From assembly GCA_963663405.2 (NCBI GenBank), contig CAXXSM010000021.1, forward strand, positions 1 through 64,000: a DNA stretch of 64,000 nucleotides, written 5' to 3'. How positions within the stretch are numbered: position 1 is the stretch's first letter; every line of letters starts with the position of its first letter. This DNA is from a bacterium (lineage in GTDB: Bacteria; Hinthialibacterota; Hinthialibacteria; Hinthialibacterales; Hinthialibacteraceae). The position numbers were made by a program, and so were the translations under genes. Of this stretch, positions 1 through 64,000 are shown piece by piece. The notes beneath the pieces were generated by a model. That model saw nothing but the letters and a program-made list of their open reading frames with translations. It had not been told where the DNA came from and did not search any database.

Positions 1-2
1 AT

Positions 3-371
3 GTGACGTTGGGCCGTCTCGCCACGGTAGTGGCTTCACTCCTGCGGGGCAAGCACAAACCGATTTTCACTCCGTTTCTGGACACGGGCGATCATGTGAT
101 CATCGTCAATGCGGAAAAAGTGAAATTGACGGGAAAAAAACTCGATGATAAGAAGATGACCCATCATACGGGTTTTCCCGGTGGATTGAAACAAAAGCCC
201 TATCGCGAAGTGTTGGAGACCCGCCCTGAACGGGCGATCGAAAAAGCGGTCTGGGGCATGTTGCCGAAAAGTCGCCTAGGCCGGAAAATGATAAAAAAAC
301 TGCGTATCTATAAAGGCCCAGAACATCAACAGCAATCGCAGAAACCGGTCCCATACTCTATTACTAAATAA
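3..371 (+). CDS. rplM: 50S ribosomal protein L13 (5' end may lie before the window)
   Basis: [30 protein letters not shown] and GMLPK motifs; directly upstream of S9. Confidence 0.97.
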
Positions 372-391
372 AGGAGAAACGCAAACTTCTC

Positions 392-787
392 ATGGCTACC
401 CAATATATTTCCTATGGCACCGGCCGCCGCAAAACATCCATCGCCCGCGTTTATTTGAAAGAAGGAACGGGTGATATCGTCATCAACGGGAAGAAATCCT
501 CCGATTATTTGATGCGGAAAACGTTGGAAATGGTCATCCAGCAGCCATTTGACGTGACGGAGACCAGCAGCAAATTCGATGTGTACGCCAATATCACCGG
601 CGGTGGATTGGCTGGACAAGCGGGCGCGTTGTTGCACGGCATCTCCCGCGCGCTGGTGAGTCTGGATGCCAAATACCGAATTTCGCTCAAAAAAGCGGGT
701 TTCCTGCGGCGCGATCCACGAATGGTGGAACGGAAAAAATACGGACAGCCGGGCGCGCGCAAACGCTTCCAGTTCTCCAAGCGTTAA
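392..787 (+). CDS. rpsI: 30S ribosomal protein S9
   Basis: [44 protein letters not shown]; AAGGAG RBS. Confidence 0.98.
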
Positions 788-898
788 TCCGTTGCGGCCA
801 ATGGCCGAACGATATGATGATCGAAACGCAATGCACGGGAATTTCGTTACTTACGTCCCGTGCATCTTCTTGTTTAGAATTCATGTGAGAATAGCGCT

Positions 899-1272
899 AT
901 GTATGAGGTGACAGTCGCGCGTGAATTTTGTTCGGCCCATTTTCTTCGGGATTTCAAAGGGCCTTGCGCCAATATGCACGGTCATAACTGGAAAGTGGAA
1001 GTTCATTTCCGGGATTCTGAATTGGCGCCCAACGGGATTATGATTGATTTTCTCGTGATCGAACTCGCGCTGAACAGCCTGCTGGCTCGTTTGGATCATA
1101 GTGTCATCAATCATGTCCCTCCCTTCGATATCACGAATCCCACCGCTGAAAATCTGGCGAAGTGGTTTTACACCGAAATCGGCGCCGCGCTTCCCGATCG
1201 CGGCCCAAAACCTTCCCGCGTCACGGTGTGGGAAACGCCAACACCTCCGCTTCCTATTGGGAGGACGAATGA
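899..1272 (+). CDS. queD: 6-carboxy-5,6,7,8-tetrahydropterin synthase (one apparent indel near 3' end)
   Basis: FCSAHFL, C..MHGHNWKV, LDH, NPTAENLA, VWETP; restoring one base gives ...SASYWEDE* ending at TGA 1270-1272. Confidence 0.85.
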
Positions 1273-1908
1273 AGATTCTGAAATCTACCGGGGTATCCAA
1301 GGCGAATCGACGTTTACAGGATTTCCCTGTACCTTTATTCGGACAGCGGGGTGTAATCTCCGCTGCCAATATTGCGACACCGGCTATGCGCTGGAACCGC
1401 GAGCGGGGGAAGAGATGTCCCTCGACGCTATTTGAGAAAACACAAAAACTGGGTATCGATCTCGTCGAAATTACCGGTGGAGAACCCCTCGAACAGGAAG
1501 AGACGCCGGATCTCTGCTCACAACTTCTAAAATTAGGATCAACTGTGCTGATCGAGGACCAGTGGAGCGTATCGTATTGATACGCTTCCGGATGATGTGA
1601 TAACAATACTTGACATAAAAACCCCCTCCAGCCTCATGGAAGACCGGAACGAATGGGCCAATATGGAACTGCTGGATGAGAGAGATGAGGTTAAATTCGT
1701 GATCTGTGATCGTGACGATTTTGATTGGGCGCTCTCCATCTGCGACCGGTATAATTTATTAGGCCGGTTGACGGTTCTTTTCTCTCCCAGTTTCAATGAA
1801 CTCAAACCCCGTCAACTGGCGGAATGGATTCTGGAAACCCGCATCCCCATCCGCATGCAACTCCAGACGCACAAATACATCTGGGATCCCACCAGCCGGA
1901 AAATCTGA
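1269..1908 (+). CDS. queE: 7-carboxy-7-deazaguanine synthase (radical SAM), split by several indels
   Basis: IQGES, CNLRCQYCDT, ITGGEPL, DIKTPSS, EVKFVI and QLQTHKYIW spread over three frames; ATGA overlap with queD. Confidence 0.85.
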
Positions 1909-1959
1909 CAATTCACACAATTCTCACTTTTTTCACGACAAGGACCCTCCATATCGAGA

Positions 1960-2074
1960 GGGTGGCAAGGGCAAGGCGTTTTTCTGCCCTTGTATAATTC
2001 CTGTAAAGTAACACCAGGAACGGCAACGCCGCGCGGTGGCGGCTTTTAGATGAAAAACCTTGTCCTGGCCACCC
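1960..2074. repeat. Palindromic REP/MITE-like element, family B (with 27-bp insert)
   Basis: GGGTGGCAAGGGCAAGG...CCTTGTCCTGGCCACCC imperfect terminal IR; aligns with reverse complement of 41847-41931. Confidence 0.75.
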
Positions 2075-2103
2075 ACCAGACCTTAGTATATATGGGATTC
2101 TAC

Positions 2104-2672
2104 TCAGCCAGAAAATCTGATATTTATTACCCACATCGTTTCACGATCCAGGTCCAACATATCCGATCGCTGCCGTGTAATCCGATACACGGATAATCCC
2201 GCGATAATCGCGAGAACCACCGCCTGAACGGATTTTCTTTGCGCATATTTCGTAAACAAAAAGCAGGACAATCCAAGAATCGCGGCTTCCATCAAGAGCC
2301 ACGATATAAAAAATATGGTACCCGGCGCGCGGACAATATCGACAATGGTGATTCCATCCGGAATTGGTGGTTGTAAAAAAGGCCATAACCAGGGATTGAA
2401 ATCGGAATCGGCGATCAGATGCCCCATATGGCCGATAAAATAGGAAAACGCGATCCGCCTGCCAAAGAAATAATACGCAATGAAACACAGACGGCCATCC
2501 CCAACAGGCTGTGCATCATGTAGCGCCCATAGGGTGTAATGTGAAAGATGTCATCCAATGGTTTATCAATTAGATCGGGGAGCATCGCCCCCGCAATCAC
2601 AGGAATCCAATCAATATTGAAATAACGTTTGCCAAGAACGGCGTAAGCCAGATGTCCGGGAACGGGATACAA
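2104..2672 (-). CDS. Membrane metal-dependent hydrolase (YdjM-like), frameshifted
   Basis: GHLA, GAMLPDLIDKP, HSLL and GHLIAD motifs across ORFs 2415-2672 and 2104-2427. Confidence 0.7.
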
Positions 2673-2965
2673 TCAAAAGCCTCCTTCAAGATTGTTTCTC
2701 TACATTGTATCTCCCTAAGTCCATATTTGTCAGTATATTTGATCTGATTGAATTTTATTTCGTTTTTACATTATTTGACAATTTCTTATGGAATTTGATT
2801 GATTCTTCATTCTATAATAATCACGTAGATTGATTTTTGGTTGTCTATTTTATTGCATTCGCATATTGGCCATCGAATCAGCTTTCATTGCTGGTTGAGA
2901 GCAGGCAATTCGAACTATTGTTATATAACATTTACGAGTCGTTGAATAATGAAAAGGGAGAAATT

Positions 2966-3830
2966 ATGCATTCAACAACGTTCTCAAATCCTCATTTCTG
3001 TCTGTCATTTTCATTGGAATGTCTATCAACGCAGTATCGCAGAATATCAATACAGCCGAGAATTTTCCCGATCCGAATTTCCGCGCAGCCGTGGAGGAAT
3101 TCATGGGTGTGGCTCCCGGTGGGGAGATTCTGGAAGCGGACATTTCCAAAAAAGGGGGAATGTTCGATTGTTCCTCCCGTGGAATTGCCGATCTGACCGG
3201 TATCGAGCGGTTTCCCGCTATCAATACATTGGTCTGCTCGCAGAATCAATTGACCCGTTTAGATATCTCTCACAACAAATCCCTGACTGGTCTTTGGTGC
3301 AATGAAAACCACTTGCCAGCCTGAATGTATCCGGCGCCACGGCATTGTTGGAATTGGCTTGTGGAATGAATCAATTGACTTCTTTAGATGTCTCTCAAAA
3401 CACCCAATTAGCGCATCTGGGCTGCAGTTGGAACCGGCTGGCCAATCTGGATGTTACGAATAATCCTGCGTTATACGTTCTCGTGTGCGACAACAATCGA
3501 TTGATTGAACTGGATGTCTCAAAGAATCCAAAGTTGGCTTCTCTTGACTGCGGCAAGAACGAAATATCGGTTCTAAATGTGAGCCAGAATACTGCGTTGA
3601 AAACACTTGAATGTATTGATAATCAATTGACCAGCCTATCCAGTTTTATCGCGAACGAAGGGCTTAGGCGAAATGATTGGGTGGATGTCCGGTACAATTA
3701 CATCGATTGTGGTGTTCCAGAGGCCATTACGGGAGAACTCCAAATTCTAGCCGAACGGATAGGAGAAACTCTCCTTTATGAACCGCAGAAAGAATGTTTG
3801 ACAGCAGTGTTGGATTGGGGATTGTATTGA
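2966..3830 (+). CDS. Secreted leucine-rich-repeat protein with C-terminal AVLDWGLY tail, frameshifted
   Basis: AAGGGAG RBS; NFPDPNFR cap; LxCxxNQLTxLDVSxNxxL repeats in ORFs 3019-3324 and 3345-3830. Confidence 0.75.
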
Positions 3831-3948
3831 TTATTGGGAGTTCAAAGACGATCAGCGCAGTTTGACCGGCAGGCGCTATAGAAGGTGATTCTATTCGTCT
3901 TCTGAGGCCTTTTTCTTTTCTTTCTTTTTTTTCTTCTTCTTTTTTCGC

Positions 3949-4302
3949 TTATCGATATACCTCCTCGAAAGCTTCCGGTGTATCGAGTTCGATGTGATTG
4001 GTTTCCCAGCCTTCGTATTCGGTGTGGTAATCGCAGTTATCGGAGGAATACTCCTGGCACGTGATAGGGCGGTTTTCGTAGATCGAACACGATCCATCTT
4101 TGGCGAGATCCCGGCAGCGTGTTGGGAATTTTACCAGCCAGCGGTCCTCTTCGATCAGCAGCGTCACCCCCTCATGCAGCAAATACCATCGAATATCATC
4201 CCTCGCGCGTTTATTTGTTGGTTTATCGATTTCGACCGTGATATAATGACAACAGATCGCGCCGCATTTGGAGCAGAGAGAGTCTTCCCAATTCGATGAC
4301 AT
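3949..4302 (-). CDS. YkgJ-family cysteine-cluster (CxxCxxCC) protein
   Basis: CSKCGAICC ... C..L..DGSCSIYENRPITCQEY; may extend into a Lys-rich tail (to 3891) via an indel. Confidence 0.85.
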   Translation of the reverse strand: MSSNWEDSLCSKCGAICCHYITVEIDKPTNKRARDDIRWYLLHEGVTLLIEEDRWLVKFPTRCRDLAKDGSCSIYENRPITCQEYSSDNCDYHTEYEGWETNHIELDTPEAFEEVYR

Positions 4303-4445
4303 AGGCTTGTTCCGTTTCGTCTTAGATGATTCTTCTTGGATTCGGGAGAAATTCTCATTATTATATGGCGTTCGTCTTGATATACTAAGCGCTGACGATC
4401 CATTGGTTCCGGATAATCCGGATTCACATTGAAAGGGTTTGAGGG

Positions 4446-4703
4446 ATGATGAAACATTTATGGTTGATCGTAGTGGGCTGTTTAATTTTCTTCGCAGGCT
4501 GCGCCGGTTCAGGGGGAGTGCGTTCAGCGGGGGAATCGGTCGGCGCCGTCCTGCGCGCGCCAGTCGATCTCGTTACGGGTATCGGCCGCGGCCTCTCCGG
4601 AAGACGCTATACACCCGGACGCGCCTTCCAACAGAATTGGCAGACGGAGGAGCAAGATCCCGTCTTCTGGGAAAGCGACGCGGAATTCTTCTCCTCGCTC
4701 TGA
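4446..4703 (+). CDS. Small lipoprotein
   Basis: Hydrophobic signal ending in lipobox FAG-C. Confidence 0.55.
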   Translation: MMKHLWLIVVGCLIFFAGCAGSGGVRSAGESVGAVLRAPVDLVTGIGRGLSGRRYTPGRAFQQNWQTEEQDPVFWESDAEFFSSL

Positions 4704-4745
4704 TAGAACGTAACGGCGTATCCCAATCGATCCAAGGCGGCGAAT

Positions 4746-5774
4746 ATGCGGCTTCTCTTGTTCATCATTCTATTCTTGGCGATACATCCCTGCCTTGGAT
4801 ACACCCAGATTGAGCCGATACTTATTCTAGAAGATGAAAATTACTCAATCTACGATTTTAGTGTAGTAAGGTATTCACCGGATGGAAAGAAAATTCTTGC
4901 GGCGGCAGGCGGTCTCTCCATTCTTTGGGACGCCGATACGGGTGAAAGGTTGTTTTATTTTGATGAACACATGAGAGGAGAAAATCCGGGAGCAATATAT
5001 GATGGTGAATTTTCACGGGATGGAAAATTAATTGCCACGGCAGGCGCTACATTCCATGCCATAGTTTGGGAAGCGGAAACTGGAAAAATAGTACAAACTT
5101 TTAGTGAACCGACTCCTTACCCATATATCCCATTTTACGCCGTTGCTATCTCTCCAGATAATAAAAATATTCTTACTGCAGGTGAAAACATAAGCATGAA
5201 ACTGTGGGATATGGAAACAGGTAATATTGTAGATGATACAAAATTACATGGAGTTAGGAACATTACTTGGTTTCCTGATGGAGAAAGAGTTATAGCATAT
5301 GCAAGTACATATAGTAAAATATATTCTCTAAAAACAAAAGGAATTTTATTAAGTGTGCCAGGAAGTAGCACTCTTTCAAATGATGGCAAAGAATTAAGAG
5401 TCATCAAATGGTGGGTTGATGGAATGGATGTTTCAAATCAGTTAGAGCTATGGGATACAGATACATATGAGCTCATAAGAAAAGAATCTCCTTTTACAAG
5501 AACAATGGGAGAAAAAATAAGTGTTTCCCCGAATGGAAAACGAATATTGATTGGGAAATCAGAAGAATCAGCTAATCCAATAAGAATCGTAGATGTAGAA
5601 ACAGGATCAGTACTCCGGACATTAACACTTCCATCAAGTATTGAGAATAAAGAAACAGATTATCTCCAATTCTCCCCCGATGGAAATCGGGTGGCGATCG
5701 CGATTGGGGATAGGATTCTAATCTATGATGTAAGCGATCTTGGCGCCGCTGTCCAATGTGGCCGGCTCCATTAA
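4746..5774 (+). CDS. Secreted WD40/beta-propeller protein
   Basis: Signal peptide; repeated (F/Y)SPDGKxIxxA...LWDxxTG units; tail AAVQCGRLH. Confidence 0.85.
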   Translation: MRLLLFIILFLAIHPCLGYTQIEPILILEDENYSIYDFSVVRYSPDGKKILAAAGGLSILWDADTGERLFYFDEHMRGENPGAIYDGEFSRDGKLIATAGATFHAIVWEAETGKIVQTFSEPTPYPYIPFYAVAISPDNKNILTAGENISMKLWDMETGNIVDDTKLHGVRNITWFPDGERVIAYASTYSKIYSLKTKGILLSVPGSSTLSNDGKELRVIKWWVDGMDVSNQLELWDTDTYELIRKESPFTRTMGEKISVSPNGKRILIGKSEESANPIRIVDVETGSVLRTLTLPSSIENKETDYLQFSPDGNRVAIAIGDRILIYDVSDLGAAVQCGRLH

Positions 5775-5829
5775 TTGTCAAGAAAACCGAATGAATTTTT
5801 AATCTTTCGCTAACAGAACTGTAGAATAA

Positions 5830-5857
5830 TGAAACAATTAGCCGTCTGGATCGTATA
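5830..5857 (+). promoter_or_regulatory. ECF (SigW-like) promoter TGAAAC-N16-CGTATA
   Basis: Matches the SigW-type consensus TGAAAC-N16-CGTA, about 90 nt upstream of 5948; same -10 as the promoter upstream of the local ECF sigma gene. Confidence 0.55.
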
Positions 5858-5947
5858 GTTAGAGTGACGGCTCGAATGGGATTGAATCACTCATTCGGCT
5901 TGGTTGTATATGCTATTTGATCTTGCTCACGGCCGGGATTTTATTTT

Positions 5948-6370
5948 ATGCTCCAAAAAAAGAAAACCATCTACCTCTGCGGACCCATCATGGGGGAAGC
6001 GCATGGTCAAGCGGCGCAGTGGCGGGAAGAAGCGAAACGTGTGTTAGGGGACCAGTTCATTTTGCTAGATCCGATGCGCCGGGATTTCAAAGATTGCGAG
6101 GTCGACAGCGCCAACGAAATTGTTGAATTCGACCTCCAGGATATCCGGGATGCGGATATCCTCCTTGTCAATTACAGCAAAGCCAGCGTCGGCACGGCGA
6201 TGGAGGTGTTTTACGCCGCTCATGATTTAGGAAAATTCGTCGTGGCGTTCTCCCCCTTCCCCTATGCCGAATGCAATCCGTGGATGGTGAAATTCTGCAC
6301 GAAGATACTCCCCTCTTTAGAAGCTGCGCTGGACTATACTCTTAAAAACTTTCCACCATTGAAGGGATAA
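5948..6370 (+). CDS. Nucleoside 2-deoxyribosyltransferase-like protein
   Basis: IYLCGPI, DP, DLQDIRDADILLV, SVGTAMEVFYA. Confidence 0.8.
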   Translation: MLQKKKTIYLCGPIMGEAHGQAAQWREEAKRVLGDQFILLDPMRRDFKDCEVDSANEIVEFDLQDIRDADILLVNYSKASVGTAMEVFYAAHDLGKFVVAFSPFPYAECNPWMVKFCTKILPSLEAALDYTLKNFPPLKG

Positions 6371-6436
6371 GCAATGGTCTATAATACATTCAGCGTCTAA
6401 TAGCAAAGAGCATAGAGAAGGGTATAAGGATACATT

Positions 6437-8866
6437 ATGGAAACGAATTTACAAAAAGCGCGGATCGATCTGCACTGCCATTCCTGGGCATCCGATCGTC
6501 CCGCCCTCTGGCTCATGCAGCGCTTGGGGTGTCCGGAAAGTTATACCGCCCCGTCCTATGCGCGGGAAGCGGCGATGCAGCGCGGGATGGATTTTGTCAC
6601 CATCACCGATCACAACTCCATCGAGGGTGTCCGTGAAATCCAACACTACAATAACGTGATCGTGGGGGAAGAAGTCACAACCTACTTCCCCGGTGATGTG
6701 AAAGTCCATGTTGTCTGTTTGGATATCACAGAAGAGCAGCACCGCGAAATCCAAGATGTCCGTGAAGATATCCACGATTTTGTCCGGTATCTTAACGAAA
6801 ATGATATCCTTCATTTCTGCGCTCATCCCATGCACAGAGTGAATGGGCGTCTTACCTGGGATCATTTCGAAAAGATCCTGCTTCTATTCAAACATATCGA
6901 AATCCTGAATGGCTCCCGGCTGTTCAAACTCAATTTCGTCACAGAACAGATCGCCGCGAATCTGAAGGAAGAAGATATCGAACGGCTCTCCAATAAACAC
7001 GGAATCGATCCCATCGGCGAACGTCCATGGGAAAAATACGTTGTTGGAGGCACCGACGATCACAGCGGCCTGTTTGTTGGAACCTGCTGTACGGAAGTCC
7101 AAGTCGATCGAATGACCAAAGAAGGTCTTCTCGAAGGGATTCGCCTTGGCCGCACGCGGCCGGTTGGCGGCAGTGACGGCTGTTTGACACTCGCCCATCA
7201 AGTCAGCAGCATCGCCTATCAATACTATTGCAGCAAGATCGGTCCTGAATCGAGCGAACTGATTTATATTCTTGGACGGATCTTCGAACGCAAACAAAGT
7301 TTCCGTTTCAGCACCAAATTTCGTATACGCAAACGTTTAAAACGATTGATCAATTATTTTCGCAAACCCCGTGGCGCCAATCTGAATCTAATCGAAGAAA
7401 TCCGGGGTGTTATTTCCAGCAACAAAGCGTTGAAAACGCTCTTCAACGAAGGCGTCATGACACGCGAGGAATATAATGAGAACGTCTTCAATCTTCTTTC
7501 CGATGTTTTGGACGAGATGATTCTTCGCGTATCCGAAAAACCGCAGTTGCTCCACTATTTCATCATCTTCGCGCCTACAATTCTCGCGTCCTATTTCATG
7601 ACCTGCGGCAACCTTCACGTTGAGCATGATTTGATCAAGCGGGGCCGGGAATGGCTGGGGATTCAGCCAAAACCGAAAGCCGCCTGGTTCACCGATTCGT
7701 TTGTCAATATGGATGGCGTCTCGAAAACCTGCCGCGCGTTTCTCGAAGCCGCCCGGAAACGAGGTAAAGATCTGCAAATCATCACCTCGACCAGCACAGA
7801 TCTAAGTTCCTTAGAAAACGTCGTCAATTTCGAGCCGGTCAAAGAATTCCACACACCGGGTTATGAAAAAGTGATGTTATACGTCCCCTCCATTCTCAAA
7901 GTGTTGAAATACGTGGAGGATAATGATTTCGATTCGATCGTCGTCAGCACCCCCGGCCCCGTCGGAGTGATGGGATTGATCTGCGCCAAACTGATGCGGA
8001 TTCCCGTTCATGGGATCTATCATACCGATTTCCCCCGCATCGCGCTCCGTGTGTCGGGTGATCCGATGTTCGGTGAACTGGCTCTCTTGCTGACGCGCTT
8101 ATTCTACCGTTACGCCGACCGGGTGTTCTCTCCCTCCAAATGGTACTGCGAAGACATCCAGAATTTGGGGATTCCCAGCGAGCGGACGGAGATTCTCGAA
8201 CGGTGGATCGACGCGGAATTCTTCACACCCGCGCGCCGCGATGAATCCTATTGGAAGGCGGATGAGGAATGCAAACTCTTGTTCGTCGGGCGGATCTCGA
8301 AAGACAAAAACCTTGATTTACTGGTTCGCCTCTACGAGCGTCTCGCGCCGGAATACGATCAGTTAGTTCTGCACTGTGTGGGAGACGGGCCTTATTACAA
8401 AGAGTTGCGGAAGAAGACGTCATCCATGTCCCGCTTCATCATGACCGGCGGGAAATACGGTGAGGATCTGGCCAACGCGTACGCGTCGTCCGATCTGTTC
8501 GTCTATCCAGGATTGTTGGATACGTTTGGAAATGTTGTAATCGAGGCCCAAGCGTCCGGTTTGCCTTGCGTGGTAATGAACGAAGGCGGTCCACAGGAGC
8601 TGATTCTCCCCAATGAAACCGGTATTATCAATTCTTCGGAGGAAGAATTCATCGATGCGGTGGAGAAACTCATACAAGACACCCCACGCCGCAAGGCGAT
8701 GGGGATGCGGGCCGCGGAACACGCCGCGGAACGTTTCGCTGAAGAGCGGATCTTCTCCGGTTTCTGGGATACGATCACGCAAACGAAATACGAATCCAAA
8801 TCTAAATCTTCATGCAATTTCGCGTTTGATCGAAATCAACCAAAGGTTGTTAACCTCAACGCATAA
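6437..8866 (+). CDS. PHP-domain / GT4 glycosyltransferase fusion
   Basis: N-terminal DLHCHS, ITDHN, AHP, GGTDDH; C-terminal FTD..DGV, LFVGRISKDKN, DTFGNVVIEAQASGLP. Confidence 0.88.
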   Translation: METNLQKARIDLHCHSWASDRPALWLMQRLGCPESYTAPSYAREAAMQRGMDFVTITDHNSIEGVREIQHYNNVIVGEEVTTYFPGDVKVHVVCLDITEEQHREIQDVREDIHDFVRYLNENDILHFCAHPMHRVNGRLTWDHFEKILLLFKHIEILNGSRLFKLNFVTEQIAANLKEEDIERLSNKHGIDPIGERPWEKYVVGGTDDHSGLFVGTCCTEVQVDRMTKEGLLEGIRLGRTRPVGGSDGCLTLAHQVSSIAYQYYCSKIGPESSELIYILGRIFERKQSFRFSTKFRIRKRLKRLINYFRKPRGANLNLIEEIRGVISSNKALKTLFNEGVMTREEYNENVFNLLSDVLDEMILRVSEKPQLLHYFIIFAPTILASYFMTCGNLHVEHDLIKRGREWLGIQPKPKAAWFTDSFVNMDGVSKTCRAFLEAARKRGKDLQIITSTSTDLSSLENVVNFEPVKEFHTPGYEKVMLYVPSILKVLKYVEDNDFDSIVVSTPGPVGVMGLICAKLMRIPVHGIYHTDFPRIALRVSGDPMFGELALLLTRLFYRYADRVFSPSKWYCEDIQNLGIPSERTEILERWIDAEFFTPARRDESYWKADEECKLLFVGRISKDKNLDLLVRLYERLAPEYDQLVLHCVGDGPYYKELRKKTSSMSRFIMTGGKYGEDLANAYASSDLFVYPGLLDTFGNVVIEAQASGLPCVVMNEGGPQELILPNETGIINSSEEEFIDAVEKLIQDTPRRKAMGMRAAEHAAERFAEERIFSGFWDTITQTKYESKSKSSCNFAFDRNQPKVVNLNA

Positions 8867-8968
8867 CCAAGTCTCTCGATTACCATACTTTCCAAATTCT
8901 AACCGATACTTTGTTGTTTATCTTCCGTTATTTAATTATTCTACAATTAAAAGAATCGGATTGTATCG

Positions 8969-9691
8969 ATGGGTATGCGTTTTTTGCGAAAATATAGCTT
9001 GGAACTAATCGCCGCGGCGATCGTTCTTATCATTTTATTGTGCGTCATGTTCCCTCGTTTCCAACAAGCGCAGATCCTCCATCAAGTCGCCCACGCCCGC
9101 GCCGATCTCGCCCGTATCGGAAGAGCGATGATCGCTTACCGTCTCAATCAAGGGGCGCCGCTTCAATTCGTGAGTATTGAGCAAGGAACAGGTGGAACGC
9201 AAACAAAACCATATAGTATTGATTGCGCTGTCAATATTGCGGCTGAAATAAATAACGCGACAACGAAGAATGGTTCTAGATCAAGGATTCATAATTTACT
9301 GCGTCCGAATCTGCCCTCAAACGCCCTTCTTCCGTATATCGGTTCCTACCCCATTCCCTTTATGCCGCTTAAAACAGAACGGGATCATATTCAAGAAAAA
9401 ATGTATTTAGCGTTTAATTATGAGTGGGGAAGGAAATCCGGCTTATTAACAAGACAATATTCTTATCTAACATCTCTCGCTTCCTCTTTGAATCCAAATG
9501 CCAAGAATTCCGAATATGTTGGATTTTCCGCCGGTCCATATCTAGAGATCCACCCATTAATGAAAGAAGTAAAACCGGATATATTTGGTGGATTTCATCC
9601 TGAATATTACGATCCCTACGATCCATCCAACGGTATCATGAGTCACGGCTTCCTTTATTATCTATCCCCACCCGCAGGATCGGTTCAATGA
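8969..9691 (+). CDS. Pilin/pseudopilin-like protein with atypical N-terminus
   Basis: SLELIAAAIVLIILLCVMFPRFQQAQ helix; C-terminal SAGP...YDPSNGIMSHG. Confidence 0.7.
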   Translation: MGMRFLRKYSLELIAAAIVLIILLCVMFPRFQQAQILHQVAHARADLARIGRAMIAYRLNQGAPLQFVSIEQGTGGTQTKPYSIDCAVNIAAEINNATTKNGSRSRIHNLLRPNLPSNALLPYIGSYPIPFMPLKTERDHIQEKMYLAFNYEWGRKSGLLTRQYSYLTSLASSLNPNAKNSEYVGFSAGPYLEIHPLMKEVKPDIFGGFHPEYYDPYDPSNGIMSHGFLYYLSPPAGSVQ

Positions 9692-10308
9692 AGATTCCTC
9701 GCCGCTATTGGATTGAAATTCTTATCGTTCTTGCTGTGCTTGCTCTCCTTCTAATCGTGATGATTCCCCGTTTCCAACAAGCGCAGATCCTCCAAAAAGT
9801 CACGCAGGCAAGAGATGACCTGCACGAAATCGCCAAAGCGATGGCCGCTTATAATGTGAGTGAGAGTGGGTATGGGGTTCAGGAAGTAAATTTCCTATTT
9901 GATAATGCGGCAAGTGAAGAACCATTAATGATTAATGTGAACTCGTTGACAGATACAGCGTCTATTGTTTTGATCCCCGAATACCATTTCCTACCGTATC
10001 TGGTTCGATATCCATCGCATGAATTTCCCCTTCGATATGTTGGGATGGATGGTGTCAATCGAAGTATTACAACAGCGATTGTACAGAAAAAAGAAATGCG
10101 GGAAATGAATGTTGAACAATTCCCTTCCGAGCCTTTTTATTCGGCGGATTGGTACCGGCTGAATCTAAACCGAGAATATCTCGGCTCCACCGCAGGACCG
10201 TGCATCACTGTATCAAAATCAAATAACCTAACTGAATATTACCGCCTCTACGATCCTTCCAACGGCGTCATGAGCCACGGATTGATCCTCTATCTTTCTC
10301 CCCAATAA
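9688..10308 (+). CDS. Pilin/pseudopilin-like protein, paralog of the upstream gene
   Basis: WIEILIVLAVLALLLIVMIPRFQQAQ; TAGP...YDPSNGVMSHG; ATGA overlap. Confidence 0.7.
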   Translation: MKIPRRYWIEILIVLAVLALLLIVMIPRFQQAQILQKVTQARDDLHEIAKAMAAYNVSESGYGVQEVNFLFDNAASEEPLMINVNSLTDTASIVLIPEYHFLPYLVRYPSHEFPLRYVGMDGVNRSITTAIVQKKEMREMNVEQFPSEPFYSADWYRLNLNREYLGSTAGPCITVSKSNNLTEYYRLYDPSNGVMSHGLILYLSPQ

Positions 10309-10415
10309 AGGAAATACAAAACTATAGGAGTACTCTTGAAAACTAAATAAATAGTGTTTACTCTTTTCATGTTGTTCGAAAAAATATTTGCATCAAAGCG
10401 AAGGGGGAAATTCGT

Positions 10416-11915
10416 ATGAGAGAATGGATGAGAGGATTGGTTGTATTCACATTTTGCGCCGCAGTTTGTGGAATTGGATTCTCCGATACGCTGGATGAAA
10501 TTGAGTCACTAGATCCTTTGGTACCCATCACATTCGATGAAGTTGAAGGGCTGGAACCTGTGACGGATGAGATCCGGCCAGATGACACCCAGTTTCATGA
10601 TGGCGCGTCCGCGTTTGGATTCCTGGTTCAGATGGATTTTGTGCCCGGCACGGATGATTTTGTCATGGTGACCTGGTCGCAGGAAGGCGGCTGGCAAGGC
10701 CCCTCACGGGCCGCGGTTTGGAAATTCGACGCCGAAGGCAATATCATCGCCGGTCCCACCAGTGTCCAAGAGGATGGAGAACCTCCATTCGGGCATGGAT
10801 TCGCCTGGGACGCCGCCGCGTTTTCAGATGGATCCGCGATCGCCGCCGGTCCCGCCCGGTTTGGCGTCATGGACGAGGGGGATATTCCCCTTTCCATTTA
10901 CGACCGGCCGATCTGTGTGACGAGACGGTTCGATGCGGAATTGAACCGGTTAGGTGAATTAAGAAGCACATTCGAACCGGAACTTGTTCCAGGAAGTGAT
11001 AACCGGGATGGCAACGACTCTTTAAAACCACGCGTCGTCGTTATTGGAAATGACCGTTATGTTGTTACCGCCGTCATGTCATCCGCCAAAATGCAGGAAG
11101 CGGTGGGCTTGACCGACACAGGCGCTTCCCCCACGACAAAGGTTTATTACCGGGTTTTTGAGAAAGATGGTTCTCCTGTCGGTCCAACCCGCTGGGCGTT
11201 CCCCATCAGTGATGAAGAGGGTGGTTGGGGAGCGAGTACGAACGATCACGATATCGCGCCGCGGCCGAGTGGAGGATTCGCGATCGTCGCGGCCGGCGCA
11301 CCGCCAACGGAGAATGGAGATCAACACCCCATCCAGTTCTTTGACAACAACGGGGATCCGGAAGGCGATCCGTTTGGCGTTGTCGAACAGGACATTATTG
11401 ACTTGGGGATGGATAAACCTAGCATCGTACAGCCGGAAATCAGCCAGGCGAACGGCATTTTCGCTCTCGGCTCTTCAATCCAAGTATTTGGCAGCGACGC
11501 GCTCGCTCTCACATTGTTTGATGATGAGAAAAATATTCTCCGCTCTACGATCGATGGTATAGGAGAACAGGATTTGGCTCCTCTTCGCGAAAGCGACGTG
11601 GGACAAGATCCCTCTGGAAACGTTTTCATCGCGAGCCGCGACCAATTTACTGAAGGCCCGGATTTAGACAGCGACATGGTCGTTGTACGAATCTTCACCA
11701 ACGAAGGAGAGCCGGTGACCGGCAGTTTCTGTCCCTATCCACCCAGCGGCTATCCAGGAAGCCAGAGAGATCCGGTTGTCATTGCGAGTGATAACATTTT
11801 TATCGTCGCCTATCTCAGTGACGCGCCCCCGTCGGATGTAGGAGGATTAAATACTTTCCGCATCTTTAAAAATCCATTGGCTCCTGTCTCGGTCCAGGAT
11901 TGGGAATTACATTAG
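10416..11915 (+). CDS. Acidic secreted protein (beta-propeller-like) with C-terminal VSVQDWELH tail
   Basis: Signal peptide; repeated [RQ]xF(D/T)xxGxPxxxxF strands; similar to 56530-57921. Confidence 0.75.
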   Translation: MREWMRGLVVFTFCAAVCGIGFSDTLDEIESLDPLVPITFDEVEGLEPVTDEIRPDDTQFHDGASAFGFLVQMDFVPGTDDFVMVTWSQEGGWQGPSRAAVWKFDAEGNIIAGPTSVQEDGEPPFGHGFAWDAAAFSDGSAIAAGPARFGVMDEGDIPLSIYDRPICVTRRFDAELNRLGELRSTFEPELVPGSDNRDGNDSLKPRVVVIGNDRYVVTAVMSSAKMQEAVGLTDTGASPTTKVYYRVFEKDGSPVGPTRWAFPISDEEGGWGASTNDHDIAPRPSGGFAIVAAGAPPTENGDQHPIQFFDNNGDPEGDPFGVVEQDIIDLGMDKPSIVQPEISQANGIFALGSSIQVFGSDALALTLFDDEKNILRSTIDGIGEQDLAPLRESDVGQDPSGNVFIASRDQFTEGPDLDSDMVVVRIFTNEGEPVTGSFCPYPPSGYPGSQRDPVVIASDNIFIVAYLSDAPPSDVGGLNTFRIFKNPLAPVSVQDWELH

Positions 11916-12103
11916 AAACATACGCAATCACGTAAATTCTTTCTTTTTGTTTTTTTTCCCTCCAATGAAATCCGAAATTCATCAAATACGGATTTCAGCC
12001 GGTTTCTTCTTTAATTGAATCCTATCGCTTACGCCTGTTTGCACCCGCTCCGCTTTCATGTAAGATAGCTACTTTATATTCATTATATCGAGGAGGTCAT
12101 TCG

Positions 12104-13987
12104 TTGATGACTCGGATTCAGTTATTCTCATTCTTATTGATTTTTGTCGTTTTAGGAATTTCTTCCCCTATGGTCCCAGCGCAAACCGATGCGGAAACCG
12201 CAGAGAAGGCGGAGAAGGCGGAACCACCCAAACCCGTTTCATATCCTGCTGAAACACCTTTAGTCCGGTATGGAGATCTGGAATTTTCGCTTGGGTATTT
12301 CTTCATGTACGAACGCAAAGGGCTGGACCGGTTGGATCCCTCCGATAAGGAAGGCCGGAAACAGATGCAGGATGCGGCGGTCTCCCATATGATTTTCGAT
12401 CATCTTCTCTATCGGCAGGCGATGGAACAGGGATACGGGAACGATCCAGAATTCCGCGCCCGCAACCGGGATATGGAAAATGAATGGCTGACGGCGTTTT
12501 ATCTTTACCATCATTTTGATAAAGATTTTACGGTAAGTGAAGAGGAAATAAAGAAACACTATGATGAGGTTAAGGAAGAACAATTCCATGATCCTCTCAA
12601 GTATTCGTTCCGCCACATTTTCTTCCAGACGGTTGATCGGACGGAGGAAGAACAGAAAAAAGCGGAAGAACAGGTGAAGGAAGCGATGGCCCTGATTAAA
12701 GCTGGGTCCGACTTCGTAAAAGTGGCCGAACGTTTTTCTGAATCAGGCAAGAAGGGATCAATGATTGGCCCTCTCAATACGCGCGAATACTACGAAAAAG
12801 TCAATACCCCGGAAAAAGCAATCAATCCAGAACTGGAAAAAACACTGCTCTCTCTTAAAGTGGGAGACATATCGGATATCGTTAAAACCAAATACGGCTA
12901 TGAAATCTTGAAACTTGAATCGCTGCAGCCCGAACAATTCACCCCGTTCCGGCAAGTTCAATCGCGTCTCAAACAAACTCTCCAAAAGCAGAAACGGGAT
13001 GAATTCAAGAAAAAAATCGTGAACGATTATTGGGACGAAGCGGTGACAGAATATAATCCAGACGTCATATTCGAAGAAGACGCCGCGCCGGATAAAACCG
13101 TCGCTGTTATCTACGGCCAGACGATGACCAAATCGGATTATGATTTCTTAAAAGGGCGCAACGCGCGCCGCCAGGAAGGCGAATCCACTGAAGAATATCA
13201 AACTCGCTGCAAGGAGAATTTGAAAGAAAACATTATTCTCAAATTCATCGGTGGAAAACTGGGGAAGGATCTGCATTACGACACGATTCCCCGGTATCGG
13301 ATGATCACCGATTCAATGCGGACGAATAAAGTCGCTCTGGCGTGGTGGTCGTTAAAGAGTAAGCAGTACATGGAAGAGAATCCGGTAACGGAGGAAGAAA
13401 AGAAAGCCTTTTTCGAAGAAAATCAAGGCAGCTTTCTTAAACCCCAAAAAGCGGAAATGGCGGAAATGACGTTCAACATTCCACCTCACGATAAAACAGT
13501 GAAATACGAAGTCTACAGAGCGCAGAAGCAGGCGTCCGATAAAGCGAGGGAAGCTCTCAAACGGGTACAGGCCGGTGAGAAATTCGCTGATGTGGCCCGT
13601 AAAATGTCGGAAAGCGAAACCGCGAAAGATGGCGGCGTTGTGGGATTGATTGACTGGAACTCGGAGGCGCTGCCCAAATCCGTTACACGCGAAGCGTTGA
13701 AACTCGACGTAGGCGCCGTCTGTGAAAAACCCATTCAAACCGATAGCGCGTACTACCTGGTCACCGTGCTCGAAAAACCTGAACGGGAACCGATGGACTA
13801 TAACGACGAAACCGTTCAAACCCGTCTTGAACGGGCCGTGGCGAACCAAAAACGCAATGCGTACCGCACCGAAGTGACTAACAAGATGTTCGATCCTGAA
13901 GGGATTGAAATTCTCTTTGACGAGTTCTACACCTTCAATCCCCGCTTTCTGAAAAATGCCAGTCTCGATGTGCCCCTATCGCAATAA
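12104..13987 (+). CDS. Exported peptidyl-prolyl isomerase/chaperone with two PpiC (parvulin) domains
   Basis: FRHIFF..DFVKVAERFSE..ISDIVKTKYGYEILKL and FADVARKMSE..AKDGGVVG; GAGGAGG RBS. Confidence 0.85.
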   Translation: MMTRIQLFSFLLIFVVLGISSPMVPAQTDAETAEKAEKAEPPKPVSYPAETPLVRYGDLEFSLGYFFMYERKGLDRLDPSDKEGRKQMQDAAVSHMIFDHLLYRQAMEQGYGNDPEFRARNRDMENEWLTAFYLYHHFDKDFTVSEEEIKKHYDEVKEEQFHDPLKYSFRHIFFQTVDRTEEEQKKAEEQVKEAMALIKAGSDFVKVAERFSESGKKGSMIGPLNTREYYEKVNTPEKAINPELEKTLLSLKVGDISDIVKTKYGYEILKLESLQPEQFTPFRQVQSRLKQTLQKQKRDEFKKKIVNDYWDEAVTEYNPDVIFEEDAAPDKTVAVIYGQTMTKSDYDFLKGRNARRQEGESTEEYQTRCKENLKENIILKFIGGKLGKDLHYDTIPRYRMITDSMRTNKVALAWWSLKSKQYMEENPVTEEEKKAFFEENQGSFLKPQKAEMAEMTFNIPPHDKTVKYEVYRAQKQASDKAREALKRVQAGEKFADVARKMSESETAKDGGVVGLIDWNSEALPKSVTREALKLDVGAVCEKPIQTDSAYYLVTVLEKPEREPMDYNDETVQTRLERAVANQKRNAYRTEVTNKMFDPEGIEILFDEFYTFNPRFLKNASLDVPLSQ

Positions 13988-14017
13988 GATTTATTCATCA
14001 CGTCTATGCATAACAAG

Positions 14018-14050
14018 GAGAAGGCGATGGATTTCGTCTTCTCTTTTTTT
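14018..14050 (+). terminator. Rho-independent terminator
   Basis: GAGAAGGCGA/TCGTCTTCTC stem followed by T7. Confidence 0.65.
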
Positions 14051-14267
14051 CATTATTTTGGGGAGTAATGTTCCAGGCAGGTTTAATGATCCGCTAATGA
14101 AAATCCGCTTGTTTGCTTCATTCCGAATCTCTATAATGATGTGATAGTGAAAAAAAACTGCATGATGTTACTTACCTTGGTTTTGTGTATGGAAACGCGT
14201 CAATATCTCAATCTCTGAGTTTTTTTGTTATGATTTTTTTGCCGTTTTTTCTTGGAAGGAATACCTT

Positions 14268-14945
14268 ATGCGGATTCTCCTTATTGAAGACGATAAAAAG
14301 ATCGCTTCCTTTGTGATAAACGGCCTAAAAGAAGCTGGATTTTCCGTGGATCATATGGACGATGGTGATCGTGGGTATGAATTGTTGATCGATGGAAAGT
14401 ACTCCGCCGCGATCGTTGATATTCTCCTGCCGGGTTTGGATGGTTTTACCATTGTCGAAAAAGCTCGGAAGAAGAATGTCGAAATTCCGATCATCTTTTT
14501 AAGCGCGAAACGGGAAATCCGCGATCGTATAAAAGGCCTCGATATAGGTGGCGATGATTATCTAATCAAGCCGTTTTCGTTCGCTGAATTACTAGCCCGG
14601 CTGCAAGCGATTCTCCGGCGGACCACAGGGCAGATAGAGTCCTCACAACTGACGGTAGGGGATTTGGAAATCGATTTGTTAAAACACGCCGTTTCAAGGA
14701 ATGGACGCAACGTCGATTTGAATCCACGGGAATTCAAACTTTTAGAATATCTGATGAGAAATCCAGGCCGGGTGGTTTCGAAAACAATGATTATGGACCA
14801 GGTATGGGATTACTATTTTGATCCACAAACCAATGTCGTTGAAGCGACCATGTGCCGGTTGCGGAGCAAATTGAATGATGGATTTGATGATAAATTAATA
14901 CGCACGATCCGGGGAGTGGGTTATGTTCTCGAAGATCCGGTTTAA
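14268..14945 (+). CDS. OmpR/CusR-family response regulator
   Basis: ILLIEDD, DILLPGLDG, GDDYLIKPF, TNVVE, IRTIRGVGY. Confidence 0.95.
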   Translation: MRILLIEDDKKIASFVINGLKEAGFSVDHMDDGDRGYELLIDGKYSAAIVDILLPGLDGFTIVEKARKKNVEIPIIFLSAKREIRDRIKGLDIGGDDYLIKPFSFAELLARLQAILRRTTGQIESSQLTVGDLEIDLLKHAVSRNGRNVDLNPREFKLLEYLMRNPGRVVSKTMIMDQVWDYYFDPQTNVVEATMCRLRSKLNDGFDDKLIRTIRGVGYVLEDPV

Positions 14946-16335
14946 ACAACACTTCCGAACGCTGGCGTTTCGATTGACGTTTTCTTATACGTACGTTTTC
15001 GCCATCGTCTCTCTTTGCGGATTTCTTGCCCTCTATTTCTGTATCAAACAGTATCTCTTCAACCAGATCGATAATGAATTGCTGGAAGAATACCATGAAT
15101 GTGGTTTAATTGTTCAAGATTTCGAACTGCAATTCGTTGAATCATTTTTTTATCAAGAAGCGGAGGCCGAAGATGATGGATCCGAATCGGCTTTCTTCCG
15201 GTTGATGAATAAAGACAATGAAGTGGTAGCGGCGTCCGACATGAGAGATTGGCCCGTGTCTATGTTGAATACTCTTTTTTCTACGAAAAACCAAGTTGGA
15301 ACCATTGAACTCCATTCCGTTTCGATCAGCGGCGAAGGAATTAACGCGCGGATCATTTCAGGCGTATTGCCACAGGGACTTACATTACAGATCGGATTCT
15401 TAATCGATAGGGAATTGGAATTCTTATCGACGATCAAACTCTATTCAGCCATGATTCTCCTCTGTATTCTGCTCGCTGGATTCATCGTAGGTAGAAATAT
15501 GTCCCAGATGGCGATTCGAGGGATCAAAAATGTCACGAATACGGCAAATCAGATAGCGGATGGTCAGTTCGAGAAGAGAGTGGTCATCTCCCGTTATGGA
15601 GAAGAGATTGAAGATCTAGCCTGCGCCTTCAATCAAATGACGGAAAAGATTTCCGCATTGCTTCATGAAATGGCGGAAATGAATGACAATATCGCCCATG
15701 ATCTTCGCAGTCCACTGGCTCGGATTCATGGTCTCGCCGAAGAGAAACTAATGAAACAGGATGTGTCGGAAGACTGCCGGACCGTCTGTGAAGATGTGAT
15801 TGAGGAATGTGATATTCTGCTGCATGTTATCAATACAATGCTGGATATTTCCGAAGCGGAATCGGGTTTGACACGTTCGAACATAGAAGAGATCAATCTG
15901 GAAAAAATCGTAAGCCAAACGACGGATTTCTTCAAACCTGTCGCGGACGATAAGAAAATATTTCTCAAAACGAAAATCGGCTGTTCTTCGTTGATTGAAG
16001 GTGATCGCCGGAAACTGCAACGGGCTATTTCCAATTTGATCGATAATGCGTTGAAATACACCGATTCCGGCGGTGAGATTACGGTCGAACTATCGCGAGA
16101 GAACGGAACGGCTAACATTATCGTAACGGATACGGGAATCGGGATTTCACCCGCGGAACTTCCCAAAATCTTCCAACGGTTCTACCGGGGGAATAAAAGC
16201 CGTTCGAAACCAGGCAATGGATTGGGCCTGAGTTTAGCGTTATCGGTCGCCCATCTTCATGGAGGGAACCTAAACGTCGATTCCCACGAAGAAAGTGGAA
16301 GCAAGTTTACTCTCACACTGCCGGTATCTCAATAA
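14923..16335 (+). CDS. Sensor histidine kinase (2 TM, HAMP, HisKA, HATPase)
   Basis: IAHDLRSPL H-box, NLIDNALKY, DTGIGI, GNGLGL. Confidence 0.95.
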   Translation: MFSKIRFKQHFRTLAFRLTFSYTYVFAIVSLCGFLALYFCIKQYLFNQIDNELLEEYHECGLIVQDFELQFVESFFYQEAEAEDDGSESAFFRLMNKDNEVVAASDMRDWPVSMLNTLFSTKNQVGTIELHSVSISGEGINARIISGVLPQGLTLQIGFLIDRELEFLSTIKLYSAMILLCILLAGFIVGRNMSQMAIRGIKNVTNTANQIADGQFEKRVVISRYGEEIEDLACAFNQMTEKISALLHEMAEMNDNIAHDLRSPLARIHGLAEEKLMKQDVSEDCRTVCEDVIEECDILLHVINTMLDISEAESGLTRSNIEEINLEKIVSQTTDFFKPVADDKKIFLKTKIGCSSLIEGDRRKLQRAISNLIDNALKYTDSGGEITVELSRENGTANIIVTDTGIGISPAELPKIFQRFYRGNKSRSKPGNGLGLSLALSVAHLHGGNLNVDSHEESGSKFTLTLPVSQ

Positions 16336-16384
16336 TCCCTCTTTGTCCTCCTTTTTTTCTGTTTCGCTCAGTAATTTAAGCTGA

Positions 16385-16404
16385 AGGTAACATATTTGTA
16401 ATCT
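16385..16404. promoter_or_regulatory. Possible response-regulator box (imperfect palindrome AGGTAACA-N4-TGTAATCT)
   Basis: Resembles ATTACA-N4-TGTAAT boxes of CusR/CopR-type regulators; lies between the two-component genes and the next ORF. Confidence 0.3.
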
Positions 16405-16607
16405 TACGATCATCTTCCTGTAAACAATGTATTCTATTCTTATTGTTGCGGCGATGAAAAAGGTTTCTTAAGGTGAAACTCCATTATGTTTTATTCATGG
16501 AAAGTAGACCTGTCTCTATCTCTGCGGATGTAGATTTTTTTCCCGGCTTGGCGCTGTATTGCTGTTTTGATCAAAAAAAGTGTGTTTGCATGGCATCATA
16601 TGATGAG

Positions 16608-17123
16608 GTGATGAAAATGAGAAGCATGATAAAACGAATTTCAAAATATACGAAAATTCCAGAGTCTATCGTTGAAATCGCTGGATTAATTCTGCTTTCC
16701 GCGATTCTCTTATTTCCTCAAGATTATTCATACACGGATGAAGGAGACAACATGGCTTTGCGTGTCACTGTGTTTAACGAAACCGAACTGGTGGATGGCG
16801 TTACAACAAGAATCGTGGAAAAAGAAGATACAACAGATGGTGAGAGAACGGGAATTTCAGGGAATTTATATGAAAATGAGTCTAGATAACTATCTCAATC
16901 GCAATCTCTCCCGCGACTCATTTTCATTTGCAGTTGTGATCTCAACCATGAAGGTTTATATGCGATCTACGGCCGGACAAACGATGTTTACTATTTCGGA
17001 GAAGACATAGATCTCTATGAACATAGTATCCCTGGCGCCGGAATCGTACAGGATGACAAATTTATATTGACCGAGAGGAATTTCCCAGATGCAGTCAGTG
17101 ACTGGGAATTATTCACATCCTGA
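16608..17123 (+). pseudogene. Secreted protein gene disrupted by a 90-bp in-frame insertion carrying a stop; ends DAVSDWELFTS
   Basis: Same frame on both sides of TAA 16887-16889; TTTATATG duplicated at 16865-72 and 16955-62; removal gives ISGNLYAIYGRTNDVYYFGEDIDLYE; start position uncertain. Confidence 0.6.
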
Positions 17124-17158
17124 ATATCCTCTTATCCTGGCTGTCCGGATTCTGACAA
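17117..17158. repeat. Solo arm related to the GxxExxY-flanking repeats
   Basis: ATCC spaced about 9 nt, ending GGATTCTGACAA, the reverse complement of the unit-2 start TTGTCAGAATCC (29531); near-duplicate at 19716-19755. Confidence 0.6.
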
Positions 17159-17204
17159 AAATAGAATAGCAATCTTGAACGACTCCATTCCAATTCGTTT
17201 ATTA

Positions 17205-18143
17205 CTAATCCTTAGCGTATATCATTAATTGTTTTCTAGTAGATTGAAGTAATGAAACAGCGTTTTCCTGCGGCGCGCGAAGGATGATCGTAAAGCGGCC
17301 GGTATTATATACAATCATCTCTCCCTCATATTCACTCGTAACACGAAACGCGCCGGTCAAATCATCGACCGCTTCAATTTTCGCCTTCGTTCGATCAAAG
17401 TGTTTTTTGAATGAATTCCACTTTTCTCCAGTTTCTTTCGCGTTGGCGTTGATGAAAATCGCTAAAACACTCTCTTCATCTCCCCAGCGATACGTTGCCG
17501 TAACGACTGGGTTCAAAAACGAATATCCCAACGGATTGACCTTTAGATATTGTTCGCTGTTCTCAACTTTCGAATCTTTGGGGAGTGATTGCAGAACATG
17601 GGGAAATGGGTTCACTTCCCCGATTTTTCCTGAGACCGACCGCGCGAATCGAACGAGAATCAAACGCAGTTTATTATCCGGGCCGAACGCGGCGAGTTTC
17701 ACATAATACGGTCCATGAAGGAAATTGAGTCCATACGGGTTGATCGTGCCCTGCGTTCCAATGGGTATAAAATCGAGATCGGGGGACCGTTCGATGCTAT
17801 AGATGCCAAACGCGTTTAATAGAGTACCCATGTTATATATATCGATCGTGATTTCCACTTCACCGGCTTTATATTGAGCGCTGATCAAGTTTTCAAAATC
17901 ATATTGATGGAAACTCTCCGCTGCGCCGTTGATGTATTCATACAACGTTTCTTCATCAAAAAACTGCGGCTTCTCTGTCTGGACCGCGTTGAAAAGGCTA
18001 GGTTCGGGCAGCAAAGAGCGCAACTGCGCTTTCTCTCTTTCGGATATCGGAGCGGGGCTGTTCTCTTCCGCCTGCGTTGCGCTTATGATTCCCCCCATAA
18101 TGATCCCTAAGCAGAGAGGGAGTATTCGATATAAAGATCTCAT
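17205..18143 (-). CDS. Exported protein, DUF6599-like
   Basis: Signal peptide; LYEYINGAAESF, IDIYNMG..NAFGIYS.ER, GPYYVKL. Confidence 0.65.
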   Translation of the reverse strand: MRSLYRILPLCLGIIMGGIISATQAEENSPAPISEREKAQLRSLLPEPSLFNAVQTEKPQFFDEETLYEYINGAAESFHQYDFENLISAQYKAGEVEITIDIYNMGTLLNAFGIYSIERSPDLDFIPIGTQGTINPYGLNFLHGPYYVKLAAFGPDNKLRLILVRFARSVSGKIGEVNPFPHVLQSLPKDSKVENSEQYLKVNPLGYSFLNPVVTATYRWGDEESVLAIFINANAKETGEKWNSFKKHFDRTKAKIEAVDDLTGAFRVTSEYEGEMIVYNTGRFTIILRAPQENAVSLLQSTRKQLMIYAKD

Positions 18144-18203
18144 CGTTTGGAGTCCTTTCCTTGAATTGTGTAATGCAGGTAGATTATATCGTTTGAGGCG
18201 GGT

Positions 18204-19226
18204 CTATAAAATGGCGAGGTTCTTCCGGACCCATTCCACCAACTGCTTGATTCCTTCTTCCACTCCTGTTTTTGGAGTCCAATCCAGGTGAGATTGGGCT
18301 TTCGCGCAGTTCATCACACAGACTTTTTGATCGCCAGGCCGCCAGCCGTCTTTTGAAATTGCAAGGGTTTCACCGAGTTCTTTTTCCAGCATAGGGCCGA
18401 ATTCATTCCATATACTCACGCTGTGTTCTGCGCCGCCTCCAATATTGTAGACTTCTCCCGCCGCGCGATCGATCCGGTCTACGGCCCGTTTATAAACATC
18501 GACCAAGTCGTTCACCCATAATAAATCCCGAACCTGTTTCCCATCGCCGAAAATCGTGATAGGAGTTTTTTTTAAAGCGGCGATGGTGAACCATGCGGCC
18601 CATCCTTGATCTTCGATTCCAAACTGCCGGGGACCATAGATGGCGGATTGGCGGAAGACGACGGTTTTCAATCCATAAATCCGCGCATAATCCCGCACGT
18701 ATTGATCCGCGCAGCCTTTGGAACAGCCATAGGGAGAGTGAAAGTCGAGTGGGAAACTTTCGTCGATTCCGTCTTTGAGTGATTCGTACTCGTACCGAGT
18801 TTTCTTTTCAATAATCCCATTCTGTTCCATACCACCGTAGACTTTGTTGGTGGAAGCGAAGAGCAGAATCGGTTCGTTGTCACACTGCCGCAGCGCTTCC
18901 AACACATTGAACGTGCCCAATGCGTTGATCGTAAAATCGGATTGTGGATCGGTGACGGACGTGGTTACCGCCACCTGCGCGGCCAAGTGAACGACAACGT
19001 CAAAAGGGCCATAGGCCGCCAAGACGTTCTGCAGATCGATCCGGTGCCGAACGTCGAGATGCGTATATTGCAATTGTGGATGTTTGTTTCGCAGCCAATG
19101 AAGGTTGTGGATCGATCCACGGCGCGAAAAGTTATCCGCGATTACAACCGTTTCCCCTTCTGATAACAATCGGTCAGCCAGGTTGCTACCGATAAACCCG
19201 GCGCCTCCAAGAATCAAATAGTTCAT
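18204..19226 (-). CDS. NAD-dependent epimerase, CDP-paratose 2-epimerase-like
   Basis: GGAGFIG, HLAAQVAVTTS, STNKVYG, SPYGCSKG, EDQGW, RPGDQ. Confidence 0.9.
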   Translation of the reverse strand: MNYLILGGAGFIGSNLADRLLSEGETVVIADNFSRRGSIHNLHWLRNKHPQLQYTHLDVRHRIDLQNVLAAYGPFDVVVHLAAQVAVTTSVTDPQSDFTINALGTFNVLEALRQCDNEPILLFASTNKVYGGMEQNGIIEKKTRYEYESLKDGIDESFPLDFHSPYGCSKGCADQYVRDYARIYGLKTVVFRQSAIYGPRQFGIEDQGWAAWFTIAALKKTPITIFGDGKQVRDLLWVNDLVDVYKRAVDRIDRAAGEVYNIGGGAEHSVSIWNEFGPMLEKELGETLAISKDGWRPGDQKVCVMNCAKAQSHLDWTPKTGVEEGIKQLVEWVRKNLAIL

Positions 19227-19543
19227 AACGTAATACTCAATTTCTGCTTGTGGGATAAAATAGCATTATTATAAAGAATGCGGTTTGATTCAAGATTTGC
19301 GTTTCAGCGTACACGCGTCTTGACATTTTTCTCATAGCATTCATACTACTTATTCTATGATTAAGAGTAAGTCCTAAAGCCAAATATATTTGAATTTAGG
19401 ATGGTTGCAAATTCTTTCAAGGCATTGAAGTGATAGATTTATAGAAGGGCCTTGAACGAATCCAAAAACGCTGTTCCATAACGAATTCTTGTCTGGTTGG
19501 GATTGGCGTAAAGTTCGTAATACCGAAAATAGATCCAATTCAT

Positions 19544-19626
19544 CCAGGGGTGCCCGAGTGGCCAAAGGGAGCAGGCTGTAAACCTGCCGGCGTCAGCCTT
19601 CGAAGGTTCGAATCCTTCCCCCTGGA
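19544..19626 (+). tRNA. tRNA-Tyr(GTA) with C1:G72, A73 and long variable arm; CCA not encoded
   Basis: Acceptor CCAGGGG/CCCCTGG; anticodon arm GCAGG-CTGTAAA-CCTGC; 14-nt variable region with GGC/GCC stem; T arm GAAGG-TTCGAAT-CCTTC. Confidence 0.96.
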
Positions 19627-19715
19627 TTTTTTTATGGAGCGCGGGCGTCTTGCCCGTAATACCGGATTTAATTATCAATCCATATCGATAAAGGATTGCA
19701 CGGTAATAAATCCTT

Positions 19716-19755
19716 TCCTGAATATCCTTTCATCTTGAAGATCCGGATTCTGACA
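19716..19755. repeat. Solo arm related to the GxxExxY-flanking repeats
   Basis: TCCTGAATATCCTTTCATCTTGAAGATCCGGATTCTGACA, similar to 17118-17157. Confidence 0.6.
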
Positions 19756-19836
19756 TAAAAATCTCCATAAATAGCAATAATTGAATCAACGCAACAGCAA
19801 GACAATAATCAAAAATACAAAAAGAATCCTTCCCAA

Positions 19837-20979
19837 ATGAATGTCGACGAACGATTCAATCTAATCACACGAAACGCGCAGGAATTATTGACCGAACAAC
19901 GGCTGCGTGACTATTTAGAGAACGATGTTCCCCTCCGCCATTACATCGGTTTTGAGATCTCTGGAGAGATTCATCTCGGCACGGGTATCCAATGTATGGC
20001 GAAGGTCGCCGATTTCCAAAAAGCGGGCGTGGAATGCATCCTTTTTCTTGCGGATTGGCACAGCTGGATCAACGATAAACTCGGTGGCGATCTCGAACGC
20101 ATCCGCTCCTACGCCTATGGTTATTTCGCTGAAGGATTGAAAGCCTGCCTGAAAGCGGTCGGCGGTGATCCCGATGCGATCCAGGTTGTTTTAGGATCCG
20201 ATCTGTATCAGAAAAAACCGGATTATTGGACCTCATTCGTCGAAGTCTGTAAAAATACGACGCTGAAGCGTATCCTGCGCTCCATTACGATTCTCGGACG
20301 GGCCGAAGGAGACGCTGTCGATTTCGCGAAGTTGGTCTATCCACCCATGCAGGTCGCCGACATCTACGCTCTGGGCGTAAATCTGGCCCACGCGGGGAAC
20401 GACCAGCGCAAAGCTCACGTGATCGCCATCGATACCGCCAATCAATTGAAGACCAACGTAACTACCGGTCCGGACGGGAAGACCATCGTCCCATTGGCGA
20501 TTCATCATCATCTGCTCAGCGGCCTTGGGAAACCTCCAATGTGGCCCATCGATCCAGACCGAATTCAGGAAGTCTGGACGGCGATGAAAATGAGCAAATC
20601 GAAACCGAACACGGCCGTCTTCATCACGGACGAACCAAACGAAATTGCGAAGAAGATCAAAAAAGCGTTCTGTCCTGAAGGTGAAACCGGCTTCAATCCT
20701 GTATTAGACTGGGCGAACCGTTTGATCTTTTGTCTCGATCGCGGGCCGTTGGAAATTGAACGCAAACCGGAACATGGCGGTAATTTGTCTTTCAAAACGT
20801 ACGAAGAATTAGAACAGTCATTTGCGGAAAAAGCGCTGCATCCGATGGATTTGAAAGCCGCCGTGGCCCAAAGTATCACGGACCTTCTCGCTCCCATCCG
20901 GGAACATTTTACAGATCCGGAAAGACGCAAAATCCTCGATTCGCTCCGGAAAGATATGAAAACAATCAAACTGCGCTAA
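19837..20979 (+). CDS. tyrS: Tyrosine--tRNA ligase, archaeal type
   Basis: YIGFEISGEIHLG, FLADWHSWINDKLGGD, YPPMQVADI, GNDQRKAH, KMSKSKP, IKKAFCP, LHPMDLK; 380 aa with no S4 domain. Confidence 0.93.
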   Translation: MNVDERFNLITRNAQELLTEQRLRDYLENDVPLRHYIGFEISGEIHLGTGIQCMAKVADFQKAGVECILFLADWHSWINDKLGGDLERIRSYAYGYFAEGLKACLKAVGGDPDAIQVVLGSDLYQKKPDYWTSFVEVCKNTTLKRILRSITILGRAEGDAVDFAKLVYPPMQVADIYALGVNLAHAGNDQRKAHVIAIDTANQLKTNVTTGPDGKTIVPLAIHHHLLSGLGKPPMWPIDPDRIQEVWTAMKMSKSKPNTAVFITDEPNEIAKKIKKAFCPEGETGFNPVLDWANRLIFCLDRGPLEIERKPEHGGNLSFKTYEELEQSFAEKALHPMDLKAAVAQSITDLLAPIREHFTDPERRKILDSLRKDMKTIKLR

Positions 20980-21018
20980 GATCATCCGCCATCGGATAGC
21001 GCGGAAAGAACCGAAACG

Positions 21019-21651
21019 ATGATAGCGATTGTTGATTATGAAGCGGGGAATTTGAAGAGTGTGCAACGCGCCGTTCGTCATTTGGGATACGACGCTTTGA
21101 TTACCAGCGATCCCAGCGAGATTGATCGCGCCGAACGGATCATTTTTCCCGGCGTAGGCGCTGCGGGCGCGTCGATGGAATCGCTTCGTAAAAGCGGCTT
21201 GGACCAGGTTGTTAAAAACCAGGTGATCGACAAGAAAAAACCATTTCTCGCGATCTGTATCGGCATCCAGATTATTTTCGAACGAAGCGAGGAAGATGAC
21301 GCGGTCTGTCTCGGTTTATTGAAGGGCCAAGTGAAACGCTTTCCCGCTCAAACGCCTGACGGTGTGTTGAAAATCCCTCAGATCGGTTGGAATCAACTGT
21401 ATCAAACGATCCCCCATCCCATCTTTGAAGAAACGAAAGATGGAAGCGAAATGTATTTCGTTAATTCCTACTATTGCGATCCGGCTGATCGCTCCGTTGT
21501 TATTGGGGAGACGGAATACGGCATACGTTTCACCAGCGCGGTTGCGAAAGAGAACCTGATCGCGACGCAGTTTCACCTTGAAAAAAGTGGGAAAATCGGT
21601 CTGCGGATGCTGAAAAACTTTTGCGAGTGGACGCCATCGGGTACGGTATAA
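21019..21651 (+). CDS. hisH: Imidazole glycerol phosphate synthase, glutaminase subunit
   Basis: VDYEAGNLKSV, PGVG, ICIGIQ, IPQIGWN, TQFHLEKS. Confidence 0.95.
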   Translation: MIAIVDYEAGNLKSVQRAVRHLGYDALITSDPSEIDRAERIIFPGVGAAGASMESLRKSGLDQVVKNQVIDKKKPFLAICIGIQIIFERSEEDDAVCLGLLKGQVKRFPAQTPDGVLKIPQIGWNQLYQTIPHPIFEETKDGSEMYFVNSYYCDPADRSVVIGETEYGIRFTSAVAKENLIATQFHLEKSGKIGLRMLKNFCEWTPSGTV

Positions 21652-21684
21652 CCGACCGGAGAAAGGAAGCGGCGGGAGAAGACC

Positions 21685-22467
21685 ATGCTGACCAAACGTA
21701 TCATTCCATGCCTGGATGTCCGCGCGGGACTCGTCACCAAAGGCGTTGAATTTAAAAACAACATCGATCTCGGCGATCCCGTGGCGATGGCGAAAAAATA
21801 CTACGATGAAGGCGCCGACGAGATCGTCTTTTACGATATTACCGCCAGCAGTGATGAACGCGATATTATGATCGACGTCGTCAGCCGCACGGCGAAAGAA
21901 ATCTTTATCCCTTATTCCGTCGGCGGGGGCATTCGTGTCTTAGAAGATATGCGCCGTGTTTTATTAGCCGGCGGCGAGAAAGTCAGCGTCAATTCCGCCG
22001 CTGTTCTTAATCCCGATATTATCTCCGAAGGGTCGAAGGCGTTCGGCGCGCAGTGTATTGTCTTGAGCATGGACGTTAAAAAAGTGCCCGAAACGAAAGA
22101 TATTCCATCTGGCTACGAGATCTACATCAACGGTGGCCGCAAACCAATGGGAATCGACGCTCTCGAATGGGCGGAACGCGGCGTCGAGTTAGGGGCGGGG
22201 GAACTGGTCGTCAACAGCATCGACGCCGATGGAACCAAGGACGGCTTTGAACTCAACCTGACACGCCGCATCGTCGAAGCGGTCGGCGTTCCCGTCATCG
22301 CCAGCGGTGGGGGAGGGACGCCGGATCACCTATACGACGTTTTTACAAAAGGCAAAGCGGATGCGGCCATTATCGCGTCAATGATCCACTTCGGCACATA
22401 TACAATTCCTGAAATTAAGCAATATCTACATGAACGCGGTGTGCGCATGAGAATGACAATCGCGTAG
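21685..22467 (+). CDS. hisF: Imidazole glycerol phosphate synthase, cyclase subunit
   Basis: [42 protein letters not shown]. Confidence 0.97.
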
Positions 22468-22508
22468 AATCCTATCGAGCCGTGTAAGCAAGCGGCCCGC
22501 GCTTATCC

Positions 22509-23984
22509 ATGTCCAACGATCTTTCTCTTCAATTAAAAGAACGTCTTCTCGCCGAAATTCGAATGAATCACGGCGTGATTCTCTCTCTTCGTCTTCGGAT
22601 TCATCAGGGGGATTCCGATCTTCTAAAAAATATCGCGCGAATACTGGATGATTGTTTTCCCGCTGTGATGAACGCTGCGATTCAGGAAAGCGATTCCCAA
22701 CAACAAGAATGGATCCGCGCCGCCTGCGCGCAGACCCGGTTCCGTGAACGAGTGAAGCAAATCACCATGGAAGCCGTGTATGGAGAATCCCTCTCGCCTC
22801 CATTGCGTGTTCTCCCGGATAGCGCGGAAGGCATGAGTAGAATAGATTCTCCACGCTTTTCTTTTACCGGACCAATTCATGCGGTTGTCTTTGAGTTTCT
22901 CCCCAATGTGACAAATGAACTCTACCCCCTAATGATCGACTCGTATGTTCACAATTCAATGAACCGTGGAATCCAACGTCATGTCATCGGTGTTTACATG
23001 AACTGGCTGGATGAAAATGGCGGCGCGGCGCGGGCGATCGTATTCGATGAGATATCACAGAATATCTTTGAAACATCCTTTATAATCCCTTTGCGGATCA
23101 AAACCGTACACTTCCTCTGTATTTCTTCCCAAACCCACCAACGGCTCAGTGAGCGATTGGCCAAGAAGAGAATTACTCAACTCAATCCCTATGATGGTGT
23201 CAAAGAAACGGACGATAAATTCGCCTGCTATCAACGTTGGAAACAAGAAGAAGTCCCAACGCCTCCCACGGCATGGATCGAAAGGAAAAGCGGCGGTGAT
23301 TTGAAAGAGAACATAGCCCATTGTTTCAATGAGTTGTTTACTTCTCAAAAAAACGAAGAGATTCAACTCGTCCTGCAACCCAATCGAGGCACGGAAGGCA
23401 GACTCACAAAATCCTTCGCGGGTGTTCCACAATGGGAACCTTTTCTTCAAGCGAATCCCGATCTTCTTCCTCATGCGGAATCGATTCTGCGCGAGGATGA
23501 TCTGCTTCTACGCGCAGGGGTGGGGAACATACGTATGTGGGACGAATTGGACGAGACCGCCGTCTTTTTTGATATTCGCGTGAACGTATCCGCGGGCCGG
23601 GCTGAAAGTGGTTTTCTAACCAAAGCCCCCAAAGGCTCGTTTATCGCCACTCGCCGGAAGGGGGCCTTGATTGTAGAATGGAAAGACCGGAAGCGGCTCC
23701 GATTTTTGATGGAGGAGTCCTCTGAACCAGCCCCGTTCGATGATAGTATATGGGAGATTACTAAACAGACCGCTGAACGGGCGGCGGCGTGTTTTCCCGC
23801 TTGCCAGTTAGCGGGCTTAGATCTGCGGTTGATGAAAGAGAGTGGTCCATTATCAGCCGTGAAAGCGTATGTGTTGGATATTAATCCACGCCCGGCGGGA
23901 TTGAGCCATGCCTGTTATATCGACACGGGGGAACCGGGCGTGACGCAGGGATTGTGGGAATATCTAGATCGGAACGAGAGTTAA
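22509..23984 (+). CDS. Hypothetical protein with divergent ATP-grasp-like C-terminal domain
   Basis: DDKFACY..VPTP, VLQPNRGTEG, DIRVNV, AGLDL, VLDINPRPAG. Confidence 0.55.
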   Translation: MSNDLSLQLKERLLAEIRMNHGVILSLRLRIHQGDSDLLKNIARILDDCFPAVMNAAIQESDSQQQEWIRAACAQTRFRERVKQITMEAVYGESLSPPLRVLPDSAEGMSRIDSPRFSFTGPIHAVVFEFLPNVTNELYPLMIDSYVHNSMNRGIQRHVIGVYMNWLDENGGAARAIVFDEISQNIFETSFIIPLRIKTVHFLCISSQTHQRLSERLAKKRITQLNPYDGVKETDDKFACYQRWKQEEVPTPPTAWIERKSGGDLKENIAHCFNELFTSQKNEEIQLVLQPNRGTEGRLTKSFAGVPQWEPFLQANPDLLPHAESILREDDLLLRAGVGNIRMWDELDETAVFFDIRVNVSAGRAESGFLTKAPKGSFIATRRKGALIVEWKDRKRLRFLMEESSEPAPFDDSIWEITKQTAERAAACFPACQLAGLDLRLMKESGPLSAVKAYVLDINPRPAGLSHACYIDTGEPGVTQGLWEYLDRNES

Positions 23985-23999
23985 ATCAAAGGAAGCGAC

Positions 24000-25004
24000 A
24001 TGAACGAAATCATTGAAACGTACGCCTACGCGCGGGCGGGATTGATTGGAAATCCATCAGACGGATATTTTGGAAAAACCATCTCCATTTCCATCCGGAA
24101 TTTTCGAGCGCGGGTGATCTGTTATCCCTCCGCGAATTTGGAAATCCGGGAAAGCGCGATCGACAAACCCATTTGGAGTTCCCTCGAAGAATTACGGGAA
24201 GGGGTGATGTTGAATGGGTATTACGGCGGTGTGCGCTTGATTCGCGCCATCATCAAGCAATTCGCTGATTACTGCGACGCGAAGAATATCCGCCTCCCCA
24301 AACGCAACTTCACGATTGAATACGAATCGGATATCCCCAACCGCGTCGGCTTGGCCGGTTCCAGCGCGATTATCACAGCCACATTACGCGCGTTGATGAA
24401 ATTCTTTAATGTTGATATCCCAAAAGAAATCCAGCCGAATATCATTCGCGATTCTGAAGTTGTCGAATTGGGAATCGGCGCGGGACTCCAAGACCGGGTG
24501 ATCCAGGTTTATCAAACGATGGTTTATATGGATTTCGACAAAGAACAATTGGAAACGAAGGGATATGGGATCTACAAACCGCTCGATCCAAACCTGCTGC
24601 CCCCGATTTATATCGCCTACGACACAAAACTAAGCGCCGGATCGGAGGTCTTCCATAACGATATCCGCGAACGCTTTGACCGGGGAGATCAAACAGTCAT
24701 CGATGCGATGAAACAATTCGCCAGCTTCGCCGAAGAAGCGAAAAACCAACTCGAGGCGGGAAATAAAGAGGCGTTAGGAGAGATCATGAACCGCAATTTC
24801 GATCTCCGTTCCTCTTTATACCAACTCAGTTCCAGCGACCTGGACCTAGTCCACCGCGCCCGCGCCCTCGGCGCCTCCTCAAAATTCGCCGGCTCAGGCG
24901 GCGCGGTCATCGGCGTCTACAAAGACAAAGCTATGCTGGAGAAATTAAAAGAAACCTACGAGGAAATCGGGGCTGCGGTGATCGTGCCGCGGATTGGGGA
25001 ATAA
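24000..25004 (+). CDS. GHMP kinase, glucuronokinase-like
   Basis: AYARAGLIGNPSDGY.GKTIS, IP..VGLAGSSAII, AGLQDRVIQ, KFAGSGGAV. Confidence 0.85.
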   Translation: MNEIIETYAYARAGLIGNPSDGYFGKTISISIRNFRARVICYPSANLEIRESAIDKPIWSSLEELREGVMLNGYYGGVRLIRAIIKQFADYCDAKNIRLPKRNFTIEYESDIPNRVGLAGSSAIITATLRALMKFFNVDIPKEIQPNIIRDSEVVELGIGAGLQDRVIQVYQTMVYMDFDKEQLETKGYGIYKPLDPNLLPPIYIAYDTKLSAGSEVFHNDIRERFDRGDQTVIDAMKQFASFAEEAKNQLEAGNKEALGEIMNRNFDLRSSLYQLSSSDLDLVHRARALGASSKFAGSGGAVIGVYKDKAMLEKLKETYEEIGAAVIVPRIGE

Positions 25005-25028
25005 CGTTTCCATTAAGTTGCAGATAAA

Positions 25029-26570
25029 TTATTCTTCTTCCTCCTCAACCTCTTTCCCCCGCCCATAAATCTCCGTCAATTCCAACAATCGATCACACGA
25101 TTCATCCGTCAGCATATCCGATGTATATCGCCATTGCCAATTTCCTTCGGATCGGCCGGGGAGGTTCATACGGGCTTCGTTTCCGAGGCCGAAGATGTCC
25201 TGTAAGGGGATAATGGCGGTATTCGCTGGGGAGGCGAGCAGAGCGCGGATGAATGTCCATTGGTCGCAGTCTTCAAAATTGAGATAACGGCGGGCGTAGT
25301 CTTTCTCTTTTTTTACATGCGCTTGCGTACGTGTGCTGGCGCCGGCGCCCGCGTTCCACCATCCCATGATGGTGTCGTTGTCGTGTGTACCGAGATAGGC
25401 CACATGGTTTTTCGGGTGGTTGTGCGGAAGGTAGGTATTCGCTGGCCCCGAACCGAAGGCGAATTGAAGGATCGACATCCCCGGTAGATCGAATTCATCC
25501 CGCAGCGCCTCCACTTGGGGCGTAATCAATCCCAAATCTTCAGCGATCACCGGAAGGTTTCCTAGATTCCATTTCAGTGTATGAAAGAAATCCGAGCCGG
25601 GGCCGGGAACCCATCGCCCATTACGGGCGGTCTTTTCACCGGCGGGCACTTCCCAATAAGCTTCAAACCCACGGAAATGATCCAGCCGCGCGATATCGAT
25701 CAGTTTAAGAGTTTCTTGAAACCGGGCGCACCACCATTGAAAGCCGGTGTCACGCAGAATATCCCATCGATAGATTGGATTCCCCCACAATTGCCCGTCT
25801 TTGCTGAAATAATCCGGCGGCACGCCGGAAACCACTTCCGGATCACCATTCGGTTTGAGATGAAATAGGTGGGGATTGGCCCAGACATCAACACTGTCAT
25901 GCGCGATGTAAATGGGGATATCCCCGATGATTTGGATTCCGTTCATCTCACAATGCTGTTTCAACGCCAGCCATTGTTTAAAAAATTGATACTGCCAGAA
26001 TTTCCGGGCGAGGATATCCTCTTCGAGATGCGCCCGCCAGCAATCGAGCGTTTCCGGCTCCCGCCGGACGATCTCTTTATCCCATCGTGTCCAGGATCTT
26101 CCTTCAAATGTATTCTTGAGCGACGCGAATAAAGTGTAGTCGTCCAGCCACCAGCCTTTTTCCTGGCAGAATTGATCATATTGTTCGCGCTCTTCCCCTT
26201 CGGTCTGAGTTTGAAAATTCTCTGCGGCTTTCCGCAATAAGGGGAGTTTACACTGAATCACCTCCCCATAATCCACTTTTTCTGGGGGAAAATCGGGGAG
26301 GCTATCTAGATCGGAGGGAGAAAGGTATCCTTCTTCCACCAATGAATCGAGATCGATTAAAAGAGGATTCCCTGCAAACGCGGAATAACATTGATAGGGA
26401 GAATCCCCATATGCAGTCGGTCCTAATGGCAAAATCTGCCAATAACTTTGCCCAGCGCCCGCGAGCCAGTTTACAAACCGGTACGCCTCCTTCCCCAAAT
26501 CGCCAATCCCAAAACGGCCGGGTAACGAAGTGGGGTGCAATAGTATTCCGCTGGATCGTGATTCTATCAT
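25029..26570 (-). CDS. malQ: 4-alpha-glucanotransferase (GH77)
   Basis: SGILLHPTSLPG, GDIPIY, GVPPDYFS..GQLWGNP, RLDHFRGF, AEDLG, GTHDNDT; AGGAGG RBS before ATG 26570. Confidence 0.95.
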   Translation of the reverse strand: MIESRSSGILLHPTSLPGRFGIGDLGKEAYRFVNWLAGAGQSYWQILPLGPTAYGDSPYQCYSAFAGNPLLIDLDSLVEEGYLSPSDLDSLPDFPPEKVDYGEVIQCKLPLLRKAAENFQTQTEGEEREQYDQFCQEKGWWLDDYTLFASLKNTFEGRSWTRWDKEIVRREPETLDCWRAHLEEDILARKFWQYQFFKQWLALKQHCEMNGIQIIGDIPIYIAHDSVDVWANPHLFHLKPNGDPEVVSGVPPDYFSKDGQLWGNPIYRWDILRDTGFQWWCARFQETLKLIDIARLDHFRGFEAYWEVPAGEKTARNGRWVPGPGSDFFHTLKWNLGNLPVIAEDLGLITPQVEALRDEFDLPGMSILQFAFGSGPANTYLPHNHPKNHVAYLGTHDNDTIMGWWNAGAGASTRTQAHVKKEKDYARRYLNFEDCDQWTFIRALLASPANTAIIPLQDIFGLGNEARMNLPGRSEGNWQWRYTSDMLTDESCDRLLELTEIYGRGKEVEEEEE

Positions 26571-26822
26571 GGATGGGATCTCCCTCCTTGAACGAAATGA
26601 ATGCCTTTCGTTAGGTGACGTAACGTTAATCATATTCGACACCTATAATTATACACCCCATTATATGAAGAGCGCCAAGGGTAAGGTGTAATATATTCTA
26701 TCTTGGCTTTTTTTAGATAAACTTGTGAAAAGGATAGAGTAAAATTAATCTCCATCGCTCAACAGAATAGATATAATCTCGTATACTTGTGAAAACAGCC
26801 ACTTAAAAAGGAGAATTCTTAT

Positions 26823-27812
26823 ATGAGTTTCGAACAGGAACGAAGCGCCGCAATCGAAGCGGTCCAAAAGGCTTGCCAGCTCTGTCAAACCGTCCAGGCG
26901 GAGCTGGTGACCGAAGAGACCGTCGCTAAAAAAGATAAATCACCTGTCACCATCGCCGATTTTGGCGCTCAGGCGATCGTAAATCAACACTTGCTGAACG
27001 TGTTTCCAAACGATCCGATTGTCGCGGAAGAAGACGCGCATATCCTTCGCGAACCGGACGCGGCGCTGATGAAAGAGCGGATCATCCATCATGTCCACAC
27101 CTTCTGGCCCGGCGCCAGCGAGGAACAAATCCTCATTTCCATTGATCGAGGTAACTATGAGGGCGGTCCGCAGGGACGGCATTGGACCTTGGATCCCATC
27201 GATGGCACAAAAGGATTCATCCGGGGCGACCAATACGCTATCGCATTAGGATTGATCGAAAACGGGGAAGTGGTTTTAGGAGCGCTTGGTTGTCCCAATC
27301 TCCCACTGCAAGCGGACAAACCGGATGGCGCGAAAGGCTGTATTCTGATCGCGGTAAAAGGACAGGGCGCCTTCATCCGGTCTCTTGAGGATGATTCCGA
27401 AACACCGATACATGTCTCGGAAATCGCTGACGTCTCGCAGGCCTCGTTCTGTGAATCGGTCGAATCGGGCCATACTTCCCACAGCCGTTCCTCCCAGATC
27501 GCCGAAGCGTTGGGCGTCACCGCTCCCCCATATCGTATCGACAGTCAGTGCAAGTACGCGGCGGTGGCGCGCGGTGACGCGTCGATTTATCTGCGCCTGC
27601 CCACTAGCCCAACCTATCAGGAAAAAATATGGGATCACGCCGCCGGTTCGATTGTCGTAAAAGAAGCGGGCGGCAAGGTGACGGATATTCATGGCGCTCC
27701 CCTTAATTTCGCGCGGGGAAAAACCTTCGAACCCAATACGGGCATCGTCGCCACATGCGGGTCGTTTCATTCCCAAGTGATCGACGCGGTGAAGAGGTCA
27801 TACGAACAATGA
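26823..27812 (+). CDS. 3'(2'),5'-bisphosphate nucleotidase, HAL2/SAL1-like
   Basis: KKDKSPVTIADF, EED, LDPIDGTKGF, GCPNLP, DSQCKY, EKIWDHAAG. Confidence 0.9.
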   Translation: MSFEQERSAAIEAVQKACQLCQTVQAELVTEETVAKKDKSPVTIADFGAQAIVNQHLLNVFPNDPIVAEEDAHILREPDAALMKERIIHHVHTFWPGASEEQILISIDRGNYEGGPQGRHWTLDPIDGTKGFIRGDQYAIALGLIENGEVVLGALGCPNLPLQADKPDGAKGCILIAVKGQGAFIRSLEDDSETPIHVSEIADVSQASFCESVESGHTSHSRSSQIAEALGVTAPPYRIDSQCKYAAVARGDASIYLRLPTSPTYQEKIWDHAAGSIVVKEAGGKVTDIHGAPLNFARGKTFEPNTGIVATCGSFHSQVIDAVKRSYEQ

Positions 27813-29413
27813 ACGAAGTAAAAACAATGTCCAATTTTGATTGGGTGATCCGGAACGCGAACGTGATCGATGGAACCGGCAAACCCCCTTTCCAAGCCGA
27901 TTTGGGAATTACTGGGGATACGATCCACGCGGTGGATACACTCAATGAACAACAGGGCCGGTCGGTATTGGACGCGGCGGGGCTTTGTATCGCTCCTGGT
28001 TTCATCGATATTCACACTCACTCAGACGGTGTAATCTTCACCTGCCCCACCGCCGATAGCCGCGTGCGGCAAGGCGTGACGACGGAAATCACTGGTAACT
28101 GCGGCTTTTCCGCTGCGCCTCTGTCCGGCCCATCCGCGGAAGAGCGGCGCAAAGAATTGCTGAAAGAGACAGACGCGCCGGCCACGTGGACGGATGTGGC
28201 TTCCTATTTCAAACAATGGGAAGAGACAGGCGCTTCTCTCAATCACGCTTTGCTTTTAGGGCAAGGAACCATCCGGCAGAATATCGCCGGTTTGGAAGAT
28301 CGCCCGTTGACGGATGAAGAACATAAAATCCTGATTCAAACCATCGAAGAAGGAATGCGGCAAGGCGCCGTGGGAATCTCAACGGGATTGGAATACACCC
28401 CCGGCTGTTACACTTCAACAGACGAGATTGTATCGATCGCGCGAATCGCCGCCAAGTATGATGGATTGTACGCGACTCACATGCGTGATGAAGAGGATGG
28501 ATTGCTGGAAGCGATCGCCGAAGCGATCGACATCGGCCGCCGGGCGGAAATCCCCGTGCAGATCTCTCATTTCAAAGCCTGTGGGCGCGCGAATTGGGAC
28601 AAGCAGGGAAAAGCCATTGAATTGATCGAAACGGCCCGAAAAAGTGGCGTGGACGTGATGGCCGACGCGTATCCCTACACGGCTTTTTCAACCGATCTTA
28701 CAATTCTGCTGCCCACATGGGCGAGAGAGGGTGGAGCGGAAGCGATCATCAAACGGCTGTATGATCCAACCGATCGAATGCGTATCTTGAAAGAACTGGA
28801 TCAAAACGTGCAAAGTTCCACCGGCGATTACAGCCGGATCATCATCGGCTCCGTTCAGTCGAGTCAAAACCAGTATGCCGTTGGCAAGACCGCTGAAGAG
28901 ATCGCTGCATTGCAAAACGAAGATCCCGCCGCGACGATCGCTCGTCTGATCGAGGAAGAAAAAGCGGATGTCTCTTTCATCGGCCATGGTATGAGTGAGG
29001 AAAATGTCGAGCGAGTTCTGTCCCACCCTCAAGTGATGATCGGTTCGGACGGTTCAAGTATGAAACCCGTAGGGAAAACCGCCGAAACCAAGCCACATCC
29101 CCGCTCGTATGGAACCTTCGCCCGTGTTCTCGGTTATTACTCCCGCGAGCGCGGCCTCTTCGATCTCCCCACGGCCGTCAAAAAAATGACCAGCATGCCC
29201 GCCAGCCGCGTCGGTATGAAAGACCGGGGCCGCATCGCGCCAGGAATGAAAGCTGACCTAACGCTCTTCGATCCAAAAACCGTCATCGATCGAGCTACAT
29301 TCCAAAATCCCCACCAATACCCCACCGGAATCTCCCACGTCATGGTCAACGGACAATTTGTCATCAAAGATGGAAAACACACCAACGCGCGGCCGGGGCG
29401 GGTGCTTGTTTGA
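27809..29413 (+). CDS. N-acyl-D-amino-acid deacylase (amidohydrolase)
   Basis: PGFIDIHTHSD, GNCG, THMRDE, QISHFK, IGSD, HPRSYGTF. Confidence 0.9.
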   Translation: MNEVKTMSNFDWVIRNANVIDGTGKPPFQADLGITGDTIHAVDTLNEQQGRSVLDAAGLCIAPGFIDIHTHSDGVIFTCPTADSRVRQGVTTEITGNCGFSAAPLSGPSAEERRKELLKETDAPATWTDVASYFKQWEETGASLNHALLLGQGTIRQNIAGLEDRPLTDEEHKILIQTIEEGMRQGAVGISTGLEYTPGCYTSTDEIVSIARIAAKYDGLYATHMRDEEDGLLEAIAEAIDIGRRAEIPVQISHFKACGRANWDKQGKAIELIETARKSGVDVMADAYPYTAFSTDLTILLPTWAREGGAEAIIKRLYDPTDRMRILKELDQNVQSSTGDYSRIIIGSVQSSQNQYAVGKTAEEIAALQNEDPAATIARLIEEEKADVSFIGHGMSEENVERVLSHPQVMIGSDGSSMKPVGKTAETKPHPRSYGTFARVLGYYSRERGLFDLPTAVKKMTSMPASRVGMKDRGRIAPGMKADLTLFDPKTVIDRATFQNPHQYPTGISHVMVNGQFVIKDGKHTNARPGRVLV

Positions 29414-29420
29414 TCCGTAA

Positions 29421-29621
29421 TTGTCTGAACCCTGATTCTAAAGATTAAAGGATTCCCATGATTTAATAATCAAGTGAATCAAGCAAATCAGGTGAATCAC
29501 GGTTCAGACAAAAAGAGATCAAGTGGGTAATTGTCAGAATCCTGATTCTAAGGATTAAAAGATTTCCATGATTTAATAATCAAGTGAATCAAGCAAATCA
29601 GGCGAATCACGGTTCAGACAA
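29421..29621. repeat. Two tandem 91-bp palindromic units (29421-29511, 29531-29621; period 110)
   Basis: TTGTC(T/A)GAA(C/T)CCTGATT ... AATCACGGTTCAGACAA; four GATT then four AATC at about 9-nt spacing. Confidence 0.92.
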
Positions 29622-29641
29622 AAGAGGATTAAAAGATTCTC

Positions 29642-30061
29642 ATGTTAAAAAATAATAGTGACATGTACAAAGATATCACTGGCAAGATCATTGGCTGTGC
29701 AATGACTGTACACAGGATTCTTGGCAATGGTTTTCAGGAGGTTATTTATCAGCGCGCATTGAAGATAGAAATGGAATACCAGAAGTTGGATTTTGAGCGC
29801 GAAAAAGAAATAGAGGTGTTTTATCGGGGGCAAAGAATTGGTGAGCGTAGAGTCGACTTTTTTGTTGAAGGGAAAATAATGGTTGAGTTGAAAGCCATAG
29901 TCGCTCTTGAGGATGTTCATCTAGCACAAGCAATGAATTATCTTGAAGCGTATAAAATGGAAATTGGTTTATTGATTAATTTCGGCGCCAAAAACCTGCA
30001 ATACAAACGTATTCATAATAATGCGCTTCTTAATCGTCTGAACCCTGATTCAAAGGATTAA
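29642..30061 (+). CDS. GxxExxY protein (PD-(D/E)XK nuclease fold)
   Basis: LGNGFQEVIYQRAL (GxxExxY), RVDFFV..IMVELKA, Q..NYL, GLLINFG. Confidence 0.92.
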   Translation: MLKNNSDMYKDITGKIIGCAMTVHRILGNGFQEVIYQRALKIEMEYQKLDFEREKEIEVFYRGQRIGERRVDFFVEGKIMVELKAIVALEDVHLAQAMNYLEAYKMEIGLLINFGAKNLQYKRIHNNALLNRLNPDSKD

Positions 30062-30260
30062 AGGATTTTCATGATTTTAAAATCAAGAGAATCAAGTTAA
30101 TCAGGCGAATCACGGTTCAGACAAAAGAGATCGAGTGTGTGATCGTCAGAACCCTGATGAAAAAGGATTAAAGGATTTTCATGATTACAAATCAAGTGAA
30201 TCAAGCAAATCAGGTAAAGGCCGCGCCAGCGGGCTGGCTTTTAAATCAAGGTTCAGACAA
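30034..30260. repeat. Two tandem palindromic units (30034-30124; 30143-30260 with 27-bp insert)
   Basis: Same consensus and same linker (AAGAGATC.AGTG) as the upstream pair. Confidence 0.9.
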
Positions 30261-30321
30261 AAAGAGATCAAGTCAATCATCATCAAATCATTAAGAAAAC
30301 ATGGTTCCGATTCAAAAGTTG

Positions 30322-30350
30322 TTGACAAGGTTCTATATTATCTTTATCAT
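30322..30350 (+). promoter_or_regulatory. Sigma70-type promoter TTGACA-N17-TATCAT
   Basis: Near-consensus hexamers, about 85 nt upstream of pilin ATG 30436. Confidence 0.55.
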
Positions 30351-30435
30351 TAAATCGATCATCGTAAAGAAATGGGGGAAAATTCCACGTTTTTCTAATC
30401 CTTTATTGGTAAAAAAAGAAAGCGGAATCTGTCTA

Positions 30436-31023
30436 ATGAATCCTAAACAATGCGCATTCACTTTGATTGAACTGCTGATCGTTGTCGCCATCATTGGGAT
30501 CTTGGCCGCCATTGCTGTCCCGAATTTTTTGAACGCGCAGTTGCGCGCGAAAATCGCCAAAGCGGAATCCGAAATTCGTAACATTGGTCTTGCGCTCGAG
30601 TCGTACCGGTTGGATCGAAATTATTACCCGCCCACAATGAATGAGAACGGCCAATGGAGAGAAATAAACAGTCACCGGCTGTACCCATTGACAACCCCCA
30701 TCGCCTACATGTCATCCATACCCATAGACCCATTCCTCTATGGTCCTCCGGGAACTCGGATCAATGACGAGCAAAGCACAAATTATGACACTTATGATTA
30801 CGTGGATATCTGGTCCCATTTTGCGTACGCTGGGATGACCATTGTTACACTGCCGTTTCGTTGTTGCGAATGGAAAGTAACGAGTTCTGGGCCGGATGCG
30901 ACGAATTCATGGGGCCGGGCGTATACATTCGATGTCTCGAACGGGCTTCGTAGCTGGGGGGATATTATCCGCACAGGCCCTCGTTCATCCCTGCCATGTG
31001 AAGATGAATATGTCGGGAAATGA
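30436..31023 (+). CDS. Type IV pilin/pseudopilin (N-methylation domain) protein
   Basis: A-FTLIELLIVVAIIGILAAIAVPNFLNAQ; LTTPIAY, DPF, SSGPD, FDVSNGLRSWGDI. Confidence 0.9.
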   Translation: MNPKQCAFTLIELLIVVAIIGILAAIAVPNFLNAQLRAKIAKAESEIRNIGLALESYRLDRNYYPPTMNENGQWREINSHRLYPLTTPIAYMSSIPIDPFLYGPPGTRINDEQSTNYDTYDYVDIWSHFAYAGMTIVTLPFRCCEWKVTSSGPDATNSWGRAYTFDVSNGLRSWGDIIRTGPRSSLPCEDEYVGK

Positions 31024-31039
31024 ATGATATGTTCGCAAC

Positions 31040-31080
31040 GGGCGCCAAGGGAAAGGCTTTTCCTTCTCTTGTGTTAATTC
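31040..31080. repeat. Half copy of family-B palindromic element
   Basis: GGGCGCCAAGGGAAAGGCTTTTCCTTCTCTTGTGTTAATTC resembles the left arm of 1960-2074. Confidence 0.55.
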
Positions 31081-31119
31081 GATAATCCTAATCTACGCTT
31101 CTCTAATCAAGTAATCCCA

Positions 31120-33505
31120 TCACGATCCAACCGCCTTAAGAATATAACTCTCGCCAGCGTCCGTTCGAAATTGGATCACACCCTTTTCGGGTGATTTGAC
31201 CGATATCGTTTTCCCGCCTGATGTGACGCGCAGGGGGACGCGGCTTCGGATTTGGACAGGCCAACCGAGTTTAGAGCGAAGTGTTGCGCGGGTGAGTTCG
31301 CCGTCTTTCCATTCGATATCCACTTCGAATCCGCCGCGGGCGCATAGACCGTGGATCGAGCCATCCGGCCACGCTTTGGGCAGTGCGGGCAACAGGTGAA
31401 TTTCACCGGCGTGGCTTTGCAGCAGCATTTCGGCGATTCCCGCCGTCCCGCCGTAATTGCCATCGATCTGGAAGGGGGGATGGTTGTCGAAGAGGTTTGT
31501 AAATGTCGATTTCCGAAGAAGCGCGAGGATGTTTTCATGAGCCAGATCGCCTTCTTCAAGCCGGGCCCAAAAGTTAATAATCCAAGCGCGGCTCCAGCCG
31601 GTATGACCTCCGCCGTTTTCGAGCCTGTATTCCATCGATTTTCGCGCCGCCGCCGCCATCTTGGGCGTTTCCCGGAGAGTGATCTGTTTTCCCGGATGAA
31701 GAGCGAAGAGATGTGAGAGATGACGGTGCCCCGGTTCCGGTTCCTCGAATTCTTCCGTCCATTCCATCAACCGCCCATCAGAACCAATTGTGGGAATCGC
31801 TAATCGATCCCGCATTGTTTTAAACCTGCTGCACGAACTCATCATCAATACTAAGAACGCGCGCCGCATCCAGACAATTCGTGAATAGATCCCACACGAT
31901 CTCCTGATCCATCGCGCATCCCATCGTCAGATACGAGACAACTCCGTCTTTGGCGCGGAACTGGTTTTCCGGAGATGTCGAAGGGCCGGAGACGAGTTTC
32001 CCGGTTTGGGGATCTTCGGTGAGAAAATCGAGGAAAAATTCGGCGCCTTCTTTCATGATGGGATACCCGCGCTGACGCAGGAACTCAATATCTCCCGTAT
32101 ATAAATAATGCTCCCATAAATGCTGACAGCTCCATGCGGCTCCCAGCGGCCACATACCATAAACCGCGTTTCCGATGGGTGAGGTCCAATACCACGCGTC
32201 GGTCGTATGGTGGGCGGTGAAGCCCCGGCAGCCATAGACATCCCGCGCGGTTTTCCGTCCACGCGGCCGCAGATTGTCGATCAAGTCAAAAAAGGGCTCA
32301 TGACATTCCGAAAGATTGCACATTTCGGCGGGCCAATAATTCATCTGGATATTGATATTAATGTGGTAATCCGCGTTCCACGGCGCGTCGATATGCTCGC
32401 TCCACAATCCCTGAAGGTTCGACGCCATACACCCAGGGCGGGAACAGCTGATTAGAAGATATCGTCCAAATTGGAAATACATCGCGATCAACTGTGGATC
32501 ATCCGCGCCTTCTTTTACTAATTGCAGCCGCTGGTCTACCGGTAAATCTAACTTGTCCTCTCCACCTAAATCGAATTTCACGCGGTGGAACAACCGCTGA
32601 TGTTCTTTGATATGCGCTTCCCGCAATGCTTTGTAAGTTTTTTTTGCAACCGCTTTTAATTCTCTTTTACTAATCGAATCGGGATCATCCCCTCGGTAAT
32701 CCGTAGCCGCCGTCAGGAACAAGGTAACCGCTCCGGCGTTTTTGATATGCAATCCAGATTCATCGGCGTATACCGTTCCATCATCTAGAACGGCTTGCAG
32801 CCGGGTCGTGAATTTTACACCTGCGTGTTGTTCTCCCTGATCGGCTTGCCCACGCATGATCAACAGGTCCGAACTATTCGGTCTAACCTCAGCGTGTTCG
32901 GACCGTGATAGATTGACATCGAATGTAAGGTAATTCGGCTTGTCGCAAGTCAAGCGTATCACAATCGCTTGATCCACCGGGCTGGAGAAGACTTCCCTTG
33001 TAAAAAGAGCGTCTCCTTGGCGATATATAACTTTCGCAATGGCGGTATCCAGATTTAATTCCCGCCGGTAATCTTCTATCCCCTTGTCATCTTTGAACAT
33101 AATCCACAGATCACCAAGTGTTTGATAACTGCGGGGGCTGATCCTCTCGCTCATGAATTCATCCTGCATGATCTTCTGGCCTTCGGCATATTTACCTTTG
33201 AAGATCAACCGGCGCGCTTCTACTAGATAGATGTACGCTCCTTTGCGATCCCGCTCCAGAGGGTGTCCCGCCCAGATTGTATCTTCATTGAGTTGAATTC
33301 GTTCGGTTTTTGTTCCCCCGAACACCATCGCTCCCAGCCGTCCATTCCCGATAGGAAGCGCTTCAACCCATTCAGATGCGGGTTGATTGTACCATAGTGT
33401 CAGTTCTGTTGATTCGCTTGAAAATGTGGAATGGGCCGGTATCCCATTAAAGGCAATGATAGATAACACTGTAACGAAAGATGAAACCATTGAACGATTC
33501 AACAT
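31120..33505 (-). CDS. GH95 alpha-L-fucosidase (single extra T near 31822 splits the ORF)
   Basis: [36 protein letters not shown]; HRHLSHL, GWSRAW, PFQIDGN. Confidence 0.9.
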
Positions 33506-33922
33506 CGTAATCTCCTAAATCGCTGGATTTGTCATTATTTCAGCCTTATTTTATAGGCGCTATTCCTTGGAATTCAATCCTCAGAGTTGAATTGAAGGTC
33601 TATGAATGGATGTATCTATAATGAATTACATGTAATACTTTTATACATAATGAATATTTACATTAAATTTTTCATATTAATATTATTGACATTTCCATAA
33701 ATGAGGGATATAGTAATAAATGGGTTTACTAGAATTAGTAAGAAACTCTTTCAAATTCGAGTAAAACTTTTCCATGAGCGCTATGGCGGCATGGATTTTA
33801 GAAGAACGCATTACTTCGTGGCACTTCAATTGTAATTTGAATAAGAAATTGGCGTACAGTTTTTTTAATAAAGATGACTTCGATTGAGGGGACGCTGCGT
33901 CAAGAACAGGAGGCGTTTTATC

Positions 33923-34468
33923 ATGTTTCCATTCAAAAAAAAATCCAGCGTGAAGATGACGAAAGTACAAATACATACCGAAAAGGAAGCGGTTCGAATT
34001 CTTACGCAAGCGCAGAAGTTGTTGGAAGAAGGCGATCAATACGTACATGAAGCGCAGAGACTGCGGTACGAAGTGACTCATGAATTACTCCCCCCCCAGC
34101 GGATGTATATCTTACGGAAACATCCCCGAAGTTTGCTTCTCGATGTCGATCGGAGAATTCAACATGCCCATATCCGCAATCTGCGGGAGGGGAAGAGCGT
34201 TGGCCAATATGGGACATTCTACCCAGCCGGCGCCATGAATCCGGTTAAACAAGAAAATCCTGTTCGCCAGAAATCGACATTAAAAGAAACAAAGAAAAAA
34301 TACGCCGGCCGGTATGGCACGATGGCCGAGACCGTTCAAAAACAGTTTCAATCGACGATAATATGGTATTCCATCTTATCGCTTCTTTTCGTGCTGTCTC
34401 TCTTTTATCTGCAGCAGTATTTGGCCTCGAATGATTTCCAACGCGCGTTCATGTGGTTATACCGTTGA
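33923..34468 (+). CDS. Hypothetical protein with C-terminal membrane anchor
   Basis: AGGAGG RBS; one hydrophobic segment near the C-terminus. Confidence 0.55.
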   Translation: MFPFKKKSSVKMTKVQIHTEKEAVRILTQAQKLLEEGDQYVHEAQRLRYEVTHELLPPQRMYILRKHPRSLLLDVDRRIQHAHIRNLREGKSVGQYGTFYPAGAMNPVKQENPVRQKSTLKETKKKYAGRYGTMAETVQKQFQSTIIWYSILSLLFVLSLFYLQQYLASNDFQRAFMWLYR

Positions 34469-34681
34469 TCAAAACATCCTCGAAATCGTTTCTCCTTCTA
34501 TACCCCGTCAGATTATAGACTCAGCGTTACTATTCAGACAATTGCGTATCAATTGATATACACTCCATGTCGCATATTCCATATCCCCCATTTTGAATCC
34601 ATCGATCTTTCCTTGCTCTCCTGGATTTTATTCTATATAGTATGAATCGGCGAACGTATCACAATATCGGGAGGTTTTATT

Positions 34682-36031
34682 ATGGGCCAACAAAAGGATG
34701 TTGAGCGTAGAACGTTTTTGAAAGCGGCGGCATCAAGTGGAGCGATGGTGGGATTGATTGGGATGACGGGACCGGCTTCCGCAAGGCCGTTGGGGGCCAA
34801 CGACCGGATCAACACAGGGCATATCGGTGTCGGCGGGCAGGGATTCAGCCTGTTGCGGCGAGTCGTGAAACGGGTGGAAGAAGAGAAAGACGTTCAAATC
34901 GTCGCGGTCTGCGATCTGTATAACCGGCGGAAAAAACGGGCGCAGGATCAGGCGAATTTGGATGATTCCGGCGTGTATCACGATTACAAGGAATTGCTCG
35001 AACGGGATGACATCGACGCGGTCTTTATCGCTACGCCCGATCATTGGCACGCTCCCATCGCCATTGATTCGATGAAAGCGGGCAAGGATATCTATCTGGA
35101 AAAACCGATGACCCACACCGTCGAAGAAGCGAAGAAAGTCTACCAGGCGTCGCTTAAATATGGGCGAATCCACCAGGGCGGCGCCAGCGGCGCTTCCAGC
35201 CCGTGGTGCTGGGCGGCGAAAGACGCGATCGCGCAGGGATTGATCGGAAAAGTGATCTGGAGTCAAACCTCCTATTCCCGCAACAATCCCAACGGGGAAT
35301 GGAACTGGTCCATCGACAAAGGCGCTGGTCCTGAGGCGTCCGGAGATGATTACGTAGATTGGAAATTCTGGCTGGGCTCCGCAAAAAAACGTTCCTGGTC
35401 ACCCGACCGCTTTTTCCGGTTCCGAAAATTCTGGGATTATTCCGGCGGTATCGCGACGGATTTGATGTATCACCGGCTCACTCCCCTCCATATCGCCTTC
35501 GGCCCTGATTTCCCGAAACGGGTTTCCGGCACGGGTGGCGTTTGGTACTGCAAAGATGTGATTGATCCTACCACCGGAGAACCGGATACGCGGGAAGTGC
35601 CGGATACGTTCACTCTCTGCGCCGATTACTGGGCAAAACATTCGGTCAATATTCCCTCGTCGATGGTGAATGATACGGGTGTGCCGGAAATCATCCGGGG
35701 CAACAAAGCCGATCTCTATCCCGCGTCACAGGATCGAAAACCGGGAATCCGGATCGTTGCGCAGAGACCGTTCGAGAAAGAATTTGTTGATCGGCATGGA
35801 GATAAAGAAATCTTCATCGAAGCGGCTCCGCGTGAGGATCATATGAGCAATTTCTTTTCCTGCATGAGAACACGCGAACAACCGGCTTTGAACGCGCATA
35901 CCGCGTATCAGGTCATGTGCGCCATCGGTATGAGCGTTGAATCCTACAAAAAGGGCCGTCATCTCTATTTCGACCAGAAAAAAGAGCGCGTGACAACAAG
36001 ACCGTTAAATGACATGGTTGACTATTTGTAA
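34682..36031 (+). CDS. Tat-exported Gfo/Idh/MocA oxidoreductase
   Basis: ERRTFLK Tat motif; IGVGGQG, ATPDHWH, GKDIYLEKP. Confidence 0.92.
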   Translation: MGQQKDVERRTFLKAAASSGAMVGLIGMTGPASARPLGANDRINTGHIGVGGQGFSLLRRVVKRVEEEKDVQIVAVCDLYNRRKKRAQDQANLDDSGVYHDYKELLERDDIDAVFIATPDHWHAPIAIDSMKAGKDIYLEKPMTHTVEEAKKVYQASLKYGRIHQGGASGASSPWCWAAKDAIAQGLIGKVIWSQTSYSRNNPNGEWNWSIDKGAGPEASGDDYVDWKFWLGSAKKRSWSPDRFFRFRKFWDYSGGIATDLMYHRLTPLHIAFGPDFPKRVSGTGGVWYCKDVIDPTTGEPDTREVPDTFTLCADYWAKHSVNIPSSMVNDTGVPEIIRGNKADLYPASQDRKPGIRIVAQRPFEKEFVDRHGDKEIFIEAAPREDHMSNFFSCMRTREQPALNAHTAYQVMCAIGMSVESYKKGRHLYFDQKKERVTTRPLNDMVDYL

Positions 36032-36179
36032 TCAAGAAGGGCCTTCTTTTAAAGGCAAATTTCTTCAGTCAGGGTAAATTGATGGAGGGTTGAACATCGA
36101 TGAATCCGCTCATTCCTGCTCCGGCGTCTATGCCCGCGTCAAACCGCTGACCATATCCTAATCAAAGAAAGTCACGATC

Positions 36180-39100
36180 GTGATGAGATATATCTTTGAA
36201 AACATAATGTTCGTTTTGATTGTGGTAATTCCGCTCTTGCTTGTATTGATCGGTTCGATTTGTGGACTCATTTGCATGTTCCATTTAAGAGGTTTGATGA
36301 AGCGGTTGGGGGATATCGAATCGAACCTTTCCATTCTCAAACTAAAATTATATAAATTATCCAAAGCGGAGAAAGTAGAAGAGAGTTTCTCAAAACCGGC
36401 GCCCGGTCCAAAATCAAAACCCGCTGTATTTGTTGTGGATGAATCGGCATTTCAACAACCTGTCAAAATAACGGAGGCCTTCGATTCGAAACCAAAAACT
36501 CCGGGTGAGGAAGCAAAACATAAACCGGAGATCGAGGAAGAGGAAATCCCGGTTGCAAGTCCACCCGATTCCGAAATTTCGTTTGATCTCCCAACGGACA
36601 GGGAATCCACTTCTGACACGCAAGACGAACCGGTTGATTTAGAGACACAGATTGGAACGGTCTGGTTTAACCGGATTGGTCTAACTTTTTTGATCATTTC
36701 TTTTTCATTTCTTGTGGGATATATACATCCCATGTTGAACGCATGGCAAAAAACAGGGATCGGTTATCTCGTCTCGGGTTTGTTATTTTGCGTAGGCTTA
36801 TTTTTTGATAAACAATTGAAGATTTTCTCCCGCCCACTCATGGCGGGCGCTTTAGCGCTGGCGTTTTATACATCGTTCGCCGCCCATTTTCTGCCGGTCA
36901 TGGCTTGCATAAGTTTATGGAACTCACTTTTGTTAATGACGGCCTTTATTATTGGAATTCTGATCTGCGCGGAGTGGTGGAAATCCGAATCGACGGCGGG
37001 TTTGGCGATTTTTCTTGGCCACGTGGCGGCCTATACGGCGGGGGGAACCGCGGATTCTTATTCCCTTGTGGCAATTCTATTTTTAAGCGCCGCCGCTGTA
37101 TGTCTCTTTCTACGACACAATTGGGCGCCGCTGAGCTGGGGATCGGTCTGCGCCGCTTATGTATCTCACACGTTATGGTTAACACAGAGTCATGTTGAAG
37201 CGCCCCCAGAAACCGCGTTTTGGTTCAACTTCGTATTTCTCACTTCCTATTATATGATCTTCCTGAGTGGCGATGTAATCTATCAATCCCGGATTCATCG
37301 ATTCAGTAAAGAAGCCTTGTCTGCTTGGCGCCGGTACGCTGGACATTCAATCGGCGCCGTCTCATTACTGTTCTACGTTACCCTGGTCTCTGTATTGTTC
37401 TATACCACGGAAGTGTACTGGGATCGTATCCATTATTATTTTATCCCCCTCGCGGTTGGACAAACCATTCTGTTTTTTTTCTTTCAAAAGCGGAATCCCA
37501 TCAACGCCGCTTTGTATTTGGGCATGGGAACCATTTTCTTAACATTGGGATTCTTTTCGTGGATTGGTGGTTTGACCTTAAATATCATTTTGGCTGTGGA
37601 AGCGATTCTGTTATTACTCCTCTCTCAAAAATGCGATCTCTGGATTCTCTATCCATTCGCGCAAGTTGTGTTAATTGTGAACTTCATCCACTTCTGGAAT
37701 TCGGACGCCCGGTTGGTGAACGCATGGCCGGATTATTTAGGCGGATCATTGACCGCGTTGATCTATTTCATCCAATCCAGGATCGAAGAAAAATGGCGAT
37801 CGAATCCCCGTTCCGGCGTTGATACGGAATCCAAATGGATTGAATCGATTCGAGTTTTCCAGACACGGATATCGGCGCCGCTGGCGTATATCCATGCGTT
37901 GGCCGGCGCGTGTTTGATCGCGTATCAAACAAATCATTTCTTCGCGGCGCCGTGGGAGGAAACTGTCCTTGTTACTTATACGGCGGTGGCTCTAGTCTTT
38001 CTCTTCCGGTTTTCGAGCCGGCCTTTGGCTCTTGCTATCTGCGTAATTCAGGTGAGTCTCATTCTCCTCTTTTTACGGATGGAAGAGCAAGTGATCCCCT
38101 TAATTCCGTGGTTAATGGATTGGAGTGTGATCACATTTGTCACAGCTTGTGGTTTCGTAACATTGATGATGGGATTCCACCGGAACAGCCCTTTGTTTTT
38201 CTGGGTGGGATTGGTGTTGATGTTCGTAACAATCCCCATGATATGGCCTGTTCTCAAACCGGTGGATGAGGGATATTGGCGGATTCCGGTTTGGGGCGCG
38301 GCGCCACTCATTTTCTGGTTGTCCTCGTATTACTTGGAAAAATGGAACGCCGGGATGAACTGGACATTCAAACCGGATCGATGGGAGGGACTGGAACGAT
38401 TTGTGTGTGATCATGCGGAGGCGGTTGCGCATGGAGCCGCCATTATCGCCGCAGCCCTGACTATTCGAATTATTGTCGAGATCACACCAGATTGGGGACA
38501 GTCGATAGGGTTCTTGTCTTGGTTCACATATCCCCTTCTGTTTGTCACGGTTTGGCGCAAGAGTCCAGTTCTGGTTACGGGTATATTCACTCATCTCATT
38601 ATCCACGCGATCGTCTTCACTATTTATAACTTATTTGAAATATCCACCGCGAATTTGCTGTGGTGGACATTTTCGGGGATTGTTGTGTCAGCGAGTGTTT
38701 TAACACTCGCTGCAACATCGGCCAGACACCATGCGTTCATACTCGGTGGGATGTTCTTGCTATTTACCGCTTATGGGTTTCTGTTGATTCACATTCTTAT
38801 CAACCGGATGGCGTTCGATCCTTATTTCTGTTGGATGATCGCGATGGTTGGCTTGTGGATACCGATTGAAACACTGCGCATGACATTTTCAACGCCGCCT
38901 ATGCGGAACTCCGATTGGCGCGAACATTATAGTCTGCAATGGCTGATGAATGACAGTTCCTTTTTCTGCATTTTTCTATCCGTGATTTCCGCGTTCTTCT
39001 TATCGGTAGTCACGGCCTGTTATACAGATTCCACACAGACAATCCTATGGTTGTCTTTCTTCTATATTTTCTTATCCGGCGCCGTTGCGATCTTTTTAAA

Positions 39101-40001
39101 AAGCGCGCCGTTGGGATGGGCGCCGGTAATTTTCCTTTCATACACCCATTTGATGGTTTATCGAAGCGCTTCTGGATCGGACAGCGCGTTTCTCTATCCA
39201 GTTGAATTGATTGCTCTGATCGCTATCACTCTCGTGACCGGTGGAATTATAGAACGAATTTTCACAACGCAAAAACTTAAAAGCCCTGATGATAAAAACG
39301 AATTCATCGCATCCGGTTTCACCTACTTATACCTGTTGACATTCACGTTAAGTGGATTCTTTTTTTACAGCAAAGGTGTCGAACTGCTTGCGATCAAATC
39401 CTTTGTGTTTCCAATCCTTGCGCTTTTTGCGCTCCTCGTGTTAGCTATGGGGATAGGACAAAAACTGGTAGGGATGCAGCTGTCCGCTTATGGATTTTTC
39501 CTGTTGTGGGTAATTCCTTTCACGGTTGTTCAATCCATCCTGGACGCACGCTTCCTAACTTTACTTTTCTGTTCTGGCATTGTTATACTCGCGCAGTGTA
39601 TTCTCTTGGAACGGATTCTGACCATGAAATCCAATCTCATTGCAGAAACACTTGATTCACAATCGTTAAACTATCTTCGCTGGATTCTCGTCATTGCGGG
39701 CAGTGTGACGATGATGATCTCGACTATGTTTTCCGAAGAGATTCGTGGGTATTTCACAACGGTTTGTTGGAGTCTATTGGCTTTTGGATTGGTGACTCCC
39801 GGATTTTATTGGAACGAATCAATCTATCGTCGGACAGGATTCACGCTGTTTCTTATTTCCATTCTCCGAATCATGCTGGTCGATCTCCGGGATTTAGAAA
39901 CAATATACCGGATTATGGCGTTTATGGGATTGGGGGGTCTGCTGATTGCGGTTTCGTTTCTCTATTCGCGATATCGGAAAGATATTGAACGCTGGTTATA
40001 A
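36180..40001 (+). CDS. Large polytopic membrane protein, DUF2339-like
   Basis: LETQIG..WFNRIG; many TM helices; C-terminal D...L..IYRIMAFMGLGGLLI.VSFLY. Confidence 0.8.
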   Translation: MMRYIFENIMFVLIVVIPLLLVLIGSICGLICMFHLRGLMKRLGDIESNLSILKLKLYKLSKAEKVEESFSKPAPGPKSKPAVFVVDESAFQQPVKITEAFDSKPKTPGEEAKHKPEIEEEEIPVASPPDSEISFDLPTDRESTSDTQDEPVDLETQIGTVWFNRIGLTFLIISFSFLVGYIHPMLNAWQKTGIGYLVSGLLFCVGLFFDKQLKIFSRPLMAGALALAFYTSFAAHFLPVMACISLWNSLLLMTAFIIGILICAEWWKSESTAGLAIFLGHVAAYTAGGTADSYSLVAILFLSAAAVCLFLRHNWAPLSWGSVCAAYVSHTLWLTQSHVEAPPETAFWFNFVFLTSYYMIFLSGDVIYQSRIHRFSKEALSAWRRYAGHSIGAVSLLFYVTLVSVLFYTTEVYWDRIHYYFIPLAVGQTILFFFFQKRNPINAALYLGMGTIFLTLGFFSWIGGLTLNIILAVEAILLLLLSQKCDLWILYPFAQVVLIVNFIHFWNSDARLVNAWPDYLGGSLTALIYFIQSRIEEKWRSNPRSGVDTESKWIESIRVFQTRISAPLAYIHALAGACLIAYQTNHFFAAPWEETVLVTYTAVALVFLFRFSSRPLALAICVIQVSLILLFLRMEEQVIPLIPWLMDWSVITFVTACGFVTLMMGFHRNSPLFFWVGLVLMFVTIPMIWPVLKPVDEGYWRIPVWGAAPLIFWLSSYYLEKWNAGMNWTFKPDRWEGLERFVCDHAEAVAHGAAIIAAALTIRIIVEITPDWGQSIGFLSWFTYPLLFVTVWRKSPVLVTGIFTHLIIHAIVFTIYNLFEISTANLLWWTFSGIVVSASVLTLAATSARHHAFILGGMFLLFTAYGFLLIHILINRMAFDPYFCWMIAMVGLWIPIETLRMTFSTPPMRNSDWREHYSLQWLMNDSSFFCIFLSVISAFFLSVVTACYTDSTQTILWLSFFYIFLSGAVAIFLKSAPLGWAPVIFLSYTHLMVYRSASGSDSAFLYPVELIALIAITLVTGGIIERIFTTQKLKSPDDKNEFIASGFTYLYLLTFTLSGFFFYSKGVELLAIKSFVFPILALFALLVLAMGIGQKLVGMQLSAYGFFLLWVIPFTVVQSILDARFLTLLFCSGIVILAQCILLERILTMKSNLIAETLDSQSLNYLRWILVIAGSVTMMISTMFSEEIRGYFTTVCWSLLAFGLVTPGFYWNESIYRRTGFTLFLISILRIMLVDLRDLETIYRIMAFMGLGGLLIAVSFLYSRYRKDIERWL

Positions 40002-40103
40002 AACTGAGATACCAGTGTTTTTTGGGCTAAACTGGTCGTTGGAACATTTTGGATTTCCTATCATGACGCATTTAATAGAATTCAATTTGATGGAGGCGCG
40101 ATT

Positions 40104-41795
40104 ATGAATGTGTATCAAAAAGTGGTGATCTTTTTAGGATTCATTGCGTGTCTGCTTCCGGGCGCGTTCCCTGTGAAGGCCGTATCGGATACAGTTGATG
40201 GATTGAAGGCGAATGATGCGGATCTGCAATGGTTTCGTGACGCGAAATTTGGATTGTTTATCCATTGGGGGCCGGTCAGTCTGGAAGGGACGGAGATTGG
40301 TTGGTCACGAGCCGGAGAACGGCGGTTCCCACATAGCACGGGCACTCAGATCCCGGTGGATGTGTACGATAATCTCTACAAACAATTCAATCCCGTGGAA
40401 TTCAACGCAGACGAATGGATTTCCATCGCAAAAGCCGCTGGGATGAAATACCTCGTCTTCACAACCAAACATCACGACGGATTTTCGATGTTTGACAGCC
40501 AACTGACCGATTATAAAATCACCAATACCCCCTTTAAACGCGACGTCACCGCCGAACTCGCCAACGCCTGTCATAAAGCGGGGATCAAACTGGGATTTTA
40601 TCATTCTCCACCGGATTGGCATCATCCTGATTATTTTACGGAGAATCACGCGCGGTATATCCAGTACCTGCATGGACAGGTAAGAGAACTATGCTCGAAT
40701 TATGGGAAAGTGGATATTCTATGGTTCGATGGACTGGGCGGAAAACCGAAAGATTGGGATTCCTACACCTTAATCCCAATGGTTCGCCATTTGCAGCCGG
40801 GGATCTTGATTAACAATCGGGCCGGTCTGCCCGCCGATTTTGACACACCCGAACAACGTGTGGGCCGCTTTCAGAACGATCGCGCGTGGGAGAGCTGCAT
40901 CACCATCTGCCATCAGTGGGCCTGGAAACCCGACGACCAGATGAAATCACTGAAAGAATGTATTGATATCCTCGCGCGCAGCGTGGGCGGGGATGGGAAT
41001 CTTTTATTCAATGTCGGCCCGATGCCCAATGGAAAAATTGAAGACCGGCAGGTCAAACGGCTGAAAGAAATGGGCGCCTGGCTTGACCAATATGGAGAGA
41101 CGATTTACGAAACACGCGGCGGTCCATTCAAACCTGGACCCTGGGGCGCCAGCACATACAAAGGGAAAACGATCTATCTCCATATTCTTGATTGGGAAGA
41201 GAGCGAAACGCTTCTTCTACCTCAGATTGATGAAACCATCGTTAGTCACCGCGTTCTAACCGGAGGCGAAGCCGCCATCGAGCAAACCGATCGTGGAATT
41301 GAAGTGAAAATCCCCGCCGATCAACGCCATCCAATTGATACGATCGTCGCGCTGGAATTGGAGGGCCCCGCCGCTTATATTCCACCCGTTGATCTCCCAC
41401 AATATCTTTCTTTGGGAACGGGAAAAACCGCGAAGGCGTCCAATGTATTTCAAAATAATAATTGGGCCTATGGACCGGCCAAAGCGTTTGACGGGGATCT
41501 AAGCACCCGCTGGGCCACTGATTCAGGAACGAAACAGGCGTGGATCTACGTCGACCTTGAGAACGAAGTCACTTTCAATCGGATTGTCATATGCGAGTCA
41601 TTCGGCCGGACACGTCAATTCGAACTTCAATATAAAAAGAGTGGAAACTGGATCACATTTCATAAAGGAAATACAATTGGGAATAAACTAACCGTTCGTG
41701 TTGAACCGTTGACCACTCGTTACGTTCGTTTGAATGTGCTTCATGCGGACGATGGCCCTACTTTCCGCGAAATTCAGTTCTATTTAGATCAATAA
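40104..41795 (+). CDS. GH29 alpha-L-fucosidase with C-terminal F5/8 (CBM32-like) domain
   Basis: WFRDAKFGLFIHWG, TKHHDGF, LWFDG, NNR, NLLFNVGP; AFDGDLSTRW. Confidence 0.93.
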   Translation: MNVYQKVVIFLGFIACLLPGAFPVKAVSDTVDGLKANDADLQWFRDAKFGLFIHWGPVSLEGTEIGWSRAGERRFPHSTGTQIPVDVYDNLYKQFNPVEFNADEWISIAKAAGMKYLVFTTKHHDGFSMFDSQLTDYKITNTPFKRDVTAELANACHKAGIKLGFYHSPPDWHHPDYFTENHARYIQYLHGQVRELCSNYGKVDILWFDGLGGKPKDWDSYTLIPMVRHLQPGILINNRAGLPADFDTPEQRVGRFQNDRAWESCITICHQWAWKPDDQMKSLKECIDILARSVGGDGNLLFNVGPMPNGKIEDRQVKRLKEMGAWLDQYGETIYETRGGPFKPGPWGASTYKGKTIYLHILDWEESETLLLPQIDETIVSHRVLTGGEAAIEQTDRGIEVKIPADQRHPIDTIVALELEGPAAYIPPVDLPQYLSLGTGKTAKASNVFQNNNWAYGPAKAFDGDLSTRWATDSGTKQAWIYVDLENEVTFNRIVICESFGRTRQFELQYKKSGNWITFHKGNTIGNKLTVRVEPLTTRYVRLNVLHADDGPTFREIQFYLDQ

Positions 41796-41846
41796 ACGTT
41801 GATCTTCAAGTATCTCACCTCTCCGTTCGGAGAAAAATTTAGAAAC

Positions 41847-41931
41847 GGGTACCCAGGGCAAGGCTTTTTTCTGCCCTGGCTACATTCCGGAAATTATGCA
41901 AGGGAAGAAAAAAGCCTTCCCCTTGCTACCC
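41847..41931. repeat. Palindromic REP/MITE-like element, family B (85 bp)
   Basis: GGGTACCCAGGGCAAGGCTTTTTTCTGCCCTG ... CAAGGGAAGAAAAAAGCCTTCCCCTTGCTACCC long imperfect hairpin. Confidence 0.75.
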
Positions 41932-42049
41932 AGCTGATTGATATATACTCTGTGCGATTGTAATCTTCGTTTCTCATTACCTGAAACAATCTCGTTGAAA
42001 GCTTAATAAGGATTGAAAAACTCAAGTTATACCCGCGCGTAGTATAGAC

Positions 42050-42087
42050 ATACAAAATTACCCATGCGAGTATACAAATTTACCCAT
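42050..42087. repeat. Direct repeat ATACAAAWTTACCCAT x2 (22-bp period)
   Basis: 42050-42065 and 42072-42087; degenerate third copy at about 42024-42045. Confidence 0.6.
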
Positions 42088-42129
42088 CTAATGGTTGAAA
42101 TTGATCTATAAAGTCTTTATACTCGATGC

Positions 42130-43359
42130 ATGTACAAGAGATATATCATACCCTCAATGAAAGAAGCGTTGAACGACACACCGGTTATCGTTGTAATCGG
42201 CGCGCGTCAAGTTGGTAAAAGCACACTTTGTAATCAACTTCTGGATCAAAATATTTTCAAAGCGAGACTTGTTTCGTTAGATGATCCTGTCACCTTAATG
42301 GCGGCCCAATCAGATCCATTGGGATTTTTGGAAGATTTGGGCACGCATGTGATCATTGATGAAATTCAAAGAGCCCCCGGACTCTTTATCAGCATGAAGA
42401 AACTCGTGGATCAGGACCGGGAGGGAAGACGGCTTATTTTGACGGGATCGGCTAACGTAATGACACTTGCCAAAGTGTCAGAATCATTGGCTGGACGAAT
42501 TGAGATACTTCACTTATGGCCGTTATCGCAAGACGAAATTCTTGGAAAACCATCCCCATTTCTGGAAACGCTGATTTCAGGAAACAAATTCCAAGGTCGA
42601 AAAAGTTCATGGAAGAACATTATCAAAGCGGTGGATATCGGGGGATATCCAGAAGCCCTAAAGCGAAAAACAGAGGCCAGACGGTATAAATGGTTTGAAT
42701 CTTATATCAGTTCAATCTTGCAAAAAGACATCAGGGAATTATCAAATATCGAAGGATTAATCCAAATTCCAAATATTCTTCATTTGGTTGGCACGCGCGT
42801 GGGCAGCACGATTAATATGTCGGACATTTCAAGATTATCCGGGATTAAAAATACAACGCTTCAACGGTATATGGCGCTTTTGGAAAATGTATTCGTAATC
42901 GTCCTGGTTCCCGCCTGGACACCCAATATCGAAGGACAATTTGTGAAATCCCCCAAAATCTATCTCAATGATACAGGACTTCTTTGTTACTTGCGGGGAG
43001 AAGATCAGAAGAGTTTAACAGAAAACAGAAGCCATGCGGGCGCATTTTTAGAGAACTTTGTAGTGATGGAGATCACCAAACAACTCAGTTGGTCAGATCA
43101 ATTCGTAAATGTCTATCATTTCAGTATGCATAAAGGGGCGGAAGTGGATTTGGTATTAGAAGACAGGAAGAAACGGCTTTATGGGATAGAGATTAAATCC
43201 TCCGCAACGCTTAGTCAAAATGATTTTAAGGGATTAATACGTCTGGCAAAACTGAGTCAAAAATTTGAAAGAGGCATTGTGCTTTATATGGGAGAAGAAT
43301 CCCTGCGCTTTGGAGACAGGCTCTACGCCGTGCCCGTGTCATCTTTGTGGGAAGAATAA
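42130..43359 (+). CDS. AAA+ ATPase (AAA_14) with DUF4143 domain
   Basis: GARQVGKS, IIDEIQ, LTGSA, ESLAGR, GGYPE, KSPKIYLNDTG, EVDLV..IEIKS. Confidence 0.92.
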   Translation: MYKRYIIPSMKEALNDTPVIVVIGARQVGKSTLCNQLLDQNIFKARLVSLDDPVTLMAAQSDPLGFLEDLGTHVIIDEIQRAPGLFISMKKLVDQDREGRRLILTGSANVMTLAKVSESLAGRIEILHLWPLSQDEILGKPSPFLETLISGNKFQGRKSSWKNIIKAVDIGGYPEALKRKTEARRYKWFESYISSILQKDIRELSNIEGLIQIPNILHLVGTRVGSTINMSDISRLSGIKNTTLQRYMALLENVFVIVLVPAWTPNIEGQFVKSPKIYLNDTGLLCYLRGEDQKSLTENRSHAGAFLENFVVMEITKQLSWSDQFVNVYHFSMHKGAEVDLVLEDRKKRLYGIEIKSSATLSQNDFKGLIRLAKLSQKFERGIVLYMGEESLRFGDRLYAVPVSSLWEE

Positions 43360-44546
43360 AGAATGAGCGGAGCACATTTTTTCCTCAACGATAATATCTT
43401 CTTTTTTTCATGAAATGTCAAGAAATTTCGTAGTAAGGGCATGCGGATCACCTTGAGATAGTTTTTGTCTTCGTCCGGTAGACTTATTGATATTATTCAA
43501 AGCCACCGAGCGTAATGGCTTATTTGATAGAGTATATTTGAGTAAATAATCTGCCTATCGTCTTTGTTGATTCTTTAATGGTGTGTTTTTTTTTCGTATT
43601 TGGAAAGTAGTAGTTTAATTTAATTGATTGATTAATGTATTGAAAGAACATATGGGGAGTTCTGTTCTGTTGCGCATGAATTTTCAATGTTATTATTATT
43701 GATTTATCTTGTTTTTTGTTATGATAGATGTTACTATCGAGATTCAACTTTGGCGGTTAATCCTTAGCAAACCGCTTGCTTTGCTACGCAGGAGAATTCG
43801 ATATGAAAACCGGACGTAAAATCCTTCTTATTGCAATAGGTTTTGGGATTTTACTATGGTTCATAGACGCGTGTGTGGATTTCTTTTATCTCTCCGAAGG
43901 CAGTTTTTGGGATGTCCTTCTTATCAATGTGCCGACTCGCGATCTATTTATGCGATTATGCTGGATTTTGTCCTTTCTGGCCGGTTCCTTCATTGTTTAT
44001 AGAATAGTGAACGCCCGTGTCAGCGCCGAGAAGGCGCATCAGGAAACAGAACGGACGCTGACCAATCTAATCAACAATCTGCCCGGCCTCGCCTATCGCT
44101 GTGCGAATGATCCAGATTGGACGATGGAATTCATCAGTGAAAATTGTCTTGAATTGACGGGATATACGTCCGCCGAATTGACCCGGAGTGCAAAAAAAGT
44201 ATACGCGGAAATAATCCATCCCACCGATCGAGAGAATGTGTGGAACAACGTCCAAAAGGCGGTCAATAAAAAAGAACCTTACACTATAATTTTTCGCATC
44301 ACTACGAAAGATGCTATGACCACAATGAACCGTTGGATTTCTATAAGGGTTTGTAAATTAAATAGTTGCGGCAGCGAATTTCCTTGTAATCAAGTATAGG
44401 TTTCAAAAATTTTCGTTTTCGTTCTGTCAAAATCCCAATAAATTCAATATCTTCCCCAAAAAAAGGCTATTTTATACGCGCATAAAATGATAAAGTATAA
44501 GTATTAGATAACCATAAAAACAGATACTTTATCGAACCGGTGAAAA

Positions 44547-45221
44547 ATGACTCCCAACCAACACACGATCGAAGATAAAACCCTTCAAGTTTTTCGGAAG
44601 AAAAAAGTATTGAGAATCGGCCAACTCGCCCGGCTTCTCGAACGGTCTATCCCGACTGCGCGCCGGCGGCTGAAAGAGTGGAAAACCTATACGAGTTATA
44701 ACCACAACGGAAAATATTATGTGCTGCCTGACGTGCCCAAGTTTGACGCCAATGGATTATGGCAGTACGACTCGATCCGCTTCTCTCAACATGGCACGCT
44801 GAAAGAGACGGTGATCCATCTTGTGAAGAATTCGGACAGGGGGCTTTTCGCTCAAGAGATCGGCCGTCTTGTGGGGTTGGCGCCGCATTCATTCTTGTCT
44901 CATTTTCGAGGCGCGTCCGGCTTACAACGAGAACGGTTCAACGGACGATGGATTTATTTTTCCTCGGAGGAGACGATCTTGAACGTACAAAAACGGGAAA
45001 GAGAACGGTGGGCGCAAACCCAATCCACTTCGCTCCTCACAGATGCGGAAGCCGTTCAACTCCTGGTGGAAAGGATTCGACATCCCCACCTCAGTTTAGA
45101 CGATCTGAGCCAGGCGCTTCATACCAAGGGGATGGCCATCTCGTCCGAATCGATTCGCCGTTTTCTCGGCCAGCACGGCCTACTAAAAAAAACAACGGAT
45201 ACGCTCTCGTTCGACACCTGA
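44547..45221 (+). CDS. IS OrfA (HTH-like DNA-binding part)
   Basis: Inside IS; IGQLARLLERSIPTARRRL; SYNHNGKYY; ends just after an A8 run (LKK). Confidence 0.75.
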   Translation: MTPNQHTIEDKTLQVFRKKKVLRIGQLARLLERSIPTARRRLKEWKTYTSYNHNGKYYVLPDVPKFDANGLWQYDSIRFSQHGTLKETVIHLVKNSDRGLFAQEIGRLVGLAPHSFLSHFRGASGLQRERFNGRWIYFSSEETILNVQKRERERWAQTQSTSLLTDAEAVQLLVERIRHPHLSLDDLSQALHTKGMAISSESIRRFLGQHGLLKKTTDTLSFDT

Positions 45222-46996
45222 GAACATATAAGAATCAATTGCTGACCAACCTTTCGGCCGCCACGTGTTTCCCGTCTCCTCCGACCCTTGTGTTTCGGCC
45301 GTCTCATCGCGTTTGTTCTTGCGGCGCGAAACTGAAAGTGCAAAAAACACACAGGAGGACTCTTGTCACCTTGGATATTGGGGAATGGCACGCGAAAGAA
45401 ATCCTTTACTATTGCGATGGCTGCGGCGATCCAACGATCCATTCTTCGGAAGAGTTACAAACGCTGGCGCCCCCTCGATGTAAGTTCGGCTATGATATTT
45501 TGGTCGAGGTAGGAACCGCGTGGTTTCTACGGCGCCGGAGTGAAACCAGTATTCAAGAAGAACTCGCCCGGAAACACATCCGGATTTCCAAGAGCGAAAT
45601 CGAGTATCTCGCCCAAAAATTTATCATTTATCTGGCCGTTGTCCATCGAGAAAACGGTTCCAAAATCAAAGAAGATATGGCGTTGCGGGGAGGCTATATT
45701 CTCCAATTGGATGGAACGTGTGAAGGGGAAAGCCCTCATTTAATGAGTGTCTTGGATGGCCTTTCCGAAATTGTTTTGGACAACGTAAAAATTCCCTCGG
45801 AAAACGCGGAACAAATCATTCCGTTTCTCTCCCGGATTAAAGAGACGTACGGTCTCCCTCAAGCGTTGGTGAGTGATATGGGAAAAGGGATTGGATTGGC
45901 CATCCAAAAAGTGTTCCCGCTCGTCCCTGCTTTCCTCTGTCATTTCCATTTTTTGCGTGATCTCGGAAACGATCTGTTCGGAATCGAAAACGATATTATT
46001 CGGACTCATTTGAAGAAGTACGGCCTGCAAAGTTTGTTGGGTAAATTGGTGAAAGAACTGAAGCCAATTATGAAGGCCGATCCAACCGGCATTGATTCCC
46101 TCGTCACGTGTATCGAAAGCCAAAACGGGGACGAAGAAACGGCGCCGGAATTCCTGCCCGCTGTCTATGCGTTAATTCTCTGGGGATTGGGCGCCAAACA
46201 CCAAGGAGACGGCTTGGGATTTCCGTTCGATCGCCCCCATCTTGTTTTTTATCAACGGCTGGCCATCCTGCGCTCTACCTTCACAAAAATTCAGCCGGCT
46301 CCACCCATTGACCGTCCATTGTATCAACAACTCATTTGTACATTGCAGAAGGTCATGGACGATCCGATTCTCCACTATACCGCCTCCCAAATGCAGCAAA
46401 AGGTTCTTGTGTTCGATCGGCTGCGGAGAGCCATGCGCATCACTCTCCCCGGGAAGAAACAAGGCCTCAATGATGAGGGAGAAGATACCGATATCCGGAC
46501 CATCGAAAAGGGGGTGACTGAGTTCCGCGAATGGCTCTGCGGTGATCCCACTCTTTCAGCGGATGCCGATGTACAAAAGATGATCGCGCAACTCGATAAA
46601 TATTGGGAGAAACTCTTTGCCGATCCCATTGTGGTTGATACGCCGAATGGGAAAGTCACCATCCAACCGCAAAGGACAAACAATCTGCTGGAACGCTTCT
46701 TTCGGAATTTAAAACACAGCCATTGCAAAAAAACGGGAACGAGTTCGATGAAGAAGGTGTTAACGACTATGCTTCCGGATACGCCTCTCGTGAAAAACCT
46801 TGAAAATCGACACTATATGGAGATGATCTTGAAGGGAAGAGCCAGCCTGGAAGAACGATTTGCTGAAATTGATTCGAACACCATTCGCGAAGAAATGAAA
46901 AAAGCCAAGATTCAGAACGAAGGAATTCCACGAAAATTAAAAAAAATCATCACCAAACACGATTTCCCTGGAATCTTGATGAAGTGCTTTTCATAA
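45191..46996 (+). CDS. IS OrfB DDE transposase (probably reached by -1 frameshift)
   Basis: CxC..CxxC, LQLDGT, LVSDMG, CHFH, QRTNNLLERFFR; -1 frame relative to OrfA. Confidence 0.8.
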   Translation, partial: NNGYALVRHLRTYKNQLLTNLSAATCFPSPPTLVFRPSHRVCSCGAKLKVQKTHRRTLVTLDIGEWHAKEILYYCDGCGDPTIHSSEELQTLAPPRCKFGYDILVEVGTAWFLRRRSETSIQEELARKHIRISKSEIEYLAQKFIIYLAVVHRENGSKIKEDMALRGGYILQLDGTCEGESPHLMSVLDGLSEIVLDNVKIPSENAEQIIPFLSRIKETYGLPQALVSDMGKGIGLAIQKVFPLVPAFLCHFHFLRDLGNDLFGIENDIIRTHLKKYGLQSLLGKLVKELKPIMKADPTGIDSLVTCIESQNGDEETAPEFLPAVYALILWGLGAKHQGDGLGFPFDRPHLVFYQRLAILRSTFTKIQPAPPIDRPLYQQLICTLQKVMDDPILHYTASQMQQKVLVFDRLRRAMRITLPGKKQGLNDEGEDTDIRTIEKGVTEFREWLCGDPTLSADADVQKMIAQLDKYWEKLFADPIVVDTPNGKVTIQPQRTNNLLERFFRNLKHSHCKKTGTSSMKKVLTTMLPDTPLVKNLENRHYMEMILKGRASLEERFAEIDSNTIREEMKKAKIQNEGIPRKLKKIITKHDFPGILMKCFS

Positions 46997-48722
46997 AGAC
47001 GGAATTATTAAATCCAACCGTTTGTTGGGGTCATAGGAAAGATGGAACGAAAAAATGGGTGTGGGAGAGGGGATGTGGTGTCTTTTCTTCTGATGGAGAA
47101 CTCTTGTTTCTAGAGGGATTTATTCACGACATCACCGAGTTCAAAAAAGCGGAAGACGACCTGAAGAAGAGCCAATCCATGATCGAGCGCGCCCAGAAAG
47201 CCGCGCACTTCGGGTGTTGGAATTCGGATCTTCAAACCGGTGAGTTGATCTGGTCTAGTGAAGTGTTCCATATTTTCGGGATCGATCCTGAAACCTTCGA
47301 TGGGAAACGGGAAAAGTTTCACCAATTGGTTCATCCAGATGATCGTGGAACGATGTTTGAAGCGGTTGAAGCCGCTATCCGGAGTCATTCTCCCTACAGT
47401 ATTGAACATCGCATTATCCGCCCAGATGGAACCGTGCGTTGGGTGAGTGAACGGGCGGACGTGATCCTGAATGAAGAAGGCTTACCCATTCAATTGGCAG
47501 GTGTGATATTGGATATCACAGCCAGCAAAAAGATGGAGGAAGAAAAAAAGAAACTCGAACAACAGTTGCAACAATCGCAAAAAATGGAGGCGATTGGCCA
47601 ATTGGCGGGGGGAGTCGCCCACGATTTCAATAATCTGCTTACGGTGATTCAAGGCTACAGCGACCTCGCTCTTATGAGTCTTGATAAGGATAATCCTCAC
47701 CGCGGTGAGATCGAGGAAATTCAAGAGGCCGCCACCCGGGCGGAGACGATTACCCGCCAGTTATTAGCGTTCAGCCGGAAACAGGTGATCCAACCCGTTG
47801 TGTTAAATTTGAATACAACGGTCGCCGATATGGGGAAAATGCTCCAACGTCTGATTGGAGAAGACATCGAACTCATCACCAATTATTCTGATGATTTAAA
47901 AAATGTAAAAGCCGACCGGGGACAGATGGAGCAGGTTGTTGTCAACCTCGCCGTCAATGCGCGGGACGCGATGCCCGACGGGGGAACCTTGACAATTGAA
48001 ACCGCCAATGTCGAATTGGATGAAACCTATACGAATCAACGAGTTGATGTGAATCCCGGTTTGTACGTCATGCTGGCGGTCAGCGATAGTGGGACGGGAA
48101 TGGAACCGGAAGTTTTATCTCACATCTTTGAACCCTTCTTTACGACAAAAGAAAAAGACAAAGGTACCGGCCTTGGATTAGCCACTGTCTATGGCATCGT
48201 GAAACAAAACAATGGTCATATTGGGGTGTATAGCGAACCGGGATATGGCGCCACATTTAAAATCTATCTTCCACAGACGGAAGAATCGATTCCATCCTCG
48301 AAATCCGATTCTTTAAACACCAGTCATTTGCATGGCACGGAAACGGTTTTAGTTCTCGAAGACGATAAAAATGTCCGTGTCTTAACGGAAACGACGTTGA
48401 CTCAGTTTGGGTATCATGTGTTTACGGCGGCGGACAGTGATGAAGCGTTTGCATTGTTCGATCGACATGCGGAATCCATTGATATTCTAATAACAGATGT
48501 GATTATGCCGAAAATGAGCGGCCCTACCGTTGTCAAACATCTCAACGCCACGATCCCCAATTTGAAAGTGCTTTATATCTCTGGCTATACGGATAATACT
48601 ATTTTCAACCAAGGTGTTATCGAACCCGGTTCCTTATTCTTACAGAAACCGTTTCAGCCGATCGCTTTGGTGAAAAAAGTGCGGGAAGCGCTTGCTGCGG
48701 AATAAAATTGTTGTATTTAACG

Positions 48723-49493
48723 TTACTGCGCCGCGTTCAATTGATAGGAAATTGTGAAATTCTTCTCTTGCTGTCTTTGGAGAGCGCATTCCCATTCCAT
48801 TGTTTGAGAATCCATAGAAGAAGGCTCTGGTGTGGTTTGAATGATTTGCGCGTTGGCGGGAAGAACCATTCGCAGACGAAAGATCTGACTGGCGCGTGGC
48901 GTATACCGGTATGAGTAGGTTAAAAAACCGCTTTCGATTTGAATCGCCTGTTTTTGATTGATACGGACGTAAACCGCCGGCGCCCGGTAGCCGGGCAGTT
49001 GGACGGCGCAGCGTGTATACCCCCCGAAACCCCGCGAGTGAAAAGCGAGAGAGCGGTGGTTGAGATCCTGTATTTCAATGACATTCCCTGGCAGCAGAAT
49101 ATTGGCGGAATTGTTTTTAATTCGCGCCGGGAGGGGAACTAAATAATCAAGCGTTACATCGCCATTTGGTTTCAATGTAACTGTATGCTCACGCAAGAGT
49201 CCCCGTCCGGTTTCATACCGGTCTCCATCAATGCGCGCGATTGAATGAAACGGAATCCTGAGCGATCCGTACTCCGTGTCGATCATCAGAATTTCCGCCG
49301 TCGTGTCCCTGATCGTCCCTGCGAGAATTTGTCCGTCCTCTGTTTCGATAACCGTTTCGCCTTGGAGTTGAGGAAAAGGTTGCTTCTCGCAGAAACTCAA
49401 ATTGGGGAAGAGGGAGAACGCTCCTAGGAGCCCCGTTCCGAACCAGATGTAACTCATCATTCGCGCATTCATTTTAATCCCGTTATGTTTCAA
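48723..49493 (-). CDS. Exported hypothetical protein
   Basis: Signal-like N-terminus; overlaps the ABC permease stop, last gene of the operon. Confidence 0.6.
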   Translation of the reverse strand: MKHNGIKMNARMMSYIWFGTGLLGAFSLFPNLSFCEKQPFPQLQGETVIETEDGQILAGTIRDTTAEILMIDTEYGSLRIPFHSIARIDGDRYETGRGLLREHTVTLKPNGDVTLDYLVPLPARIKNNSANILLPGNVIEIQDLNHRSLAFHSRGFGGYTRCAVQLPGYRAPAVYVRINQKQAIQIESGFLTYSYRYTPRASQIFRLRMVLPANAQIIQTTPEPSSMDSQTMEWECALQRQQEKNFTISYQLNAAQ

Positions 49494-50808
49494 TAATCCC
49501 GCTGCGATCGCTATACCGGATCCAGCGCCAGAGTTCGTTGAGATTCGGGCGTTTTCCGGTCATGAGAATGCCGACCCGGAAAATACGCGCGGCGATTGTA
49601 ATACACAGGACCGCGAAGAATAACGTGTTTAACGCGGTTAAGGCGATTTCCCATAAAGGGATAGGCGCGGCGACCATACGGATCGCCATCACTGTCGGTG
49701 TAAAGACGGGAATGAAACTGATTAATCTAACCAGCCACCAATTCGGCTGCGTGACAAAAACGAAATTGAACATCAATGGCAGCACGAGCATCATAGTAAT
49801 AATTCCCTGCGTCTGCTGGGATTCGGTTTCATCTCCTACCATGGCGCCGATAGCGGCGAAAATCGAGGCGTATAATAAGTACCCGGTCGTCAGAAAAATG
49901 AGAAAATGAAGAAAATACAAAGGCGGCACGAATTCAGAAACCGCGAAGCCTTGGCTTTGTAAAATCAAGACTCCCGCTCCAACCCACACAGCAAATTCGA
50001 TTAAGCCGATGATGTAAAATCCTAAGACTTTTCCCGCAAGAATTTCCGTGGGAGAAAGCGAGGAGACAAGAATCTCCACTACCCGTGATGTTTTTTCTTC
50101 CACCACGCCGCGAATGAGCATCTGGCTGGTGGTAAATGTCAAGAAAAACATCATCATCACGCAGACAATGCCGGGTGCGATGATTTTTCCGAAATCCGCC
50201 TTGCGTTTCATTCCCGCCTCTTCGGACGCGGTTTCCTGGGTGATTTCATATTCGTTCCAGCTGATCCCACGCGAAAGTTGAGAGATCATCTCGGGATCGA
50301 ATCCTTTCGCTTCCAGCCGGATTCGCCGGACGACAGATGTTAAGCCATTCATGATTTCCCGCGGCAATTCAAGACCAAATCCGCGCATCGAGTAAAAATC
50401 GCACTGACCGTTTTGAGTGATATCCCCATTGATGACTGCATAGGCGTCCCATTCTTTTTTGAGGACTTTGTCTTGCGCATTTTTGATTAAGACATCTTTG
50501 GATACGCCCGTTACCGATACAGGGAACAGGGAGAAGAGCGGGAGTCCATTCGGCAATTTACGATGTTGCAGTTTTGACTGCCACTCGTCGATGATTGACG
50601 GTTCTAATCCAATGACGCCGATTTCAAGGGATTCAGTCCGGGTATTCTCCGCCGAGAGGATCAATTTCTGGGCGATAGAAGGGAGATAAGACACCAGGAA
50701 AAACATAACAGCCGGTAGAACCAACGTCAGGATGAAACCTTTTGTATTGATCACCGTCCAGATTTCCCGCTGGGCAACGAGACGGATATTTTGAAAACTG
50801 GTATTCAT
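49483..50808 (-). CDS. ABC-2 type permease (NatB/YhaP-like)
   Basis: VAQREI, VVEEKTSRVVEILVSS, GKVLG, GYLLYA, RIFRVGILMTGK. Confidence 0.9.
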   Translation of the reverse strand: MNTSFQNIRLVAQREIWTVINTKGFILTLVLPAVMFFLVSYLPSIAQKLILSAENTRTESLEIGVIGLEPSIIDEWQSKLQHRKLPNGLPLFSLFPVSVTGVSKDVLIKNAQDKVLKKEWDAYAVINGDITQNGQCDFYSMRGFGLELPREIMNGLTSVVRRIRLEAKGFDPEMISQLSRGISWNEYEITQETASEEAGMKRKADFGKIIAPGIVCVMMMFFLTFTTSQMLIRGVVEEKTSRVVEILVSSLSPTEILAGKVLGFYIIGLIEFAVWVGAGVLILQSQGFAVSEFVPPLYFLHFLIFLTTGYLLYASIFAAIGAMVGDETESQQTQGIITMMLVLPLMFNFVFVTQPNWWLVRLISFIPVFTPTVMAIRMVAAPIPLWEIALTALNTLFFAVLCITIAARIFRVGILMTGKRPNLNELWRWIRYSDRSGIIET

Positions 50809-51713
50809 GATGGATCCTCTTGGTTCCCCACGAGACGCACAAAGATATCGTGCAAGGTGGGCGCCGCTTTTACGATGTTGTAGACATCGAGCCGGGTGGA
50901 TAACTCTCTAATCACATCGGGGATCGAAGCGTCTCCGTTAAGACGAAGCCGTAGACGATGATCTTGGTTGTCCTCGATCGCAACGCCGGGGATGGATTGG
51001 ATCGATTTTGAATCGCCTTGGTATTCAACAATCAGCCGGTCCTGCCCTTCCTCTTGTTGAATCGAATTCAGCGTACCATGCCGGATCACGCGCCCGCGGT
51101 GAATAAGAGTGAGGCTTTTACACAGTTGTTCAGCGTCTTCCATGCGGTGAGTGGAGATTATCACTGTGGCCCCTCGTTCTACCTCCTCATTGAGGATCTG
51201 TTTCATCCGATCGACGCCGATGGGATCGAGGCTGGTGAACGGTTCGTCCAGAACCAGGATATCGGGCTTGTGAAGCAGCGCGATCAACAATTGAATTCGC
51301 TGCTGATTGCCCTTCGAGAGTTCCTGAATTTTTTGGTTCAGTTCGCCTGTTAGTTCGATTCGCTTGATCCCTTCTTCGATACGGGAATCAATCTCTATCC
51401 GGGGGACGCCTTTGATCGCCGCGCAGTAATGAAGAAGATCGTAGACCTTCATTTTTTGATAGAGGCCCCGGTCTTCCGGGAGATAGCCGATCCGCTCTTT
51501 CAAGCGGATCGACCGGTCTCCATAGACATTCACACACCCTTCGTCTGGAGCGAAGATGCCGATGAGAATCCGCATCAGGGTGGTCTTCCCAGCCCCATTG
51601 GGGCCGAGAAGACCGAAGATTTCCTGCCGGGGCACGGTGAAAGAAACCCGATCCAACGCGAGGGTGTTCCGGAACCGTTTTGTTACCCCATCAATCTGTA
51701 TCGCGGCGTCCAT
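50805..51713 (-). CDS. ABC transporter ATP-binding protein (NatA/YhaQ-like)
   Basis: GPNGAGKTT, GYLPEDRGLY, LSKGNQQ, LDEPF, STH. Confidence 0.93.
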   Translation of the reverse strand: MDAAIQIDGVTKRFRNTLALDRVSFTVPRQEIFGLLGPNGAGKTTLMRILIGIFAPDEGCVNVYGDRSIRLKERIGYLPEDRGLYQKMKVYDLLHYCAAIKGVPRIEIDSRIEEGIKRIELTGELNQKIQELSKGNQQRIQLLIALLHKPDILVLDEPFTSLDPIGVDRMKQILNEEVERGATVIISTHRMEDAEQLCKSLTLIHRGRVIRHGTLNSIQQEEGQDRLIVEYQGDSKSIQSIPGVAIEDNQDHRLRLRLNGDASIPDVIRELSTRLDVYNIVKAAPTLHDIFVRLVGNQEDPS

Positions 51714-51732
51714 TGATAATCCTTTTGTTTTC

Positions 51733-53160
51733 TTAATTGGCCGTAAAAGACTCAATGATTTCATTAAACTGTGATTCGAGTTGTGGATACTCCGATGCAG
51801 GAACCGCGTCACAGAGAATCATATATAATACATCATCGATTTTAAACATGACGCTTTTCCGTTTCATGGAACCCAATCCATCGAGGGTGAATTCTTGTAT
51901 GCAGGTTTTTCCTTCCTGATCGCCTACAGTGATGGATTCGATCGGCCCGATTTTGAAATCTTTGGCCAGTTTTTCGATTCCTTTCCCTTCTTTTTCAAGA
52001 ATCTCTTCCAGCGGCGCGTCGATTTTCATTTCAACTCCTAAAAATCGGGCGACGCTGCCTCCTTTGGGGGGATTCATGTTGACGGTGAATAGAAACGCTT
52101 CTCCTAAAGCGGTCGTCTTTAACGTCCAACCTTCCGGCGCGGCGATCTGACAGCCGAGTTCATCGTTGTTGTAGATGCGGTCGGCGACTTCACCGGTGGC
52201 TTTCGCTTCCCGCACCTTGTTCGCGCCGTCTTTTTGGGCGTCCTCCGACAAGACAAACGAATCGAGAATCGACTGGAATTTCGGTTCCAATTGTTCCCAC
52301 TTTGAGGCGGGGACAGCGTCAAAGATAAACACATAGAGAAGCCCACCCGCTGTGAAATAGACATTCCGGCGTTTTCTCGCCTCTGCTTCATTACTAAACT
52401 GAAATTGGGAGACACATTCGAACGCTTCCAAATTCCCTACGGGTACTGGGCCGGTTCGGATCGATTGATGAGAATCACCGGCGATTCGTTTCACCGCCGC
52501 GTCATCGGCGAGAACGGCCTCTTTGGCGCCCACGTTATAGGGCAATTCCACATAAGCGAACATCCCGGTGAAACTGGCGTCGGAAGAGAGAAACGCCAAA
52601 CTTCCGGATAATGTAGGATGGACAGCGGGGATGATAATGAAATCGTTGGGAACCGAAAAAGAGATGCCAATCGTCTCATTTGAAAACCGCTTCCCCTGAA
52701 TATATTGGAACCGGTCTTTATTCACGGGAGTGTTGACGAGCAGTTTCAGTTCTCCGTTCTCTTCTTTTAAAAAATCAGCGCACATCTGTTTGTTGAGAAG
52801 CGTCCATTCTGAATCGCTTGTTTTTTTAACCTCTACGGTTTCTTCCTGAATCACTTGTATAAAGTTCTCAAAAGGTTCGATCCGTTCGATCTTGCAATTG
52901 AGCCGTATTCCATCGTTCTCCGAGAAGAGTTTCTTTATGATTTCAATAAAATCCTCCTTCTTCGGTCCAAACAACAGGCCTTTGTAATCGGAGGAATAGT
53001 AAGAGAAACAAGCGTCCACATCTTTAGCTAAAGTCGCTTGTTCCATGGAGTGATAGAACTGTTCAACTTTTTTATTCAATTCTTCATCCACTGTGAATCC
53101 AGTGGCAGCTGTGAATGCGATCAATAGGATACAGCCAAGCAGAATCCATATTTTTTTCAT
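51733..53160 (-). CDS. Exported protein (NTF2/SnoaL-like domain plus two PsbP-like repeats)
   Basis: Signal peptide; two repeats ending F..I..SF. Confidence 0.6.
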   Translation of the reverse strand: MKKIWILLGCILLIAFTAATGFTVDEELNKKVEQFYHSMEQATLAKDVDACFSYYSSDYKGLLFGPKKEDFIEIIKKLFSENDGIRLNCKIERIEPFENFIQVIQEETVEVKKTSDSEWTLLNKQMCADFLKEENGELKLLVNTPVNKDRFQYIQGKRFSNETIGISFSVPNDFIIIPAVHPTLSGSLAFLSSDASFTGMFAYVELPYNVGAKEAVLADDAAVKRIAGDSHQSIRTGPVPVGNLEAFECVSQFQFSNEAEARKRRNVYFTAGGLLYVFIFDAVPASKWEQLEPKFQSILDSFVLSEDAQKDGANKVREAKATGEVADRIYNNDELGCQIAAPEGWTLKTTALGEAFLFTVNMNPPKGGSVARFLGVEMKIDAPLEEILEKEGKGIEKLAKDFKIGPIESITVGDQEGKTCIQEFTLDGLGSMKRKSVMFKIDDVLYMILCDAVPASEYPQLESQFNEIIESFTAN

Positions 53161-53203
53161 TTTTTTATTCTCCTGTTCATGGTTATTAAGTATAAATTAG
53201 TTT

Positions 53204-53779
53204 TTAAATCCGCCCATTTTCAGAATCCTCCCGTTCGTTTGTCTCATTGTTCCCGTTTGAGGGAAGATGAGGATCCACGATGGGAACGAGAAGAAAGGCG
53301 CCCGAACCCAGCCACTCGCGTGGGAGAATTACGTTTCCATACGATGTGGGTATCGAATTCGGCTGGGGGACGATCGCCGCTTCCATCCCATTGGACGCGA
53401 TGTTCATATGGGATGGAGGGACAGTAACCGGCGTGGGCTTCCCCCATAAGAACAGGTTTAACAAGAGAGACGCGATGAACAGAATGGACGCAAGCGCGCC
53501 CACCGGCAGAGGAATCGAAAACCGCATCTGAATGAGCTCAAAAAAGATCTCTTTCAAACTTCGTTTCCGTTCAGGCGCCTCCGCTATCCGCGCCATGACG
53601 GTGAGTGTGAAATCTTCTGAAAATTCCGGCGCCTTCCATTCATCGAGCGCTTGTTCGAGCGACTCTTGTTTGCGCTGGAATTCCTGGCACGATTCACACG
53701 ATTTCCCATGCTGGATCAATTCTTCCGGCATGTGAGGATCGCCATAGGATTCTTGATAGCGGCGGCAAAGATCGTCCAT
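53204..53779 (-). CDS. Zinc-binding anti-sigma factor (ZAS, single TM)
   Basis: HGKSCESC (HxxxCxxC), one TM segment; directly downstream of the ECF sigma gene. Confidence 0.8.
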   Translation of the reverse strand: MDDLCRRYQESYGDPHMPEELIQHGKSCESCQEFQRKQESLEQALDEWKAPEFSEDFTLTVMARIAEAPERKRSLKEIFFELIQMRFSIPLPVGALASILFIASLLLNLFLWGKPTPVTVPPSHMNIASNGMEAAIVPQPNSIPTSYGNVILPREWLGSGAFLLVPIVDPHLPSNGNNETNEREDSENGRI

Positions 53780-53782
53780 TAT

Positions 53783-54376
53783 TCAGCTCCTGCCATCGGT
53801 TTCGATCGACGCGAGTTTTTCTTGCAGAAGAAGCCGCGCGCGGTGCAGCCGGGATTTCACAGTGCCTTCCGGACAGCCTGTGATCTGAGCGATCTCCTCC
53901 ACGGAAAGATATTGGTATTCCCGCAGAAGAAACACTTCCCGGTACATCGGTTCAAGACGGTTTACCGTGTCAGCGATAATCCGCTCCGTTTCCCGCCGCA
54001 GCGCGGTTCCGCGTGGATTGGTCTCCGCGTCGATTGAAAATTCGTCCAGTTCCCGCAGACTCACGGATTGTAATTGTTTCTTTCGTAATTCGTCCAGGCA
54101 CAGATTCCGCGCCAGGGTGTACAACCAAGTGGTAAAGGCGGCCTTTACGGGATCGTACGAGTCAAGACGCTGGTACGCGCGCAGAAACACCTCCTGACCT
54201 AGATCCTCCGCCCATTCCCTATTTTGTGTCATCCGATACAAAAAACCGAGAACTTTGTCCCGCAGGGCTTGTACGACTTTGGCGAAAGCTCGTGTATGGC
54301 CGTTTTGGCATTGTTCGATCCATTCTTGGATCAACTGCGCCTCTCTGTTATCCCGTTCATCCTGGTTATACGGCAT
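53783..54376 (-). CDS. ECF sigma-70 factor (true start may be TTG at 54334)
   Basis: AEDLGQEVFLRAY, FTTWLYTLARNLCLD, EIAQITGCPEGTVKSRLHRAR. Confidence 0.93.
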   Translation of the reverse strand: MPYNQDERDNREAQLIQEWIEQCQNGHTRAFAKVVQALRDKVLGFLYRMTQNREWAEDLGQEVFLRAYQRLDSYDPVKAAFTTWLYTLARNLCLDELRKKQLQSVSLRELDEFSIDAETNPRGTALRRETERIIADTVNRLEPMYREVFLLREYQYLSVEEIAQITGCPEGTVKSRLHRARLLLQEKLASIETDGRS

Positions 54377-54394
54377 CCGTGTGTCCAAGGTTCC
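54367..54394 (-). promoter_or_regulatory. Autoregulatory ECF promoter GGAACC-N16-CGTATA
   Basis: ECF consensus at the 5' end of the sigma gene. Confidence 0.55.
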
Positions 54395-54641
54395 TGAAAA
54401 ATGAAAAAAATCTGTTTTCTGGTCAATCCCAAATCCATGATCGGTCAAGATGGAAACGAAAAGTTGTTTCAAGACACGATCTATGACTCACTTCCGCAAT
54501 ACGGCTTTCATTCTGGATTTATTTCATTTTTGTCTTGGATTTGAGAGAAGGATAGTTTTCAAAATGGGGAATGATTATTATGAACTTGGAGTTGCTGAAT
54601 ATTTTATGAATTACTATTGGATCGGATAGCGCGCAGGATTG

Positions 54642-55860
54642 TTATAAAGAATTCCACTTCGCGGTTTGGTTGGTTCTATACGCGATATTTCCCAGATGCG
54701 CGCCGCTGGCCGCGCTGACGCCGGCTTCAGCGGGGGCGTAGGGTTTTTGACGGCTGCGGACGCAATCGAGCCAGTTCGTGAGATGTAATAAACTGCCGTT
54801 GGGATTGCTGTAAAAATCCGCGCCCCGCTTGCCTTGACCGAGAATCCATTCTTGATACGTTCCCGCTTCCCGTTCCGGGTGGATTTCATATCGCCCCCGG
54901 TCCATGTATAACGTAGCCTCGGTTCCCATAAATTCCATCATGGCGGCGTTGCGGGCGTTGATGAAAGTGCCCTCGAAATAGATCTGCAGTTTCTTTTCCG
55001 GATAATGAAGCAAGGTTTGGATTGTATCCGGCGTTTCCCAAATCCCTTCCGCGTAGATATTGTCACCGATTGTACACGCTTCTGTGGGATGATCGACTTC
55101 GCAGAACCAGTGCGCCACATCAAGGTAATGCACCATCAGATCCGTCAAAATCCCCCCCGCCGAAATCCCAGTAAAAACGCCAGTTGCGGAATTTATGTTC
55201 GTCAAACGGCTGGTCCGGCGCGGGGCCGAGGAATTGTTTCCAATCCAGGTCGCCCGGATTGATTCCATATGTATGTTTTTCTTTCGTCGGGCTGTTCCGA
55301 TTCCATGTAAGGTGAACTTTATGCACCTTACCCAAGGCGCCGGATTTCATGATCTCATGGGCTTTCCGAATTTGTGGCATGCTTCGCTGCTGCATGCCCA
55401 CTTGGACGATTCGTTTGTGTTTGTTTTGGGCTTCAACAACACGGGCGCCTTCAGAAAGATCATGTGTAAGGGGTTTTTCAACGTACACGTCTTTCCCCGC
55501 TTCACAGGCGTCAACCGTCATTGGGACATGCAGGTGATCAGGGCTTGCGATAATGACGGCGTCGATGGATTGGTTCTCCAAAATGTCATGATAGTTTTTT
55601 GTGGTGGATACGTCCGGTCCGGCCAATTCCTTTGCGGCCATGAGATTATGATCCCAAAGATCGCACACCGCCACGATCCGCGCGCTGAGAATCTCTTTCA
55701 GGTCTGTCATCAGGCGGCGGCAGCGTCCCCCTGTGCCAATACAGCCGATTTGAATCCTATCGTTCGCTCCCATTCCAGAGCGGCTCAGCGCGGTTATCGT
55801 CACCGCCGTTCCGGCGCCGGCGCGTTGAATGAAACTTCTCCTATGTATTGCCTTTCCCAT
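54642..55860 (-). CDS. Tat-exported Gfo/Idh/MocA oxidoreductase (extra G in G7 run 55152-58)
   Basis: HRRSFIQ, IGTGGR, SPDHLH, GKDVYVEKP; removing one G gives WDFGGGILTDLMVH. Confidence 0.88.
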
Positions 55861-55914
55861 AATCCACTTCTCCCTTTCGATTACTCATAGTTCATTTGTA
55901 TGGAAAGAATAAAC

Positions 55915-56448
55915 TTATTCCCATCCCCCACCACCGATCTGATACATATCTCCCCGGCTGCGAAGCCCGTTCGAGATATCATAGCCGAAGCCACCCCAAT
56001 TCTGATCGGGGCCAACACCGTAAACGACCCATCCCCCGCCAGCCGCTTTTTGATATTCCGGCGTACGTTCGTACCCCGTTCCGAGCAGTTCGCGGAGAAA
56101 CGAACGGCCTTCCTGAAATTTATGAAAGTGTAAAAATCCATAAGCGAAAAACGTCCGCAGCTGTTCTTCCGTTTGGAAGGGATCGGTTGGCCGGGTCGCC
56201 GTATAGGCGATTGGGGTTGTGAGCCACCAATTCTGGCGGGGAGTGTCCGTATGAATCGGCAGTTTTCCGTTGTCGATACGGTACGAAGCGATTCCCACTT
56301 CCATGACACGAAGATGTTCTCTCGTCATGGCGAGTTTCGCCCGGACTTGCGCGTTCAGAAAATTGGGGACTGCGATTGCGGCCAAGATTCCAATAATCGC
56401 GACAACAATGAGTAATTCAATCAATGTAAATCCATTTTGGGTTTTCAT
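55915..56448 (-). CDS. Type IV pilin/pseudopilin (N-methylation domain) protein
   Basis: G-FTLIELLIVVAIIGILAAIAVPNFLNAQ; LTTPIAY, DPF, GVGPD, YDISNGLRSRGD. Confidence 0.9.
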   Translation of the reverse strand: MKTQNGFTLIELLIVVAIIGILAAIAVPNFLNAQVRAKLAMTREHLRVMEVGIASYRIDNGKLPIHTDTPRQNWWLTTPIAYTATRPTDPFQTEEQLRTFFAYGFLHFHKFQEGRSFLRELLGTGYERTPEYQKAAGGGWVVYGVGPDQNWGGFGYDISNGLRSRGDMYQIGGGGWE

Positions 56449-56475
56449 TGGTTCTCTCTCAGTCGTTAAAATGGC

Positions 56476-56509
56476 AAAAAGGGGTAGGCATACAACCTAC
56501 CCCTTTTTT
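56476..56509. terminator. Bidirectional rho-independent terminator
   Basis: AAAAAGGGGTAGG-N7-CCTACCCCTTTTTT. Confidence 0.75.
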
Positions 56510-56529
56510 ATCCTCGATTTTTCTGATTT

Positions 56530-57921
56530 TTAATACAAGGCCCAATCTTGTACGGACGTGACGAAGGGGGATTCAAAAATACGCACGACCGTTTCTTGGA
56601 TACCGAGTTCGTTCATGTTCCCGTCTTGCCAGGCGACTGCGACTAATCCATTACGCATCGCTACACGGGGTTCACTGTCAATATAAGCAAAATTCGCTAA
56701 CGCCGCGTCGAGATCCGACGCCGCAGAAGAGACAACGAATGGGGGGGTGAAAGGAGTTCCATCCGCATTGAAGAACCGCGCTGCAATGATGGAGATGTCT
56801 TCGAAATAATCAAAGAGCGACGTGTCTTTATATACGAGCACAAAATTCCCATTTTCATCGATAGCGCCATCTACACGGCCCGCGCCTATTCCAAAGTCTG
56901 GATCTGGTTCATCCGCGTCGATTGGATCAAATTTCATTTGGCCTGTGTTATCGAAAACTGTGGCGATACAGCGCTTGCCTGTTTGAGTAGCAAGGAGATA
57001 ATCTCCATTACCATTACCGTGCCAGCCCGTGTCATCGCCGCGTCCGCCGGAATTGAGATCGCCTTCCAGGGCGATTTCGTCCGTAAGAGGATTCAGATCG
57101 TTGTCAAAGAAGCGAATCTTTACGCCATCCGCGCTGTAGCGCACGCCGAAACCATTTTGATCGGTCGCCACGCCATGCCACATTTCACCGCGGGCGTCCG
57201 CTTGCTGAACCGCGATCGGTCCGGCGATGACAGTGCGATCCGGCGCAACAATTCCACCGATCACAACCCGGTCCGCGTTGGGAAGGCCAAGATTAGGGCC
57301 GTCATCCGCTTGCCGGTCTTCACCGATTACGACAATGTTTCCATTACTCAGAAGTTCGGCGTCACCAACTCGAATGGCGCCATCTCGTTGCAGGAAATCG
57401 ATGGAAAATCCAGGAATGATTGCGCCGTTGAAGGTTCCATCATTGTTGATGATCTGAATCGCGGGCTCATCATCGCTGCCGATCTGTTCCAAGGAAGGAA
57501 TTTTATTCAGTGGATCATCTGCCCCAATCCAATCCCAGAAAGAAGAGGCGAATGTCGCGCCATCGCCATACAGGTTGGCGTGAATTTTTGGTCCCCAGCC
57601 GCCGTTGGCCGCTGTTGGTGTGCCATCATCATTCGCATAGGCGAGAATATCCGTGGTGACGCGATTTCCAGCGCTATCTATCATCACCCAGCCAGCGGCG
57701 ATATCGGCGTCGTCATCTTCCCAGCCAATGATGACATTGCCATTCGACAGAATCGCAACGCCAATACTCTCCAATCCTCCTCCATTGATGATTGGATTGT
57801 CATCATTCAATACGATATTGTCAGTAAGAGCGGTGACTCCAGCGTCAGTGACGGAAACCGGCTCCGCGAAAACGGAGACAGGAGCCATCAGAGCGAGCGC
57901 AAAAATAAAAATCTTTTTCAT
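56530..57921 (-). CDS. Acidic secreted protein with C-terminal TSVQDWALY tail
   Basis: Signal peptide VFA; repeated beta units; similar to 10416-11915. Confidence 0.78.
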   Translation of the reverse strand: MKKIFIFALALMAPVSVFAEPVSVTDAGVTALTDNIVLNDDNPIINGGGLESIGVAILSNGNVIIGWEDDDADIAAGWVMIDSAGNRVTTDILAYANDDGTPTAANGGWGPKIHANLYGDGATFASSFWDWIGADDPLNKIPSLEQIGSDDEPAIQIINNDGTFNGAIIPGFSIDFLQRDGAIRVGDAELLSNGNIVVIGEDRQADDGPNLGLPNADRVVIGGIVAPDRTVIAGPIAVQQADARGEMWHGVATDQNGFGVRYSADGVKIRFFDNDLNPLTDEIALEGDLNSGGRGDDTGWHGNGNGDYLLATQTGKRCIATVFDNTGQMKFDPIDADEPDPDFGIGAGRVDGAIDENGNFVLVYKDTSLFDYFEDISIIAARFFNADGTPFTPPFVVSSAASDLDAALANFAYIDSEPRVAMRNGLVAVAWQDGNMNELGIQETVVRIFESPFVTSVQDWALY

Positions 57922-58192
57922 TATACATCTCCTGAGTTCAAATTTTTTAGTGCAAATATCAATCTATTGTTCTATTGATCGGCCATTAAATATTAAAATA
58001 TCACCTCCTATTCTTCTTATGTCTATCGTGCAGGGCCTATTGAGGCCGCCACATCTTGTAATTAAAAAATGCATTTTACCCTATACCAGGGAAAATATAA
58101 AGAATAAAAATGAATCGCGCAAGTGTACTTTTAGAAATAAATAAAATACGAATATAAATATAGTTATTTATAATAGCATCGAAATAAGAGAA

Positions 58193-58213
58193 GGGGCGGG
58201 AAATTCCCGCCCC
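58193..58213 (-). terminator. Terminator hairpin after the VIT/vWA gene
   Basis: GGGGCGGGA-AAT-TCCCGCCCC stem with T-rich tail on the minus strand. Confidence 0.6.
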
Positions 58214-58246
58214 AACATCGAGTTGAGAAGAGAGGAGTGGTTCCTC

Positions 58247-60655
58247 TTATGTTTTTTCCGTCAGTTGTTTCAATTGTTCCTTTGTCAATTTCTCCAATCC
58301 CTTTTCCGTAATTTCCACCATAAAGCCGTTTTGAACAAAGGAGATATTTGAACCAAGCGCCAGAATGTTCGACACATCCTTGGAAATATTCGCCAGTTGG
58401 AAATAGGCTTCGCTGTACGGTTTGACCTGGATGACTTTCTTCTTCTCTTTGGCGTCGTATTGGGTGGAGATCCAATTCGGCCCTTCTTGGAAGAACGCTT
58501 GATTGCCAACGTAACGCACTCCACGTATTTGCTGTATGCTCTTTCCGCCTTGATCGCCATACGTGACGATACGGTTCTGGGTGGACATGGATTGCGCATT
58601 CTGCAGTTGCTCTTGAACCAATTCGGAATTCTCCACGGCGATTTTACCCGATGATGTTTGAAGTTTGTCGCCAAACCGTCTCGTATAATACGAATACGCC
58701 TCTTTCTTCTCCGCTTCTGTCCGCGGCTGGGCGGGTTGCGCTACTCCACTTTGATTCATGGGAGCTGAATCCGCCATCCCCATTCCCCCGCCGAATCCAA
58801 AGCCGCCTCGCTGTTCTCCTCTTCCTAGCCCTTCGGTTGTATATCCCAATGCGCGAAGCCGAGTGAGATTATGCCGGCCACCTGGGGGAGCCGGAGCCAA
58901 AGCGAGAGGCGTGTCTTCCTGCACGAGAAATGCGGTGTATTCGGTGAGAATGCCGTATTTTTTTGCTTAATCGTATCACCTCATCAGTCAGTTCCTTGTC
59001 TTTTCCATGCAGCCGGATCTCATCCATCAAGTAACCGATCCGCCGGGCGCCCCATAGCCGGGGGATGTAATCCAGATCGTCATTCTCTTTTGTAAACCGG
59101 AATTCATCGCTGAACCGCCGTTTTTCTCCATTCGTTTTGCCAGTGAGAGTGATCGTTCCTTCTCCGCCATCTTCGTAGCGTCCCAGCACAACCAGCTGCG
59201 AGCCGCTGAAAAGATCGGGCAGCTCGTTCGGATAGACTTTCGATACATCGATATCCTCGAAATCCAATTTCAGATCGGCAAGAACCGGATTCGCGATTTT
59301 TGAATACAGAGAGGAAACGATCACTTCAATATCTTCATTCGGCTTCACATATTTCGCCAAACCTTTGTTCTTCTGCGACATCCCATCCAGTAAATGCGTA
59401 TTCACGTTGAAACCAACGCCGAAGACGAAAATCCGGCATTTTTCTTCGTTCCATTTCCCTATATGTTCTAAAATTGTTTCCGGTTTCGTCTCACCCGCTG
59501 TCGGCCGTCCGTCAGTGAGAAAAAGAATGTAGGTCTGCCGTTCGTCCTCCCGGTCTTCGATCAAACCGAACGCTTCTTTCATTGCGCCGTCGATGTTGGT
59601 GCCGCCCTGCGCCTTGATCTCTTTAATCTTTGAACACGCTTCGTCAATTTCATCGTCTTTCGCGCGGGTGAGGGAGTCCGTGAGACAGTCGATCTCGTCG
59701 CTGAAGGTCACAATCGCGAAATTGTCTTTCCGGTTGAGGCTGCGCAGACAGAATTCCAGCGCTTCCTTCGCTTGATCAATTTTCTTATCGCTTCGCATAC
59801 TGCCTGATCGGTCAAGCACGAAGACTACGTTTTTCGGATTGATCTCATCCGGTTTTGGAATCGAGGGCGCCGCCAGGAGAAGGAAGAAACCCTTTTCATC
59901 ATCATCTTCTTTATATGTGAACAGATTCAAGCCGACTGGGTCTTTTGAGATCGAAAAGATCAGCTGAAAATCTTCATCGGGAACCACGTTCTCATCGCTG
60001 AATTTGATTTTCGCTTCATGTTCTTCTTCGCGTTTAGACGTGATATCGTGACTGGGTGAGTAGATGTTCCGGATTGGGTCCTGCGAATTCACATTCACGG
60101 CGATTTTCAGGAACTCAATCGGTATTTTGCAGATATGATTAGTGGCCAGCGCGAATTGGTAGCGGCAGACTCCGGCGTCGTACGAAAGGATCTCCTCATA
60201 CCGGATTTGAATCTTCTTATCCTTTTTCGGTTCGATAGGGAACACTCGCGCGCGGATCAATCCCTTGCCCACGTATGAAAGGATTCCCGGATCGCGCTGC
60301 TTGCGCACGATCGATTGATAAATCGTCTCCGCTTCTTTTTTTCAAAAATCTCCGCTTTGGTCTGTTCTCCATCGACTTTCATCGAGAATTTGGAAATATT
60401 CGCCCCGATCGGCACGGGCAGTACGTAGGTTCCTTCCATCTGGTGATTGTGTGGATTGTGAAACACTTGGATGATTTCCGTTACCGCCACCTGATCTTCG
60501 ATGGACGTTTTCACCTCAAAGCGTTTGATTGGAAGAGAAACTCCCCAGCGATTATCCTCGATTCGCTCCCCAATAATCAATCCCTGCGCGAATCCAGTCT
60601 GACAGATCGTTCCAATGGCGAGAAATACGGCGAAAACAACAGTGATCCGTTTCAT
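58247..60655 (-). CDS. Secreted VIT + von Willebrand A domain protein (two homopolymer indels)
   Basis: EGTYVLPVP (VIT), VFVLDRSGSM (MIDAS), GGTNI, FLTDG, RLWGARRIGYL; shifts at A7 runs 60336-42 and 58958-64. Confidence 0.88.
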
Positions 60656-61061
60656 GATACACGGCCTCCCATTCAGGATGGTTGTCTTGGCTAATTCAAC
60701 GTTTCGTTGAGAGAAAAGTTTTTTGTGGAATCGAATTTTTCCGCAATCGCAACGTCATCAAAGATGATATGATTAAATTCTCTTTTGTGTTGTCTCCTCC
60801 ACTAAGAAACATGTAAAACAGTGGTTGAGACAAGAACAATAATGTTAAAATTTAAAATAGATCTATTATTATAATATAATATTAATAGTATATATTATAT
60901 ATTCAATGAAAAATATTTGCTTATTTTGTTTGTCTGGATTGACAGAATTGAATATATATAATTATTATCGATCTATCGAATCCATGTATGGAAAATCAAG
61001 GTTGAAAGACGGATTTCAAGCGTAATCTTTCAAAAATCGCACAGCCGAAAGGATAAATCCT

Positions 61062-62396
61062 ATGGTCTCTATCCAAAATCCTGTCATAGTGATTCCAGGG
61101 ATTACAGCGTCAACTCTTCATGATGATTACCCAATGAAAACAGAAGATGTATGGTCTATGGTTTTTAACAAGGATTATAGGCGTATCGCGCCGCATCCAG
61201 ATAATCTCAAATATGAAGCTCTTGAACCAGCGCTTATTCACGCTGGCAGGCTATTTGCGTTGTATGATGATCTCATCAATCAATTACGGTATGAACTGTC
61301 CGAAACAGCTGATAGACCGACTCCTGTTTTCCCTTTTCCATACGATTGGCGGCGTGATATTAGAGAGACGGCAAAAGAATTGCGTGTTTTTGTTGAAGAA
61401 GTCATTGATCGAACTAAATTACTCCGTCACTATGCGAACTATTCTGGAAAAATAAACCTTGTTGGCCATTCCATGGGAGGTTTGATTATTTGTGAATATC
61501 TCCGCCAATTCGGAAACGACAATCGGGTCGATAAGATTGCTACATTGGGAACTCCTTTTATGGGCTCGATCGAGGCCGTAGTGAAGATTACGACAGGAAT
61601 GAGTCTTCTGGCGGGAAGCCGGCCCAGTGAACGCGAAAGAGAAGCGGCAAGAGTAACACCGGCTGTATATCAGCTCTTGCCCTCGTATAAGAATGCCATT
61701 GTTACCAAGAAGAAAGATGGGACAATTGAAAAAGAAGTGTCTCTGTTTCAACCGGATAATTGGCAATATGGAATTTTGGAAAGCTTGGCGGAGTATATAC
61801 GCCTTCACTCTGTGACTGACTACAAGACAAAGAAAGATCAATTCAAAAAGGCTGAGGGAACTTTAAAAAATCTTCTCTCCGCGGTGGAAGATCACCGGAA
61901 TGGAGTTAAGAGTCTAAAACTGGATTCGCTGGGGCTTTCGGATGAAAAATGGCTTGCCATTGTTGGATTAGGGGAAAAAACGCGTCTTCAAATTACAATT
62001 AACAACATTCAAAATAAGAAAAAACTGCGATTTGAACTGTCAGAAGATCAGTTTATTAATGAATGGGAATATACTAAAGAGAAACATGATATGGAGAATA
62101 CTGGAGATGCGACCGTTCCGTTTAAAGGCGCATGTCCGCCATTTAAAGGTATTGATAAAAATCAGCTCGTTTGTGTGAGTGAGAAAGATTTAGGATTCTG
62201 GGAATTAAGAGATCGAGCATCAGAGGATATCATCGGTCTTCACGGTCTTTTACCGAGAATTAATCTCGTTCAACGGCTTATTGTTAAGCATTTTTACCCG
62301 TCTTATAAAGGGAAAACTTGGGGGATGCCTGCGCCAGGCGCATATGATGATTGGAAGCCTCCAATTGCCAATTTAGTAAAGAAAAAATTAGATTAA
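61062..62396 (+). CDS. Alpha/beta-hydrolase, LCAT/phospholipase-like
   Basis: PVIVIPGITAS, FPYDWR, VGHSMGG, LGTPFMGS, GDATVP, HG. Confidence 0.85.
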   Translation: MVSIQNPVIVIPGITASTLHDDYPMKTEDVWSMVFNKDYRRIAPHPDNLKYEALEPALIHAGRLFALYDDLINQLRYELSETADRPTPVFPFPYDWRRDIRETAKELRVFVEEVIDRTKLLRHYANYSGKINLVGHSMGGLIICEYLRQFGNDNRVDKIATLGTPFMGSIEAVVKITTGMSLLAGSRPSEREREAARVTPAVYQLLPSYKNAIVTKKKDGTIEKEVSLFQPDNWQYGILESLAEYIRLHSVTDYKTKKDQFKKAEGTLKNLLSAVEDHRNGVKSLKLDSLGLSDEKWLAIVGLGEKTRLQITINNIQNKKKLRFELSEDQFINEWEYTKEKHDMENTGDATVPFKGACPPFKGIDKNQLVCVSEKDLGFWELRDRASEDIIGLHGLLPRINLVQRLIVKHFYPSYKGKTWGMPAPGAYDDWKPPIANLVKKKLD

Positions 62397-62513
62397 GAAT
62401 TTCTGGCAGGCAGAAAATTCGATCTCGAATGTCCTGTTATTAAAAATGCCTCTTCATCTGAATTGATACGCCAATGCCCGTCCAGCTTACAATCCAGCAT
62501 GCCGAACCATATT

Positions 62514-63212
62514 CTAGTTTCCTTCTTTCCATTCACGCAGTAAATATTCCGGTATCCGGCCCAGAATGCCTTCCACTACACCGATGGCGTCTTCGAATTC
62601 TTTGATTGAGAATGTTCCGCTTCGGTAGACGAGGATCTCGCTGTCTTGGATATCGATGGTGAATGTGGGCGCCGAGAGGAGAAATTCCATCGTTTCTTGA
62701 TGGATGACATCGTAAGCCCAGCGTTTATCGGGGGATTGGACGTAAAATTTCCGGCTGAATTCGGAGGATTCGAAATCGATATCATCGTACCCAAAGAATT
62801 CCGTAACCCGGTCGAAAAATCCTTCGGGGCGGATAAATAATGGTTTGAGGGGGAGGCCTGAATTGATGATGACCGCGGAAAAATAGTGATTGTGTGTTTT
62901 GCGGTTCCCCTTCGAATCGGTTGAGTGAGTTTCGTAATGATAGTCGAACGCGAAAACGCCACGCTTATTCAGCCGGCCTTTCATCAAATTGTAACCATAC
63001 CGATTGGATCCCTGACGCAGGCAGGTAAATTTACCGTATCGGTCGTCCAGCGCATAATCGCTGCCGGGATCGAAGGTGAATCCCTTCGATTCACACCAGG
63101 CGGTCAGTTCCTTCCTCCGTTTTTGCGCTTGAATAACCCCAAAGACGATCCCGACGATCACAAGGGCAAAAAAGGCGAAAAAGATTAAAAATTCCATTAA
63201 AAATACCTCCAA
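62514..63212 (-). CDS. Membrane-anchored hypothetical protein
   Basis: N-terminal TM; FDYHY, IRPE, DIDFES.EFSRKF. Confidence 0.65.
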   Translation of the reverse strand: MEVFLMEFLIFFAFFALVIVGIVFGVIQAQKRRKELTAWCESKGFTFDPGSDYALDDRYGKFTCLRQGSNRYGYNLMKGRLNKRGVFAFDYHYETHSTDSKGNRKTHNHYFSAVIINSGLPLKPLFIRPEGFFDRVTEFFGYDDIDFESSEFSRKFYVQSPDKRWAYDVIHQETMEFLLSAPTFTIDIQDSEILVYRSGTFSIKEFEDAIGVVEGILGRIPEYLLREWKEGN

Positions 63213-63397
63213 TGACGCAGACTTGCCGCGCGTTTACCTCGACAGCCTACTGCCAGGTTCGTATGGATTCAAGGAAATGAGAATTGTGTGACAACCATTT
63301 CTTATTGCTTGCGCCTTGTTCTTCATTTTCGTATACTCATACAGAAGTCACAGGCTTGTATTAGAAGACAGGATTCTATTCCGCTTGAGGCGTTCTG

Positions 63398-64000
63398 ATG
63401 AATATGTATTCGATTGTCGCGTTGGCGTTTGGGCCGGGGGTGTTTTGGCTTTGGTATTTTTACAAAAAGGATAAGCTGGAACCGGAGCCGAAATCCTATA
63501 TTTTGAAAATCTTCTTTGCGGGGATGCTGGTGATTGTTCCTGTTTTAGCCGCTGAGTGTCTCTGCCATTGCGCCGCGAATTTTATTAGTCAATTTTCGAA
63601 TTTCTATCTCGTTGTTCTTATCGCGCCGATTGTCGAAGAATATGGGAAATTTTTTGTCGTCCGTAAAATGGTGTATCACGATCGGGAATTTGATGAACCG
63701 ATGGATGGAATCGTCTATGCGGCGGCGGCGGCGTTGGGTTTCGCTTCCGTCGAGAACCTGATGTATTTAACCGCGACGAATTTTTCGAGTGAGCCGGTTC
63801 CTGAACTAGGAAATGGGTCCGTCTACAACGCGGTGCTGACTCTCTCGTTTTTACGCGCTATTCTCTCTGTTCCCGCCCACGTGTTGTTTTCCAGCATGTG
63901 GGGGTATGCGTTGGGAGTGGCGAAATTTCTGCACGATCCGATCCGGGGCCGCCGATATATCCTTCATGGGTTGGTCCTCTCCATCGTCTTGCATGGTATA
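63398..64000 (+). CDS. prsW: PrsW-family intramembrane metalloprotease (runs off the window end)
   Basis: Translated by eye: KDKLEPEP, APIVEEYGK, FDEPMDGIVYA, LGFASVEN, VPAH. Confidence 0.85.
   Translation, partial: MNMYSIVALAFGPGVFWLWYFYKKDKLEPEPKSYILKIFFAGMLVIVPVLAAECLCHCAANFISQFSNFYLVVLIAPIVEEYGKFFVVRKMVYHDREFDEPMDGIVYAAAAALGFASVENLMYLTATNFSSEPVPELGNGSVYNAVLTLSFLRAILSVPAHVLFSSMWGYALGVAKFLHDPIRGRRYILHGLVLSIVLHGI

Follow-up and report, generated by a model that had tools for sequence, protein, structure and literature searches.

An archaeal-type tyrosyl-tRNA synthetase beside a chimeric tRNA-Tyr in a family of non-CPR bacteria

The rules of tyrosine tRNA identity are a textbook barrier separating Bacteria from Archaea and Eukarya. 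The stretch of DNA analysed here (64,000 nt, hereafter the window) comes from a bacterium, and a first-pass annotation had described in it a tyrosyl-tRNA synthetase (TyrRS) of archaeal type next to a chimeric tRNA-Tyr, which raises the question of how this organism charges tyrosine and how the two genes came to stand together. Our analysis confirmed the observation. The reading that we hold to be very probable is a single replacement by an archaeal-type TyrRS to which a bacterial class-II tRNA-Tyr was matched by a change of its own, so that the organism charges tyrosine with these two alone. The window genome is a metagenome-type assembly of 8.4 Mb in 170 contigs (82% complete, 2.4% contamination). 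The records closest to the locus bear the names Candidatus Omnitrophota or Candidatus Hinthialibacter in their titles, and the host does not belong to the CPR.

The tRNA-Tyr gene (anticodon GUA) occupies positions 19544–19626 on the plus strand, was called by both Rfam (RF00005) and ARAGORN, and is the only tRNA-Tyr found among the 42 tRNAs of the genome. RF00005 scored 54.5 bits against a gathering score of 29, with model positions 1–71 covered. In the Rfam alignment the acceptor strand CCAGGGG pairs with CCCCTGG, giving C1:G72, C2:G71 and A3:U70, with A as the discriminator (A73), just as the stem had been read before. The variable arm of 14 nt, likewise described earlier, was recovered as CGGCGTCAGCCTTC with a 3-bp stem and appears as a long insertion in the Rfam alignment. 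CCA is not encoded at the 3′ end, where a T-run comes next. ARAGORN placed the gene at 19543–19627, one base wider on either side than Rfam; its additional T at position −1 could pair with A73, as is also the case in several other tRNAs of the genome, and the Rfam register was preferred because the T-arm fits it.

Traits of bacterial class-II tRNA-Tyr are present in this gene, namely the long variable arm, a 3-bp D-stem, the GUA anticodon and A73, whereas the bacterial-type first pair G1:C72 is absent, its place being taken by C1:G72 followed by C2:G71. Among archaeal tRNA-Tyr traits, C1:G72 and A73 are present, and the class-I body with its short variable loop is absent. Across 12 loci, the tRNA-Tyr helices contained five pairs with both sides changed, 100% of cells were paired, and 0 of 500 shuffles reached the observed value; this co-variation indicates that the gene is functional and evolving. 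The window stretch showed 0 differences in contigs from two runs (X1 and X2) of one sample, which is probably the source sample and not independent. A 151-nt contig from another study (X4), also lying across the tRNA-Tyr, showed three differences and was not counted as independent support. The contigs compared came from DNA-type runs, and among the sequencing runs listed for this stretch none was of RNA.

The TyrRS open reading frame (19837–20979, plus strand) begins 210 nt past A73, at the spacing noted previously, and encodes a class Ic enzyme of archaeal/eukaryotic type with 380 residues; a second TyrRS was not found in this genome. All motifs that had been quoted as archaeal signatures were located, within LADWHSWINDK at residues 72–82, DQRKAH at 189–194, KMSKS at 250–254 and KKAFCP at 274–279, and HLGT at 46–49 aligns with HLGH of 1j1u as the HIGH-type motif. 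The NCBIfam profile NF006330 (PRK08560) gave 410.1 bits, well over its cut-off of 220, and the bacterial-type profile TIGR00234 remained below its own (104.5 versus 113.8); among 14 control genomes, NF006330 was passed by the four archaeal ones only. The enzyme is collinear from end to end (residues 1–369 with 1–370) with the 375-residue chain 2cyc_A (E 2.3e-126), which we take to be the TyrRS of Pyrococcus horikoshii, and is also collinear with DPANN/Asgard relatives in the alignment. The window enzyme and this long-form archaeal TyrRS have ADWHSWINDKLGGD, DQRKAH and KMSKS in common. PF00579, the class I catalytic core, was the sole Pfam domain (residues 31–351), and neither Pfam nor the alignment to 2cyc_A, itself without an S4-like domain, disclosed an S4-like C-terminal domain in the window TyrRS, in agreement with the earlier reading. 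Unlike 2cyc_A, the window enzyme resides in a bacterial genome, and it is set apart from its archaeal neighbours by an insertion of three residues and by a C-terminal tail of basic character. Only one other PF00579 gene occurs in the genome, a 329-residue open reading frame read as a putative bacterial TrpRS. The check proposed by the first-pass annotation, a search of the genome for a bacterial tyrS or a G1:C72 tRNA-Tyr, thus returned one tRNA-Tyr and one TyrRS, the archaeal-type pair only.

Phylogenetic analysis placed the enzymes of the window's family (f1) in one clade (support 99/99), inside an 18-row group (99/97) that itself lies within a 45-row DPANN/Asgard set (98/93). Nesting among DPANN/Asgard sequences was consistent across three tree analyses, in which labels were taken from record titles and the careful tree comprised 54 of 154 rows chosen to span groups; rows L008 (truncated), L066, L068 and L073 (matched frame interrupted by a stop) and L088 (longest open reading frame not a TyrRS) were left out. 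Some Planctomycetota sit beside the f1 clade, and the bacterial TyrRS of the phylum itself is a far-off outgroup. Rather than branching with bacterial TyrRS, the enzyme is nested among DPANN/Asgard sequences, and its archaeal assignment holds. The 18-row group forms a polytomy in which other bacteria also appear, and for this reason the donor is placed no closer than DPANN/Asgard-like.

Residues that could read the altered acceptor stem are conserved in this enzyme. The part of the structural work on MjaTyrRS drawn on here assigns recognition of C1:G72 to Arg132, Arg174 and Lys175, and of G34 to His283 (Tsunoda 2007, PMC1934993). Arg148, Arg191 and Lys192 of the window TyrRS align with the former three (through P0244 and the 1j1u sequence), and His335 aligns with His283. 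Judged from this alignment, the conserved Arg148, Arg191 and Lys192 may recognize C1:G72, and His335 may recognize G34.

Both genes lie in a bacterial setting with a conserved order in the f1 family, namely epimerase (minus strand), tRNA-Tyr, TyrRS and hisH. The upstream neighbour is a 340-residue open reading frame read as a putative NAD-dependent epimerase/dehydratase (18204–19226, minus strand), and of 16 other f1-family loci, 10 have it next to the tRNA by tblastn, at 63–66% identity. Downstream, a putative hisH, named from sequence (21019–21651, plus strand), adjoins the TyrRS and does so in 13 of the 16 other f1-family loci; hisF (21685–22467) comes after it. Since hisH and hisF are ordinary bacterial genes, mis-binning of an archaeal fragment does not account for the contig. 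The tRNA-Tyr stands directly upstream of the TyrRS in every one of the 11 public loci that are closest, and also in 18 of 20 f1 genomes, the TyrRS gene touching a contig end in the other two, and this recurrence makes the arrangement more than chance.

The spacer between the two genes (19627–19836, plus strand) opens with the T-run and measures 210 nt, whereas the 11 closest loci have spacers of 21–87 nt. A search for terminator-like hairpins in it found none, and an Rfam scan of 19400–19900 with E up to 1 yielded the tRNA and one chance-level match, with no regulatory RNA in the spacer. A candidate promoter-like site (TTGACA, 16 nt, CATACT; 10 of 12 matches) lies upstream of the tRNA at 19320–19347 on the plus strand, and a weak one (9 of 12 matches) lies inside the spacer at 19781–19809; the consensus scan gave eight sites against 2.3 expected from shuffles. 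The adjoining, matched tRNA and TyrRS genes are probably co-transcribed.

To set the locus in its phylum, 35 genomes were scanned, 20 of them from f1 and 15 from the other families (f2–f6). NF006330 exceeded its cut-off in 20/20 f1 genomes and in 0/15 of the others. The distribution of the bacterial tyrS profile TIGR00234 was the reverse, with matches above cut-off in 0/20 f1 genomes and in 14/15 others, the sole exception being G029, a genome that is 68% complete. The absence of tyrS from the 82%-complete window genome leans on its more complete f1 relatives, several of which are 95–99% complete with no bacterial tyrS above cut-off in any. The tRNA follows the enzyme: C1:G72 was present in 18 of 18 f1 tRNA-Tyr genes read (including that of G006) and G1:C72 in all 14 genes read outside f1. 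Together with the matching contigs, these counts bear out C1:G72 in place of the G1:C72 that the first-pass annotation had named as the contrary outcome. The agreement between enzyme type and 1:72 pair in 32 of 32 cases reflects a single evolutionary event and not 32 independent ones.

The f1 genome G006 additionally holds a G1:C72 tRNA-Tyr. A reading of this gene as a survivor of the bacterial system in f1 was rejected; it belongs to a Gly-Tyr-Thr tRNA cluster whose contig, 1.7 kb long, has 65.6% GC, as against about 50% on the TyrRS contig, and it is probably bin contamination. Likewise rejected as a relic of tyrS was a C-terminal match to TIGR00234 in the same genome, which corresponds to a stand-alone S4-like open reading frame of 58 residues on a contig of small genes with 41% GC.

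The first-pass annotation had gone further and proposed that a native bacterial tRNA switched identity. Comparison within the phylum strongly supports a switch of identity in a bacterial tRNA, as judged from the gene sequences: the acceptor stem reads GGAGGGG/CCCCTCC in families f3 and f4 and CCAGGGG/CCCCTGG in f1, only pairs 1:72 and 2:71 being reversed, and the body is of bacterial class II. The word native fared less well, the body being no closer to its own phylum than to Escherichia coli. Specifically, the f1 tRNA body is 82–91% identical to those of other families of the phylum, and positions 4–79 of the window tRNA are 80–91% identical (maximum 90.8%) to E. coli tRNA-Tyr in 5426 of 5426 genomes. 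Because E. coli is as similar as the own phylum, body identity does not tell whether the bacterial source was native or foreign. The genomic surroundings of tRNA-Tyr in f1 also differ from those in the other families.

Under the reading that we prefer, an archaeal-type TyrRS, its closest relatives being DPANN/Asgard-like enzymes, would have been gained horizontally, and G1:C72 and G2:C71 of a vertically inherited bacterial tRNA-Tyr would have been reversed to C1:G72 and C2:G71, yielding the archaeal identity set of C1:G72 and A73 and, presumably, the corresponding aminoacylation specificity. The replacement would have happened once, at the base of the f1 family, the bacterial tyrS and the G1:C72 tRNA being lost afterwards. 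The variable arm would have been kept from the bacterial scaffold without serving as an identity element, because the TyrRS is without a domain for a long arm.

Three other explanations have to be weighed against this one. That the locus is an artefact or an auxiliary copy, either a mis-binned archaeal contig or an accessory TyrRS in a genome whose housekeeping tyrS went unassembled, might be suspected from the completeness, contamination and fragmentation of the metagenome-type assembly. This reading is already contradicted, and we regard it as vanishingly improbable: the TyrRS is flanked by bacterial genes (the epimerase-like frame, hisH and hisF), the exact window protein is on record on one contig of 140,518 bases, and the arrangement extends to 20 f1 genomes, the near-complete ones included, with bacterial tyrS above cut-off in none. 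Less easily dismissed, though still unlikely, is the import of a ready-made cassette, in which a matched C1:G72 tRNA with variable arm and an archaeal-type TyrRS would have come from a bacterium that had switched earlier, the native pair then being lost. The adjacency of tRNA and TyrRS in every f1 locus where assembly permits, a locus context unlike the one that surrounds tRNA-Tyr outside f1, and a body similarity that fits a native or a foreign bacterial source alike are all consistent with such an import. Planctomycetota, which are bacteria, are among the closest neighbours of the enzyme, and one of them (L061, a genome flagged unpublished) has a tRNA-Tyr directly upstream of its TyrRS. However, the Planctomycetota tRNA-Tyr genes read belong to class I and have only a short variable loop, which excludes them as the source of the tRNA; A3:U70 and the G4–G7 acceptor string are identical to those of f3 and f4 in the same phylum; and no donor carrying an f1-type tRNA was found. 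A derivation of the Planctomycetota tRNA-Tyr from tRNA-Phe was considered and rejected, the likeness being confined to the common class-I D-arm with nothing specific.

The remaining alternative concerns the arm itself, which would again be an identity element if the acquired TyrRS had evolved a new contact to it, for example through the family-specific basic C-terminal tail. All 18 of the f1 tRNAs read have retained the arm, its changes being compensatory, and the five f1 enzymes aligned all carry the 3-residue insertion and a Lys/Arg-rich end (..MKxVKLR), as against the ..ITR-like tails of three Planctomycetota and seven archaeal relatives of the long type in the same alignment. Even so, we consider it highly doubtful that the arm is still read. 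The tail is a single lineage-specific change whose reach to the arm is structurally conjectural; allo-tRNA chassis bearing a variable arm, once given C1:G72 and A73, became substrates in E. coli for an archaeal TyrRS without such a tail, according to the part of that study used here (PMC7590224), which is also a laboratory precedent for the reading that we prefer; and the arm is kept in many tRNA-Tyr genes of CPR bacteria, as stated in the sections of Mukai et al. (2017, PMC5370408) drawn on here. A bolder proposal, which we rate as distinctly unlikely, is that either the Lys/Arg-rich C-terminal extension of the f1 TyrRS newly contacts the bacterial arm or the linked gene pair is a transferable 'identity module'. 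Such a module would have moved between bacterial phyla, namely the f1 family and some Planctomycetota; the arm contact, if true, would mean that a TyrRS had come to read the variable arm for a second time, independently of the first.

The replacement that we favour has published counterparts, and the swap is rare rather than unprecedented, as the first-pass annotation had judged. The same kind of swap has been described in CPR bacteria, which combine an archaeal/eukaryotic-type TyrRS of predicted DPANN origin with a C1-G72 tRNA-Tyr; the authors took the retained V-arm as a sign of bacterial tRNA origin, and the hosts named in these sections of the paper are Parcubacteria, Microgenomates, Dojkabacteria and Katanobacteria only (Mukai, Reynolds, Crnkovic and Soll 2017, Life 7:8, PMC5370408). 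The window system fits this type, for its bacterial genome has an archaeal-type TyrRS and a C1:G72 tRNA-Tyr and is free of a bacterial pair that would conflict with them. It differs from the CPR cases in that the f1 host belongs to a non-CPR phylum with genomes of 4–8 Mb, in that the trait is fixed across the family (20/20) while sister families retain the bacterial system, and in that the tRNA and enzyme genes are linked. CPR membership is a trait of the published cases and does not define the mechanism, and f1 is an additional, non-CPR case of an already known kind of swap. Our literature search returned no report of an archaeal-type tyrosine pair for the window's phylum or for Planctomycetota, the terms tRNA, tyrosyl and aminoacyl have zero occurrences in the main text of the paper describing the phylum, and the published natural breaches of tyrosine identity that the search found were in uncultured, tiny-genome CPR bacteria only.

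Compared with the canonical bacterial system (TIGR00234, G1:C72), which the phylum's other families possess, f1 shares the tRNA body, the long variable arm, A73 and GUA; it differs in the enzyme family, in the S4-like domain found there and in the reversed pairs 1:72 and 2:71. With the M. jannaschii system (1j1u_A) it shares the identity logic of C1:G72 and A73, but that TyrRS is a short form of 306 residues (match E 9.4e-52) serving a class-I archaeal tRNA, whereas the window tRNA is of bacterial class II. An E. coli strain in which the native TyrRS/tRNA-Tyr was replaced by an archaeal pair likewise lives on an archaeal-type tyrosine pair instead of its own, as far as the cited part of that report goes (Iraha et al. 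2010, PMC2887954); that strain is laboratory-made and its archaeal tRNA was imported too, whereas the f1 system is natural and uses a bacterial scaffold with two base pairs changed.

The breach of the barrier is fixed throughout f1, a family of apparently free-living bacteria with large genomes. Sister families with the ancestral bacterial system allow a direct before-and-after comparison of the tRNA and provide a clean natural experiment, in which reversing the two topmost base pairs of the acceptor stem seems to be all the change that the tRNA needed. Over its whole history the f1 family retained the variable arm, and the co-adapted genes became neighbours. The sequences of one phylum thereby make testable both how an organism survives the crossing of an identity barrier and whether the arm makes no difference to an archaeal-type enzyme.

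The value of the pair for genetic-code expansion, raised by the first-pass annotation, appears modest because good archaeal pairs exist and the window tRNA closely resembles E. coli tRNA-Tyr; this E. coli-like body would argue against good orthogonality in that host. The M. jannaschii TyrRS/tRNA-Tyr is the standard orthogonal pair for E. coli.

The tRNA-Tyr gene (anticodon GTA; 19544–19626, forward strand) is a full-length match to the Rfam tRNA model (54.5 bits), whose alignment gives the acceptor stem CCAGGGG/CCCCTGG, an A discriminator and a long insertion at the variable region. As the first-pass annotation had read it, the gene combines C1:G72 and A73 with a 14-nt variable arm, the latter having a 3-bp stem; C2:G71, A3:U70 and a 3-bp D-stem complete the picture, while G1:C72 and a class-I body with a short variable loop are both absent. 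ARAGORN calls the gene one base wider on each side (19543–19627), which brings in a T at position −1 as a possible partner of A73, but the same extension recurs in several other tRNAs of the genome and the Rfam register was therefore adopted. Like many tRNAs of this genome on a rough check, it has no encoded CCA. Among contigs from four metagenome runs (X1–X4) compared at 19546–19589, many that have high depth and belong to other organisms match the tRNA only from position 3 on, with several of the loose ends terminating in GG ahead of that position, which fits ordinary G1,G2 tRNA-Tyr genes of co-occurring bacteria.

The TyrRS ORF (380 aa; 19837–20979, forward strand) begins 210 nt downstream and contains all the motifs previously quoted for it. 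It scores 410 bits against the archaeal/eukaryotic-type profile NF006330 (PRK08560; cut-off 220) and falls under the cut-off of the bacterial profile TIGR00234. Pfam scanning returned the class I W/Y synthetase core only, and the protein is collinear end to end with the solved 375-aa chain 2cyc_A (E 2.3e-126), which leaves no room for an S4-like domain and agrees with its reported absence. According to Tsunoda et al. 2007 (PMC1934993), an additional C-terminal domain binds the long variable arm in bacteria, and archaeal/eukaryotic TyrRS show no cross-reaction with bacterial tRNA-Tyr, for which C1–G72 versus G1–C72 is the most probable reason; in the Methanocaldococcus jannaschii enzyme C1 is read by Arg174 and, via water, by Arg132, G72 is read by Lys175, and G34 has His283 stacked on it. 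In the printed sequence of the M. jannaschii chain 1j1u, positions 132, 174, 175 and 283 are exactly R, R, K and H; through the alignment row P0244 these correspond to Arg148, Arg191, Lys192 and His335 of the window enzyme, whose equivalents are kept in 16/16 long-form rows aligned. Given this conservation of recognition residues, the enzyme would be expected to demand C1:G72 and A73 and to ignore the variable arm. Allo-tRNA chassis given C1:G72 and A73 became substrates of archaeal TyrRS in E. coli (PMC7590224), a result that we count in support of this predicted requirement. The TyrRS of the family (also L005, L007, L012 and L013) have in common a 3-residue insertion and a Lys/Arg-rich C-terminus (..MKxVKLR; window 20914–20976, the last ~20 residues), whereas the tails of their relatives in archaea and Planctomycetota are ..ITR-like.

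Within the assembly (8.44 Mb, 170 contigs, 47% GC, 82% complete), of which the window is contig C21, ARAGORN found 42 tRNAs with a single tRNA-Tyr, and a six-frame PF00579 scan returned two genes, the window TyrRS and a 329-aa ORF on C141 read as a bacterial TrpRS. Neither another tyrS nor a G1:C72 tRNA-Tyr, for which the first-pass annotation had proposed a search, was thus found in this 82%-complete assembly; because of that incompleteness, stronger evidence for the absence of a second system comes from relatives. The genome also encodes a tRNA-Sec (anticodon TCA; G000:C22:30979–31074). Across 35 species genomes of the phylum, NF006330 was matched over cut-off in 20/20 members of the window's family (f1, window included) and in 0/15 members of the other families (f2–f6), whereas TIGR00234 was matched in 0/20 and 14/15, respectively, and no genome held both types (0/35). 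The single genome of f2–f6 without a TIGR00234 match, G029, has a completeness of 68%; for several f1 genomes the figure is 95–99%. At E up to 1e-60, NF006330 matched only the four archaeal genomes among 14 controls. The closest proteins (72–81% identity) belong to records that bear the titles Candidatus Omnitrophota, Candidatus Hinthialibacter or ‘bacterium’. Hinthialibacterota (=OLB16) was formerly placed in Omnitrophota (PMC9324843), and the titles suggest that it is the phylum of the window. One f1 genome, G006, carries a stand-alone 58-aa ORF (L119:410–586, reverse strand; contig C281) similar to the C-terminal S4-like domain found in bacterial TyrRS (37.7 bits against TIGR00234, positions 300–402), on a contig of 41% GC that is full of small ORFs and possibly phage-like.

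The tRNA partition follows the same family boundary. A covariance model built from 12 aligned tRNAs matched most phylum genomes: in all 18 f1 genes read, CCAGGGG (CCAGGGA in one) faces its complement in the acceptor stem, and A73 and a long variable arm are present, whereas all 14 genes read outside f1 have G1:C72. Strong matches were lacking in G027 and in two f1 genomes, G009 and G018, where the TyrRS gene runs up to the end of its contig. G006 is an exception in also carrying a G1:C72 tRNA-Tyr (L111; G006:C410, 1–1705) within a tRNA-Gly, tRNA-Tyr, tRNA-Thr cluster; this 1.7-kb contig has 65.6% GC versus ~50% for the TyrRS contig, and the copy is probably bin contamination. Among f1 members the tRNA body is 73–92% identical while the acceptor stem is fixed, and the anticodon, variable and T stems show compensatory changes (five pairs with both partners changed and pairing kept in 100% of cells; 0/500 shuffles as high as observed). 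Such a pattern points to a working tRNA whose acceptor end would be under strong constraint.

Three trees agree on the origin of the enzyme: a FastTree of 154 rows and two IQ-TREE runs, one quick and one careful, on 54 rows (LG+C20 PMSF); three archaeal loci with an in-frame stop in the TyrRS match (L066, L068 and L073) were left out. The f1 sequences form a single clade (99/99) inside an 18-row group (99/97) whose other members are two lineages from Planctomycetota (L016/L018/P0032 and L061), the protein P0121, and L026, from a 0.8-Mb genome titled ‘archaeon’, with P0041. This group, internally a polytomy, is nested in a 45-row DPANN and Asgard set (98/93), apart from the phylum's own bacterial TyrRS, an outgroup on a 2.17-unit branch. 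The phylogeny thereby upholds the archaeal affinity first proposed and indicates an archaeal-type enzyme acquired once by f1, either directly from an archaeal donor or through an intermediate bacterium. Elsewhere in the tree, P0053, labelled Caldisericia by one source, nests tightly in Woesearchaeota (100/99 with L031), which would mean one more acquisition by a bacterium or else an archaeal contig binned wrongly.

Whether the tRNA was native or arrived with the enzyme was weighed from its body, acceptor stem and locus. At positions 4–79 the window tRNA is 80–91% identical to E. coli tRNA-Tyr (5426/5426 genomes), and identity to other families of the phylum is 82–91%; judged by sequence the body is bacterial beyond doubt, but such similar ranges cannot separate vertical from horizontal bacterial origin. 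Import of both genes into f1 as one cassette would be compatible with their linkage, the tRNA lying directly upstream of the TyrRS gene in 18/20 f1 genomes and in 11/11 close public loci (spacers 21–87 nt), and for the altered locus, since the recurring f1 order of epimerase-like ORF (reverse strand), tRNA-Tyr, TyrRS and hisH shares no neighbours with the tRNA-Tyr loci of f2–f6. Against it, the acceptor string is shared with f3 and f4, whose stem, GGAGGGG/CCCCTCC, differs from that of f1 only in the reversal of pairs 1:72 and 2:71; this favours a native tRNA, and we consider cassette import unlikely. The initial observation of a C1:G72, long-arm tRNA-Tyr beside an archaeal-type TyrRS is confirmed, and its reading as an identity switch of a bacterial tRNA is supported. 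From the short spacers we infer that the two genes may be co-transcribed; the window spacer (19627–19836) is the longest at 210 nt and contains a weak promoter-like match, with another upstream of the tRNA.

Mukai et al. 2017 (PMC5370408) described archaeal-type TyrRS with C1–G72 tRNA-Tyr, often retaining the V-arm, in four CPR phyla, and presented it as the first evidence that bacteria can have an archaeal tyrosine identity, consistent with the earlier judgement that such swaps are rare rather than unprecedented. In main texts outside subscription journals, we found no extension to Hinthialibacterota or Planctomycetota, nor was such a case mentioned in a word-searched 2023 tRNA-identity review or the main text of the phylum description (PMC9324843). 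Relative to the literature covered, what is new is a large-genome host outside the CPR, fixation across a whole family whose sister families keep the ancestral system, and conserved tRNA–enzyme gene linkage.

Some Planctomycetota (4.8–5.6 Mb; G035/L016, G036/L018 and G037/L061) likewise have no TyrRS other than an archaeal-type one; within G035's order this is the case in 2/4 genomes. Their tRNA-Tyr (L129:1494–1569; L061:1796–1871) has C1:G72, C2:G71, A73, an encoded CCA and a variable loop of the short class-I kind, which marks another route than the one taken in the window, where the long arm is retained. It lies directly upstream of the TyrRS gene in L061 but not in G036. The G037 genome, flagged unpublished, is the basis for the tree position of L061, its short-arm tRNA-Tyr and the absence of a bacterial tyrS from G037. 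For the window pair, first put forward as a possible orthogonal pair, background charging in E. coli would be expected to exceed that of archaeal class-I tRNAs, because the tRNA is like E. coli tRNA-Tyr in its variable arm, A73 and anticodon stem-loop.

Follow-up and report, generated by a model that had tools for sequence, protein, structure and literature searches.

A GxxExxY nuclease gene between periodic hairpin arms: a proposed selfish cassette of a kind not described before

The locus analyzed here consists of an array of periodic hairpins around a GxxExxY gene. It lies in the window, by which we mean the whole stretch of 64,000 nucleotides that was analyzed. The window corresponds to contig C21 in a draft genome (G000) that measures 8.4 Mb and is 82% complete. 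The first-pass annotation had described four repeat units, two on each side of a lone AT-rich GxxExxY gene of 139 aa that sits between a deacylase and a pilin gene. This array is confirmed: the units are four hairpins of about 105 nt each, they have the reported positions and boundaries, and the neighboring ORFs are of the amidohydrolase family and the prepilin type (Table 1). All four units share the boundaries T(T/C)GTC(T/A)GAA(C/T)C...GGTTCAGACAA. In unit 1 the word GATT is found at 29434/43/51/60 and AATC at 29468/77/86/95, with a step of 8-9 nt, and the linkers within the two doublets measure 19 and 18 nt, all as first reported. The doublets had also been read as direct repeats around the gene, and a repeat search indeed returns one direct-repeat family with four copies (100/91/81/62% identity, spacing 110, 503 and 109) together with the matching inverted arms. 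The left arm of unit 3 supplies the last 10 or so codons of the gene. At its other end, a short sequence that overlaps the start of the gene is the remnant of a fifth left arm, the cassette's own, which contains the start codon. This assignment is based on a repeat family (D2, copy 29625-29661, 73%) and on a match against relatives in which the gene lies between a left and a right arm. An Rfam scan of positions 28500-31500 at E<=1 gave two chance matches to miRNA families and nothing else.

Table 1. Positions of the genes, hairpin units and associated features at the locus
Feature	Positions	Strand	Details and basis
Amidohydrolase-family gene, upstream neighbor	27755-29413
AT-rich island containing the entire array	29350..30400		GC 0.35-0.40, compared with 0.51-0.57 outside
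Hairpin unit 1	29417..29525	none	29421-29511 bounded by TTGTCTGAACC...GGTTCAGACAA; termini GTCTGAACC/GGTTCAGAC; sequence, repeats, profile, folding
Hairpin unit 2	29527..29629	none	29531-29621, starts with TTGTCAGAATC; sequence, repeats, profile, folding
Left-arm relic	29625-29644	+	two GATT periods and cATG, which is the start codon; terminal part missing
GxxExxY / PDDEXK_3 nuclease gene, 139 aa	29642..30061	+	family models, alignment, structure model
Hairpin unit 3	30031..30137	none	30034-30124, starts with TCGTCTGAACC; sequence, repeats, profile, folding
Hairpin unit 4	30139..30273	none	30143-30260, starts with TCGTCAGAACC; sequence, repeats, profile, folding
Nested G+C-rich mini-hairpin, 27 nt	about 30214-30240, right arm of unit 4	+	resembles a terminator when read on the + strand
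Prepilin-type gene, downstream neighbor	start about 30436

The hairpins are not confined to this locus. An nhmmer profile made from the four units finds 84 matches in the genome at E<=1e-3, and these come down to 59 hairpin copies, partial ones and three of a related GGAT subfamily included, once overlaps (mostly the opposite strand of the palindrome) are removed. The 59 copies stand against one cognate gene. They are mostly single and dispersed, and those beyond the window contig are intergenic without exception (55/55). Relatives of the 27-nt mini-hairpin are present in either arm of many of the other copies. The 26 full-length copies reveal which positions pair. The terminal 9 bp as well as the TGATT/AATCA and GATT/AATC blocks are paired in 92-100% of cases, the spacers between these blocks in 8-31%, and position 10 is a conserved A.A mismatch. 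This bears out the earlier remark that only a periodic skeleton base-pairs. Since the spacers are non-complementary, arrays of protein sites fit better than a structure that is selected merely to pair.

When folded as RNA, every unit forms on both strands a ladder of 4-6-bp helices with small internal loops. The z-scores lie between -3.5 and -10, and no unit is matched on either strand by any of the 200 shuffles. This good folding on both strands would suit an element that acts at the RNA level in the manner of a 23S rRNA intervening sequence. Its arms would pair in a read-through transcript, so that a long irregular stem loops out the cargo mRNA. The stem would then be processed, for example by RNase III, the enzyme that processes 23S rRNA intervening sequences, or it would join an upstream stop to a downstream start and spare the host operon. 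The nuclease itself would be selfish cargo or would have a cellular role unrelated to the arms. We regard such an RNA-level element as unlikely, since the spacers remain unpaired and one mismatch is conserved. The solo hairpins speak against it as well. For 39 copies both neighboring genes reach 100 aa or more. These genes are tandem at 27 copies, divergent at 8 and convergent at 4, and relative to the tandem genes the hairpin has no preferred orientation (13 same, 14 opposite).

The protein belongs to a widespread family. It matches PF13366 (E 6e-39, 133 bits with a cut-off of 22) and TIGR04256, 'GxxExxY protein' (E 9e-41, 139 bits with a cut-off of 35). PF13366 is its sole Pfam match, and neither an HUH/Y1 transposase (PF01797) nor a DDE domain is found in it. 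Residues G30, E33, Y36, D72, E82 and K84 are invariant across 38 aligned sequences. The AF2 model (pLDDT 91.5) is matched best in Foldseek by Cas4 SSO0001 (E 1e-4, TM 0.52), followed by Cas4 Pcal_0546, lambda exonuclease and the AdnAB/AddAB nuclease complexes, with Hjc and RecU lower. The PADLOC Cas4 models match weakly (E 0.003-0.006), and a sequence search of the PDB gave no match. According to this model the window protein has a PD-(D/E)XK fold with a conserved nuclease active site, and the invariant D72, E82 and K84 correspond to the D..ELK site that the first-pass annotation gave for GxxExxY proteins. Members of the family occur in 23 of the 41 genomes sampled. PMC3424549, the single survey of the family to turn up, lists its function as 'Unknown', and the literature searched offered no other statement on function.

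The first-pass annotation had asked whether periodic palindromes flank GxxExxY genes generally, and they do. An alignment of the three intact paralogs from the host genome was used to search one genome per species. This gave 560 relatives, of which the best 80 loci were kept. These represent Chloroflexi, Bacteroidota, Cyanobacteria, Ignavibacteria, Nitrospirae, Calditrichia and others. Protein identity is 57-79% across the phyla, or 61-79% when only the best matched segment is counted, and the ORF is intact in 76 of the 80 cases. Inverted repeats were scored by local alignment of 220 nt upstream with the reverse complement of 220 nt downstream, and the threshold was the 99th percentile (26) of 404 equally spaced, shifted control windows at the same loci. 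The score exceeds this threshold in 64/80 loci (median 34.5 vs 18). The flanks are periodic as well: 4-mers recur 1016 times at lag 9 and 638 times at lag 8, compared with 243-406 at lags 5-7 and 10-11, and in the control windows only codon periodicity is seen. More distant clades gave the same picture. Of 25 such loci (20 from relatives, three others from the host genome and two from G022), 20 lie above the same threshold, with a recurrence of 326 at lag 9 vs about 60, and their arms have other sequences with the same design. A strict regular expression finds a terminus within 300 nt of the gene in 58 of the 80 close loci. The architecture is left arm, gene, right arm in 17 loci, a gene between complete hairpins as in the window in 5, mixed in 8 and partial in 28, and the expression does not recognize it in the remaining 22. 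The layout resembling REP/RAYT systems that had been proposed from the window alone is real and family-wide.

The arms differ from clade to clade together with the protein. The host genome contains four GxxExxY loci, each beside a periodic palindrome of its own sequence family, and the GATT repeat is missing from the other three. In one of these the gene lies between inverted arms (C142), in another it follows two tandem hairpins (C93), and in the third a broken gene is preceded by a GGAT-type hairpin (C92). In G042, which also holds one of the loci of our set (L060), there are 17 family matches. The 15 intact paralogs that we examined there share 40-72% identity with the paralog closest to them, and the arm sequence is particular to each. 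Near-identical gene copies were not seen among the paralogs of this genome, and recent bursts of the gene-bearing form are therefore not evident. Among the close-clade loci, 65 have flanks of sufficient length. Over their 2080 pairs the similarity of the inner flank is correlated with protein identity (Spearman 0.33), and that of an outer flank 350-560 nt farther from the gene is not (0.04); because of the dependence between pairs, p-values of this correlation are overstated. The expected co-variation of flank sequence with protein clade is therefore present within single genomes and across the set. Gene and arms form one conserved, family-wide and horizontally mobile cassette, the parts of which are inherited together.

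The hairpins also occur without the gene, and this has to be weighed against the pairing just described. The hairpin type is present in 6 genomes among 41 relatives. A search with TIGR04256 found no match in four hairpin-bearing genomes (G024, G025, G020 and G015), the first of which has 35 arm matches at 93% completeness, and in G022 the hairpins are accompanied by GxxExxY genes of other clades only. When metagenome loci were chosen by the arm motif alone, 7 of 80 held a GxxExxY gene. Other cargo is found as well: hairpins in G024 flank toxin-antitoxin pairs, and one arm pair encloses an unrelated ORF of 170 aa. Small genes bracketed by hairpins, in the window as in G024, could suggest integron-like cassettes, in which the hairpins are attC-like folded sites for a tyrosine recombinase and the gene is ordinary cargo. 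The imperfect palindromes, their attC-like length, the conserved terminal words and the conserved unpaired position would fit. We consider this highly improbable, however, because the integron integrase model TIGR02249 reaches at best 86 bits with a cut-off of 265 in five genomes (G000, G020, G022, G024 and G025), the copies are mostly single and dispersed, and in 17/80 loci the gene lies between half-arms and not beside whole sites.

Some of the gene-less copies are associated with another mobile element. Of the 55 solo copies in the host genome, 24 adjoin the ends of an ISL3-type miniature element, 12 of them on both sides and 12 on one side, and about 15 hairpin copies form the center of an element of about 265 nt. 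The outer inverted repeat of this element occurs 76 times in the genome and is also found where a resident ISL3 transposase gene (C64) ends; this gene shares the outer repeat of the composite and not the hairpin termini. Two of the composite copies are abutted by perfect direct repeats of 8 bp. Among 11 copies compared for a shared word outside the composite ends, 2 have an abutting word of 8 nt, 8 have 4-6 nt and 1 has none, counts that are uncalibrated by shuffles. Composite copies free of a hairpin were not found in this genome and other subfamilies of the element have unrelated interiors, so no junction of hairpin insertion can be read, and a target-site duplication for the hairpin itself is not established. 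Gene-less hairpins outnumber the cassettes and can hitch-hike inside another element. The possibility raised earlier that the repeats track with an IS elsewhere holds in part, for these 24 copies. They do not track with a RAYT: the RAYT-like gene of the host genome has different REPs and the IS200-like gene has other repeats as well; the PF01797 genes of this genome (C38 and C71) are flanked by other repeats.

These observations would be expected if the hairpins were independent REP- or MITE-like miniature elements that are moved by host or IS enzymes, with a nuclease that does not act on them. GxxExxY genes would then be mere frequent passengers or neighbors, and genes and hairpins would adjoin because both build up in the same tolerant intergenic spots. 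The hairpins in genomes that gave no match to the family, the ISL3-type repeats beside solo copies with the two perfect 8-bp duplications, the few genes among loci chosen by the arm motif and the presence of other cargo all favor this view. We nevertheless doubt it. The pairing of arm and protein is clade-specific across phyla and inside single genomes, most loci in each clade examined have arms that adjoin the gene directly, and the period of the arms differs between cargo families (see below). The original interpretation is upheld in part. The layout and the clade co-variation hold; recognition, cutting or spreading of the hairpins by the nuclease is a conjecture, against which stand the 59 copies with one cognate gene, the copies at ISL3-type ends, the hairpins without a gene and the 7/80 metagenome loci.

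The genomic sites of the cassettes tell something about their mobility, for which the AT-rich composition of the island and the 57-79% protein identity across phyla also speak. Both neighboring genes are co-oriented with the GxxExxY gene in 51/68 loci. Restriction-modification genes (type I, type III or type IIG) are neighbors in 18 of the first 40 loci, for which 73 neighbor ORFs were scanned out of 148 in all 80 loci, and at one locus two cassettes lie within a single type I operon. In 9 of the 39 loci with a recognized right terminus, a long ORF has its ATG 0-6 nt past this terminus. The co-orientation with both neighbors and these start codons would also be expected from the RNA-level element considered above. 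One site was followed through a genus sample around G041 with 29 loci (one more from an unpublished genome was left out), 19 of which have both ruvX and an O-methyltransferase ortholog. The interval between these two genes holds a GxxExxY cassette in 8/19, with three arm subfamilies and both orientations, an unrelated gene of about 270 aa in 4/19, and is empty with a gap of 33 nt in 1/19. The remaining intervals contain other sequence, and two of them keep a gene-less remnant of a right arm. This mixture of cassettes, empty site and remnants shows repeated gain and loss at a hot spot. For the window itself no orthologous locus was found in 25 relatives, in which the closest amidohydrolase homologs are at most 42% identical. 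Contigs from public runs of two studies contain a joint of 29586 to 30244 that skips 657 nt, in two runs of one sample. The joint may be a gene-less allele or a misplacement; its left side is about 87% alike and lies in repeats. Among viral contigs only two relatives were found.

A comparison with a different cargo is informative with respect to the function of the arms. The host genome contains a gene of the PF05635 family (23S_rRNA_IVP, a four-helix-bundle protein unrelated to GxxExxY) that also lies between inverted periodic arms. Among the 41 relatives 26 PF05635 loci were listed, one of which was dropped for a short flank, and 15 of the 25 have inverted arms above the threshold, compared with 0/48 controls. 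The period here is 7 nt (recurrence 469 at lag 7, 419 at lag 14 and 123 at lag 9). The period follows the cargo, 9 or 7 nt, and we infer that the arms are best explained as site arrays for the encoded protein. PF05635 proteins are named after ORFs of 23S rRNA intervening sequences, and their analogous arms could be taken in favor of an RNA-level element; however, a generic RNA stem does not explain a cargo-specific period.

We favor the reading that gene and arms are a mobile cassette, that the Cas4-like nuclease recognizes its own arms and that solo hairpins are gene-less derivatives, and we give it an even chance of being right. The window locus would be one copy of a widespread selfish cassette that is made up of a gene for a small Cas4/RecB-like PD-(D/E)XK nuclease and two flanking inverted arms. 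Each arm consists of 3-5 short repeats in 9-nt phase, with a conserved stem at the terminus, and the arms are inherited and transferred together with the gene. The cassette would land between co-oriented host genes, often within restriction-modification operons, and read-through probably accounts for its transcription. Several nuclease molecules might bind the phased repeats of their own arms and join the two ends, and cleavage at or near the terminal stems would allow the cassette to be moved or copied. Arm binding, cleavage near the termini and mobility driven by the nuclease are conjectural parts of this reading. One objection is that a PD-(D/E)XK protein alone is not known to carry out strand transfer (compare TnsA/TnsB of Tn7). 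Gene-less hairpins would be deletion derivatives in which left and right arm are fused; they would persist and could be spread by other means, and in the host genome an ISL3-type miniature element carries some. In the window, the outer part of the cassette's own left arm is gone, and the cassette would now lie between two doublets of solo hairpins.

A wider and rather less probable version, which we propose only tentatively, would unite the GxxExxY and the four-helix-bundle (S23p) cassettes as two branches of one class of prokaryotic selfish elements that has gone unrecognized. Such an element would consist of a mini-gene and inverted arrays of short tandem repeats with a period (9 or 7 nt) set by the protein, and the protein would coat the arms as a phased multimer. 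The GxxExxY nuclease would cut the terminal stems and move or copy the cassette, and classical 23S rRNA intervening sequences would be a special case that has landed in rDNA. If this were true, the GxxExxY nuclease would be a transposase-like enzyme of a new type.

The clade-specific partner sequence provides a concrete substrate and with it the first testable function for the large GxxExxY/PDDEXK_3 family. If the nuclease acts on the arms, this would be a type of mobile element that uses a new class of enzyme and a mode of recognition that is programmable and repeat-phased. Seen as a cassette, the gene no longer surprises inside restriction-modification and other operons, and the family is linked with the long-standing question of why 23S rRNA intervening sequences have ORFs. 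For annotation it is relevant that many spurious ORF tails of low complexity, as well as breaks in assemblies, are due to the arms.

No earlier account of such arms was found in Rfam or in the full-text literature searched, in which subscription journals are thinly covered, and the data suggest a selfish cassette of a kind not described before. Likenesses to several known systems exist. In integron cassettes, too, small and mostly promoterless genes stand beside imperfect palindromes that measure about 60-140 nt and have conserved ends. In contrast to these, the five genomes searched gave no integron integrase, the copies are dispersed and the palindrome often encloses the gene. In 23S rRNA intervening sequences (S23p/PF05635) a small ORF is found in the loop of a long stem, and the arms around PF05635 genes are periodic. 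However, the window cassette sits between protein-coding genes, its cargo is a nuclease (PF13366) and its period is 9 and not 7 nt. Cas4/RecB-family nucleases are the best structural matches and share the D...ExK active site. GxxExxY proteins differ from Cas4 in their small size of about 125-140 aa, and none of the cysteines is invariant in 38 sequences, so that there is no conserved four-Cys cluster, the hallmark of the Cas4 Fe-S site. A cas neighborhood was found neither in the window nor among the Pfam-scanned neighbors of the first 40 loci.

Parallels are found among transposable elements as well. With MITEs and transposons bounded by terminal inverted repeats, the cassette shares arms that correspond to such repeats, and the solo hairpins resemble derivatives that arise by internal deletion. 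Unlike these transposons it is without a DDE transposase, and the clear 8-bp duplications belong only to the ISL3-type carrier. The REP/RAYT systems ('REPtrons') likewise combine a small nuclease-type gene with inverted palindromic flanks and many dispersed, intergenic copies that are free of the gene, and in both cases different pairs of gene and repeat can share one genome. There are, however, differences. The enzyme here is a PD-(D/E)XK protein and not an HUH/Y1 transposase, and REPs are short, near-perfect palindromes, whereas the repeats described here are ladders of 90-110 nt with a 9-nt period and unpaired spacers. The layout resembles that of REP/RAYT systems and of MITEs, with another class of enzyme and another design of the repeat.

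A family of miniature elements of about 200-300 nt is dispersed in the draft genome G000, with one example listed in the table below and about 37 further places, and the GATT hairpin, the palindrome of 9-nt period that makes up the array in the window, is the centre of one of its subfamilies. The terminal inverted repeat of these elements, of the GGTTCATCCGGTAAGTGAGTAC type, has 76 matches in the genome and is also borne by the end of the resident ISL3 transposase gene on contig C64. At two copies of the element perfect 8-bp direct repeats are found, and PF01610 has 32 matches in G000.

The hairpin arms can themselves carry a nested G+C-rich mini-palindrome. Together with variant forms it recurs in many of the other G000 hairpins, where it may occupy either arm and face either way, and it resembles a tiny mobile insert or a terminator module. 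Hairpins of the GATT type also flank other genes. In the compared genome G024, which has no GxxExxY match, pairs of them surround two gene pairs (L116, L117): one is VapBC-like, and the other is small and resembles DUF4258/DUF2283 in sequence.

Feature locations in the window and elsewhere in G000
Feature	Location	Detail
Mini-palindrome	window 30214-30240	27 nt, G+C-rich, followed by a T run; nested in a GATT hairpin arm
Sigma-70-like promoter match	window 30322-30350	strong; TTGACA, 17 nt, TATCAT; 11 of 12
Miniature element	C118:139230-139495	
GxxExxY cassette site (L031)	C142:122400-124800	
PF05635 gene with inverted arms	C132:119068-119382	
Weak PF05635 match and following ORF (L115)	C100:33340-36633	
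238-aa open frames, two examples	C118:28585-29109; C27:7294-7818	
RAYT-like Y1 transposase gene	C71:25149-25463	

The GxxExxY cassette, that is the nuclease gene between inverted periodic arms, is directly preceded on C142 by a 310-aa ORF that resembles, in sequence, the final part of a DNA methyltransferase. An extra left-arm-like repeat lies within this ORF and is translated as TAEDAESAEK; therefore, arm sequence can turn into coding sequence. A hot spot in the genus sample around genome G041 lies between ruvX and an O-methyltransferase gene; this intergenic site holds GxxExxY cassettes, an unrelated gene of about 270 aa, other palindromic repeats, or nothing (L299-L328).

Inverted arms, here with a 7-nt period, also bracket four-helix-bundle PF05635 genes, on C132 and at 25 loci of relatives (L348-L376); the arm threshold was exceeded in 15 of these 25 loci versus 0 of 48 controls. 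On C100 an ORF bearing motifs like those of reverse transcriptases comes after a weak, Avd-like PF05635 match, and this locus may be a diversity-generating retroelement.

The promoter match in the window is located just past the array, ahead of the prepilin-type gene. This pilin-type gene adjoins hairpins whose termini contain CGTCTGAA (G000 consensus, for example, AATCGTCTGAACC), the core motif of the DNA uptake sequence of Neisseria. That uptake sequence is the subject of a paper (PMC3868556). The likeness beside such a gene is probably a coincidence.

Identical 238-aa open frames occur at about 14 places in G000, all matching a tyrosine-recombinase model with equal score; they are probably parts of an insertion element present in multiple copies. 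As for the REP/RAYT system, the RAYT-like Y1 transposase gene of G000 has its own inverted REP-like flanks, which are unrelated to the GATT hairpins.
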